From positions 1 to 50,601 of IMG/VR virus record IMGVR_UViG_3300036770_004099: a stretch of DNA of 50,601 bases; one strand, written 5' to 3'. Within the stretch, counting starts at the first letter, position 1; each line of letters opens with the position of its first letter. This stretch comes from a virus (lineage: Duplodnaviria > Caudoviricetes). Of the stretch, positions 1 to 50,601 are shown piece after piece. The translations under genes were made by a program, and so were the position numbers. Under the pieces are notes generated by a model, which did not search any database, was not told where the DNA came from, and was given only the letters and a program-made list of their open reading frames with translations.

Positions 1-236
1 GGGGATCATCTGATAGGCTACAAGCAGACGTCCAAGCATTAGGTCCAGAAAACTTCACCAGAGAAATACTTTATCTTTGCAAATCCAAGGCAGAAATGTC
101 ATATCTAGAAGCAAGAGAGCAGTTCGAACGCCGAGTCTTAGAAACAGATGACTATTATAATGGTATTATAAATGTTAGAGTTGGCGGCTCGAACATATTA
201 AGGCAACGTCTTTTAGAACAAAATCAGGCAAAATAA
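1..236 (+). CDS. 3' end (partial) of a small GIY-YIG-like nuclease of T4-like phages
   Basis: Frame starting at nt 3 reads GSSDRLQADVQALGPENFTREILYLCKSKAEMSYLEAREQFERRVLETDDYYNGIINVRVGG..., stop TAA at 234-236. The G.ENF.REIL...E...YYN pattern matches the C-terminal half of GIY-YIG (Seg-like) domains. Not in the ORF track because it is truncated. Confidence 0.7.
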   Translation, partial: GSSDRLQADVQALGPENFTREILYLCKSKAEMSYLEAREQFERRVLETDDYYNGIINVRVGGSNILRQRLLEQNQAK

Positions 237-249
237 AAGCGGTTTTTGG

Positions 250-620
250 CTTGCACTGGCTTATTTTCAAGTGCCTAAGAACAACTGGACCACGGGTCTC
301 AGGGACGGAAATCTACGCCGCAGTAGTACTCAACCACTATCCTTAACAGGACGTTAATGGCAAAGACCTTGCTGTATGGTTGTTTGGAGAGCGAAATAGG
401 CAAAATGAGGGGAGAAAAACCCCACGTCTATGCAGATGATAGCAGATCTGTATAGGCCGCCGTTGTGATAAGACTGAGCTCGAGGTACCGGACAACCGCC
501 TCTGTAATCGCTCTACTGCTGTGTGACATTGTTCGACTCGGATAATGCTTCTTAGCCCTTGATTGGGCTAAGTGTGACTGAACGATCTGGATAATACTAA
601 CTTTGCGCTTCGCGCAAAAA
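250..620 (+). ncRNA. Putative large structured non-coding RNA (family unassigned)
   Basis: No convincing ORF. More than 10 helices readable by eye, e.g. 428-437/446-455, 551-558/565-572, 331-336/377-382, 527-535/539-547. Long-range pair 304-308/460-464 and a loop pseudoknot 441-445/516-520. G-U pairs favour the + strand. Confidence 0.6.
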
Positions 621-709
621 AATAATTTCACGCATCTTTGGAATAATTAAAAGAAAGAGAAATTGCGTTGAGCGCAAGCGAAAACGCAAACGAGCGTTAG
701 CTCGTTTTT
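602..709. other. Cluster of three stable hairpins around an AT-rich spacer; the last (688-709) is terminator-like
   Basis: TTTGCG-CTTCG-CGCAAA (602-618); TTGCGTT-GAGCGCAAGCGAA-AACGCAA (663-689); AAACGAGC-GTTA-GCTCGTTT followed by TT (688-709). Confidence 0.6.
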
Positions 710-711
710 CA

Positions 712-719
712 AATAAATA
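712..719 (+). promoter_or_regulatory. T4-type late promoter (AATAAATA)
   Basis: Near match to the gp55 consensus TATAAATA, 24 nt upstream of ATG 744. Confidence 0.65.
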
Positions 720-743
720 AACTATATTCTTTGGATCTAGACG

Positions 744-2642
744 ATGAGATTACTACACCTCGAACCTCAACTGAAAAGAAATTATCTCTATGAAAGCCTA
801 GATAATTCTGGAAGAGATTCTATAATACTATGGGAAACTGCTGGAGTTAAACTCAAAGAAGCAGCATTGACCGCTGATCAGATACAGGGACTGTTCAAGG
901 AAATCGAAACAGCCCAGACAGCCGCAGGCGGTAACAGAACCATGTTAGGCAAAGGCAAGGATGCTGCATCAGCAGTTAACAAAGCCTGGGAAGATCTCAA
1001 AACAAAGATACAAGATTCAGGCCCTGTCAAAGATTTCGATCAAAAGGTCAGTGATGTGCTCAGCAAAATCGGCATGGGCGCTGAAGATCCTCAATTCCAA
1101 GGCGAAGTCAGTGGTTGGGTGCAGAAATACAGAAAGTTTGCCAAAGAACATCCCATACTGCAGGGTGCTATCTATGCCACGCTGATCGCTTTGGCTGGTA
1201 TCTCAGGTGCTGGCGTAGGTGGTGCCGTGGCTCTAGGTCTGCTCAAGATGGCAGACCAACTGCTGCAGGGCAAGCGTGCCTCTAGTGCAGCCTATTCAGG
1301 TGTCAAGGCCGGTGCTATGGCATTCGCTGCCAGCAAACTAGGTGACCTGATCAAAGGCATGAAGCCCGGTGATCAGGTTCCCAAAGTCATTGACGGCCAG
1401 GACATAGTGGATATTCCGGGCGTGCCTAAGATGGATTTCCAGAAATACGATTACTATCTAGGTGACAGCGGCAACGTGGTAGCAGTTCCCAAAGGTATGG
1501 GCAATCCCTTCACAGGTGGGGGCGGAGCAGGTGGTATCGGCAACATTGACGGTGCTGACCTAGTTCCGTCCGGTGCTAAAATCACAGACCTTTCCAATCG
1601 AATCTTTGATCAAAGCCTCAGCAATGTCGAAGGTAGACATGCGGCTCGTCAGGCAGTGTCTGCTGCTCTAAAAGCCGGAGACCTTACCGCTGAACAAGGC
1701 AAAGAATTGATCAAGCAGATAGGTTCGGCAGCAGCCAATCCCGAAGCTGCTGAACGGGTCATAGCACAGACTCTACAGAATGTAGGAGGCAGCGCGGCTA
1801 AAAGTGCTGCCAAGAGCGCAGGTACATCTATCGCTGACATAGCATCTTCTGTTTCTGATCTGCCCGTGGGAGGAGGTATCAAAGCACCAGATTTCGATCC
1901 AGGAGACCTACCCAAAGGTGCTGATTCGGTATCTTCTGGTGGCGGCGCCACATTAGAAAAACCTTCCGCTGGACTCAAATACGATATCATCGACGGTGCC
2001 AAGACCGTAGATTTTGGAGGATCTAAATACACGTTCGCCGGGCTAGGTGAAACACCACCCGAAGGTGTAGAGATAGTTAACAAAGTCAAAGGCAGTCAAG
2101 GTATGATCGGTATTAGAGGTATCAAACCTGTGACACTGAGCCTAGGTTCGGATGGCAAATATTATAATCTCGGTGATTCTGTGATACGCACGGGCCGTGC
2201 GCTCAGCGAAGGTCAGGTCTACATGGTGTTCAATCGTGTGGTCTCTCGCAATGATCAGATGCTCAGCGAAGGACGATTAGTTGAAGGACCGTTAGATGCT
2301 ATCAAAGGTGCCGCAGGCAAAGCCATGGACTGGGCCAAGACCAAAGGCAAAAACCTAACTACTAAAATTACTGCAGACAAATTAAACTCAGCATGGCAGA
2401 AAGCCGGTTCGCCCACAGACAGCAACGCAGTCGCTGACTTCTTAAAAGCACAAGGAGTAGCAGACACGGTGGTCAGCACGGTGTATCAACAGTTGAAACT
2501 GCCTGAACCAGGAGCCGCAGCAGCAGGTCCTGAGGCAGGTGCTGTAGATATCGAATCGGTCAAACAGATGATTGCTAAATTGCCTACAGAACGCAAGATA
2601 CGATTGATAAATTATATGAAAAATCAACTCAAGGTGGCCTAA
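744..2642 (+). CDS. Hypothetical virion protein, probable internal head/ejection protein (632 aa)
   Basis: Long ORF after a late promoter; L-x-E motifs (LYES, LKEA, LSEG, LVEG); hydrophobic segment ILQGAIYATLIALAGISGAGVGGAVALGLL; Ala/Gly-rich. Confidence 0.6.
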   Translation: MRLLHLEPQLKRNYLYESLDNSGRDSIILWETAGVKLKEAALTADQIQGLFKEIETAQTAAGGNRTMLGKGKDAASAVNKAWEDLKTKIQDSGPVKDFDQKVSDVLSKIGMGAEDPQFQGEVSGWVQKYRKFAKEHPILQGAIYATLIALAGISGAGVGGAVALGLLKMADQLLQGKRASSAAYSGVKAGAMAFAASKLGDLIKGMKPGDQVPKVIDGQDIVDIPGVPKMDFQKYDYYLGDSGNVVAVPKGMGNPFTGGGGAGGIGNIDGADLVPSGAKITDLSNRIFDQSLSNVEGRHAARQAVSAALKAGDLTAEQGKELIKQIGSAAANPEAAERVIAQTLQNVGGSAAKSAAKSAGTSIADIASSVSDLPVGGGIKAPDFDPGDLPKGADSVSSGGGATLEKPSAGLKYDIIDGAKTVDFGGSKYTFAGLGETPPEGVEIVNKVKGSQGMIGIRGIKPVTLSLGSDGKYYNLGDSVIRTGRALSEGQVYMVFNRVVSRNDQMLSEGRLVEGPLDAIKGAAGKAMDWAKTKGKNLTTKITADKLNSAWQKAGSPTDSNAVADFLKAQGVADTVVSTVYQQLKLPEPGAAAAGPEAGAVDIESVKQMIAKLPTERKIRLINYMKNQLKVA

Positions 2643-3970
2643 TGAAGATCGCAGAAATACTACTAGAATCCCAACTGCAAGAAGGTCCATTGCTGAACAA
2701 ACTAGGTTCAGCCATAGGCAAAGGTGTAGGAACATTGGCCAAAGGTGCTGGAGCAGTGGCCGGAGGTATCGCTGGTATTGGAACTGCTTTGAAAAAAGGG
2801 TATCAGGCTGGCAAAGCGCAGGTAGGTGCTGCTGGCGATGATACAGCAGAACCTGCGGCAGCACCGCAATCACAACCTGCTGCCGGTGGCGCATCAGCAG
2901 GCAAACCTGCAGCACAGACACCATCTAAATCGGCAGGTGCTACAGGATCGAGTGGCGCTGCTGGTGCTACGGGATCGAGTGGCGCTGCTGGTGCTACGGG
3001 ATCGAGTGGCGCTGCTGGTGCTACGGGATCGAGTGGCGCTGCTGGAAAACCAGGTGCTGCTGGACAAGATGGTGCTGCTGGACAAGATGGTGCTGCTGGA
3101 CAAGATGGTGCTGCTGGACAAGATGGTGCTGCTGGACAAGATGGTGCTGCTGGTGCTGCTGGAAAACCAGGTGCTGCAGGTGCTACGGGATCGAGCGGTG
3201 CTGCTGGACAAGATGGTGCTGCTGGACAAGATGGTGCTGCTGGACAAGATGGTGCTAAACGAGGTGTATCAAAGCCAGGAAAACCCACTTTTACCGGAGT
3301 ACCTGATTCTCAAGGAAGGATTGAACCTAAGATGGGATCTGCAGAACCTGCCAACGATTCTCAGTATGCCCAAGCACAAAAAGCTATAGCAGCACTACAA
3401 CCTGCCGATCAGAAACAAATATTAACTACTTTGCAATCGGATCCAAAAGTTAAAGCCTCTCTAGATAAACAGTTAAACAAACAACCTGCAGCAACACCTG
3501 CAGCAACACCTGCAGCATCTGAGAAGAAACCCGAAGCCGCTGGTAAGAAATCGACCATGCCAAAGAAAAAAGTAGCACCAACTCAGGCAGAGATCGATGC
3601 TGATCGAAATCGTGTAATGGGAATGACTTCAGACAGCATCATAAGAAAAAATAAATCGTTGATTGAAAATATTGATGAAGCAGGATTGATGGCTAAACTA
3701 GGAACCAAAGTAGGACAAGCAGCACAGTCAGTAGGTTCGGCCGCAGGACAAGCAGTTGGAACAGTCCAACAGGCAATAGCAGATCCTGAACATTCTAAAG
3801 CATTAGTCAAAGCATTTGCTAAAGGAGATACCAGTGCTGATCCAAACAGTGCTCCTCCGATACAGGATAGCAGTGGTACGGTACCTAGACCTATTATCGA
3901 CAAAATTAATCAATTAAATTTAGAGCAACGTGCAGAATTGCATAAACTCATTACACAGAAAACAGTATGA
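2642..3970 (+). CDS. Collagen-repeat protein, probable internal head protein (442 aa)
   Basis: Coupled to the previous gene by a TAATG overlap; N-terminus MKIAEILLESQLQEG; 36 consecutive Gly-X-Y triplets. Confidence 0.65.
   Translation: MKIAEILLESQLQEGPLLNKLGSAIGKGVGTLAKGAGAVAGGIAGIGTALKKGYQAGKAQVGAAGDDTAEPAAAPQSQPAAGGASAGKPAAQTPSKSAGATGSSGAAGATGSSGAAGATGSSGAAGATGSSGAAGKPGAAGQDGAAGQDGAAGQDGAAGQDGAAGQDGAAGAAGKPGAAGATGSSGAAGQDGAAGQDGAAGQDGAKRGVSKPGKPTFTGVPDSQGRIEPKMGSAEPANDSQYAQAQKAIAALQPADQKQILTTLQSDPKVKASLDKQLNKQPAATPAATPAASEKKPEAAGKKSTMPKKKVAPTQAEIDADRNRVMGMTSDSIIRKNKSLIENIDEAGLMAKLGTKVGQAAQSVGSAAGQAVGTVQQAIADPEHSKALVKAFAKGDTSADPNSAPPIQDSSGTVPRPIIDKINQLNLEQRAELHKLITQKTV
2936..3259 (+). repeat. 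Coding tandem repeats (27-nt GATGSSGAA and 18-nt GQDGAA units) forming a collagen-like (Gly-X-Y)36 tract
   Basis: ggtgctacgggatcgagtggcgctgct-type unit x4 plus 1; ggacaagatggtgctgct x5 plus x3 (last copy degenerate). Confidence 0.95.
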
Positions 3971-4086
3971 AATTTCAAGAACTCACCGAACAAGAAATTG
4001 ACATTAATGCTTTGGCTGATGAAATAGTCAAAGGCGGAATGCAGGTCTACGAAATGGTTAAAAAATTAATCGAACCAAAAAATTAA
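3967..4086 (+). CDS. Small hypothetical protein (39 aa) MKFQELTEQEIDINALADEIVKGGMQVYEMVKKLIEPKN
   Basis: ATGA overlap with the upstream stop; N-terminus resembles T4 internal-protein capsid-targeting sequences; below the ORF-track cutoff. Confidence 0.55.
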   Translation: MKFQELTEQEIDINALADEIVKGGMQVYEMVKKLIEPKN

Positions 4087-4313
4087 AAGAACGGTAATTT
4101 TGTTTTTTTAGTTGTTTCGAGATTTTCTTTGATAATTTCGCCTACGATCAACCGCTCATCATAACTTAATGTCAGCGCTTCCTGATAACTCATGCCGCGC
4201 ATATACCAACAGATCTTAAGCAGATCTTTTTTGATGTCTCGTTCTTCTTTTTCCAGTTGTTTAACATACTCCTGGATCTCAACCAGAGACAGTGTCAAGA
4301 TCCTTTGGCGAAA
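4083..4313 (-). CDS. Baseplate/tail assembly chaperone C-terminal module (gp51-like), probably expressed as a -1 frameshift extension of the upstream gene
   Basis: Reads ...RQRILTLSLVEIQEYVKQLEKEERDIKKDLLKICWYMRGMSYQEALTLSYDERLIV...KLPFF; lies in the -1 frame directly after the slippery sequence at 4310-4319. Confidence 0.6.
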   Translation of the reverse strand, partial: FRQRILTLSLVEIQEYVKQLEKEERDIKKDLLKICWYMRGMSYQEALTLSYDERLIVGEIIKENLETTKKTKLPFF

Positions 4314-5173
4314 AAATTTGTTTGATCTAACTCTAGATTCACAGACCATTCGTGTCCGCAATTTGAACATTTGACCTGTTGCGACTGCATTTTCATCACT
4401 TCTTTCATGTGATCTACATGATCTTTGATAGTGTTAAAAATCTCGCTAGTGGTATTTTCTATAAAGTTTTTTATAATGTCAGTGTCAGATACTGTGCCTT
4501 CTGGAGTGGTGATACTTTCGATACAACCGCATATGACATCCACAGTCATTTCTGTGAGTTTTAAAAAACTAGAACCAAAGCGTTCGAGTTTTTCTTCATC
4601 GCTCATGTTTTCGTCATTGACCACAGCAAAAATTTTCTGTTGTTCTAGAGTTTTAATCGCAGTCTTTGAAACTTCTCTATAAGAATAAGGACGTATCTTT
4701 ATAGTCAACGGGCCTATCTGTAAAGTATCTTCATAAACAAATTGTGAAACAGTATCTAAATATCCTAGTAAACTCATAACGAAATCATTCAACGTTTGGC
4801 AATTAGGACAGGTAGATGTGACATCCATATTATCACCGTAGGTAGCGATACGAATAGCAACCAAACAGGCATCGAGATCTAAACTGGGCATCTGCCATGG
4901 ATCTTTGATCGCAGGAATACAACTTTTAATCACGCTCACGGTAGCCTGTCCATTCATCAAAGCGTCCGGAGTTTTAAACATCAATTCGTCTTTGGCTGTC
5001 ATGGCAAACACAGGATATTCGTCGATGGCGCTGTGATCCAACGATCCTTCTGGATAAAATCTTCCTTGGCTAGGCAATCTAATAAAGATTTTTGGTTGTC
5101 TAAAATAATTTGATAGAGGATTTCCAGCAGTCTTTACTGCCTGTGCGATTGGATTCACCTGTTGTTCCGACAT
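4295..5173 (-). CDS. gp26: Baseplate hub assembly protein, T4 gp26-like (292 aa)
   Basis: NPL..YFRQPK..I.LPS.G.FY, MTAKDEL..KTPDAL.NG, D.DA.L.AIRIATYG, two CxxC pairs (CPNC, CSNC), terminal NFF motif; adjacent to the tape-measure-like gene. Confidence 0.75.
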   Translation of the reverse strand: MSEQQVNPIAQAVKTAGNPLSNYFRQPKIFIRLPSQGRFYPEGSLDHSAIDEYPVFAMTAKDELMFKTPDALMNGQATVSVIKSCIPAIKDPWQMPSLDLDACLVAIRIATYGDNMDVTSTCPNCQTLNDFVMSLLGYLDTVSQFVYEDTLQIGPLTIKIRPYSYREVSKTAIKTLEQQKIFAVVNDENMSDEEKLERFGSSFLKLTEMTVDVICGCIESITTPEGTVSDTDIIKNFIENTTSEIFNTIKDHVDHMKEVMKMQSQQVKCSNCGHEWSVNLELDQTNFFAKGS

Positions 5174-5183
5174 ATTTTTCTCC

Positions 5184-5191
5184 GATAAATA
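5184..5191 (+). promoter_or_regulatory. Late promoter GATAAATA for 5241
   Basis: Match to the TATAAATA-like core. Confidence 0.6.
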
Positions 5192-5206
5192 TAATATCTA
5201 TGCAGT

Positions 5207-5214
5207 TATTTATA
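5207..5214 (-). promoter_or_regulatory. Late promoter TATAAATA for the gp26-like gene
   Basis: Perfect T4 late consensus on the minus strand. Confidence 0.75.
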
Positions 5215-5240
5215 TGCGTAGTTTTTGGGATTTTTACTAA

Positions 5241-8200
5241 ATGGCAGAAGTAACCGGAGACCTTGGCGGTCAACCAATCCAATTAAACAATGCGGCCACA
5301 GAAGCCACTTTAAAAGAGATCCTCGCTGCTCTCTTGAAACAAGGTGTAGGCGGAAAAGGCGGTAAAGCCCAAAAAGATCTAGAAAATAAATTAAAAGAAC
5401 TAGCGGATCAAACCAAAGAACTCACAGACGCTCAAAAAGATGCATTGAAACAAGCCGATGCCATCAAAAAGAAAAAAGAAGAAGAAATCAAGCAGGCTGC
5501 TGAACTAGGAGAAGCCTATAGAGGACTGCTCGGTGCCGCCCTAGGATTGATCACAGGAATGACTAATGTGATCAGCACCTTGAGCAGATTAGACAATTCC
5601 ATGACTGCTGCGGCGCAGAGCATGAGTGCCATTCCTATCGTAGGCGGTGCGATGGCCACGGTATTTGGAGCGGTTACCGGAGCAGCCGAACGAACATACA
5701 AAGCATTTCAACAGGCAGCCAGCGTAGGTGCTAACTTTGGAGGTAGCATCACTGACATGGTCAATGCTGCATCTGGTGCCGGGTTGACGTTTGATCAGTT
5801 TTCAGGAATAGTTTCTAGGACAGGTTCGGATCTAGCACTGCTGGGAGGCAGTACTGCAGAAGGTGCTAAACGATTAGCACAACTAGGCAAAGGTATCAAA
5901 GATTCTAATCTAGGTAAAGAATTGGCCAGAATGGGATACTCCACTGAACAGATCAACGAAAGCATGGCCAAGTACAGCGGAGTCATGGCCAAGACCGGAG
6001 CACTGTCTGGAATGAGCAACAGCCAATTAATCGCTCAGACCGGACAATATCTACAGAATCTAGATGCGGTATCGAAACTCACAGGTCTAAACAAAAAAGA
6101 TCTCGAAGACCAACGTGCCCAGATGATGAAAGATTCTCAGATACGTAATACTCTGAGAAAGATGGATGCTACCAGCCAAGAAGAACTGATGGCGTTTTTA
6201 CAGACTTTACCTCCGGAATTACAGGAAGGTGCCAAAGAAGTCATAGCCACAGGAACGGCTACCACAGAAGCCGGCAAAGCAGCATTGCAGTATCTGCCCG
6301 ATTCGGGTAGAGCATTTATGCAGATGAATGCTCAGATTCGACAGACAGGTAAATTTACCAAAGAAAACAACCAGGCATTAAACGCATCTATACAGGCAGA
6401 AGCCAAACGTGTTGCAAATAGTGACCTAGCAGAGAACATGAGACTCTTTGGTGACAAATATGCACAGGGAGTTTTCACAGCCATCGACGACGTTGCTGCA
6501 AGACAAAAAACTTCAGCACAGATCGCAGATGAAACACGAAAAGCCAACGAAGAAAGATTGAGGAAAGAGAAGTTAGGCATCAAAGAAGTTGATCCTGCTA
6601 AACTAAAAGATTTCCAAGAAAAAATCGCTAATATCAGTAATCAATTCAGTGTATTACTAGTAAACAGTGGACTGTTAGATACATTTATGAAAACGTTTGA
6701 GACCATGGTCGGTTTCGTTCAAAATGTAATCGTTCCCACGTTCTCGTTCTTGGCCGATAATGCTGGAATATTAGCATTGGTGCTAGCGCCATTAGTAGGA
6801 CTCATTGGATTGACCAGTCTTGCTATGGGGGCATTAACACTGGCTACTAATCTAGAAACGTTGGCTAAAAATGGAGGAATAAAAGCCACTCTACAACAGG
6901 CAGCAGCATCGATTGCATCTGCGCTGGGATTAGGAAAAGTAGCAGCCGCAGCCTGGGCAGCTGCTTTACCATTTATTAAAATTGCTCTACCGGTAATAGC
7001 ATTGATCGCGGCATTTAAATTGCTATACAATGCAGGTTGGAGTTTTGGTGATGTCTTAGAAGCCATGGGAGATAATCTCAAACGATTTGGTATAGGTTAT
7101 GTTGATATATGGTTAGCCATCGCAGAAAAAATCGCAAAGTTTTTTGGTGGTGGTGATAAAATAAAGGCTATGAGAGAATCATTAGACCTTGAAAGGAAAG
7201 AATTAGACGAAAAAGAAAAAGCCAGAGATCAAAGAAGAAAAGAGAGACGAGAAGAAAGAGGTATTAAAGAACAAGAAAACAGACTTTCTAGAGAAGCCTT
7301 AGAATTACAGCAAAAAGAAAATGAGGCTAAAAAAGAAGGTCAAAACGCTGCTCCCACGACTCCGGGAGGTGCCTATGATCTAAGCACACCTCAAAAAATG
7401 TTTGAAAGTGCATTACGCAGGCAACAAGGAGCAGCAGCACAACCCGGTTCAGCAGCAGTAGCGCCGGGCCTTGGTGGAATGGCTGCACGATTTGAATCGG
7501 GTGCGGCAGGATCGGCAGCAGTAGGCTGGGATTCGACAGGTGGAACCAGTTACGGAAAATATCAGATAGCGACCAAAACTGGAACCATGAATAAGTTCAT
7601 GGAACATCTCAAGGCCACTAATCCAGAAGCCTATGAAAGATTAACTAAAGCAGGTCCGGCAGATTCTGGCAAAGACGGTGCATTCGCACAAGAATGGAAA
7701 AAATTAGCCGGAGAAGGAAAACTAGCCCAGTCTGAACATGAATTTATTAAAAAGACACACTATGACGTAGGTGCAGCAGGTCTCAAAGATAAAAATCTAC
7801 AAGATATGTTAGGCAAGAGCAAGGCTCTACAAGAAGTGATGTGGAGCACATCTGTACAGCATGGTGGCGGTGGTGCCTCTGGAATATTCAATAAAGTGTT
7901 CAAGGAGGGCATGACCGAAGAAGACTTGATCAAAGCCATCTATGCAGAAAGAGGACAGAGATTTGGTTCTAGCACTGCACAGGTACGCACCAGCGTTCAA
8001 AATAGATTCGCACAAGAACAACAGTTGGCGCTCGGTATGATTGGTCAACCCGGATCTTCGACCCAAACCGCAGCCGCTCAAAATAATAATGCTTCAGCCA
8101 CTCCATCCGCAGCCGCAGCTCAAACTGCAATGACACCGCCTCAACCAGTAGCGCAAACTTCGACACAACCAACACCTGCGGCTGTACAAGCGGCCGCACA

Positions 8201-8354
8201 GACCCAAGAAAATCCCATAACTCTGCTTGCTAGTTTAAATACAAAGATGGATACTCTTATAGCGCTGAATAGAAGAGCCAATGACACCAGAGATAGCCAA
8301 TTAAAGGCTGCTAAAACCTCTGCAGGAGAAGTAACTGCTTGGATAGCAGCTTAA
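5241..8354 (+). CDS. Tape-measure-like tail protein with a C-terminal lysozyme-like (VgrG3 C-terminal-like) peptidoglycan hydrolase domain (1037 aa)
   Basis: Long Ala/Gln/Lys-rich helical region, hydrophobic segments near 6760-7030, and the domain ARFESG...DSTGGTSYGKYQIA at ~7470-8043. Confidence 0.7.
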   Translation: MAEVTGDLGGQPIQLNNAATEATLKEILAALLKQGVGGKGGKAQKDLENKLKELADQTKELTDAQKDALKQADAIKKKKEEEIKQAAELGEAYRGLLGAALGLITGMTNVISTLSRLDNSMTAAAQSMSAIPIVGGAMATVFGAVTGAAERTYKAFQQAASVGANFGGSITDMVNAASGAGLTFDQFSGIVSRTGSDLALLGGSTAEGAKRLAQLGKGIKDSNLGKELARMGYSTEQINESMAKYSGVMAKTGALSGMSNSQLIAQTGQYLQNLDAVSKLTGLNKKDLEDQRAQMMKDSQIRNTLRKMDATSQEELMAFLQTLPPELQEGAKEVIATGTATTEAGKAALQYLPDSGRAFMQMNAQIRQTGKFTKENNQALNASIQAEAKRVANSDLAENMRLFGDKYAQGVFTAIDDVAARQKTSAQIADETRKANEERLRKEKLGIKEVDPAKLKDFQEKIANISNQFSVLLVNSGLLDTFMKTFETMVGFVQNVIVPTFSFLADNAGILALVLAPLVGLIGLTSLAMGALTLATNLETLAKNGGIKATLQQAAASIASALGLGKVAAAAWAAALPFIKIALPVIALIAAFKLLYNAGWSFGDVLEAMGDNLKRFGIGYVDIWLAIAEKIAKFFGGGDKIKAMRESLDLERKELDEKEKARDQRRKERREERGIKEQENRLSREALELQQKENEAKKEGQNAAPTTPGGAYDLSTPQKMFESALRRQQGAAAQPGSAAVAPGLGGMAARFESGAAGSAAVGWDSTGGTSYGKYQIATKTGTMNKFMEHLKATNPEAYERLTKAGPADSGKDGAFAQEWKKLAGEGKLAQSEHEFIKKTHYDVGAAGLKDKNLQDMLGKSKALQEVMWSTSVQHGGGGASGIFNKVFKEGMTEEDLIKAIYAERGQRFGSSTAQVRTSVQNRFAQEQQLALGMIGQPGSSTQTAAAQNNNASATPSAAAAQTAMTPPQPVAQTSTQPTPAAVQAAAQTQENPITLLASLNTKMDTLIALNRRANDTRDSQLKAAKTSAGEVTAWIAA

Positions 8355-8369
8355 AGGAAAAAATTAAAT

Positions 8370-10070
8370 ATGAGTTGGAAAAAATATTTCACTCCTGTAC
8401 AGATCAACAACGAAACACGATCAATGAGTCCAATCAGTGGTGGTGGTCGTCCAGGACCGGCTCGTGCAAATTACAGTTCTTATCTACCAGATGTCTATGC
8501 CGGTGCACCAAATCGCATAGAACGATATATGCAATACGATACCATGGATATGGATTCGGAAGTCAATGCCGCTCTCGATATCCTTACAGAATTCTGTACA
8601 CAGAAAGACAAAGAAAACGCCACTCCATTCCATACTTTTTTTCGAGGACAGCCAACATCCACTGAAGTTAAACTGATCAAAGAGAGTCTACAAAAATGGT
8701 GCAAACAACAGCAGTTTGAAACTAGGATATTTCGTATTGTTAGGAATGCTTTCAAATATGGAGATTGTTTTTTTATTAGAGATCCCCAGACATTAAAATG
8801 GCTACATGTCGATGCTGCCAAAGTCAGCAAAATTATTGTTAACGAAAGCGAAGGCAAGATACCCGAACAATATACCGTAAGAGACATTAATTTTAATTTT
8901 AAGGATCTCATAGCCACCACTCCTCACGGCACTGCTAACACATCACCTAGCGGTACTAGTTCATATACCAGCGGTGGTGGTTTTGGTCGAGGATTTGTAG
9001 GTGATGCTGCACGACCGGCAGGTACTAGATTTCAAACCGCCACAAACGAAATCACAGTAGATGCTAAACATGTGGTACACATTTCTATGTCAGAAGGCCT
9101 AGATAACAACTATCCTTTTGGTAATTCACTGTTAGAATCAGTTTTCAAAGTCTACAAGCAGAAAGAACTGCTAGAAGATGCTATCATCATCTATCGTATC
9201 CAACGTGCTCCAGAAAGACGTATCTTCTATGTAGACGTCGGAAACATGCCAGCGCACATGGCTATGAGTTTCGTTGAGCGTGTTAAAAACGAAATCCAAC
9301 AACGTCGTATTCCTAGTTCAACTGGTGGCGGACAAAACATGATAGATGCTAGTTATAACCCTCTAAGCGTCAACGAAGACTATTTCTTTCCGCAGACAGC
9401 AGAAGGTCGAGGATCTAAAGTTGAAACATTGCCTGGTGGTACTAATCTAGGTGAAATCACAGATCTTCGTTATTTTACAAATAAACTTTTTAGAGCCTTA
9501 CGAATACCTAGTGCTTATTTACCCACGGCCATCGATGAGCAAGCCAACACTCTAGCAGATGGAAAAGTAGGAACGGCTTACATTCAAGAATTGAGATTTA
9601 ACAAATATTGCGAAAGACTGCAAAGCATGATCGTTGAAGTATTTGATCTTGAATTTAAAATGTGGTTAAAAAACAATGGCATTAACATAGATAGCAGTTT
9701 GTTCGAACTAAAATTTAATCCTCCTCAGAATTTCGCAGCCTATCGCCAAAGCGAATTAGACACTACTAGAGTGGCTACGTTTGCTCAACTCATGGAAGTT
9801 CCATATATGAGCAAACGATTCGCTATGAAAAGATTCTTAGGAATAACACAAGAAGAGATCACAGAAAACGAGCGTCTCTGGAAAGAAGAGAATGGTGCAA
9901 AATTGAAACCTTCGATAGATGCAGGAGCACAAATGAGAGGCGCAGGAATCACTCCGGGCGCTATTCAAGGAGACATGGCAGATCAAACTACAGAAGCACC
10001 GGAAGAGATGGCAGCAGCCGCAGAACCGGGCGCCGAAGCAGGAGGGGAGGCCCCTGCGCCCGCTCAATAG
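8370..10070 (+). CDS. gp20: Portal protein, T4 gp20-like (566 aa)
   Basis: LLEDAIIIYRIQRAPERRIFYVDVGNMP, EDYFFPQ..EGRGS.V.TLPGG.NLGEI.D..YF..KL.R.L.IP, ELRF.K.C.RLQ. Confidence 0.95.
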   Translation: MSWKKYFTPVQINNETRSMSPISGGGRPGPARANYSSYLPDVYAGAPNRIERYMQYDTMDMDSEVNAALDILTEFCTQKDKENATPFHTFFRGQPTSTEVKLIKESLQKWCKQQQFETRIFRIVRNAFKYGDCFFIRDPQTLKWLHVDAAKVSKIIVNESEGKIPEQYTVRDINFNFKDLIATTPHGTANTSPSGTSSYTSGGGFGRGFVGDAARPAGTRFQTATNEITVDAKHVVHISMSEGLDNNYPFGNSLLESVFKVYKQKELLEDAIIIYRIQRAPERRIFYVDVGNMPAHMAMSFVERVKNEIQQRRIPSSTGGGQNMIDASYNPLSVNEDYFFPQTAEGRGSKVETLPGGTNLGEITDLRYFTNKLFRALRIPSAYLPTAIDEQANTLADGKVGTAYIQELRFNKYCERLQSMIVEVFDLEFKMWLKNNGINIDSSLFELKFNPPQNFAAYRQSELDTTRVATFAQLMEVPYMSKRFAMKRFLGITQEEITENERLWKEENGAKLKPSIDAGAQMRGAGITPGAIQGDMADQTTEAPEEMAAAAEPGAEAGGEAPAPAQ

Positions 10071-10071
10071 T

Positions 10072-10079
10072 AATAAATA
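10072..10079 (+). promoter_or_regulatory. Late promoter AATAAATA (probably gives a leaderless mRNA)
   Basis: Only 4 nt between the motif and ATG 10084; no Shine-Dalgarno (SD) sequence. Confidence 0.65.
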
Positions 10080-10083
10080 CAAT

Positions 10084-10329
10084 ATGCTTCTACGTGAATT
10101 CTTTTCTTTTAACGATAATATCAACGATTTTGCCGTCGATCGTCGGTACGATAATGCCTCGGATAAATCAGTATTAAAACGTGGGGATACTAGAAAAACT
10201 CGATTAACTCTAAGACAGATCAATCAACTTCGCATGCAATCCGAAGCCCACGAGTATGAGAAAGAAAGTGAATTAGAGTTCGTTAAACAGATGTATGGAA
10301 CGCCAGTTGAAGCAGCATCTACCGAATAG
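10084..10329 (+). CDS. Hypothetical head-module protein (81 aa)
   Basis: Follows the portal gene; MLLREFF N-terminus; basic DTRKTRLTLRQINQLR segment. Confidence 0.75.
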   Translation: MLLREFFSFNDNINDFAVDRRYDNASDKSVLKRGDTRKTRLTLRQINQLRMQSEAHEYEKESELEFVKQMYGTPVEAASTE

Positions 10330-10945
10330 ACCAGCATTTGTACTTGGAAACGGAACTAGCAGGCTATCATTAAAACATAATAACTTGCTGGATAAAGGTA
10401 CAGTTTATGCCTGTAATGCTTTATATAGAGAATTTGAACCTCACTATCTAGTAGCAGTAGATGTGAAAATGATCAATGAAATCGTAGCATCGGGCTATCA
10501 TAAATCTCATTCTGTTTGGACTAACCCTAACAAAGGCATCAGCACCAAGCATCATTTAAATTTTTTTAATCCTCACAAAGGATGGAGTTCGGGACCTACT
10601 GCTCTGTGGTTGGCCTGCGGTCACGGGTACAAAGAAATTTTTATTTTCGGATTCGATTATGCAGGATCAAACGGCCGTTTTAATAATGTATACGCAGACA
10701 CATACAACTATAAAAAAAGTTCTGATGTAGCAACTTTCCATGGTAACTGGTTAAGTCAAACAGAAAAAACCATTAGGGAATATAAAAATATTAAATTTTA
10801 TAGAGTAATCAATCCTGGAGATTTTATACCGGATCAACTAGGAATACAATTACAAAATCTCAAACATATGACGTACGAAGAGTTTGGTGCAAGATTTCCA
10901 GATTGCATCAATATTACTGAAAATCTTCAAAAAACAGTCGTTTAA
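10295..10945 (+). CDS. DUF115/Maf/GT29-like Rossmann-fold protein, putative sugar transferase (216 aa)
   Basis: AFVLGNGTSR, ACNALYREF.P.YLVAVD, GWSSGPTALWLA, IFIFGFDY motifs. Confidence 0.6.
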   Translation: MERQLKQHLPNRPAFVLGNGTSRLSLKHNNLLDKGTVYACNALYREFEPHYLVAVDVKMINEIVASGYHKSHSVWTNPNKGISTKHHLNFFNPHKGWSSGPTALWLACGHGYKEIFIFGFDYAGSNGRFNNVYADTYNYKKSSDVATFHGNWLSQTEKTIREYKNIKFYRVINPGDFIPDQLGIQLQNLKHMTYEEFGARFPDCINITENLQKTVV

Positions 10946-10965
10946 CGTCATTTTTTTATCTACGC

Positions 10966-10973
10966 AGTAAATA
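10966..10973 (+). promoter_or_regulatory. Late promoter AGTAAATA
   Basis: TAAATA core upstream of the SD AAGGAG and ATG 11009. Confidence 0.55.
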
Positions 10974-11008
10974 AAACACAGCCTAACCATCTTGAAGGAG
11001 AATCTAAC

Positions 11009-11785
11009 ATGGCAGATAAATCATTGATCGAGCAGATGCTCGAGCGCCTGGTCAACGAAGACCAAGCCAAAGCAGAAGAATTGTTTCACGAGTATGTTGT
11101 TGCTAAATCTCGTGAAATTTACGAATCATTAATCGATTCCGAAATTTCTGAAGAATCAGACGAAGAAGACGAAGAAGAAAAAGTAGACGAAGCATCTGAT
11201 GAAGATGAAGAAGACGAAAAAGTAGAAGAAGAATTCGAAGACATCGCTATCGAAGGCGATGACGAAATGGACCTAGAGCCAGGTGATCCTACAGACGATC
11301 TAGCCGGAGAACTAGGTGACGAAGAAGATGGAGAAGAGAAATCAGAAGAAGAACTCTTCCAAGATCTAGAATCTATCGTTGACGAACTACAGGCTAAATT
11401 TGACGAACTCAAAGGCGACGACATGGGCGACGACATGGGTGACGACGAAATGAAAGATTCGTTAGATCCAGAATTAGCCACAGTGCGTGAATATGTAGAA
11501 AAAGTTCCAAATGCTAAAATGGGCGACAATGGTGCTAACACTAAATCCATCGTAGCAGGTAAAAATGATATGGGTGGCACGACCGCAAACATCGTAAAAG
11601 GCGGCGAGTCTAAAGGTGAAGGCACAAAAGGTGGTTTGCTTAACCCAAGCCCAAAAGAAGATAATGCTGGCAACATCAATGTTCCAGGTGGTAAAGCAGG
11701 TAGTGCTTTCAGCAAGAAAGAAACTGCAAAAATGGGCGATGATGGCGATAAATCAGCACAAAGCCTTTTCCGTGGCCGTAGATAA
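11009..11785 (+). CDS. Acidic prohead core protein (gp67/gp68-like position; 258 aa)
   Basis: Very Asp/Glu-rich centre with many I/L/V-x-E sites; lies between portal and protease; strong SD. Confidence 0.65.
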   Translation: MADKSLIEQMLERLVNEDQAKAEELFHEYVVAKSREIYESLIDSEISEESDEEDEEEKVDEASDEDEEDEKVEEEFEDIAIEGDDEMDLEPGDPTDDLAGELGDEEDGEEKSEEELFQDLESIVDELQAKFDELKGDDMGDDMGDDEMKDSLDPELATVREYVEKVPNAKMGDNGANTKSIVAGKNDMGGTTANIVKGGESKGEGTKGGLLNPSPKEDNAGNINVPGGKAGSAFSKKETAKMGDDGDKSAQSLFRGRR

Positions 11786-11794
11786 TAGGACGGT

Positions 11795-12427
11795 ATGGTG
11801 AAAAACTATCTATCAGAACAGTTGAGTTTCGACCAGGCCAAGATTGTATTGGAGAGCGAAGAAGAACAGGGAGGCGGTAAAACGCTTCACCTGAATGGTA
11901 TCTGTATCCAAGGTGATATCAGAAATCAAAACCAACGTGTTTATTCTTCTCAAGAGATTGGCAGGGCTGTCAAAACGCTCAATGAACAGATCGCTGGCGG
12001 ATACTCGGTCTGTGGAGAGTTAGATCACCCACAGGATTTGAAAATCAATCTAGATCGCGTTAGTCATATGATTACCAAGATGTGGATGGATGGTCCTAAC
12101 GGCTACGGAAAACTAAAAATAATCCCCACTCCAATGGGACAGTTAGTGTCTACGATGTTACAGTCAGGAGTGAAATTAGGAGTATCGAGTAGAGGATCCG
12201 GAGAAGTTGATGGAAGCGGTAATGTAAAAGATTTTGAAATCATTACAGTAGATATCGTTGCACAACCATCAGCACCCGGCGCTTATCCGACACCAGTATA
12301 TGAAGGCCTCATGAACACACAAGGAGGCTACCAGGCATTTAGAATAGCACAAGAAGTCAAAGGCGACCCAAAGGCACAGAAATACATAGCAGAGAGCCTG
12401 AAAAAAATTATTTCGGGACTCAAATAA
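11795..12427 (+). CDS. gp21: Prohead protease, T4 gp21-like (210 aa)
   Basis: GICIQGDIRNQNQRVY, GELDHP, LDRVSHMI, TPMG, LGVSSRGSG, D.VAQPSAPGA. Confidence 0.95.
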   Translation: MVKNYLSEQLSFDQAKIVLESEEEQGGGKTLHLNGICIQGDIRNQNQRVYSSQEIGRAVKTLNEQIAGGYSVCGELDHPQDLKINLDRVSHMITKMWMDGPNGYGKLKIIPTPMGQLVSTMLQSGVKLGVSSRGSGEVDGSGNVKDFEIITVDIVAQPSAPGAYPTPVYEGLMNTQGGYQAFRIAQEVKGDPKAQKYIAESLKKIISGLK

Positions 12428-12440
12428 CAAGGAGAATCAC

Positions 12441-13535
12441 ATGCTAGATTTCGTAAAACAGTTGTTTGAAAACAATGTGATTTCCGAGGAAATGAAATCG
12501 GAGATTGAATCTGCGTGGCAAACAAAGATACAAGAAAACCGTGATCAAGTCACTGCTGAACTACGTGAAGAATTTGCACAGAAATACGAGCACGATAAAA
12601 ATGCAATGGTGGAAGCCGTTGAATCGATGTTAGGTGATCGTCTACAAGCAGAATTATCTGAACTTGCAGAAGATCGTCAAGGTCTGATCGAAGCTCGTGC
12701 GAAGTATGCTAAGAAAATGAAGGACGATTCCAAAGCAATGGAATCATTCATCCTACAAAATCTTAAAAAAGAACTAGCAGAACTACACGAAGATCGTAAA
12801 GCAGTTGCAGGTAATGTTGCTAAATTAGAATCTTTTATCGTGGATGCTCTAGCGAAAGAAATCGCAGAATTCCATGCTGATAAGAAAGATCTAGCCGAAA
12901 CTAAAGTGCGTTTAGTGCGTGAGTCTAAGGCTAAATTTGAACAAATCAAGAAAGATTTTGTTGAACGTTCCGCTAAAATTGTTCAGGAAACAGTCGCAAA
13001 AGGACTGCGTTCTGAAATGGTTCAGCTACGTGAAGACATCGAAGCAGCTCGCAAAAATGACTTTGGTCGCAGAATTTTTGAAAGTTTCGCCAGCGAATAT
13101 GCTGCAAGTCACCTAAACGAAAAATCTGAAACTTCTAAACTTTTACAGATTGTAAAAACAAAAGAAGCAGAATTAGATGAAGCAGCGAAAATTGTTGCAG
13201 AAACACAAAAGTTAGTTGAAAGTCGAGAACAAGAAATTCGTGTCATGAAAGACATAGCCACTCGTAAAGAAGTAATGAATGAATTGCTTGGTCCTTTAAC
13301 AGGTGACAAGCGTTCAGTTATGAAAGAGTTGTTAGAATCTGTTCAGACTGAAAAATTACACAGCGCTTTTGACAAGTACTTACCGGCCGTAATGGATGGT
13401 GGTGTACCAGCGAAAAAAGCACTAACAGAAGGCAAAGAAATTACAGGCGATAAACAACAGGCACAACAATTTAGCAGTGAAGAAAAAACTGCTGAAATAT
13501 TTGACATCCGCAGGCTTGCGGGACTAAAAGTTTAA
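12441..13535 (+). CDS. gp22: Prohead core scaffolding protein, T4 gp22-like (364 aa)
   Basis: Coiled-coil Glu/Lys-rich protein between the protease and major capsid genes. Confidence 0.8.
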   Translation: MLDFVKQLFENNVISEEMKSEIESAWQTKIQENRDQVTAELREEFAQKYEHDKNAMVEAVESMLGDRLQAELSELAEDRQGLIEARAKYAKKMKDDSKAMESFILQNLKKELAELHEDRKAVAGNVAKLESFIVDALAKEIAEFHADKKDLAETKVRLVRESKAKFEQIKKDFVERSAKIVQETVAKGLRSEMVQLREDIEAARKNDFGRRIFESFASEYAASHLNEKSETSKLLQIVKTKEAELDEAAKIVAETQKLVESREQEIRVMKDIATRKEVMNELLGPLTGDKRSVMKELLESVQTEKLHSAFDKYLPAVMDGGVPAKKALTEGKEITGDKQQAQQFSSEEKTAEIFDIRRLAGLKV

Positions 13536-13546
13536 GGAGAACTATA

Positions 13547-14716
13547 ATGTCACAACTACTCGAGTCACGCTGGTCGGAAACCAAAGAGGCCCTGTTAGAA
13601 GGTCTTCAAGGTAACAAGCGTACAGTAATGGCAGCTACTCTAGAAAATACCCGCAAGTATTTGTCAGAGAGTGCTACAGCTGGTGCTACATCCGCTGGCA
13701 ACGTTGCAACCCTAAATCGTGTGATCCTTCCAGTGATCAGACGTGTGATGCCTACGGTCATCGCTAATGAATTAGTTGGCGTACAGCCAATGACTGGTCC
13801 AGTTGGTCAGATCCATACTCTACGTGTTCGCTACTCTGATACATTCAGCGGCAGCACTGGTGGTTCTACAACAGCTGGTGAAGAAGCACTAAGCCCATTC
13901 AAGATTGCTGAGGGCTATTCTGGTGTTTCGCCAGGTAAGGCTGATGCTACAGCAGCAAAAGAAGGTGTTGCTGGTAACAAACTAAGCATCCAGATCCTCA
14001 AGCAAACAGTCGAAGCCAAGACACGTAAATTGTCTGCTCGCTGGACATTTGAGGCTGCTCAAGATGCACAAGCCCAACAAGGCATTGACATCGAAGCAGA
14101 AATCATGGCTGCTCTTGCACAAGAGATCACTGCTGAAGTTGATCAAGAGATCCTACGCAGTCTAGCGACCCTAGCAGGTACTCAAAACCAAATAGCATAC
14201 GACCAGGCTGCTGTTTCTGGTACCGCTACATTCGTTGGTGATGAGCATGCTGCTTTGGCAGTTGCTATCAATCGTGTAAGCAACACGATCGCTCAGCGTA
14301 CACGTCGTGGTGCTGGTAACTGGGCTGTCGTATCCCCAACAGCATTGACAATCCTTCAGTCTGCTACTACAAGCGCATTTGCTCGTACAACAGAAGGCAC
14401 ATTCGAAGCTCCAACAAACACCAAGTTCGTTGGTACATTGAATTCTGCTATGAAGATTTACGTTAACACATATGCTGAGAATGATACAGTTCTAGTTGGT
14501 TACAAAGGTTCTAGCGAATCTGATGCAGCAGCATTCTACTGCCCATACATTCCATTGATGAGCAGCGGTGTTGTTCTAGATCCTAGCACATTTGAGCCAG
14601 TAGTTAGCTTCATGACACGTTACGGATATGTTGAGTTAACAAACACAGCATCATCTCTAGGTAATGCTGCTGACTACTTAGGTACAGTAACTATTTCTAA
14701 TAGTTCTTTTATCTAA
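13547..14716 (+). CDS. gp23: Major capsid protein, T4 gp23-like (389 aa)
   Basis: VIRRVMPTVIANELVGVQPMTGPVGQI, VEAKTRKLSARWTFEAAQD, EITAEVDQEIL, AFYCPYIPL, FMTRYG. Confidence 0.97.
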   Translation: MSQLLESRWSETKEALLEGLQGNKRTVMAATLENTRKYLSESATAGATSAGNVATLNRVILPVIRRVMPTVIANELVGVQPMTGPVGQIHTLRVRYSDTFSGSTGGSTTAGEEALSPFKIAEGYSGVSPGKADATAAKEGVAGNKLSIQILKQTVEAKTRKLSARWTFEAAQDAQAQQGIDIEAEIMAALAQEITAEVDQEILRSLATLAGTQNQIAYDQAAVSGTATFVGDEHAALAVAINRVSNTIAQRTRRGAGNWAVVSPTALTILQSATTSAFARTTEGTFEAPTNTKFVGTLNSAMKIYVNTYAENDTVLVGYKGSSESDAAAFYCPYIPLMSSGVVLDPSTFEPVVSFMTRYGYVELTNTASSLGNAADYLGTVTISNSSFI

Positions 14717-14743
14717 TCAAAGCACAAACGTTCTATTACGTTT

Positions 14744-14769
14744 CAAAAAGGCTCTTCGGAGCCTTTTTG
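14744..14769 (+). terminator. Rho-independent terminator after the major capsid gene
   Basis: CAAAAAGGCTC-TTCG-GAGCCTTTTTG: UUCG tetraloop with flanking A and T tracts. Confidence 0.9.
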
Positions 14770-14790
14770 TTTGACTTAAATATCTATGAG

Positions 14791-15057
14791 ATGCAGATAG
14801 AATCAGAAAAGGACTTTACAAAACTAAGACAACACATAGATGCTTGGCATAAAAAATTTCCTATGTTTAGACACGATGTTGTTAAAATAGAAAACGCTGT
14901 AGAAGAACATATCAAACAATACAGTATCGCAATGGTACATTATCGACAGAGCCATAAGAAACATTTTTTAGAACAGGCAGAATCTCACATTCTAGAAATC
15001 AACAGGATTATCAGCATAACCGAAAAAATGGAACTAATGGCTATACTGAGCCAGTGA
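14791..15057 (+). CDS. Hypothetical helical protein (88 aa)
   Basis: ATG 14791 follows the late-promoter-like CTTAAATA (14775-14782); the track's TTG start lies inside the terminator. Confidence 0.7.
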   Translation: MQIESEKDFTKLRQHIDAWHKKFPMFRHDVVKIENAVEEHIKQYSIAMVHYRQSHKKHFLEQAESHILEINRIISITEKMELMAILSQ

Positions 15058-15133
15058 TAAATAAAGTATCTAGAATGATTTATGCGGTACCCGCCGCGTA
15101 TGACCTAGAACGTCAACCTAAAGGAGAAAACAA
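15056..15133 (+). promoter_or_regulatory. Late promoter GATAAATA plus structured 5' leader
   Basis: Promoter 15056-15063; helices 15081-87/15094-100, 15069-73/15105-09, 15101-04/15112-15; SD AAGGAG. Confidence 0.6.
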
Positions 15134-15685
15134 ATGGGACGTCCAATTAATAAAAGATATTTTGGAAAACTGCCTGACGCAGATGATCCAACGCTAGCAC
15201 CGCAGAGCGGCGATACGTTTTTTAACGTCAAAGTTAATGCACAAATTGGTTCAGCCGCGGAAAGTGCGATAGCATTTATTCTAGCGCAGAAAGGATCTAC
15301 AAAATTTCTAGTAGCCAACGGTGTTTTAGTAAATGACGAAGATTTAGTTACCGGTACCAAATATGTGATCAATGCCGTAGGAACTACTGACTGGTCTTCT
15401 GTGGGAGTAGAGGGTGATGCATTTGTAGGAAAAGTATTCACAGCCACAGGAGCAGGATCTGGCACAGGCACAGCAAGATTAGCAGGTGTCTGCAAATTAG
15501 TCGATGCTGCAGATGGTTCTCTGGGAGCCGACGAAATGTCTATCATGGGACAATTATCTAACGGATCTCAAGTAAGAGTTAAAAAACTATATAATCGTAC
15601 AGCTAGAGATTTCAGCAATAATAGATACAAATGGAATATTGTTGACGACTCTACAGCCACAGTACTACAATTAACAGCGATTTAA
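15134..15685 (+). CDS. Hypothetical virion protein (183 aa)
   Basis: Strong SD, own late promoter, beta-rich composition; lies next to the capsid gene. Confidence 0.7.
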   Translation: MGRPINKRYFGKLPDADDPTLAPQSGDTFFNVKVNAQIGSAAESAIAFILAQKGSTKFLVANGVLVNDEDLVTGTKYVINAVGTTDWSSVGVEGDAFVGKVFTATGAGSGTGTARLAGVCKLVDAADGSLGADEMSIMGQLSNGSQVRVKKLYNRTARDFSNNRYKWNIVDDSTATVLQLTAI

Positions 15686-15697
15686 TAGGCAGATATC

Positions 15698-16708
15698 ATG
15701 GGTCAGTTCGTACAAGTCAACGGCGATTACAATATCAAAACCGCAGAAGGTGGTAAGATAAAATTTGATACTGGCCCTGGTATCGGTGAGGTTCGTATCA
15801 CCGGAGACTTAGTTGTCGAAGGTGATACTCTTACTGTTTCTGCTGAAAATTTACAAGTACAAGATAATATCATAACATTAAATTTCGGTGAAACCGGAGC
15901 AGGAGTCACTGAAGGAACCAGCGGTCTTGAAATAGATCGAGGCACATTAGATAACGCTTATTTTTTATGGCAAGAATCCGACGACAGTTGGAATTTAAAA
16001 ACCGGTTCGGGATATGACACAAGCAAATTAAGATTGACACAACTGTTGACCAATGCAGATACTTTGAATCCAACAACAGGCAGAGTAGGAGATCTTACTT
16101 TGATAGGAGTAGGTGCAGGTGTAGTTTCAGTGAAAGGAACGTTGAACTACGAATTAAATGTCACCGACGATGACGATGTACCTAACAAAAAGTATGTAGA
16201 CGACGCGATCCAAACTAATCCAACGTTCCAAGTATTGCGAGGAGATACTCGTGTGTCTGCATTTGACATCTCGCAGCCCCTCGATCCAGGACTATTTCCT
16301 ATCGGCCCGTACGGTGTTCAACCTAGCAGCAGTCAAGTGTCCGTAGTAGTTGACGATCTCATCGTCGCAGAATATTTCAGTAATCAAATTAGATTCGCAG
16401 GATTGCAATTTTTCACTGAAGATCCTACTAATCCTCTAACAGGTCTTACTCCGGATGCGGCAGTGATACAGACTACTAACAGCGGCGCGAATTTAAAACT
16501 AGAAACCAACGACACAGGTAGAGTTGAGATCACATACGCTCTCCAATTAGACAATCACGGGTTAACTCCTGGTGCTATTCCTAATACCACGATATTGTAC
16601 GCAGGAAATGTAGGAGGAGGAACCACAGGCGTGTTCTTTAATAACTCTACTAAAAACGATGAGCTAATAGGCAAAAACAGATCTCTGCTGTACAGCATGA
16701 TATTCTAA
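15698..16708 (+). CDS. Virion fibre/structural protein (336 aa)
   Basis: GDLVVEG, DNIITLN.GE, SGLEIDRG and NKKYVD fibre-type motifs. Confidence 0.7.
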   Translation: MGQFVQVNGDYNIKTAEGGKIKFDTGPGIGEVRITGDLVVEGDTLTVSAENLQVQDNIITLNFGETGAGVTEGTSGLEIDRGTLDNAYFLWQESDDSWNLKTGSGYDTSKLRLTQLLTNADTLNPTTGRVGDLTLIGVGAGVVSVKGTLNYELNVTDDDDVPNKKYVDDAIQTNPTFQVLRGDTRVSAFDISQPLDPGLFPIGPYGVQPSSSQVSVVVDDLIVAEYFSNQIRFAGLQFFTEDPTNPLTGLTPDAAVIQTTNSGANLKLETNDTGRVEITYALQLDNHGLTPGAIPNTTILYAGNVGGGTTGVFFNNSTKNDELIGKNRSLLYSMIF

Positions 16709-16717
16709 GAGACAGAT

Positions 16718-17077
16718 ATGATAAAAAGCACAAAATTAACTACCACCGGCGATACAGAAATATTTCGAGCCACTACGACCGGAGATAATACAGGCACAGG
16801 TCAGACTACTGCGGTTACAAATATCATAGTCTGCAACACTGCAACGCCCAGTGATACAGATGAAACAGTTAATATCTGCACCTTGACATTAAATCTCGTG
16901 AGATTTGGACAGGTTAGTAATGATACCAACACTGTGGTTAAAAATCTCACTGTGCCTGCTGGAGAAACCGTATTCTTCTCTGATGAAAAAATTATTCTAG
17001 ATTCTAATGATCAGATACGAGCAACAGCATCGGCAAATAATTTATTAAGCGTAACCGTGAGTTCATTGGCAGTATGA
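16718..17077 (+). CDS. Small beta-sandwich fibre adaptor, paralog 1 (119 aa)
   Basis: Similar to 19892 and 34561 (..V.N....V.L...VPAGE......KIIL..ND.I.A.AS). Confidence 0.65.
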   Translation: MIKSTKLTTTGDTEIFRATTTGDNTGTGQTTAVTNIIVCNTATPSDTDETVNICTLTLNLVRFGQVSNDTNTVVKNLTVPAGETVFFSDEKIILDSNDQIRATASANNLLSVTVSSLAV

Positions 17078-17607
17078 GATTCCTTAAACAAAAAACTCTT
17101 AGCAAATACAGTCCGAGCGATAATACTTTTATTGCGTACGATACCAGGCCGTTAAGTCATACACAAGACGGTGGCAGGGCCGTGATGGATTTAACAGGCG
17201 GTTTGAGATTACCTAAAGGAACCACAGCACAGCGCCCAGAAATAACTGGATCTGGTATAAGAACACCTAACGGCGCCAACGGTTATATTAGATATAATAC
17301 AACCACTAACAGCCTAGAAGCATATATCGACGGAGTTTGGGAAGTGGTACGAGCACCGGGTGCGACTAGCATAACCAAGCAGACACTAGGTCCCGGAGAC
17401 GATGTAGAAACCACATTTGGACCATTGAGCCAGATTCCTAGTTCTGAAAATAATATCCTCGTGTTTGTAGAAAACGTATTCCAAATTTCAGACACTAATT
17501 TCAATCTCGTAGACAATTATCTCGGATCGGGTAATACGCATATCGTGTTTACCAGTCCGGTACCGTTGGATAAATTAGTAACCATATATTTTGGTTTTGC
17601 TAATTAA
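17074..17607 (+). CDS. Virion structural protein (177 aa)
   Basis: LRLPKGTTAQRP...G.IRYNT....LE.Y..G.W fibre-junction motif; ILVFVENVFQ. Confidence 0.7.
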   Translation: MRFLKQKTLSKYSPSDNTFIAYDTRPLSHTQDGGRAVMDLTGGLRLPKGTTAQRPEITGSGIRTPNGANGYIRYNTTTNSLEAYIDGVWEVVRAPGATSITKQTLGPGDDVETTFGPLSQIPSSENNILVFVENVFQISDTNFNLVDNYLGSGNTHIVFTSPVPLDKLVTIYFGFAN

Positions 17608-17615
17608 GGAATATC

Positions 17616-18710
17616 ATGAGCGAAAATCCGTATCTAGCACAACTAGGAAGAATTAGCGGAAAATTATTAACCTCTAATCTAGAAAGAAACGGTGTCGATC
17701 TAACCTTTAGAGCAGGAGCAACTGATCCTGATCTCTTGTATCTCGATGTCAACACTATGAAGATTGGAATTAATTCCAATCCTCCTACGACCGATTTAGA
17801 AATAACCGGATACAGTCGAGTCAGTAATGATGTCTTAGTCACTGGAACCGATGCCATCATAGATAATGTTGTCATAGGAACCAACGGAACATTTTCTTCG
17901 GTGGTCGGACCTATTAACATAGTGCCTACGGGCGCAGATGCATATGTTCAATATTCTAGAGTATTAACCACCGATTTTGAGATAGAGACTAACTATCTAC
18001 AGGTCACTACAACTAATCAAAACCTAGAATTGATCGCTTCCGGAACAGGAAAAATAGATATACAGAGTTCTACTGATATATCAGGAAATCTAGAAGTTAC
18101 CGGAAATATCGTTGCTACTGGAAATATACAATTAAACGGACAGTTTTTTATCGGCGATAGCCCGTTAGATACTGTGACAGTAAATCCGGATTTTCAACAG
18201 GGTCTAATATCAAATGCTACTGACAGTTACGATCTAGGATCTCCGTCTCGCCGCTGGTCGCAGATATGGATCGCTGGGATAATAACGGATCAACTATCTA
18301 CCACCACATTAGAAGTCAGCGGCCAAACTGCTGCATCAGGAAATACTATCACGACTATACAAAGCAATGAAGATCTGCTGATATCTCCAGATACAGGTAT
18401 CTATCACCTAGAAAATTTAGATATAGAAGATAATATAATCAATAATACTTCGCTGTCTCAAAATTTTATTTTAAGTCATACTGGAAACGGATATCTTCAA
18501 ATCACAGATACTAATGCATTTCGCATGCCTGCTGGTGATAATTCCCAGCGTGTAGGAATCGAAGTTGGCGAAACACGGTGGAATAATCAAGAAGGCTACT
18601 TGGAGTGTTTTGACGGATCTATCTGGCAGATAGCCACAGGTGGCGGAGTAGTTGTAACTCCAGCATTCATGGAAGAATTAAGCCACCGTTATACTCTCAT
18701 CTTTGGTTAA
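17616..18710 (+). CDS. Fibre protein (364 aa), paralog of 18832
   Basis: GRISG.LL..NL.R.GVDL.F...LLYLDV, repeated N.NL.L.A.GTG units, C-terminal P.G...QR...G..R.N motif. Confidence 0.75.
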   Translation: MSENPYLAQLGRISGKLLTSNLERNGVDLTFRAGATDPDLLYLDVNTMKIGINSNPPTTDLEITGYSRVSNDVLVTGTDAIIDNVVIGTNGTFSSVVGPINIVPTGADAYVQYSRVLTTDFEIETNYLQVTTTNQNLELIASGTGKIDIQSSTDISGNLEVTGNIVATGNIQLNGQFFIGDSPLDTVTVNPDFQQGLISNATDSYDLGSPSRRWSQIWIAGIITDQLSTTTLEVSGQTAASGNTITTIQSNEDLLISPDTGIYHLENLDIEDNIINNTSLSQNFILSHTGNGYLQITDTNAFRMPAGDNSQRVGIEVGETRWNNQEGYLECFDGSIWQIATGGGVVVTPAFMEELSHRYTLIFG

Positions 18711-18722
18711 ATTTCCAATCTG

Positions 18723-18831
18723 TATAAATACTACTAATCGCTTTCAGTGACCAACTGTTGCGGGACTCAACTGTGGTAAACCCGCAATGTAAGGTGGTTA
18801 TCCGTGAAACACGGTGTATTGAGGAGAGCGT
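18723..18831 (+). promoter_or_regulatory. Late promoter TATAAATA plus ~100-nt structured leader with an anti-SD pairing
   Basis: Perfect promoter at 18723-18730; helices 18758-64/18781-87, 18748-53/18795-800, 18802-06/18810-14; loop CTCAA (18766-70) complementary to TTGAG (18819-23). Confidence 0.65.
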
Positions 18832-19884
18832 ATGGCTATTGGTCGCATTTCCGGTCCGCTCTTAAAGGCTAACCTCGTCAGAGATGGCGTAGATCTAGCG
18901 TTTGAGACCGACCTCTTGTATCTCGATGTAAATAATTCTCGCATCGGCATCAATACGGCTGCACCTCAATACGAATTAGATGTGGTTGGTACGACTCGGA
19001 CCACAGATCTCGAAGTAACTAATCAATTAGACGTAGGAAATATAACGATCACAGGAAACACCATTTCTAGTGATCTTCCAATCATTAATTTTGTAGCATC
19101 GGGTGGCGAAGCCACAGCATATCACAGTAGATTAATAGTTAACGATCTAGAATTCCACGGTAACACTATTTCTACAACAGTTTCAAACGCCAATTTAGAA
19201 TTACGTGCCAACGGCACAGGCAAAGTCGATATCCTGTCAAGCACAGATATCACAGGAAACCTAAATGTCAACGGTGATATTTCAGCCACAGGTGATATCA
19301 CTATAGGTGGTAATCTCATCATCGGTGATAGTATCACTGATACTGTCACGATCAATGCCAGTATCAGCAGCGATTTAATTCCAGAATCGGATAATGCTTT
19401 TGATCTAGGATCATCTGCTTATCGTTGGAGAAATATATATGCTGCGGGTGTTTTTGGCAGCACCTTAAGTCTAGCGCAGTTTGATATAGGTAACCTAATA
19501 CTCTACGATAATATCATAACGACTACGACCAACCAAGATATCATTCTAGATGCCAATGGAACTGGTTTCGTAGTCATAGGTAATTTCAGGATACGCGGAA
19601 GTACTATACAAAATTATGTCGCTGACAGCGTAACACAAATCGATCAAACAGGAACCGGATTTTTTAAAATTTCCGGAACCAATGCGTTTATTCCTCCTGT
19701 AGGTAATACCGGCCAGAGACCCACTGCCTATGCAGTTGAAGGAATGACCAGATACAACACTGATTCAAAAGCGTTGGAAATATGGGACGGTATTTCTTGG
19801 GTCAGTCCGGCAGGTACTATCGGTGCGGTATCAGAAGCCACAGCCAACGAAATTGCTGCAAAATTTGCACTAACATTAGGATAA
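18832..19884 (+). CDS. Fibre protein (350 aa), paralog of 17616
   Basis: MAIGRISGPLLKANLVRDGVDLAF; same repeat architecture as 17616. Confidence 0.75.
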   Translation: MAIGRISGPLLKANLVRDGVDLAFETDLLYLDVNNSRIGINTAAPQYELDVVGTTRTTDLEVTNQLDVGNITITGNTISSDLPIINFVASGGEATAYHSRLIVNDLEFHGNTISTTVSNANLELRANGTGKVDILSSTDITGNLNVNGDISATGDITIGGNLIIGDSITDTVTINASISSDLIPESDNAFDLGSSAYRWRNIYAAGVFGSTLSLAQFDIGNLILYDNIITTTTNQDIILDANGTGFVVIGNFRIRGSTIQNYVADSVTQIDQTGTGFFKISGTNAFIPPVGNTGQRPTAYAVEGMTRYNTDSKALEIWDGISWVSPAGTIGAVSEATANEIAAKFALTLG

Positions 19885-19891
19885 AGAAGAA

Positions 19892-20224
19892 ATGCCGACG
19901 ACATTTAAACAAGCCGCAGCCAGTAGCATAGGAACCGGACCTGTAGATGTGCTAACAGTGCCTGTAGGATTTACTGCTACTGTGATAGGTTGCAATATAG
20001 CAAACACAACAGAGTATGACACTGTCAGCGTAGATGTTTACGTCACAGGAGCAGACAGCGTCGATACGGTTTATATCAAAGGATTGGTGATTTCTCCTAA
20101 TGCCGCAGTTAAGATCATAACTAACGGAGAAAAATTAATATTGCCGCAAAATAACGGTATAAAAATAGTCAGCGATCTCGCAGACAGCGTGAGTGCTGTT
20201 ATCAGTTACGTAGAACTGTCATAA
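19892..20224 (+). CDS. Small beta-sandwich fibre adaptor, paralog 2 (110 aa)
   Basis: TVIGCNIAN...V.V.V...GEKLIL...ISYVELS. Confidence 0.65.
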   Translation: MPTTFKQAAASSIGTGPVDVLTVPVGFTATVIGCNIANTTEYDTVSVDVYVTGADSVDTVYIKGLVISPNAAVKIITNGEKLILPQNNGIKIVSDLADSVSAVISYVELS

Positions 20225-20234
20225 GGAAACGACG

Positions 20235-20606
20235 ATGGCCAATAACAATTATTACTTAGGGACAGATCCTCAAACTAGATTAGGCGATACTCCTAGATTT
20301 TTTTATGGTTTGAGAAAAAATGAAAACGGCAGCCTATTTCTTATTCGCAGCGATCAGATGAAAGATTCAGATACCATACAGTTAAATAACCCAGGGGAAG
20401 AATCTGAGAACTACACAGATTTTGAAGTCGGCGTAGATTTTTTCGAAGGCATAGATGTCAATCATAATCCGGTTTTTGAAAATCTAAGAATACAGCAGTA
20501 CCGTTGGGACGACCGGGCTATATTTTATTACATAGATTCAGATGGTGAACTAATTGTTAGAATTAATAACGGTCATACCTATAACAATCTTGATTCAGAG
20601 GATTAA
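20235..20606 (+). CDS. Hypothetical virion protein (123 aa)
   Basis: FFYGLRK...G.LF and QYRWD..AIFYYID.DGEL..R.N; SD present. Confidence 0.7.
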   Translation: MANNNYYLGTDPQTRLGDTPRFFYGLRKNENGSLFLIRSDQMKDSDTIQLNNPGEESENYTDFEVGVDFFEGIDVNHNPVFENLRIQQYRWDDRAIFYYIDSDGELIVRINNGHTYNNLDSED

Positions 20607-20610
20607 TTAA

Positions 20611-23600
20611 ATGGCAGAGTTTAAACTAGGGAGATTTAGATATACATGGCGAGGAAACTGGTCGGCGTTCGGTCGTTATAATCCCGACGATATTGTTAGT
20701 TATGGTGGAAAAGTATATGTCAGTCTAGAAAGCCACATAGCCAATCAAAATTTTTACAATGACTTAAATTTCTTTAACAACGACGTACCTCCTTTGTTGG
20801 TTCCTAAATGGGAATTAATGGCCGACGGTGTTAGTTGGCTAGGCAATTGGCAGCCTAACACATATTACAACATAGGCGATATTATTAAACTTGGCGGAAC
20901 TGTGTATGTCTGCGTTTCTGGGCATGAGTCAGTATCGCATGAAGTAGATTTCCCCAGCCAAATCGCCAACTGGACCGTACAGATCAATGCGCAAGATTGG
21001 AAAATTGATTGGTCGGCTGCCACTTATTATAAAGTCAACGACATAGTGAGATATGGAGGCAGAGTATTTCGCTGTAATACATCTCACCAATCCGGCGATG
21101 CAGGATCTGGATTAGAATCATCATCTGCGTTCTGGAATTTGATTTCTATCGCTGACGATTGGCAAGGAGATTGGTCCACTGATACCAGATACAAAACCAA
21201 CGATCTAGTTCGATACGGCGGCCTAGTCTATAGATGCGATGTAGGACATTTTTCAACTAGTTCTGTGGTCGAAGGTCTAGAAGACGATCAAGCAAAATGG
21301 TCCTTGATATACGAAGGCATACGACATCGCGGAAATTGGGCTCCCGCACAACTATATTTGGTCAATGATACAGTAAAATACGGTTCATATCTATACAAAG
21401 CCACTACATTTCATCAGTCTGGATCGTCTATAGATCTTTCTTATTTTGAAATATATCTTCCTGGACAAGAATTTGACACCGAATGGCAAATCGCTACAGT
21501 ATATCAAGCAGGAGATGTAGTTAATTATGGTGGTAATCTATATTTCTCACTATCTCTGAACTCCGGAATCGTTCCTAGCACAGATATTTCTAACTGGCAA
21601 TTGTTGTTCCAAGGTAGCAGAATGCTAGGCGCCTGGAGCGCATTGATCGATTATCGATTAGGAGATGTGGTTCGCAGAGGCGGAAATGTCTATGCCTGCT
21701 TGTTAGACCACAGAAATCAGGACCCCGATTTTCTAAATGACGGTAGCACGACGAATTCAACGTACTGGGATTTGATCATCCCAGGAATCCGTTGGAGAGG
21801 AGTGTGGAGTCTCGGACAGACCTATCTAGCCGGCGATACTGTGGTTTGGGTATCTAGTTCATATCGATGCTTAGACAAACATCTATCAACCAATCAAAAT
21901 CGTCCCGACGATGATCCAGAAGACGGCAGCACCTTGCAAGGAAGATATTGGGCTAAGATCACCGACGGCAATAAGATCAACAGATTAAAAGAAGTAGGAG
22001 ATATTCGTACATTCGGCGACACTGGCGATGGCAGCACTATAGGTACTAAAGCACTGAGTATAGGAACGCAAGGTACCGTGCTGACTGCAGCAAGTTCCGG
22101 AGAAGTATCTTGGAATCTATTACAGACCAGCAACAAAGTCTATTATGTAGCAGAATTCGGAGAAGATATCCCCACAGCAGGAACCAGTCCACAAAATCCA
22201 TGGAGGACCATCCGATACGCCACTGAAAATATCACTGGTTATGCGACTATTTTTGTAAGGACCGGAGTCTACGACGAAATACTTCCGATACGTGTACCGT
22301 CGTTTGTGGCCATAGTAGGTGATGAATTGCGCAGCACAGAAGTAAGGCCTGGTAATAACATATTGTCTGCTGAATATATCACTTATATCTTAGAAGCCGT
22401 GAAGTATATACAAGACATCATAGGTTTTGTGGTACGAGCCATTCCCGTAGGCGATGAAGGTGCTTCCTTCGGAACTGTGCTATACGGTGAGATACCGCAG
22501 GATATCTCAGGACCTGCCGCGACCAGCAACGAAGCACTGATCGCAGATTCATTGATCAATCAATTTATCAGTAGACTAGAACTTCAAAATCCTGCTTCTA
22601 TATCGGGATCTCCCGCATTAACCGGTGATGCAGATAGACTAGCGGCTAGAAATCAGATAATAGCCAACAAAGAATTTATCAAAAACGAAGCCACGCTTTA
22701 TGTAGAAAATGTCTATACTGATTCTACAGTGACTAATCTTCCCGAAAGATGGAGCAGTGACCTAGATAGAATAGTCGACGGTCTAATCTACGATACCGGA
22801 TATGTCGGAAACTGGAAAACCATAGAAGCAGCCAATTATTTTCTATGTGCTAGCGACTATGATATCAACAAAATACAGAACATGTTTCTATTAAGAGATG
22901 GCACCGGCTTGAGAAACATGACCTTTACCGGACTTTCAGGAACATTGGTCGGCCTTTCGACACTCGAAGTCACACAGCGACCCAGTGCAGGCGCTTATGC
23001 TTCGCTGGATCCGGGTTGGGGACCGGGAGACAGTTCTGCCTGGGTGGGAACTAAATCGCCTTATGTCCAAAACGTTACTACCTTCGGCGACGGATGTGTA
23101 GGCTTAAAAATCGACGGCGATCTGCATTCTGGCGGTAATCAAACCATAGTCGCTAATGATTTTACTCAGATTCTTTCAGACGGTATTGGAGTTTGGGCCA
23201 ACGGTACTGGACGAACAGAAGTGGTTTCGGTGTTTACCTACTATAATCACATAGGATACCTCTGCACCAACGGCGGAAAAATCCGGGGCACTAACGGTAA
23301 CTGTTCTTACGGACAATTTGGAGCAGTATCAGACGGTTTCAATACCACAGAAGTTCCTATCACGGCTTCAGTAAACAATCGATACTATGATGCCGCGGTC
23401 TATCAAGTTCTCTGTAACGAAAACAATCAATTGTTGAAATTCTTCTACTCCAATGCCGGGGTAGAATATACCTCCGCGACAGGAACGATCACAGGTTCAG
23501 GAACCGGACAAGAAGTGGTATTCGATGAATTTCGCAGCGGGGGCGTCTATGAAGTTAGGATTTCCGATCCAGGAGATTCTTCAGCCGCTGGAGGTTCTGG

Positions 23601-26067
23601 ATATGTATTTGCGACCAATGCTTCCCAGGGAGGAGACACGACCCAGATCCAATTAGCCGGATCAGACGAAAATCTAGCATCTAATTATAGACAGATGCGA
23701 TTGGTCATAGGACGAGGAACAGGAACAGGCCAGTATGGATATATCGCAGAATATGATTTCGCGGGCAAATATGCATACATCGGACTAGAATACCAGCCAC
23801 AGGTCACTGTTACTACCAGTAGTTCTACCGGAAATATATTAACTACCAGTTCTACTACACATCTATCTCTCAATGATCCGGTGATTTTTGTAGGCACTAA
23901 GTTTGGTAACATTCAAGATTTCACGGTCTATTATATTAAAACTCTGCCCAGTTCTACTCAATTTACACTAAGTGATACTCCTGGAGGAGCCACATTCAAT
24001 TTGATCAACGGCAGTGGACTAATGGTCATGCACAGCGTGGGCTGGCAACACTTTGTCGAAGGTACTGCCATAGAACCTGTATTAGATAATACTTCAAATT
24101 ACTTTATAGAACCAAGAGTTAATTTTAGCAGTCCGGGTTTCAGCGCATCGGCCATGACATTACCTGCGAATCGACAGTGGACCAGCATAGCAGCAGGACC
24201 AAATAACATCGTAGCAGTAGCACTGGATTCTAATATCGCTGTATATTCTGGAAACAATGGCGCTGCTTGGAACAACGGAACCTTGCCCGCCACAGCATTA
24301 TGGACCAAAGTCAAATATGTCGGCGGAAGATTCATGGCGTTCGCATCTGGCGGCCAAGCGGCAGTCAGCACAGACGGAACATCGTGGTCATCGATGTCTA
24401 TGCCCAGCACAGCAGAATGGAGAGATGTCGCCTACGGAGAAGGAAAATGGGTGGCAGTGGCCACTGGAGGTACTAAAGCAGCCTATTCTACCGACGGTAG
24501 TTCTTGGCTTGCCGCAACATTACCGGAAGGCGCAGACTGGAACGCGATCGAGTATGGTAAAGGTAAATTTGTTACCACCGCACTCAGCGATTCTTCCACT
24601 GGAGTATCAGTGGCTTACAGCGATAACGGTATCAGTTGGACAGCAGGATCTATTCCGCAAGGATCATATTCGCTGGCCTACGGCAACAATAGATTCGTGG
24701 CTCTATCAGGCGGATATGCAGGAGCCACCGAAGTATCTATCAGTTTTGACGGTATCACTTGGACAGAAAGTACCATAGCAGCAGCAGATTGGAGAGCGAT
24801 CAAATACGCAGGAGGTCTGTTTGTTGCTGTCGCCAACGGCAGCGCAGATATGGCGCTATCTATAGATGGAAAACGATGGACCTATCAGTCTATGACGACT
24901 TCTGCAGAATATTGTGATGTCACTTACTCAACATTAGTCAATCCTGGAAGATTCATCGCTATAGCAGGTTTAGTAGCCAACTCAACGACCGGCAGAATCA
25001 TTGCTACAGGTAGGACTACGGAAGCAAGAGCAGTGGTCGTTTCTGGAAGGATTTCTGCTATCAATGTCTGGGAACCGGGCAGCGGCTATGTCAGCGCACC
25101 TGTCATAACAGTCAATGATCCCAACAACAGCTCAGAAGTGGCTACCACTGTGCGAGTAGGTAACGGAGTTATCGCAGGACCTACAATTATAAACAGAGGT
25201 ACAGGATTTGAGACCAGCAGTACCAGAGTATCTATCACTGGAGACGGGTATCGAGATCAATATCAGATAGGTACCGAATTGGTAGTCAGTGGTCTAACGA
25301 GATTGCCGGGACCTGGAGATAACGTAACTATTTCTGGCATCAATGACTACATCTATAAATTGTTAACTGCCACAGTGTTAGGAGGATCTTTAGGCAACTA
25401 TCAAGCTAGGCTAACTATCGCTAAAGATTTAGGTAGAGATGAGAGTCCTGAACATGGAACCGCCGTAGAGATAAGACAATTATATTCTCAGGTAAGATTA
25501 ACTGGCCATGACTTATTAGATATTGGATTAGGTAATTTTATAGAAACTAACTATCCAGATACTTTAAATCCTGTTGGTACGGTGCTAGCACCTGAAAACG
25601 AAGTGATAGAACGAGGGGGCGGTCGCGTATTCTACACAAGCACCGATCAAGACGGTAACTTCCGAGTAGGTGAATTATTTGCCGTAGAACAGGCCACAGG
25701 TACAGTGACTTTAAATGCACAGTTTTTTGAACTACAAGGACTTGAAGAACTGAGATTGGGTGGTGTTACAGTAGGCGGTTCGGGAACTGTTATCAGAGAA
25801 TTTTCTACAGATCCAACTTTTACCGCCGACTCGAACAATATTATTTCAACACAACGGGCTATCAAGGCATATCTAAGTGCTAGAGTATCTGGAGGTGGTG
25901 CAGATGCTATAACTGGTCAATTAACCGCTGGTATAGTTCAAATAGGTCCTGATAGCCTAGGAACTACGACCGGAGACGAATTGATATTTGAAAACAAGGT
26001 GAATTTTAGAGGTGGCATAGATGGAACATTCCTATCACAGGTGTATTTCTTAAGTTGTTCGGCGTAA
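20611..26067 (+). CDS. Giant virion fibre/appendage protein (1818 aa) with CBM5/12-like Trp repeats, a beta-helix-like region and Asp-box/beta-propeller repeats
   Basis: W...Y..ND.V.YGG..Y.C...H.S repeats; SPYVQNVTTFG; AYS.DG..W blades; C-terminus paralogous to 26121. Confidence 0.8.
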   Translation: MAEFKLGRFRYTWRGNWSAFGRYNPDDIVSYGGKVYVSLESHIANQNFYNDLNFFNNDVPPLLVPKWELMADGVSWLGNWQPNTYYNIGDIIKLGGTVYVCVSGHESVSHEVDFPSQIANWTVQINAQDWKIDWSAATYYKVNDIVRYGGRVFRCNTSHQSGDAGSGLESSSAFWNLISIADDWQGDWSTDTRYKTNDLVRYGGLVYRCDVGHFSTSSVVEGLEDDQAKWSLIYEGIRHRGNWAPAQLYLVNDTVKYGSYLYKATTFHQSGSSIDLSYFEIYLPGQEFDTEWQIATVYQAGDVVNYGGNLYFSLSLNSGIVPSTDISNWQLLFQGSRMLGAWSALIDYRLGDVVRRGGNVYACLLDHRNQDPDFLNDGSTTNSTYWDLIIPGIRWRGVWSLGQTYLAGDTVVWVSSSYRCLDKHLSTNQNRPDDDPEDGSTLQGRYWAKITDGNKINRLKEVGDIRTFGDTGDGSTIGTKALSIGTQGTVLTAASSGEVSWNLLQTSNKVYYVAEFGEDIPTAGTSPQNPWRTIRYATENITGYATIFVRTGVYDEILPIRVPSFVAIVGDELRSTEVRPGNNILSAEYITYILEAVKYIQDIIGFVVRAIPVGDEGASFGTVLYGEIPQDISGPAATSNEALIADSLINQFISRLELQNPASISGSPALTGDADRLAARNQIIANKEFIKNEATLYVENVYTDSTVTNLPERWSSDLDRIVDGLIYDTGYVGNWKTIEAANYFLCASDYDINKIQNMFLLRDGTGLRNMTFTGLSGTLVGLSTLEVTQRPSAGAYASLDPGWGPGDSSAWVGTKSPYVQNVTTFGDGCVGLKIDGDLHSGGNQTIVANDFTQILSDGIGVWANGTGRTEVVSVFTYYNHIGYLCTNGGKIRGTNGNCSYGQFGAVSDGFNTTEVPITASVNNRYYDAAVYQVLCNENNQLLKFFYSNAGVEYTSATGTITGSGTGQEVVFDEFRSGGVYEVRISDPGDSSAAGGSGYVFATNASQGGDTTQIQLAGSDENLASNYRQMRLVIGRGTGTGQYGYIAEYDFAGKYAYIGLEYQPQVTVTTSSSTGNILTTSSTTHLSLNDPVIFVGTKFGNIQDFTVYYIKTLPSSTQFTLSDTPGGATFNLINGSGLMVMHSVGWQHFVEGTAIEPVLDNTSNYFIEPRVNFSSPGFSASAMTLPANRQWTSIAAGPNNIVAVALDSNIAVYSGNNGAAWNNGTLPATALWTKVKYVGGRFMAFASGGQAAVSTDGTSWSSMSMPSTAEWRDVAYGEGKWVAVATGGTKAAYSTDGSSWLAATLPEGADWNAIEYGKGKFVTTALSDSSTGVSVAYSDNGISWTAGSIPQGSYSLAYGNNRFVALSGGYAGATEVSISFDGITWTESTIAAADWRAIKYAGGLFVAVANGSADMALSIDGKRWTYQSMTTSAEYCDVTYSTLVNPGRFIAIAGLVANSTTGRIIATGRTTEARAVVVSGRISAINVWEPGSGYVSAPVITVNDPNNSSEVATTVRVGNGVIAGPTIINRGTGFETSSTRVSITGDGYRDQYQIGTELVVSGLTRLPGPGDNVTISGINDYIYKLLTATVLGGSLGNYQARLTIAKDLGRDESPEHGTAVEIRQLYSQVRLTGHDLLDIGLGNFIETNYPDTLNPVGTVLAPENEVIERGGGRVFYTSTDQDGNFRVGELFAVEQATGTVTLNAQFFELQGLEELRLGGVTVGGSGTVIREFSTDPTFTADSNNIISTQRAIKAYLSARVSGGGADAITGQLTAGIVQIGPDSLGTTTGDELIFENKVNFRGGIDGTFLSQVYFLSCSA

Positions 26068-26084
26068 CAGGGATCTTGAGATTG

Positions 26085-26092
26085 AATAAATA
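26085..26092 (+). promoter_or_regulatory. Late promoter AATAAATA
   Basis: Intergenic, upstream of SD GGAG and ATG 26121. Confidence 0.65.
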
Positions 26093-26120
26093 TTAATTAA
26101 TGCGAATTATGGAGCTATAA

Positions 26121-29100
26121 ATGGCTGAATTTAAACTAGGTAGAATTAGATTTGTATGGAAAAATGACTGGGTAACCGGCACAGCATACTACAAAGACGA
26201 CATCGTTGCCTACGGTGGACGCACATATCTCTGTGTTGCGGGACATACCGCAGCCGCAGATTTTTATACCGACCTCGACAATGTTCCGACGAAGTGGAAT
26301 CAGTTCAGTGACGGACAAGACTGGAAAGGTGATTGGACCGGAACCACACTTTATAAAGAAAACGACATCGTCAAATATGGCGGTTATGTCTACATCTGTA
26401 ACAACGGACATACTTCGACCTCTGCGCTAGAGGATAATCAAAGCGATTGGGATCTATTCGCCGAAAGTTTTGATTGGAAAAGTGACTGGACCACCGCGAC
26501 CGTTTACAAAGTGAATGACGTAGTCAAATACGGCGGGTTAGTTTATCTCTGTAACACTGCCCATACTTCAGCAGCCACAACCTCTTTAGGACTAGAGCAG
26601 GATCAAAGCAAATGGGACCTGTTCAGCGAAGGCGTCGATTGGAAAGGAGCATGGACTACGTCTACTAGATATAAAGTAGGCGATCTAGTCAAATACGGTG
26701 GAACCACCTATGTCTGTAATCAAGGACACACATCTGCGGCCACAGCATCTTCGGGTTTAGAAACAGACCAGTCTAAGTGGGATTATTTTAATCAAGGCAT
26801 AGATTACAAAGGAACCTGGGTCACTGCCACGAGATACAAAGTAAACGACATTGTCAAATACGGTGCCGGTACATTTATCTGTATCACGCAACACACAGCA
26901 GCCGCGGCTTTCGCTACAGATACTGCTAACTGGAATCAGATAGTCGAAGGTTTTGAATTTGAGGGTGATTGGTTAGCAGGAACCGTGTATCAACCAGGCG
27001 ATGTTGTTCGTTATGGCGGAAATTCCTACATCTCAAAAACAAATCACACTGCTGTTGGAGGTCAAGTTCCCCCGACGCAGACCCTTATTTGGGACCTGTT
27101 CGCAGAAGGTTTTAGATTACAGGGTGATTGGGCCGGCGGCGCCACAGAGTATAAGATTGGTGAAATCGTAAGACACGGTGGATTCACATACGTGGCCATC
27201 GCAGACAGTCAAAATCAAGTCCCGCCCAACCCAACATATTGGAACAAATTAAACGAAGGTATCGATTGGCAGGGCGACTGGACGGTAGCCACAGTTTATA
27301 AATTGGGAGATGCTGTTAAATATGGTCCTAATTCATACATATGTATTCAAGGTCACACAGCAACTAACGGATCTGATAGACCAGACAATGACGGAATAGG
27401 AGCCTATTGGAACCTATTAACTGCTGGTAACGAAGAAACAGTATTAACTACCATAGGAGACTTAGTCTATTATTCCGGATCAGGACCTGCTAGATTGCCT
27501 ATAGGTGAAGAAGGTCAAGTATTGACTGTTAGTTCCGGTCTGCCTGCATGGGAATATTTCGGTAAGATCGAAAATGTATTTTATGTAGGTCCTAACGGCA
27601 CAGACAGTCCTGCTCCAATCTATGGAATGACCATAGATCAACCCTGGGCCACAGTTCGTTATGCCTGCGAACAGATCGATCTAGGAACAGAATATCCAAA
27701 CGCCAGTTATCTATTAAGGATGAATAGATCATTCATCCAGAGAGAAATCACCGAATGGGTAGACTATCAGATAACCAATAACATTGGTGTGTTTTCCGGA
27801 TTTACCAACGACAATGAAGCATTGTGCGAAAGAGATATGGGCCTGATTTTAGATGCAATAATTTACGATCTAACCCATACAGGTAATGTGAAAACAATAG
27901 ATGCGACCAGAACCTATTTCAACACAGCAGGCACAGCATTGATTCCTGCTATCGCCGACGAAGACGAACAATTGGTCGCTGCTATTAACTATGGAGTGAC
28001 TTTGATTGGCAATATTCTTGCGAATTCGGCTCCTGCTGCTAATTATCAAGCACTAAACGGAATTTCTGCCAGCGATCGTACTTTGCAGATCATCGATGCA
28101 ACTTACACAGCAGAAAATGGCACATTAACGATCTGTCAAGATCTCGCAGCCATCATAACAGATGCTGTTACTGCAGGCAATACATCCGGCGTACCTCCAG
28201 AAGATATTCCAAACTACACCATAAACATTAAAACAGGACTATACGAAGAAGTCTTACCGATTCGTGTACCTAGTAACACAGCCATCGTTGGCGATGAATT
28301 AAGATCTGCCCGAGTAAGTCCAGCAGGTAAACTCGTGGGCAATAACGACAAGGCTAAAACTATTGCAACATTGCAGCACCTGCAGTCTATTACCGGAGAT
28401 ATCGTACAGAATATTTCAGTAACACCAACATCTGGTAATGTTGAAACACAAGATATTACATCTCAGAATGAAGGAAATGCTGGAAGCAGCACTGCGGTAA
28501 CAAGATTACAGGCAGGTGTTGCCGAAATCAAAGACATATTAACTAATGGGCTCGGCGCAGTAGATGCGTTCACATTTGGAACTCCTACTAACTGGGGAAG
28601 TTCTCTGACCAATGTCGCTTATGCTTCGACCGGAAACGGTTCAGGTGCTACTACCGGATATGATGATGCTAGAGCGCAGATACTGGCCAACACAGCATTT
28701 ATCAAGGCAGAAATCACAGCATGGATCGCTGTCCAGGTAGCAGGATCCATAGCACCGTTTACTGCAGGATTTACCTACGATGCAGCAGCCTGCGCCCGAG
28801 ATGTAGAATACATATTAGACGCGATTCGTTATGATCTAACATATGGCGGTAACACACAGACCATGGTGGCTGCAAAAGCATACTACAGTTACGGTGTAGC
28901 GACATTCGGCGACGGCGAAAAAGATGAGACATTAGCCGCATATGCTAGATTAAAAACAGTGCTGGGCGAAGTCATCACTGAAACTGCGGTTTCTGTAAGC
29001 GCAGGAAATGCTGAAGTCCAAGATACCAGCGGTACTGCAGGTACAACAGCCAGCAAGAATTTTGGAGAAGAAAGAATCCAAGATATCATAGATGTCATCA

Positions 29101-32100
29101 CAGTAGACGGTGACGAAGATGATGTCGGATATCCTACCACTGTAGAACCCGCAACTTCATGGGTTTCTGCAGAATTACTCAGCGCCGGAACAGCGCTTGC
29201 CTCTGCGAGATCTGAAATCCAAACGCATTCGGTCAACTATATCAAGAGAGAATTTCCTGCATTGGTGTTTAATGATGCGACCTGCTCTCGAGATGTGGGA
29301 TTGATAGTTGATGCTTTAAAATACGATTTGATGTTTAATAGTAATTTTGCATCGATCAAAGCAGGTATGAGTTATCGTAGAGGTACCGAATCAGCACAAT
29401 TAGTAGTGGCAAATCAACTGGCAGCCACACAAACGATATTAGATTTTATCAGCAAGAAAGGTTCGGTGATCGTAGGAGACGGAGCTGCTAAGATAGCCGA
29501 TCTGTGTTGGGACGACATCGTCAGTTACGCAAACACAGGAACAAGACCTATCATAGTCGGTACTATGGATCCAACCACAGATATCGATCGATACAACGGT
29601 TCACAGATCTTGTTGCTCAACAAAGAATTTATCGTAGCAGAATCAAATGCCTATATAGATCAAACATTCCGAGCCACGGTAACAGCATCGACCGGCAGCA
29701 CCACAGACGAATTCACTTGTGGTTCTCAGACTTGGATGGTGGCTGGCGATACCGTGAGATTCTATGGCACAGTGTTTGGCGGAATCAGTCTTAATACCAC
29801 ATATTACATACTGTCCGCTGGTCTAACATCGACCACATTTAAAGTTAGCCTAACACCGGGAGGTCCAGCAGTCGATCTTTCAACAGATTCAGGATCTATG
29901 ACAGTGAAGTGGTACTATAATTCTGCCAGTTGCCAGAACGACGTAAGGAATTATGTCGAGGCTATCGCTCATGATTTGAAATACACAGGAAATTACAAGT
30001 CTGTGATGGCTGCGAGATTCTATAGAAATGCATTTACTGGTTCAAAATTAGAAGACATGTACTATGTAAGTCGAGGTTGTGGTATTCGTAATATGACTCT
30101 GTTAGGTCTAGACGGAACTTCGGACGGTAATACTGCAGGAGCAGGTGATCCGGACGGACTAACACCCGAAAACGAATACGGAACTCAGCGTCCTCTAGCA
30201 GGAGCATATGTATCTCTAAATCCTGGCTGGGGACCAAACGACGAATCAGTATGGGTCACAAATAGATCAACATACGTACAAAACGTTACTACCTTTGGTA
30301 CTGCCTGTGTAGGACAAAAAATCGACGGAAGCCTACACGCAGGCGGCGTTGACTCTATAGTTTCCAACGACTTCACTCAGGTTCTGAGTGACGGTATCGG
30401 AGCATGGATTTCTAATCTCGGTCGTGCAGAACTTGTTTCTGTGTTCTCTTATTACAACTATATCGGTTACCTAGCAGAGAACGGTGGTAAGATCCGTGCT
30501 ACCAACGGTAACAACTCTTACGGAACCTTTGGATCAGTATCCGAGGGCATCGATATCACTGAAGTACCAGTGACCGGACAGATTGATAATAGAGCAGACG
30601 AAGCCAATGTTAGGAATGTATTAACTGACGGCGATGATATCTTAATTTACGAGTTTGGAAATGCGGGTAATGAATATACATCTGCTACGATCAGCACTTC
30701 AGGCGCAGGATCAGGAGTCCAGACTCTTGTTAATGAATTCCGAGATGGTGGTGTATTCAACATCCGGATGACAGATCCCGGCGATTCTTCAGGAATCGGG
30801 GGAGAAGGATATATCACCGCTGAAAATCAGGCACAGAGCGGAAACACTACCCAAATAACATTGGCAGCAGCCGATGCTCGCAGCAGCACGGCCTATGTAG
30901 GAATGAGCATATATCTAGTTACTGGTACAGGTGCCGGACAATATGGATATATCAACACCTACAATGCGGGATCTAAAGTTGCCACAGTATACAAAGAAAG
31001 CACAGGAACACCGGGTTGGGATCACGTAGTTCCCGGAACACCCATCGAAGCGGCACTAGATGTTACCACAGCTTATGAAATAACGCCCAGAATTGTGATG
31101 TCTGCACCGCCCTTTACTAAAACGATCGCAGATATGACTGCTAACAGCAATTGGAGCGATGTGATTTTTGGTGACGGATACGGAGTTTATTCTTCCGTAT
31201 TTGCCACAGGCGGAACTGGTTCTTTAGCGAATTTTAACATCACTCGTAGATATGGTACATATACCGTAGAAGTTGCCCAAGGAGGGGCTCTATATACAGT
31301 AGGAGACACATTGACTGTGCTAGGAACTAGCCTAGGAGGTGTAAGCCCGGGCAACGACTTAACATTGACCGTGGCAACTGCTACTAATCCTAGTGGTGCG
31401 ATAACATCTGTTACTGTATCAGGTACTGCTGTTACTCCTAAGTACGTGGCTTTGGTCAACGGTAGCGTAACAGGAGCCTATTCGCTGGACGGAGTTACTT
31501 GGACTTCGATGACCATGCCTACTGCCACAGGCGGAGGTGGGGGCGAGCCAGACAATCAATGGATAGCCATCACTTATGATGTTTATCAAAATGTTGGTAG
31601 ATTTGTCGCAGTGGCCAAAGGAACATCAACTGCTGCATATTCGTTCGACGGAATCAACTGGACGGCAGTATCTCTGGGCGTAGTGGAAGATTGGATTGAC
31701 GTTGTTGGCGGCAATGGAACATTTGTTGCCATAGCAGAAAGCGATTCCAGCACTACATGGAGATCAACATCTACTAACGGTGGAGCAACATGGACTTCAG
31801 CCACTGTGGCCACTGGATCTAAAGCCATAGCCTATGGTGGTGGTAGATTTGTAATAATCGAAGGTAATTTTTCAAATTCTGTGGCCTGGAGCGCCAACGG
31901 AATTTCATGGACCGTGACCACACTGCCTGCCAACGATGATTCTACAGAATCTAACTGGATAGATGTAACCTACGGAAATAATAGGTTCGTTGCTATAGCA
32001 GACAGTTCTGCCATGGCAGCCTACTCATTCAATGGTGCTACTTGGTACAAGAGCAATCTACCAACGACCAGCGAGTGGAGTTCTATAGCCTACGGACAAG

Positions 32101-34547
32101 GAATATTCTATGTTACCAGTTTAGGAGACGATGCTGCTAGTTCCCCAGATGGTGTCACCTGGACTTTGCGAGATGGCAGTTTCTTGTCGTTGGACATAAC
32201 TAACACTAACGCCAATACTGTACCAGTCTCAGCCACTGCAAGAACATTGCCCAGCACCAGCACATGGCAAGATGTTTTATGGGATGGCAGCAAATTTGTT
32301 GCTGTCGGTTATACTAATGCAACAAGCCTTGGCGCATATGCGACCAGCACCGACGGAATTACATGGACAGGCGGTACTATCGCACAATCTGGTGGAAATC
32401 ACGAATACACATGCGTGGCCTATAATGGTACAAATCAATACATAGCCCTGATCGGAGGAAATGGCGGTACCAATGATATCGCTACTTCTACCGACGGAAC
32501 TACCTGGAGCACAGTGGCCAACGCCATGCCGGCCAACTCTTTCTGGAAACAGGTCATTTGGGACGGTGCAAAATATGTCGCTCTAAGAGCAGATAGTGCC
32601 AACGTGGCAACATCAAGCAACGGAACGACCTGGGCAGGATCAGTAGTCGCTGGCGGATCGTCAGATGCTACCGGCATAGCATTCGGAGCCATAGGTGCTA
32701 CCAATTACTATGTCATAGTCAGCGGAGGATCTGCAGGCAGCGATGTGGCTTCTTATTCGACCAATGGTACTTCTTGGACTTCTGGAAGCACATTGCCTAG
32801 TTCAGATCTATGGAGTTCTGTGGCTTATGGCAACAGTAGATTTGTCGCAGTAGCGGGAAACACCGGAACTGGTACTACTAAAGCAGCTTACAGCACCAAC
32901 GGAACTACATGGACGGCTGCGACGATGCCTGGTGCAGCCGCACGTTGGATCAAAGTGATCTATACTGGCACAGCATTCTTAGCATTTGCATACAACAGTA
33001 ATAGAACAGCCTATTCTACCGACGGTGCGACTTGGGTAGAAGGTCCTTCACAGAGTTCAACCGCCAACTGGTTCACCGCAGCATCAACAGGTAATACAAC
33101 ATACACTGTGGTCACATTGGCTACTAGCACGACCACTTCAGCATCTAGCATGGAATTCGCTATAGGCGTTAATTGGTTGACGACTTCCAGCACTACTACA
33201 GGAGTCAATGTAGGAGATCGCATTAGATTCATAAGAGATTCGGCAGGATCTGAGATATTTGGCGGAGTCAATACAGACACAGGTACCTATTATTTCGTTA
33301 AGAGCATATATGATTCTAGCCGTTTTAGTATTTCTGAAACCAACGGCGGATCTACATTTGTGCTTGGTTCTGGTACAGGCAGCATGTTGGCATTGACCAG
33401 CAAGAATTATGTATCATCAGCATTCGGCAACTATCAATCTAACCCAAGATGGGTCGTGATAGGCAGCGGCTCTCAAGGAGTCCTGAATATCCGCCAAGGT
33501 TGCAGAGCGAGAGGTCGTTGTTTTGTCACAGGTGAAGGATTGATCACTGAAATGTGGATACACGAACCAGGATCTGGATACGTGACTGCACCAACATTGA
33601 CCATCACCGATCCTAACAACACAGGACCTGATGCGACCACACAGGTAAGAATCGGCAATGGTGTCATAGCACAGCCCACATTCCTTAACAGAGGAAATCT
33701 TTACACAGCAGCCCAAGCGGAACTAACAGGTAATGGCTATGCTGATAACTATCAGGTAACAGCATTTGTATCATTCAAGAATCTAACTGGAGTTCCTAAA
33801 GCAGGTTCTAACGTGCAGATAGCAGGCATCGATGATATCTATTACAGATTGGTTAATGTGACCGGCCTTTTACCCAATCCTGACGGAACCTACAACGCTA
33901 CCTTGCAGTTAAGCCCCGCTATCGGATCAGCAGAAGCCCCTGAGCATGATTCTGCCACGACGATACGTAGACGTTACAGCCAAGTTCGATTGACAGGACA
34001 TGACTTCTTAGATATCGGCACTGGAAATTTCACAGAGTCTAACTATCCCGGATTACCACTGAACGATCCTATACCTGCTAATGAAACTAGAGTAGGTGGC
34101 GGAGGACGAGTGTTCTACACATCCACTGACCAAGATGGTAACTTCCGAGTTGGCGGTCTGTTCAACGTTGAACAGAGCACTGGAGTTGCGACACTGAATG
34201 CTGATGCGTTTAACATCGCAGGACTGAACGAACTATCATTAGGTTCTGTGGCGTTGGGCGGGTCTGGCGCGACGATTTCTGAATTTTCTACAGATCCATT
34301 CTTTACACAAGATTCAGACTCTGTAGTACCCACACAGCGGGCTATTAAAGCGTATATTACTAGCCAAATTGGTGGCGGTGGATCTAGTTTGAACGTTAAC
34401 ACCCTAACAGCCGGAGTGATTTATGTGGCAGGTCAGTCCATTAGCACTACGACAAATGTTCAAATTAACATAAATAGTAAGGTAAACTTCAAAGGTGGTA
34501 TTGCAGGTGATGCCCTTGTGTTAAATTACTTTTTACAAGCAAATTAA
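26121..34547 (+). CDS. Giant virion fibre/appendage protein (2808 aa), paralog of 20611
   Basis: Same MAEFKLGR start and domain order; extra C-x-R-D helical modules and a second propeller-repeat set. Confidence 0.8.
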   Translation: MAEFKLGRIRFVWKNDWVTGTAYYKDDIVAYGGRTYLCVAGHTAAADFYTDLDNVPTKWNQFSDGQDWKGDWTGTTLYKENDIVKYGGYVYICNNGHTSTSALEDNQSDWDLFAESFDWKSDWTTATVYKVNDVVKYGGLVYLCNTAHTSAATTSLGLEQDQSKWDLFSEGVDWKGAWTTSTRYKVGDLVKYGGTTYVCNQGHTSAATASSGLETDQSKWDYFNQGIDYKGTWVTATRYKVNDIVKYGAGTFICITQHTAAAAFATDTANWNQIVEGFEFEGDWLAGTVYQPGDVVRYGGNSYISKTNHTAVGGQVPPTQTLIWDLFAEGFRLQGDWAGGATEYKIGEIVRHGGFTYVAIADSQNQVPPNPTYWNKLNEGIDWQGDWTVATVYKLGDAVKYGPNSYICIQGHTATNGSDRPDNDGIGAYWNLLTAGNEETVLTTIGDLVYYSGSGPARLPIGEEGQVLTVSSGLPAWEYFGKIENVFYVGPNGTDSPAPIYGMTIDQPWATVRYACEQIDLGTEYPNASYLLRMNRSFIQREITEWVDYQITNNIGVFSGFTNDNEALCERDMGLILDAIIYDLTHTGNVKTIDATRTYFNTAGTALIPAIADEDEQLVAAINYGVTLIGNILANSAPAANYQALNGISASDRTLQIIDATYTAENGTLTICQDLAAIITDAVTAGNTSGVPPEDIPNYTINIKTGLYEEVLPIRVPSNTAIVGDELRSARVSPAGKLVGNNDKAKTIATLQHLQSITGDIVQNISVTPTSGNVETQDITSQNEGNAGSSTAVTRLQAGVAEIKDILTNGLGAVDAFTFGTPTNWGSSLTNVAYASTGNGSGATTGYDDARAQILANTAFIKAEITAWIAVQVAGSIAPFTAGFTYDAAACARDVEYILDAIRYDLTYGGNTQTMVAAKAYYSYGVATFGDGEKDETLAAYARLKTVLGEVITETAVSVSAGNAEVQDTSGTAGTTASKNFGEERIQDIIDVITVDGDEDDVGYPTTVEPATSWVSAELLSAGTALASARSEIQTHSVNYIKREFPALVFNDATCSRDVGLIVDALKYDLMFNSNFASIKAGMSYRRGTESAQLVVANQLAATQTILDFISKKGSVIVGDGAAKIADLCWDDIVSYANTGTRPIIVGTMDPTTDIDRYNGSQILLLNKEFIVAESNAYIDQTFRATVTASTGSTTDEFTCGSQTWMVAGDTVRFYGTVFGGISLNTTYYILSAGLTSTTFKVSLTPGGPAVDLSTDSGSMTVKWYYNSASCQNDVRNYVEAIAHDLKYTGNYKSVMAARFYRNAFTGSKLEDMYYVSRGCGIRNMTLLGLDGTSDGNTAGAGDPDGLTPENEYGTQRPLAGAYVSLNPGWGPNDESVWVTNRSTYVQNVTTFGTACVGQKIDGSLHAGGVDSIVSNDFTQVLSDGIGAWISNLGRAELVSVFSYYNYIGYLAENGGKIRATNGNNSYGTFGSVSEGIDITEVPVTGQIDNRADEANVRNVLTDGDDILIYEFGNAGNEYTSATISTSGAGSGVQTLVNEFRDGGVFNIRMTDPGDSSGIGGEGYITAENQAQSGNTTQITLAAADARSSTAYVGMSIYLVTGTGAGQYGYINTYNAGSKVATVYKESTGTPGWDHVVPGTPIEAALDVTTAYEITPRIVMSAPPFTKTIADMTANSNWSDVIFGDGYGVYSSVFATGGTGSLANFNITRRYGTYTVEVAQGGALYTVGDTLTVLGTSLGGVSPGNDLTLTVATATNPSGAITSVTVSGTAVTPKYVALVNGSVTGAYSLDGVTWTSMTMPTATGGGGGEPDNQWIAITYDVYQNVGRFVAVAKGTSTAAYSFDGINWTAVSLGVVEDWIDVVGGNGTFVAIAESDSSTTWRSTSTNGGATWTSATVATGSKAIAYGGGRFVIIEGNFSNSVAWSANGISWTVTTLPANDDSTESNWIDVTYGNNRFVAIADSSAMAAYSFNGATWYKSNLPTTSEWSSIAYGQGIFYVTSLGDDAASSPDGVTWTLRDGSFLSLDITNTNANTVPVSATARTLPSTSTWQDVLWDGSKFVAVGYTNATSLGAYATSTDGITWTGGTIAQSGGNHEYTCVAYNGTNQYIALIGGNGGTNDIATSTDGTTWSTVANAMPANSFWKQVIWDGAKYVALRADSANVATSSNGTTWAGSVVAGGSSDATGIAFGAIGATNYYVIVSGGSAGSDVASYSTNGTSWTSGSTLPSSDLWSSVAYGNSRFVAVAGNTGTGTTKAAYSTNGTTWTAATMPGAAARWIKVIYTGTAFLAFAYNSNRTAYSTDGATWVEGPSQSSTANWFTAASTGNTTYTVVTLATSTTTSASSMEFAIGVNWLTTSSTTTGVNVGDRIRFIRDSAGSEIFGGVNTDTGTYYFVKSIYDSSRFSISETNGGSTFVLGSGTGSMLALTSKNYVSSAFGNYQSNPRWVVIGSGSQGVLNIRQGCRARGRCFVTGEGLITEMWIHEPGSGYVTAPTLTITDPNNTGPDATTQVRIGNGVIAQPTFLNRGNLYTAAQAELTGNGYADNYQVTAFVSFKNLTGVPKAGSNVQIAGIDDIYYRLVNVTGLLPNPDGTYNATLQLSPAIGSAEAPEHDSATTIRRRYSQVRLTGHDFLDIGTGNFTESNYPGLPLNDPIPANETRVGGGGRVFYTSTDQDGNFRVGGLFNVEQSTGVATLNADAFNIAGLNELSLGSVALGGSGATISEFSTDPFFTQDSDSVVPTQRAIKAYITSQIGGGGSSLNVNTLTAGVIYVAGQSISTTTNVQININSKVNFKGGIAGDALVLNYFLQAN

Positions 34548-34560
34548 TGGAGAATTTTAA

Positions 34561-34881
34561 ATGGCAACAGGATTATTAGGTCAATCAGCACTGGCAGCAA
34601 CAACAAATACAACAGTGTATACCGTGCCTGCCACTACTTTTACGGTTTTGAGCTTGAACGTTTTAAATCGAGGAAGCACGGCAGTTTCAGTGAGAGTCGC
34701 ATTAGCCGCCGGGGCGAGCCCAACCAATGCGGAATATATCGAATATGATGTTCAGATTGGTTCTAACGGAGTGTTAGAAAGAACAGGTATTATGATGGAC
34801 GCTGGCAAACGTCTCGTAGTATATGCCAGCAATGCCAACGTGTCAGTGAATGCGTATGGCATAGAGACTTCAACAGTATAA
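34561..34881 (+). CDS. Small beta-sandwich fibre adaptor, paralog 3 (106 aa)
   Basis: TTVYTVP...LNVLNR...V.VRVA...YIEYD..I...GVLERTGI.MDAG..L.VYAS...YGIET. Confidence 0.7.
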   Translation: MATGLLGQSALAATTNTTVYTVPATTFTVLSLNVLNRGSTAVSVRVALAAGASPTNAEYIEYDVQIGSNGVLERTGIMMDAGKRLVVYASNANVSVNAYGIETSTV

Positions 34882-34895
34882 TTTAGGAGAACATA

Positions 34896-35222
34896 ATGGG
34901 ACGACAAGTATCATCTTTTGGAACCGATGCAGTATCAAACAGAACAGTGACAAGCACTGGTAATGTTTCTGCAGGCGAAAGAATATTCGCTAACGCGACC
35001 TCAGGTGCATTTACTCTAACTCTGCCACTTTCACCAGTAGAAGGTGATACTATCCAGATCATCGACGTTGCGGGTATTTTTGCTACCAACAACGTAACGA
35101 TCGCAAGGAACGGAGAGAAGATCCAGAACTTGACAGAAAATCTAGTTCTAGATATGAACAATGCAGCAGTTACTATGATTTATTCAGGTGCTACCTTTGG
35201 TTGGGTATTCATCGGACCATAA
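34896..35222 (+). CDS. Tail-fibre connector resembling a T4 gp34 proximal-fibre repeat (108 aa)
   Basis: AFTLTLP.SP..GDTI.IID..G.F..NN.TI.RNG.KI....ENL.LD......M.Y.....GW. Confidence 0.65.
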   Translation: MGRQVSSFGTDAVSNRTVTSTGNVSAGERIFANATSGAFTLTLPLSPVEGDTIQIIDVAGIFATNNVTIARNGEKIQNLTENLVLDMNNAAVTMIYSGATFGWVFIGP

Positions 35223-35234
35223 TAGGAAAATAAA

Positions 35235-36254
35235 ATGGCAAGACTTACTGATCTACTGACCACAAGAGAGATCACAGCCAACCAGAGCAATCTGGAGAAG
35301 GGTCGGATATACACCGTAATCACTGGTGGTATGTTCGCCTGTATCCGAGATGATTTTGGTTGGTGCTGGGCATCTCCTGGCTGTGGTGTTTTGGAAATAG
35401 AAATGTGGGGCGCGGCAGGTAGTGGATCTCGTATGTGCTGCTGCGGCAGCGGCCTACCAGGAAATGCCCCGGGATATTCGAGAAAATGTCTGGCTGTGTT
35501 CTGTAACTCAGCGATCTGCGCCTGTCCAGGTATGGCCTGTAACGCACACGATCTATGCTTTTCTGGATGCGGTGTACCGAGTTATCTGAGATGGTGTAAC
35601 GCCAGAGATATCTGCGGTTATTCAAACGGCTGTATGTGCGCACAGGGAGGTCGTGGAGGTACGTCTATCTGCTCGACCTCTACAGCCATGTACTGCTGTT
35701 TCGTAGCAGCCGGATTCTGCAACACGCTGTTCGGAAGTTCATGTGGTATCATCTGTAATCAATGTAACAACGGCCATATCGGCTGCGGTTATGGTGGCGA
35801 TACCAACTGCTGCGGCTGCATCAGTTATGTGCATTTCTTCTGCAACACAGGAAATCCAAGGCCCTGTTACATACATCAGTTCGTGGCCTACGCCCCGGGC
35901 ATATTCAGCGATCAAGGCGGAGTGATTTCGTCCCTGCCAGAAGAAGATCCGGAATTCACACAGTGGAGCGGTACAGGACTTTTACAGCATCAATATTCTC
36001 AGAACGCTCTGAGCCGCTCACCGGTTTCTGGTATATCTTGGATAACCTGTTATTCATCCACACAGAGTTGTGGTTGTTACGAAATGTATGGTTGCATACC
36101 GTTTAATTCCTACGGTGTCGGTGGTATTGGTTCATATCCCTGCCCTGATGTAAGAGATCATGGAAAACGAGGTGGCATGGGTGCCATTAGATTAACTTAC
36201 AGGGGAACAAACATGTACGGCCAAAACTGTGCTAAACTGGGAGGTATGTACTAA
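35235..36254 (+). CDS. Cys-rich glycine-rich-domain protein, paralog A (339 aa); putative fibre tip/adhesin
   Basis: EMWGAAGSG.RMCCCG.G.PGN..GY.RK; 36 Cys counted; ends GKRGGMGAIRLTY. Confidence 0.7.
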   Translation: MARLTDLLTTREITANQSNLEKGRIYTVITGGMFACIRDDFGWCWASPGCGVLEIEMWGAAGSGSRMCCCGSGLPGNAPGYSRKCLAVFCNSAICACPGMACNAHDLCFSGCGVPSYLRWCNARDICGYSNGCMCAQGGRGGTSICSTSTAMYCCFVAAGFCNTLFGSSCGIICNQCNNGHIGCGYGGDTNCCGCISYVHFFCNTGNPRPCYIHQFVAYAPGIFSDQGGVISSLPEEDPEFTQWSGTGLLQHQYSQNALSRSPVSGISWITCYSSTQSCGCYEMYGCIPFNSYGVGGIGSYPCPDVRDHGKRGGMGAIRLTYRGTNMYGQNCAKLGGMY

Positions 36255-36255
36255 T

Positions 36256-37485
36256 ATGGCAAAGTTATCATCATTGCTGGGCGGAAGAGAATTAGCCTTT
36301 GAAGATAATCTAGAAAAAGGTAGGATCTGGGTATATCAAGAAGGAACCATGTACACTGCTTTCTGCAACGGTTTCTGTTGGAGAGCGCCCGGAACAGGAT
36401 TCATACAGATCGATATGTGGGGTGCTGCTGGATCAGGAGCACAGATGTGCTGCTGCGGTGCGGGATTGCCAGGCAACGCCCCTGCTTATGTGAGAAAATG
36501 CGTCTGTGTGCAGTCAGGAAATTATGTCTGCGGTTATATCGGACGTTCCTGTAACAACTCATCGGCCCTGTGTTTTAGAGGTTGTTCTGAAGCGACCTGT
36601 GTCTGCTGGTTTGGATGTTCGCACAGCAATCTCAGCCAAGGCGGTCAAAGGGTAGATGAATATGACGACAAAGTTCCTTCTAATCCCTGGGGTTGGGGTT
36701 CCGGCGGTTCAGACGCGATCAGCACCGCGGACGGTCCCATACAGGGACGAGGCAATCGATCAAATCTATTAGGAGCCAATCAAGGCTGTATACTCTGCTG
36801 TGACACGGGCAGATGCTGCACGGCAGGAAGATTGGGTGGAGATTTTGTCAGAGGCTGTCTATGCGCACAGGGCGGCCGAGGCGGCATAAGTTTCTGTATG
36901 GATACCAAATCTCCTTATTCATGTTTCAGAACAGGTTATTTCTGCGGCACAGGTCTAGGCCCAGGTCATAACATGTGTGACACGGGTAACAGTGCCTGCG
37001 GCATCATCTGCAATTGGTGTCAAAACGGATACAACGTGGCCTGCGGTTATGGCGGCGACATCAACTGCTGCGGCCTATGGAGTTGTGTGTCATTCCAGTC
37101 CTGTTTACAAACTTGCCCATGTCAGTATCAATATCATGTGCCTACTGCTGCTGGTTTATTCGCAGAAGATGGCGGTACATTTACCTACACCAGTTACAGC
37201 GATGACAGTATCATGGGAGGTTGGTCGGGATCTTCACAGGCTGTGCATTTCAATGCCCTAAAATCTCTCAGCCGTTGGCCCAGCCACAATGAACATTTTA
37301 CCTGCTGGAATAATCAAAGGTCCTGCGGCTGCTATGAAATGCAGGGATGCATGAGTTTCATGCCCGTGGGCGTGCCTGGTGCTGCTCCACATCCCTGTCC
37401 TGGCGTGAGAGATCATGCTGGACGAGGTGGTATGGGCGCAGTTCGAATCAAATTTATACCGATCGCCGGCGGAAGCTCTTATTAA
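36256..37485 (+). CDS. Cys-rich protein, paralog B (409 aa)
   Basis: Start reassigned to ATG 36256 (SD GGAGG upstream; MAKL aligns with MARL/MANL); 40 Cys counted. Confidence 0.7.
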   Translation: MAKLSSLLGGRELAFEDNLEKGRIWVYQEGTMYTAFCNGFCWRAPGTGFIQIDMWGAAGSGAQMCCCGAGLPGNAPAYVRKCVCVQSGNYVCGYIGRSCNNSSALCFRGCSEATCVCWFGCSHSNLSQGGQRVDEYDDKVPSNPWGWGSGGSDAISTADGPIQGRGNRSNLLGANQGCILCCDTGRCCTAGRLGGDFVRGCLCAQGGRGGISFCMDTKSPYSCFRTGYFCGTGLGPGHNMCDTGNSACGIICNWCQNGYNVACGYGGDINCCGLWSCVSFQSCLQTCPCQYQYHVPTAAGLFAEDGGTFTYTSYSDDSIMGGWSGSSQAVHFNALKSLSRWPSHNEHFTCWNNQRSCGCYEMQGCMSFMPVGVPGAAPHPCPGVRDHAGRGGMGAVRIKFIPIAGGSSY

Positions 37486-37538
37486 CATGAACATAAACAG
37501 AATTTATTTTTCAACAACAGGAGGCGAGTCGTAATAAT

Positions 37539-38534
37539 ATGGCTAACTTAAAAACATTGGTAGAACAAAAACTAGACCAGATCGACTACGACGAAACCAA
37601 TCTAGAAAAAGGTCGTATTTGGAGTTACACTCCTGGTACAGAATACGCCAACTTCGTTAACGGATTTTGTTGGATCGCTTGCTGTCAAGGAAAAGTGATC
37701 CTAGACGTTTGGGGCTCAGGAGGATCTGGAGCGAGAATGTGCTGCTGCGGTATGGGAATTCCGGGAAATCCTGGAGCCTGGGCGAGAAAATGTATCTGTG
37801 TTAATGCAGGAGATTTTATCTGTGGATATGTAGGTCGTTCTTGCAACAACGCCGATACATTGTGTTTCAGAGGTTGTTCTGAAGCATCTTGTGTCTGTTG
37901 GTTTGGACGCAATCCCAATACCGGTGCGTGTGTAAACGGTTGCATCTGTACACAGGGAGGACGAGGTGGCGTGACATGGTGTTCTACCGGCACTGGAGGA
38001 TACTGCTGTTTCACCGCCGGTAACTACTGCAACACCAACTACGGTGGGTCACAAGGCATTATCTGTAACTACGGATCAGGCACAGGATCTTGCTGTGCGG
38101 AAGCCTATGGTGGAGATATCAACAAGCGCGGTGGATTCTCATGCGCCACGTTCTTCGGGACCAACGGCAGTTCCTGTCCTTGCGCCACGCACAATCACGT
38201 GGCTATACCCCCAGGCATGTTTGCCTGCGATGGAGGTGTGGTTACATTTACCCGCGATGCTGACAGCGGATTTGGCGAATGGTCAGGAATGGGTTTCCAT
38301 AATTTTATCTCCTCGCTAAACGCCATGAGCAGATCTCCTGCCAGAGGCAATCCTTGGACTGCCTGTTATTCTCAGCACACCAGAGCCTGCGGATGCTACG
38401 ATGTCACAGGATGCATGCCTTTTATTCCTCCTGGAATGGGAGGATTGCCTGCACAACCATGTCCCGATGTCAGAGATAACGGCTATAGAGGCGGTCTAGG
38501 ACTAATTAGAATTAACTTTATCGAGAGGATATAA
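37539..38534 (+). CDS. Cys-rich protein, paralog C (331 aa)
   Basis: NLEKGRIW, WGSGGSGARMCCCG, CGCY...GC.PF, PCPDVRD; 33 Cys counted. Confidence 0.7.
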   Translation: MANLKTLVEQKLDQIDYDETNLEKGRIWSYTPGTEYANFVNGFCWIACCQGKVILDVWGSGGSGARMCCCGMGIPGNPGAWARKCICVNAGDFICGYVGRSCNNADTLCFRGCSEASCVCWFGRNPNTGACVNGCICTQGGRGGVTWCSTGTGGYCCFTAGNYCNTNYGGSQGIICNYGSGTGSCCAEAYGGDINKRGGFSCATFFGTNGSSCPCATHNHVAIPPGMFACDGGVVTFTRDADSGFGEWSGMGFHNFISSLNAMSRSPARGNPWTACYSQHTRACGCYDVTGCMPFIPPGMGGLPAQPCPDVRDNGYRGGLGLIRINFIERI

Positions 38535-39178
38535 TGAGAAAAGCATTTAAAACAGTTCTTCCGGACGAACCGTATAAAACCACTACCAAAAAGAACATCA
38601 CTGTAGACTGTATCTATACAGGTAGAAGATTTTTATTGATTAGATTAAACGGTGACGGCACCATGTTTGCTCTAGAAAGACAGGCAGACACCGCAGAAGA
38701 ATTAGAACCATTCAAGATGACCAAAGAACAACTGGCTTTAGATGGTAATACTTTCCAGATAGTAATGGATGCTGAAACCCACACTTGGGAAGCAGCACAC
38801 ATTACCAATGACTACGAGCACGGTGAAATTCCAAATTATCGAGAAACATTGCCTACCGGAGAAACCTGGGAATACACCTACGACGACTTTAATGGAGCGA
38901 TCACGCAGCCATTTTATGTCAATGACATTCGTTACGATATTCCAACCAATACCTGGATACGTCCTAGATATCGCGTACATGCTATCACTAGACAAGATTT
39001 CTTGGCAGCCATGGCTCTACAGGCAAAAACATATAAAGAAGCATATAACAGCGGTAATTATCTTCCTGCAGACATGGAAAAATTCAAAACATTTTATGAA
39101 TTTTGCGAATCCGTGCCCACGAAATATGCTAACATAGATCATTGGAAAATACACTGCTTACCAGCACCACCTCTATAA
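38534..39178 (+). CDS. Hypothetical protein, possible fibre assembly chaperone (214 aa)
   Basis: Coupled to paralog C; the C-terminal helix plus VP.KY...DHWKI..P..P is reminiscent of Tfa-type chaperone ends. Confidence 0.5.
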   Translation: MRKAFKTVLPDEPYKTTTKKNITVDCIYTGRRFLLIRLNGDGTMFALERQADTAEELEPFKMTKEQLALDGNTFQIVMDAETHTWEAAHITNDYEHGEIPNYRETLPTGETWEYTYDDFNGAITQPFYVNDIRYDIPTNTWIRPRYRVHAITRQDFLAAMALQAKTYKEAYNSGNYLPADMEKFKTFYEFCESVPTKYANIDHWKIHCLPAPPL

Positions 39179-39187
39179 TTTAAAACC

Positions 39188-39244
39188 ATAAAAGGCCTTG
39201 TAAGTATATCCGAGAGGATATATAATCTGTACAAGGCCTTTTAT
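39188..39244 (+). promoter_or_regulatory. Inverted repeat (terminator-like) containing a sigma70-type promoter TTGTAA-N17-TATAAT
   Basis: 15-bp arms 39188-39202/39230-39244; inner hairpin TATATCC-GAGA-GGATATA; -35 at 39198-39203 and -10 at 39221-39226. Confidence 0.7.
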
Positions 39245-39256
39245 ATTGGAGTTTAA

Positions 39257-40198
39257 ATGACTAGATCAAAAGCATTTTTCGTAAATGGCGGTGCCGGTCG
39301 GATGATCACATCCATTCCAGCATTTGAAAAATACGAGCAAGAATCCGAAGACAAGGATTTTATCATCGTCTGCGAAGGCGGTACAGACGTGTTCAAAGGA
39401 CACCCTACTCTAGATAATAGAGCATATGATATATGGCACAAGGGATTGTTCAAAGATTATCTACGAAATCGTGATATCATCACTACAGAACCTTATCGAA
39501 TTTGGGAATATTATAACCAACAGTGCTCTATCGCTCAGGCTTTTGATATACAAATCAACGACAAAGGCGTTAGACAGTTGCCAAAACCCACGTTCAGGCT
39601 GAGCAAAGATGAACTATTAAATGGGCGGCAGGTCGTTAGCCAAGTCAAACAAAAATTAAAAAAAGATAAAATAATAGTTTTGCAACCGTTCGGAAGAGGG
39701 ATCGAATATATCGATGAAACTCTAGTGGATAGAACTGCAAGGAGTTTTGAACTCAAAGACGTAAAACAGATCATACGGAAATTGCAGGAAAAAGATTTCG
39801 CTGTGATTTTGATGAGCGAATTTAAAATCGACCTAACAGACGCCAAACTCAAAGACGAAGTAGCCATGCCGGAAAACGTCAATTTCCGTATTTGGTCAGC
39901 GATTATCAAATATTCTAATCATTTCCTGGGCTGCGATAGTCTAGGTCAACATCTAGCCTATATCATGGAAACTCCCAGCACAGTAGTCACTGGGTCGACA
40001 TATCCTGTGAACGTGTCCTACCCAGACTGCGATTATTTTGACATACTCGACATGGGAGAGGTAAGTAGAGAGTATAGTCCGATCCGTATTCTACCCGACG
40101 AGCGTGTAGACAGATTGAACGAAAACATAATGACAATGAATGATGATATTACTACACTTATAGTAGATCACGTATTAGGAAAAAAAGATGACAGTTAA
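39257..40198 (+). CDS. GT-B glycosyltransferase, GT9/heptosyltransferase-like (313 aa)
   Basis: GGAGRMITSIPA N-terminal loop; IVLQPFGRG; FLGCDSLGQHLAY....PSTVVTGST, compared with the GT9 pattern F.G.DSG..HLAAA...P...LFG.T. Confidence 0.65.
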   Translation: MTRSKAFFVNGGAGRMITSIPAFEKYEQESEDKDFIIVCEGGTDVFKGHPTLDNRAYDIWHKGLFKDYLRNRDIITTEPYRIWEYYNQQCSIAQAFDIQINDKGVRQLPKPTFRLSKDELLNGRQVVSQVKQKLKKDKIIVLQPFGRGIEYIDETLVDRTARSFELKDVKQIIRKLQEKDFAVILMSEFKIDLTDAKLKDEVAMPENVNFRIWSAIIKYSNHFLGCDSLGQHLAYIMETPSTVVTGSTYPVNVSYPDCDYFDILDMGEVSREYSPIRILPDERVDRLNENIMTMNDDITTLIVDHVLGKKDDS

Positions 40199-42020
40199 AA
40201 CCATTGAACTTAAAAAAGAAAAGAAACCTGTTTGGATCGCGGGTATCGCTAGGGGGCATAACAGCGGTATCTGCCTACTCAAGGACGGAGAAATAGTATT
40301 TGCGATCGAAGAAGAAAGATTTACTCGTCAAAAATATGACGGCGGCCCGTTCGCGTCGATGGTCAAAATCTTAGAGTATACTGATAAATTAGATTATCTA
40401 ATAATCGCGCATACCCAGAATCTTTATGAAACAGCAGGAAAGATAGATTATACCGGCGACGATGTCTACACTGGACTGGCTAGGAAGTTGAATCTAATCG
40501 ATCGAAAGGTCAAAGATCTGCATCGCCATCCTCAGGTCATCGACCTGAGTTTTATGCATCATAAACTACATTCTGCCTGTGCTTTTTATCGCAGCGGATT
40601 TAAAGATGCCGTCAGCGTAGTAGTCGATGGCGCTGGAACATTTTATCAGATGTCTTATAATGAAATGCCTCTATGGGTATGGGAAGTCGAATCTATAATC
40701 AATTGCGATTACCCTGCAGAATTTAAAACATTATATAAACATTACGGTACCAAAGAACCGATCGCTGGCGCACATATGCCTAATTTTCCCTCAAATAATC
40801 TAGGAGAAGATGGCTCGACACACGAAGCATGGGTTACTGACAGAGCGGGAATCGTCAAAGCCTATGAAGGTGTGACAGAATACTGCGGCTTTTCGGCCAT
40901 CGAAGCAGGAAAGACCATGGGACTTTTTCCATACGGAAAACCCAATGATAAAATTCCTCCTTTGTTTGACGAAACATCAAAAATTCCGTTGACAAATAGA
41001 AATTTGTTCGTGCCTAAATACCCAATGAGCAGCATGGTCAATGGATTTTTGTTCGACGGATTAGATGAAATGCTCCAGGGTGGCGCCGATGATGTCACGT
41101 ATCTACAGAGCCGGAGAGATATGGCCTATGCTGTGCAAACACAGACCCAAGAACAGGTTTTGCGATTGATCAAAGATGCTGTAAAAAGAACAGGACGCAA
41201 AAATGTAGTGTTAAGCGGAGGCTATGGTCTAAACTGTGTGGCAAACTATTTTTATCTCACAGAATTAAACAAAGAAGGAATTAATTTTTATGTAGAGCCG
41301 ATTTCAAATGATGCAGGCACTGCTATGGGCGCTGCGTTGATGTTTTGGTATGGAATGCACAGTGATGAGACTATTCGTGTACACGATACACTGTATCTCG
41401 GACCCCAATATTCTTACACCACTGACGAAATCGAAAACAAGGTTGCTGCAATCAAGGATGCCACCGTCGTTGATGCCACACACAAAGATATCGTTAAGTT
41501 ATTGCGAGAAAAGAACATCGTGACCATCTTTCAAGGTCGCTCAGAGAACGGTCCCAGAGCACTAGGCAATCGATCTGTGCTGTTTGATCCCACGTTCCCC
41601 GACGGCAAAGACTTCGTGAATACGGTCAAACACAGAGAATACTTCCGTCCATTCGCAGGATCTATCTTAGAAGAAGATGTACACGAATGGTTCGATCTCA
41701 GAGGTATGCAAAACAGTCCTTTCATGATGTATGCGGTTAATTGCCAACCTGGTGTGGCTGAAAAAATTCCTTCGATCATCCACGAAGATGGAACCTGTCG
41801 CATACAGACAGTTAACCGAGATCAAAATCCGCACTACTATGATCTAATTAAAACTTTTAAAGAAGAAACCGGAATACCCATCGTATTCAACACTAGTTTT
41901 AATCTCGGTGGTGAACCGTTAGTTGAAACACTCGATGATGCGCTTTGGACTCTGGAAAAATCAGACATAGAATATCTATATCTGCCAGAACATGGAAAAC
42001 TGGTAAAAGTGCCAAATTGA
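40188..42020 (+). CDS. O-carbamoyltransferase, NodU/CmcH/TobZ family (610 aa)
   Basis: EEERFTRQK, HHKLHSACAF, VVDGAG, GKTMGL.PYG, LSGG..LNCVAN, DAGTA.GAA, GRSE.GPRALGNRS, KHREYFRPFA, DGTCRIQTV, NTSFNLGGEPLV. Confidence 0.93.
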   Translation: MTVKTIELKKEKKPVWIAGIARGHNSGICLLKDGEIVFAIEEERFTRQKYDGGPFASMVKILEYTDKLDYLIIAHTQNLYETAGKIDYTGDDVYTGLARKLNLIDRKVKDLHRHPQVIDLSFMHHKLHSACAFYRSGFKDAVSVVVDGAGTFYQMSYNEMPLWVWEVESIINCDYPAEFKTLYKHYGTKEPIAGAHMPNFPSNNLGEDGSTHEAWVTDRAGIVKAYEGVTEYCGFSAIEAGKTMGLFPYGKPNDKIPPLFDETSKIPLTNRNLFVPKYPMSSMVNGFLFDGLDEMLQGGADDVTYLQSRRDMAYAVQTQTQEQVLRLIKDAVKRTGRKNVVLSGGYGLNCVANYFYLTELNKEGINFYVEPISNDAGTAMGAALMFWYGMHSDETIRVHDTLYLGPQYSYTTDEIENKVAAIKDATVVDATHKDIVKLLREKNIVTIFQGRSENGPRALGNRSVLFDPTFPDGKDFVNTVKHREYFRPFAGSILEEDVHEWFDLRGMQNSPFMMYAVNCQPGVAEKIPSIIHEDGTCRIQTVNRDQNPHYYDLIKTFKEETGIPIVFNTSFNLGGEPLVETLDDALWTLEKSDIEYLYLPEHGKLVKVPN

Positions 42021-42022
42021 TT

Positions 42023-42064
42023 AAGAACCGATCTATGGTAAATACACTATAGATCGGATTTCTT
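42023..42064 (+). promoter_or_regulatory. Late promoter (TAAATA) inside the loop of a hairpin covering the translation-initiation region
   Basis: CCGATCTAT (42028-36)/ATAGATCGG (42049-57), extended by AAGAA/TTCTT up to the ATG at 42065; TAAATA at 42039-44. Confidence 0.7.
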
Positions 42065-42502
42065 ATGCTAAATTTCGCTAACTTTTTTCTACAAGGTATA
42101 AAAAATACTCTTCGTCTACAAAACGGAGTGAATTTTTCTTACAAGGGCCCGTGGATTTTATTCACTGAAAATGCTGTATTAGACGAATTTTACGTGGGTG
42201 ATTTCATGGCTGCAGAATATACCATAGTCATAGATGCCGGCAACGTACGAAAAGAAATGATCAAAGCATTGGTAGTTGCCGGTCCCGAATCTGCCACGGT
42301 CACGGTTTACGGAAGAACTAATTTAAACGAAAATCTCATCGATCTCAATGTGTCAGTGACAGCATCTAAATGTACTGTTACTATCCGAGGTGCTAATAGC
42401 CCTACAGACAGCACCTACGATAATTCCACTATCTTAACCAACGCAAAAGTGATATTCAGTTCAAACTATTATCATACCTTAAACGACCTAATTCAGTATT
42501 AA
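42065..42502 (+). CDS. Hypothetical virion protein (145 aa)
   Basis: Beta-rich; AEY.I.ID....KE.IKALV...A.VTVYGR pattern seen in phage structural modules. Confidence 0.65.
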   Translation: MLNFANFFLQGIKNTLRLQNGVNFSYKGPWILFTENAVLDEFYVGDFMAAEYTIVIDAGNVRKEMIKALVVAGPESATVTVYGRTNLNENLIDLNVSVTASKCTVTIRGANSPTDSTYDNSTILTNAKVIFSSNYYHTLNDLIQY

Positions 42503-42571
42503 CTCATACCCAGACTAAATACTATCGTAGTCTTTGTAGTAGTCGTAGTTGGAGTGATAGCGGAGATCTAA

Positions 42572-43168
42572 ATGTCAATAAATTACATACCTTTTGAGTC
42601 TAAAAGCGGCTTTCGCAGCCCAGGATTCGAAGTCGATGAATTGGGAAATATGCAGGTTAGGACCTTGGAAGTTGGCGGTCAAGGTCAAGAAAGCATATTA
42701 CGTGCCGATCAGATATTTGTAAAAAACATCCAAATAATAGAAGCAGATTTTGACGAATCTTCGTTAGTAGCATTGGGCAGCCAAATCGTAGGAAGTTCAC
42801 TCACCAGACTAGGAACTTTAGAATTTTTAAACATAGATGGCGATCTAAGGATAGCAGAAGGATCCAGTCCTTATTTCAGTGTAGTCAATGGACACGTCGA
42901 AATAGAGAGTTTTTCTGCTGTAGGTCGAATAGATAACATAGACATAGGTCTTCAAAATCCGGCACAGGGAAACTTTACTTCTGTCAACATAGGACCAGGA
43001 GATAGTTCGGGAGAATTAACAGTACAAGGCAATGCCAGTGTTACCAATGATATCTCTATCGGCGGTGATGTATCTATCAATAATGCTCCTTCGTTAAACT
43101 CTCACGCCACAAGAAAAGATTATGTAGATGCAAGAATTTCAGCGTTCGCTATTGCTTTTGGAGCATAA
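42572..43168 (+). CDS. Fibre protein (198 aa)
   Basis: V.SSLT.LGTL..L.I.G, HATRKDYVD, C-terminal AFAIAFGA; TAAATA at 42516-21 upstream. Confidence 0.7.
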   Translation: MSINYIPFESKSGFRSPGFEVDELGNMQVRTLEVGGQGQESILRADQIFVKNIQIIEADFDESSLVALGSQIVGSSLTRLGTLEFLNIDGDLRIAEGSSPYFSVVNGHVEIESFSAVGRIDNIDIGLQNPAQGNFTSVNIGPGDSSGELTVQGNASVTNDISIGGDVSINNAPSLNSHATRKDYVDARISAFAIAFGA

Positions 43169-43179
43169 GGAAAAATTAA

Positions 43180-46100
43180 ATGGCTAAGAAACAGTTAAAG
43201 AATTATATATTTGAACCAGGTATCAGCAAAGACGATAACCTGTATCCTCGAGCAGTGGCGCTTTTATCTGCTAACAAGACTTTTTTGCAACAGCAGGTCG
43301 TGGCATATATCAATTATCAGATAGCCAACAACATCGGAGTTTATAACGGATATACTTATGCATCGGGCAAATGTACCAGAGACGTGGGATTTTTCATAGA
43401 TGCTATTCTGCATGATCTGCGGTATGGCGGAAATGTAAAATGTAGACAAGTCGCAGATTATTTTTGGATCGACGGAGAACCACAGATCAGAGGCGATGTA
43501 GCACCGGAAGTTACTGCACAGCAATACCTAAGAGATACGATCAACAATTTTATTTTTACAAATACTGCGGTTACTCCTAATTATGGAAATACCACCCCCC
43601 AGGCCTTTATCATAGGGCAGAATGCAGAAACCGGATCTTCTTCTAGAAATACAGTTCTGTGGAACATATTCAGCGACGTCATCACTAACGGAATACCTGC
43701 GATGCCTGCCAAGGTGTCGGGGGTATCTTCTATTAGATTAGTCGGACAATACGACCAAAGTTCATTTTTACTGATCACCGATACCAGTACAGGACAGATT
43801 TTATATAATTTTGCCGATAGCAATAACAGTATATCGATATCTTACAAGATGGGGCGCAGCAGCAGTGACGGAAATCTATTAAGTGACGTTGATTTTAGAT
43901 CATGGTCGCAGACCAGCGATGCGATAACAACGATAAATCTCAGCACAGATACCAGCGCTCTATCATCCGGCACTGAAATACAGATTTTCGTTGAAGAACC
44001 TCAACAAACCATACGCCCTTGGGAATTCGGCACTGATGCTATCGAACGTATGCGTGTGGCAGCACCGCAGGCCATGCTTGACGCAGACTTCGAATATGGA
44101 TTACAGCCTACCAAGTGGCAGGCCCTGGGATTGATGAGAATGTATCCTTCGGTATACGAAATTCCAGGCACTGATCTAAGTGTATCAGCAGTCGTGACAG
44201 ATGCTTCGGTAAATACCGGCGGTTTTGGCTCATCGTTCATAACTGTGACTACCACCGGTCTTCATGGATTCGTCGTAGGACAACCTATCACAGTCAAAGG
44301 TCTTGATGCCGGTGTCAGTGGTTTTGCAAGAGCAGAAGGTTCGTTTTTGGTCTATAGCATTCCCAGCGCGGTACAATTTACATATTACGCCAGCGCCAAG
44401 GTAGGCACCACGACAGGACAAAGCCTTTTTACCAGTTTTGTGCAGATAAGACAGGCCGGATTTTTCACAGGTGCAGCCATTGGTCAACCAACGTTCTCTG
44501 TTTTCAACAACGGGTCATCTAATTCTATAGCTACAAAATTTGACACTGCTTCGGGCAGTTTCGCTATAGCCTTTGACGGATCTGCACCAACGACTGGATC
44601 ACCGATCAGCGGATCGCCTAACATAGTACCGGGAACTTCTGTATCTGGAGTCGTAGGGACTGGAACAGTAGTAGCCAATGTTAAAGAAACCATCAGCGAT
44701 ACGAATTCTACCACAGTAGTTTTGACCGATCTAACAGGTGTGCAACAGCAGATGGCCATCGATGCTGCAGGCACTGCTGCTTTTATCAATTCTATATCGG
44801 GAGATCAGATCACTATATCCGAACCAATCGGTGCCACATATCTAGGCGCCAACAGTGAAAATTTAACAGTCAGCGGATCAAACGTAACATCCATTGGTTC
44901 GGGAGCCACGTTTAATGTATCTCGCAGCGCAGGATTTTATACAGTGACCGATGCTGGAGACAGTTCTTCTAATGGCATTAACTATGCTGTAGGCGACAAT
45001 CTCTTGATCGCAGGCACAGATCTCGGAGGTGCTAGCCCTGCCAACGATATTATTATCAGCGTGACAGATATCGATTCTGGCGGTGCTATAGTTACATTTA
45101 ATTTTTCAGGAACTGCCATCACAGGAGGTGATTCCTATAATCCAGTCGCGCAGTCTAGCACCACTGGAATCGGTATCAACGCAGCATTGAATGTACAGCG
45201 AGAAGGCGGAACCGGACAATACACTATTAGTCTGGCAGCAGGGGGATCAGGATATGCTCCTGGTGATACTATCACCTTTGACGGTACTAGTCTAGGCGGG
45301 GTAAGTCCAGATAACGATATCGTCATCCAAGTCGATGGAGTAGGATTTCCCGATGCTAATGTGGTAGATTGGACCCTCATCGGTACCCCGATAGGAGCCA
45401 CAGGAGATGATTCATACACATCTTTACCGGGTGCTAACATAGCAGCCGCAGGCGTAGGAGCAGAATTTGATGTTACCAGGGAAAATGGTTCTTATTCTGC
45501 TGTTGTCGCTCTGGCCGGTGACGGCGGTTCAGGATACGTGGTAGGTAACAGGATAAGAATTTTAGGAACCAGTTTAGATGGTACGACCCCGGCCAACGAT
45601 TGTATACTGAGAGTAACTGGTGAGTCCAGCGGAGTCATACAGACTGTGATCGCAGAAGGAACACCGTATGCTGGCGATCCTATCAGCATTTATCCCACAC
45701 TATCGATCAGTGAAGCCACTACCGATTTAATTGCCGACGGAACTGTACTTAATACCGGTGCTATCGCTACCATCCAGGTAGATTTTCAGTCTGAACACGG
45801 TTTGATTCCAGGTACTACGATTCTCAGCCAGATAAATTCTCAGCCCGCGCCAGATTTTGATTCTGTGGCGCAGACATTATCAGCATCTGGAACATGGACC
45901 GGAGTGGCCGGACTTAACGGACAATATGTTGCTGTGCTGCAAGGATCGACATCATCTGCTCGAAGCACAGATGGACAGACATGGAGCAGTGGCGGATCTA
46001 TGCCTTTTGGATCTAACTGGAAATCTGTGGCGGCAGGAACCATAGGCGATACGAACTACTGGGTTGCCGTAGCCACAGGAACAAATAATGCCGCCTATTC

Positions 46101-49100
46101 CATAGACGGAGGTCAGAACTGGACCGCGGCTACCATGCCGACCAGTGCCACCTGGAATTCTGTGACATTCGGCGATGGGCGATTCGTAGCAGTAGCGGCT
46201 GGTGGCACTAATGCTGCCTATTCTATAGACGGTGGCGCCACATGGGCTGCAGCCACGTTATCGGGATCTGCTACATGGACCAGCGTGACTTCTGGACTAG
46301 TAGGAACTTCTGTGTATTTTGTCGCAGTGGCCAGCGGAGGAACACTATCCAATTATTCTGCTGATGGCGGTGCGACTTGGGTGGCCACCGGTGCACTTCC
46401 TGCTTCGACAACATGGAGCGCGGTAGCCTACGGCAACAACAGATTTTTCGCTGTCGCTACCGGCAACACCAATGCTGCTGTTTCCACGAACGGAACCACA
46501 TGGACTGCTGTAGCCCTGCCTAGCAGCGCTAACTGGAGCAGCATAGCCTACGGAGATGACGTTTTCGTAGTAGTAGCATCCGGTGGAACATCGGCGCTGA
46601 CTACTTTCACTGCGTTGACCGGTTCATTTACTGCTAGAACTTTGATCAGCACATCGAACTGGAGTTCTATAGCGTATACTACCTATACAGGATTTGGTAG
46701 ATTCGCGGTAGTAGGTAATACCAATGCTGCATTGACTATAGATTTAACTTCAGCCAACCATCAGTTAGGCACAGGACCACACGTAGTTACTGAAGTACCT
46801 TCGAGATCTACGATTAGGTTCCCTGCTAGGACCACCGGCGCTATTAACACCTCGGCAGCATCGCTGACCGGGGTGGTTTATGCCAGACCAGATACATTCT
46901 TTACACATAGACCGTTTGACGGCGGAGTTCAATTAGGAACAGGTAATCCCAGCCACGGAGCGCAGGCCATACGTCAGAGTAAAAAGTATATACGATATCA
47001 ATCGGGTAAAGGTATAATGTACACCACCGGCGGACTATTTGCGCCGAGCTACAATCTAGCCAGCGCTACCGCGGTAGACACGGTCATTAACAGTTTTATC
47101 ACATTTCAAACCGATGATACAGATCATGGGTTACAGCCCGGAGCCGTGGTAGAGATCATAGGTATGGTCAGCTTTGAATACAATGGTGAATATGTTGTAG
47201 AAAGCATTGTAGATGCACGTAGATTCCGTGTCAGAGCACAGGCTACTTTGAGCAGCACCAACGGACAATTAGGAACAGAAACCAAAGTATTATTAAAACG
47301 CTGGCACGGTTCGACTGTTCGAATCGGAGCCTTTGATGAACAGAACGGTATATTCTATCAGTACGACGGACAAGAAATGGCGGTGGTGCGTAGATCTAGT
47401 ACCAATCAGTTGACTGGTACAGTTGCTATGAACACAGAAAGCAACATAGTAACAGGAACCGGAACTAGATTCGCAGAACAATTAAAGGCAGGAGATAAGA
47501 TCGTGATCAGAGGCATGAGCCATCTTGTCACGAGAATATTCAGCAATACATCAATGACTGTGACGCCCGACTGGAGAGGTGCTAATAACATCACAGGTGC
47601 TAGGATCTGTATCACTGAAGAACTATATATTCCTCAGAGAGATTGGAACACTGATAGATTAGATGGAACTGGTCCTAGCGGATACGATCTAGTACCATGG
47701 CGCATGCAGATGTTGGGTATACAATACTCTTGGTATGCTGCTGGATTCATCGAATTTATGCTGAGGGGAGCAGACGGCCGATTCGTGTTTCTACACAGAA
47801 TACGCAATTCAAACGTGAACACAGAAGCATATATGAGAACCGCTAATCTTCCTGTTCGTTATGAAGTTGAAAATAGATCAGGTGTGGATAAACTAGCAGC
47901 AGGTATAACTGATTCGTCTACTACATTAAGATTAACTGATGCCAGTAGATTCCCTACAAGTGGTACTGTATACATCGACAACGAATTGATAACTTACTCT
48001 GGAAAATCCGGCAATACCCTGCAGGGCTTAACTAGATCAGCATCGTTCCTAGCGTTTACTGCGGGACAAAACAGAACATTCACTGCAGGAGCAGCCGCAG
48101 CACATGCCGAGGGAGCAGGAGTGCAGTTGATAAGTTGCACGACCAGTCCAACTATCAGCCACTGGGGCTCGGCGCTGTTGACCGATGGACTCTTCGATGA
48201 AGATCGAGGGTACATCTTTAACTATGCTGCCACAGGAATTAGCATCACTACGGCCAAACAGACAGCCTTTATGATACGACTAGCGCCCAGTGTGTCTAAT
48301 GCTATCGTTGGGGATCTCGGCGAAAGAGATCTGTTAAACAGAGCGCAATTGCTGTTAAATGAAGTCGCGGTTACTGGAGATACAGGAACGGGATCTATCG
48401 TGGTCGAAGGAATTTTAAATCCAAGAAATTATCCTGCGAATCCTACCAGCATAACCTGGGCCGGATTGGCTAGTTCAGCCGCAGGTGGCCAGCCAAGTTT
48501 CGCCCAGATAGCATTGGGCGGATCGATAAACTGGGGTGGAGTTCCTAGCACAACTACCACAGCCACGATCCAAGGAGCCCTAACTACCACTATCTCTGCT
48601 AGAGGATTTAGTTCGGTCACCCAGAATTTGACTGCTATTGCTAACACAGGATTTAGAACACGGGCATTCCAAAATACTCAAAACGATTTCTATATCACTA
48701 ATTCAGCATTCGATGCTATCACTTCGACACCGTTGAGGGTGGGTGATAGGATATTTGCTTCTTCTATCGTGTTCAGCGGTCAAACCATTTCTTCTATAAC
48801 CAGGAATTACCTAAACAGTGGTTTTACTAGAATCGTCATGAGCGCCAATGCGAATCAGAACAGCAGTAATTTTAGTAACATCACAGTCACAATTACCAGC
48901 AGTATCACGACCGGGTATGCTAATGCTTTTGCTAACGGACGTACAGATTTCTTAGTCACTGACAGTGATCTTACTAGTTCAAACATCAGTACCGGTGATG
49001 TCTTAAATGTAGCGTCTTTTGTAATCAGTGGGCAGACTGTGCAATCGATCACTCCAACGTATGCTCGAGTCAGCGGAACAAATTTTGCTAGAATAGTAAT

Positions 49101-49629
49101 GAGTTCCGCTGCCAACGCAACTTCCGGCAGCGGCTCAAATATTACTACTACGATAACGGCGTCCGGAACAGCCGCTAGTTATGCTGGTAACTTTTTGTTC
49201 TTTACACAGGCATCTTGGAATAACAGCGGCGCTTCCCAGGGCACACGAGTCGCTACGTCATTCACCCAATTTCCTGCTAACACAGCAGTTTCGGCGGTGA
49301 CGACAAGAAGACTAGGAGCTACTACCGTGATACGTGCTACGTTCACACAGACGCTGACTGCTTCGGTCAGTGCTGCAGGTACCGTGACATTCCAATTTGG
49401 CGATCCACAATTTGCTTTACCTGGAGAGCAGGTATTTTCTTTCTTGTGTCAGCCGGGAAGTTTAAACTCGTTAAATCTGTCCGAACTAAAAGAGTTAACA
49501 ACAACTGCTATTGGTGGTAGAGGTGCATTTCCGAATGGCCCGGATGTGTTGGCCATTAATGTGTACAAAACCACAGGATCGGCCACGCCCGGCGCAGTTA
49601 TTCTTCGTTGGGGCGAGGCGCAGGCTTAA
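43180..49629 (+). CDS. Giant virion structural/fibre protein (2149 aa)
   Basis: DADFEYGLQPTKW, HG...G..I.V repeats, G..LGG.SP.ND repeats, Asp-box propeller blades, RQSKKYIRYQSGKG. Confidence 0.8.
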   Translation: MAKKQLKNYIFEPGISKDDNLYPRAVALLSANKTFLQQQVVAYINYQIANNIGVYNGYTYASGKCTRDVGFFIDAILHDLRYGGNVKCRQVADYFWIDGEPQIRGDVAPEVTAQQYLRDTINNFIFTNTAVTPNYGNTTPQAFIIGQNAETGSSSRNTVLWNIFSDVITNGIPAMPAKVSGVSSIRLVGQYDQSSFLLITDTSTGQILYNFADSNNSISISYKMGRSSSDGNLLSDVDFRSWSQTSDAITTINLSTDTSALSSGTEIQIFVEEPQQTIRPWEFGTDAIERMRVAAPQAMLDADFEYGLQPTKWQALGLMRMYPSVYEIPGTDLSVSAVVTDASVNTGGFGSSFITVTTTGLHGFVVGQPITVKGLDAGVSGFARAEGSFLVYSIPSAVQFTYYASAKVGTTTGQSLFTSFVQIRQAGFFTGAAIGQPTFSVFNNGSSNSIATKFDTASGSFAIAFDGSAPTTGSPISGSPNIVPGTSVSGVVGTGTVVANVKETISDTNSTTVVLTDLTGVQQQMAIDAAGTAAFINSISGDQITISEPIGATYLGANSENLTVSGSNVTSIGSGATFNVSRSAGFYTVTDAGDSSSNGINYAVGDNLLIAGTDLGGASPANDIIISVTDIDSGGAIVTFNFSGTAITGGDSYNPVAQSSTTGIGINAALNVQREGGTGQYTISLAAGGSGYAPGDTITFDGTSLGGVSPDNDIVIQVDGVGFPDANVVDWTLIGTPIGATGDDSYTSLPGANIAAAGVGAEFDVTRENGSYSAVVALAGDGGSGYVVGNRIRILGTSLDGTTPANDCILRVTGESSGVIQTVIAEGTPYAGDPISIYPTLSISEATTDLIADGTVLNTGAIATIQVDFQSEHGLIPGTTILSQINSQPAPDFDSVAQTLSASGTWTGVAGLNGQYVAVLQGSTSSARSTDGQTWSSGGSMPFGSNWKSVAAGTIGDTNYWVAVATGTNNAAYSIDGGQNWTAATMPTSATWNSVTFGDGRFVAVAAGGTNAAYSIDGGATWAAATLSGSATWTSVTSGLVGTSVYFVAVASGGTLSNYSADGGATWVATGALPASTTWSAVAYGNNRFFAVATGNTNAAVSTNGTTWTAVALPSSANWSSIAYGDDVFVVVASGGTSALTTFTALTGSFTARTLISTSNWSSIAYTTYTGFGRFAVVGNTNAALTIDLTSANHQLGTGPHVVTEVPSRSTIRFPARTTGAINTSAASLTGVVYARPDTFFTHRPFDGGVQLGTGNPSHGAQAIRQSKKYIRYQSGKGIMYTTGGLFAPSYNLASATAVDTVINSFITFQTDDTDHGLQPGAVVEIIGMVSFEYNGEYVVESIVDARRFRVRAQATLSSTNGQLGTETKVLLKRWHGSTVRIGAFDEQNGIFYQYDGQEMAVVRRSSTNQLTGTVAMNTESNIVTGTGTRFAEQLKAGDKIVIRGMSHLVTRIFSNTSMTVTPDWRGANNITGARICITEELYIPQRDWNTDRLDGTGPSGYDLVPWRMQMLGIQYSWYAAGFIEFMLRGADGRFVFLHRIRNSNVNTEAYMRTANLPVRYEVENRSGVDKLAAGITDSSTTLRLTDASRFPTSGTVYIDNELITYSGKSGNTLQGLTRSASFLAFTAGQNRTFTAGAAAAHAEGAGVQLISCTTSPTISHWGSALLTDGLFDEDRGYIFNYAATGISITTAKQTAFMIRLAPSVSNAIVGDLGERDLLNRAQLLLNEVAVTGDTGTGSIVVEGILNPRNYPANPTSITWAGLASSAAGGQPSFAQIALGGSINWGGVPSTTTTATIQGALTTTISARGFSSVTQNLTAIANTGFRTRAFQNTQNDFYITNSAFDAITSTPLRVGDRIFASSIVFSGQTISSITRNYLNSGFTRIVMSANANQNSSNFSNITVTITSSITTGYANAFANGRTDFLVTDSDLTSSNISTGDVLNVASFVISGQTVQSITPTYARVSGTNFARIVMSSAANATSGSGSNITTTITASGTAASYAGNFLFFTQASWNNSGASQGTRVATSFTQFPANTAVSAVTTRRLGATTVIRATFTQTLTASVSAAGTVTFQFGDPQFALPGEQVFSFLCQPGSLNSLNLSELKELTTTAIGGRGAFPNGPDVLAINVYKTTGSATPGAVILRWGEAQA

Positions 49630-49906
49630 CGGAAAAATTGCTACGTTCGATCTGATCTAATTTCGTATCTAGCGTTTTTTTAATAGATACGATATTGGAT
49701 CGGATATCTGAGATGTCGTCACCCATCCGTCCAGTTAAGATGATCTGATCATGGCTACGATCTATGTAATTTACCTGTTCGATTAATTGTCTTAACAATT
49801 TTTCTAGAGCAGATTTATTACCTTGATCGCGGACAGCATCAATTCTCGTTTGATATTTTTTACAATCTTCTAGGAATCGTGGATTAGTTGCTAATTTTGG
49901 AATCAT
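49598..49906 (-). CDS. Hypothetical coiled-coil protein (~102 aa)
   Basis: ATG at 49906 overlaps the end of the upstream minus-strand gene; convergent 32-nt overlap with 43180-49629. Confidence 0.65.
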   Translation of the reverse strand: MIPKLATNPRFLEDCKKYQTRIDAVRDQGNKSALEKLLRQLIEQVNYIDRSHDQIILTGRMGDDISDIRSNIVSIKKTLDTKLDQIERSNFSVKPAPRPNEE

Positions 49907-50276
49907 TTTCAAGCACCATTATAGTTTCAATTTTCGCTCTGATTAACGAATTATTTAATGTCGTTTTCAAACCAACATGTAGATTTTTCGGCAAATAATC
50001 GATATTTGCCCAACAAACAGTTTCATTTTCCGAACCAACGAATTCCTGTTCTACCAAACATATGTATGTGCTGTATTCAAATCCTCTATCCTCGGAAAGA
50101 TATAATTCGATGGGAATTATTTTTCCAGTAGAATAGTTATCAAGCAATGATTGTGAGTCTTCTAGCACTGTTGATTTACGTGCAAAAGTGGGCACGGTCC
50201 ACTTTTCATCTTGAAGTATTAAAAATATCCTATTGGATTTTTTAGAAAGAAATAATAGGCCGGCACGTTGTTGCAT
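49884..50276 (-). CDS. Degenerate NUDIX-fold protein lacking the Nudix box (130 aa)
   Basis: AGLLFLS....RIFLI, KIIPIELY.S.D..FEY.TY.C.V..EF and W.....LPK.LH.GL match phage NUDIX flanks; GX5EX7REUXEEXGU is absent. Start placed at ATG 50276 after AATAAGTA. Confidence 0.55.
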   Translation of the reverse strand: MQQRAGLLFLSKKSNRIFLILQDEKWTVPTFARKSTVLEDSQSLLDNYSTGKIIPIELYLSEDRGFEYSTYICLVEQEFVGSENETVCWANIDYLPKNLHVGLKTTLNNSLIRAKIETIMVLENDSKISN

Positions 50277-50284
50277 ACCTATAC

Positions 50285-50601
50285 TTATTGCGGATCTAGA
50301 TCTAATCTCCAATAACCGGCTGCGTATTCTCCTTCGAACGATTTAAGCCACTGTTCTCCATCCCATCGATATTGTATGCCGGTGCGTAGATTTTGGAAAT
50401 ACGTAGGAACAAAATCATTTCCCGAAACGCTGGCGTCTTCTAATAGATGATCGTTCGGATCCCAAACAGTGACCCAATGTGTTCCAGCCCATTCTATTAT
50501 AGAATTGGCTTTGATTATCGGATCGTCGCCATTTGAATTTTTCCATCCGTCTGGACCGTCATATACCTGTCCCTGAGAAGAATCGGATGGATGGCTCGAA
50601 C
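50285..50601 (-). CDS. 3' end (partial) of a virion protein, possibly the C-terminal extension of a tail completion (gp15-like) protein
   Basis: Open frame SSHPSDSSQGQVYDGPDGWKN...ANSIIEW.GTHW...NLRTGIQYRWDGEQWLKSFEGEYAAGYWRLDLDPQ*; TAA at 50285-87. Confidence 0.6.
   Translation of the reverse strand, partial: SSHPSDSSQGQVYDGPDGWKNSNGDDPIIKANSIIEWAGTHWVTVWDPNDHLLEDASVSGNDFVPTYFQNLRTGIQYRWDGEQWLKSFEGEYAAGYWRLDLDPQ

Follow-up and report, generated by a model that had tools for sequence, protein, structure and literature searches.

A large pseudoknotted RNA of T4-like jumbo phages as a candidate primer precursor of a transcription-activated replication origin

Large ornate RNAs such as GOLLD, ROOL and OLE are carried by phages or bacteria, and their function is unknown. 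The R-loop origins of T4, described by Carles-Kinch and Kreuzer in 1997, reportedly combine a transcript-primed start with an A+T-rich region downstream and are present several times per genome; to our knowledge, T4 origin transcripts have no need for a covarying 360-nt fold or for a twin word. For the ColE1 RNA II, the 1990 work of Masukata and Tomizawa is said to have established that an upstream stretch of the RNA pairs with template DNA located downstream. RNA II is a long folded RNA with a persistent hybrid at its 3' end and RNase H priming (PMC5043065). Two Rfam motifs also come close to the locus studied here: Polynucleobacter-1, which in the searched literature is named in a single paper, that of Weinberg et al. 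(2010), the table of which lists it without a stated function and marks it 'y' for cis-regulation (PMC2864571), and cow-rumen-2, which in the searched literature is named in Rfam 15 papers only.

The RNA described herein lies near the start of a 50,601-nt stretch of caudoviral DNA (IMG/VR record IMGVR_UViG_3300036770_004099, positions 1 to 50,601; hereafter, the window), in which portal, protease and capsid genes downstream provide the context of a T4-like jumbo phage, whose capsid protein shares 66-70% identity with its counterparts in Phosso, PA5oct and GAP32-type phages. Like GOLLD, ROOL and OLE, it is a large ornate RNA, but it is about half their size and ends in a DNA-level signal, and Rfam scans gave no match to any of the three. 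It resembles the T4 R-loop origins in its T4-like genome, in a putative transcript-primed start, in the A+T-rich region downstream and in occurring, among its relatives, several times per genome. With ColE1 RNA II it would share an upstream RNA stretch that, on comparative evidence, matches downstream template DNA, although here this stretch is a variable purine-rich word and not a G run, and the element belongs to phages and is multi-copy in relatives. Its parts and flanks are as follows, in window coordinates:

1-236, plus strand: GIY-YIG gene of the SegE type, truncated at the window edge so that its 3' half is present (phrog_447, E 2.5e-15)
about 239-598, plus strand: complete structured RNA of ~360 nt, its ends inferred from conservation
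239-326, plus strand: 5' domain, with pseudoknots 239-243/317-321, 249-251/258-260 and 253-257/270-274 and hairpins 285-302 and 313-326
425-522, plus strand: core domain, common to cow-rumen-2 and apparently also to GAP32/RaK2-type RNAs, with a 10-bp stem and the kissing loop 439-445/516-522
463-466/492-495, 476-479/510-513 and 482-485/499-502, plus strand: further helices of the core domain, from pair counts and covariation
540-549, plus strand: twin word copy 1 (GGATAAT + GCT), the proposed DNA-invading RNA stretch
551-572, plus strand: CCC/GGG hairpin between the word copies, 80.5% paired
589-598, plus strand: twin word copy 2 (GGATAAT + ACT), the template strand of which is the proposed target
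602-618, minus (template) strand: hairpin with a GCGAAGC mini-hairpin, which also scores as a minus-strand terminator-like site
621-662, no strand assigned: A+T-rich spacer, 24% GC
663-707, plus strand: two palindromes with mini-hairpins GCGCAAGC (672-679) and GCGTTAGC (694-701), of the GCGN(N)AGC pattern
744-2642, plus strand: next gene, 632 aa, with no PHROG match and varying among relatives at that place

The comparative evidence indicates that the structured plus-strand RNA at about 239-598 is real. The 507-nt gap from 237 to 743, between the GIY-YIG gene fragment and the 632-aa ORF, contains no ORF, and positions 250-620 fold with an MFE z of -2.29, in agreement with the nested pairing, in an otherwise gene-dense region, reported in the preliminary description of this DNA. 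The structure proposed there was scored on 70 of the 77 dereplicated sequences of type A, the type of the window (mean identity 68%; seven were dropped for length or a deletion), in which 84.3% of cells are paired and both partners vary in 52 of 71 pairs, with 0/500 shuffles as high and 36-46% in slid controls. A revised structure with more pseudoknots reaches 91.2% paired and two-sided change in 50/75 pairs (0/500 shuffles; slid controls, 32-44%), values to be read with the relatedness of the sequences, which the shuffle tests ignore, and with the derivation of the revised structure from those same sequences. Covariation, present across the 70 homologs, confirms helices 253-257/270-274, 331-336/377-382, 409-412/420-423, 428-437/446-455, 476-479/510-513 and 482-485/499-502, as well as the kissing pair 441-445/516-520, which extends to 439-445/516-522. 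Helices 313-316/323-326, 340-343/348-351, 359-363/369-373 and 551-558/565-572 are supported more weakly. Two proposed helices required amendment: 285-291/295-302 fails in its strict register but pairs with a bulge, and the long-range 304-308/460-464, although 85% paired, has one covarying pair, 463-466 pairing better with 492-495 (97.8%). Helices 239-243/317-321 and 249-251/258-260 had not been proposed before; the first lies outside the Rfam model for this region, is 95.7% paired and changes on both sides in 4/5 pairs. Since G-U exceeds A-C on the plus strand (341 to 119 over the whole structure and, within the 10-bp stem, 111 to 3), the RNA body acts as a plus-strand RNA, and pair counts and covariation together support the earlier view of a large, multiply pseudoknotted phage RNA.

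The same description had found no known match for this RNA, which proved wrong, as Rfam cmscan places 248-385 (plus strand) in Polynucleobacter-1 (RF01718) at 88.9 bits (E 1e-17; gathering 37) over the complete model, 1-141. It had also named a confident Rfam hit as removing the novelty and, because the 5' 138 nt match Polynucleobacter-1, novelty is in part refuted; the middle resembles cow-rumen-2, but the RNA as a whole falls under no Rfam model. Its failure to match a tRNA, tmRNA, RNase P or group I/II intron, also stated there, was borne out by the lack of Rfam or ARAGORN matches to these. Likenesses to the group I S element, RNase P P4, T-box, T-loop and DnaA box were rejected, having no Rfam support and different covarying partners. 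Compared with Polynucleobacter-1, the window RNA is ~215 nt longer downstream and 9 nt longer at its 5' end, and it has pseudoknots missing from the model. For cow-rumen-2 (RF02947), an E-value scan gave 426-521 at 18.9 bits, under the gathering value of 66; the likeness comprises a UAGC-loop hairpin, a GCCG..UAC(A/C)GGAYRACCG core and a twin word around the 3' hairpin, whereas the cow-rumen-2 RNAs differ in their 5' domain, are present in 3-4 copies per genome and lack a GIY-YIG neighbour.

These relationships were followed with a type A core model (R1), which matches rumen copies at 29.7 and 30.1 bits, and with a cow-rumen-2 core pattern, which recovered 79 loci, 15/16 of those tested passing the Rfam gathering value. 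Two complete rumen phages carry four copies apiece and a near-complete rumen phage carries three; in each of three freshwater contigs (62-80% complete) there is one clear copy. A second kind of RNA, type B (L066, L072, L077; 59 non-redundant loci), occupies the same slot as type A with other 5' and middle domains but the same twin-word module and tail, and shows some covariation and no Rfam match. A descriptor joining sequence and pairing, written after its target sequences had been seen, recovers 72/77 type A, 16/24 rumen, 19/19 Rak2-type and 0/59 type B copies; searched against three phage contigs totalling ~950 kb, it found known copies only, and 2.85 Mb of shuffled sequence contained no match. 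A GTDB scan yielded 109 pattern matches, of which 80 were fetched; these were mostly chance, R1 keeping 8/80 at E < 1e-4. Copies of the cow-rumen-2 type, near-identical to those of rumen phages, were seen on MAG contigs labelled Methanobrevibacter and Coprovivens (L432, L444, L483, L458), which are probably phage contigs binned into those MAGs. A stand-alone RNA with the shared core was also seen in L340 (~2501-2557), with a promoter-like sequence upstream and no cow-rumen-2 match at gathering.

Among cultured phages, a blastn search with the element gave a single chance hit. The syntenic slot in GAP32, PA5oct and Phosso is a gap of 0.8-1.5 kb beside an EndoVII or Holliday junction resolvase gene, and in Vibrio phage 2.275.O it is filled by a gene. 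Conservation of the GAP32 slot extends to 72 cultured-phage records, in most of them at 4-5 places, and the multi-copy RNA of GAP32, 121Q and RaK2, which is not in Rfam, appears to have the core sequence and two helices in common with type A, as well as, in GAP32-type copies, a hairpin similar to 551-572. Five same-strand copies lie at 35, 99, 177, 262 and 341 kb of GAP32 (spacing 53-84 kb), each preceded by the promoter-like motif TGGTATAAT. R1 matched one of these five copies, weakly (18.7 bits, E 0.003), and the reverse model R2, of the Rak2 type, missed the window, giving nothing significant; a gapped pattern with mismatches had 0 matches in four Rak2-type records, although a DNA query did find copies. 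Paralogs of the PA5oct slot lie at 12.9 and 246.2 kb, the latter inside the published ncRNA004, which is transcribed at a low level according to RNA-seq (PMC7318152). A search of the PA5oct supplements for the slot coordinates gave no match, and comparison of the type A descriptor and model with the PA5oct and Phosso elements showed no homology.

The preliminary description does not mention two parts of the element, a 7-nt word present twice and, at 602-707, the DNA-type hairpins. Positions 534-546 and 583-595 form imperfect direct repeats flanking hairpin 551-572, and both copies of the word are identical in 205 of the 210 distinct loci among the matches listed, with more than 10 different words, a count in which the search pattern had already set part of copy 2 (viral sets) or the best-matching pair was chosen (metagenome set). 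The three variable positions of the word match in 76/77 type A loci and underwent 15, 15 and 4 parsimony changes on the RNA tree; rumen and Rak2-type copies have matched words of their own, and the word differs between copies within one rumen genome. Throughout the phage contigs it is neither enriched nor avoided. Because the RNA has no complementary column and the complement is not in excess nearby, the template strand is the only guaranteed complement, and 540-549 of the window could form ten pairs, one of them a G-T wobble, with the template of 589-598. Beside the word, the copies differ by a G in copy 1 and an A in copy 2, or by a U in copy 1 and a C in copy 2, which is the direction that pairing of copy-1 RNA with the complement of copy 2 would tolerate. 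At position 9 the direction counts are 14 to 3 in type A and 10 to 0 in type B, and at position -5 they are 11 to 0 in type B. The 9-nt contexts are fully pairable from copy 1 to template in 18/34 and 8/13 cases, against 1 and 1 in reverse, in samples that are non-independent, as the phages are related, and with position 8 almost fixed. The CTC/TCT triplet before the word differs between copies, with two letters against the proposed direction, and probably bounds the hybrid. Even if the element were no origin, the lock-step identity of the word and its one-way wobble bias point to an RNA that would recognise a nucleic-acid strand in cis.

The tail that follows copy 2 consists, in this order, of the minus-strand GCGAAGC hairpin, the A+T-rich spacer and two plus-strand GCGNNAGC hairpins. 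Its commonest plus-strand loop, C[TTC]G, occurs 124 times in the 210 loci among the matches listed, and 304/436 tail hairpins have GNA/GNNA loops on one strand or the other. Plus-strand GCGN(N)AGC is present in the tails of 107/148 type-A-like and 49/62 type B loci, against a background of 0.036 per equal stretch, but in only 3/24 rumen copies is such a mini-hairpin found downstream; on the minus strand the pattern is less specific, because the RNA body of 55/148 loci has it. Mini-hairpins of this type are more stable as DNA than as RNA and are located at the G4 and RSF1010 priming sites (PMC13037366).

The preliminary description offered three guesses at the function of this RNA, a partner of the adjacent nuclease, a ribozyme or a replication primer, and it is the last that is best supported, by inference. 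We consider it somewhat more probable than not that the element serves a T4-like jumbo phage as a transcription-activated replication origin, the RNA being a primer precursor similar to ColE1 RNA II, because of the geometry of twin word and template, the DNA-type tail and the evenly spread same-strand copies of GAP32. RNA polymerase would read through from the gp47-gp46-GIY-YIG genes, or start, in relatives, at a dedicated promoter, and the folded RNA would present copy 1 (540-549). When the polymerase passes copy 2 (589-598), copy 1 would pair with the template DNA there and hold the bubble open, as a result of which the transcript is proposed to remain paired with DNA along the A+T-rich tail. 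Leading-strand synthesis would then be primed from the 3' end of the RNA or from a cut made by RNase H, and the mini-hairpins, formed on single strands, might serve to load primase/helicase or to signal a stop. In Phosso the slot is followed by an RNase HI gene; on the other side of the balance, by Pfam PF00075, RNase HI was detected in 1/5 genomes and in none of G001, G002 (partial), G004 and PA5oct. The skew follows the coding strand, and its minima, 4 kb from a copy in two contigs and 14 kb in one, coincide with gene-orientation switches. As regards an antisense RNA I like that of ColE1, one weak minus-strand promoter-like site, at 363-336, is within chance.

With a little less confidence, short of an even chance, we envisage Polynucleobacter-1, cow-rumen-2 and the GAP32/121Q/RaK2 RNA as one class, in which a programmable word would invade its own template DNA and fire origins, and in which the conserved pseudoknot core may itself be what opens the DNA or generates the end used as primer. 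In the window, two catalogued and so far unexplained Rfam fragments are joined into one molecule of ~360 nt, and the origin reading, if true, would give a function to two orphan motifs and replication origins to a large group of T4-like jumbo phages. The literature searched, which lies mostly outside subscription journals, describes neither the full RNA nor such origins. Since related copies exist in cultured phages, a compensatory test of the twin word is directly possible there.

Other readings account for part of these observations. It is unlikely, though the best placed of them, that this is a free trans-acting ornate RNA, a scaffold or protein sponge of the GOLLD/ROOL kind, with the twin word as a dimeric-protein site or a homo-paired self-recognising element. 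The large pseudoknotted fold, the stand-alone multi-copy genes of rumen and GAP32-type phages and the rarity of mini-hairpin tails among rumen copies would suit such an RNA, but the frequent change of the word among close phages, and between copies of a single rumen genome, does not, and the one-way wobble bias and the DNA-type tail would be left unexplained. We regard as quite improbable a ribozyme or template RNA, in which the identical words would be processing or template-jump sites (circularisation, or repeat synthesis as in telomerase or DRT2). Its compact double-pseudoknot core is kept across three classes, and identical words around a hairpin are reminiscent of template-realignment repeats; yet no internal guide is complementary to the word, an RVT_1 gene is present in 0/5 contigs, the repeat unit has no further copy in three contigs and the window, and no Rfam ribozyme family was matched at E up to 10.

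Slightly less probable again is an RNP with the adjacent GIY-YIG protein, in which the RNA would serve as guide or scaffold in the manner of HEARO or omega RNA. In relatives, the upstream gene order is gp47-gp46-small ORF-GIY-YIG, and the full-length homolog L011 matches Pfam PF19835 (SegE_GIY-YIG) at 121 bits, the motifs GFVY, YxG, E and YN being kept; the protein family, phrog_447, is named 'NAD synthetase' in PHROG and many GenBank records. A protein-fragment scan, with 80 of 598 relatives kept, showed the element in 69/69 homologs of the nuclease gene for which 330 nt or more of downstream sequence was available (58 type A, 11 type B), and two motif scans added at least 120 loci each. The gene is directly upstream in 70/70 type A and 64/65 type B motif-found loci with sufficient flanking sequence, among the matches listed and not dereplicated, and the RNA starts within ~20 nt of its stop in most. 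However, in an independent core-motif scan of metagenomes (contigs of at least 1.2 kb), the GIY-YIG gene preceded 62/70 loci and another gene or a promoter-like sequence the other 8/70, two of these with a gene that reads, in translation, as resolvase-like. Three rumen phages with 3-4 RNA copies have no phrog_447 ortholog, and the protein, found in 510 phage records, is followed by no long gap in the five cultured T4-like phages examined. The constant nuclease pairing of HEARO/omega-RNA systems is missing here, no free variable guide was seen, and no GIY-YIG protein column tracks the twin word. The nuclease partnership suggested earlier is therefore not supported: an obligate RNP appears unlikely from these sequence comparisons, and the GIY-YIG protein is probably a syntenic neighbour and not a required partner. 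In L582, ~34-nt tandem repeats precede a type-A-like RNA without a GIY-YIG gene. Most relatives have a basic ORF of 65-85 aa between gp46 and the GIY-YIG gene (L001:2569-2799), for which no Pfam match above cut-off was obtained and which was found in none of the cultured phages.

Least probable is a role in cis, as a leader that regulates the downstream late gene or as an intercistronic stabiliser for it, with the tail palindromes as RNA hairpins. In favour, the RNA has the orientation of the next gene, Polynucleobacter-1 is marked for cis-regulation, and a minus-strand terminator would also suit 602-618; against it, the gene that follows is variable and in places inverted, the C[TTC]G loops speak for the opposite strand of the DNA, and no terminator or RBS switch was seen. 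Elsewhere in the window, a freshwater-2 RNA (RF02980, 58.4 bits) is located at 15064-15136 on the plus strand, directly before an ORF at 15134. On the minus strand, a gp26-like baseplate hub gene (4083-5173) overlaps a short ORF at a T run, and a T run ending in TTTTTTC is present near 4310-4316 of the window, within this gene. The plus-strand gene at 2642-3970 encodes a 442-aa protein with collagen-like GAAGQD/GATGSS repeats.
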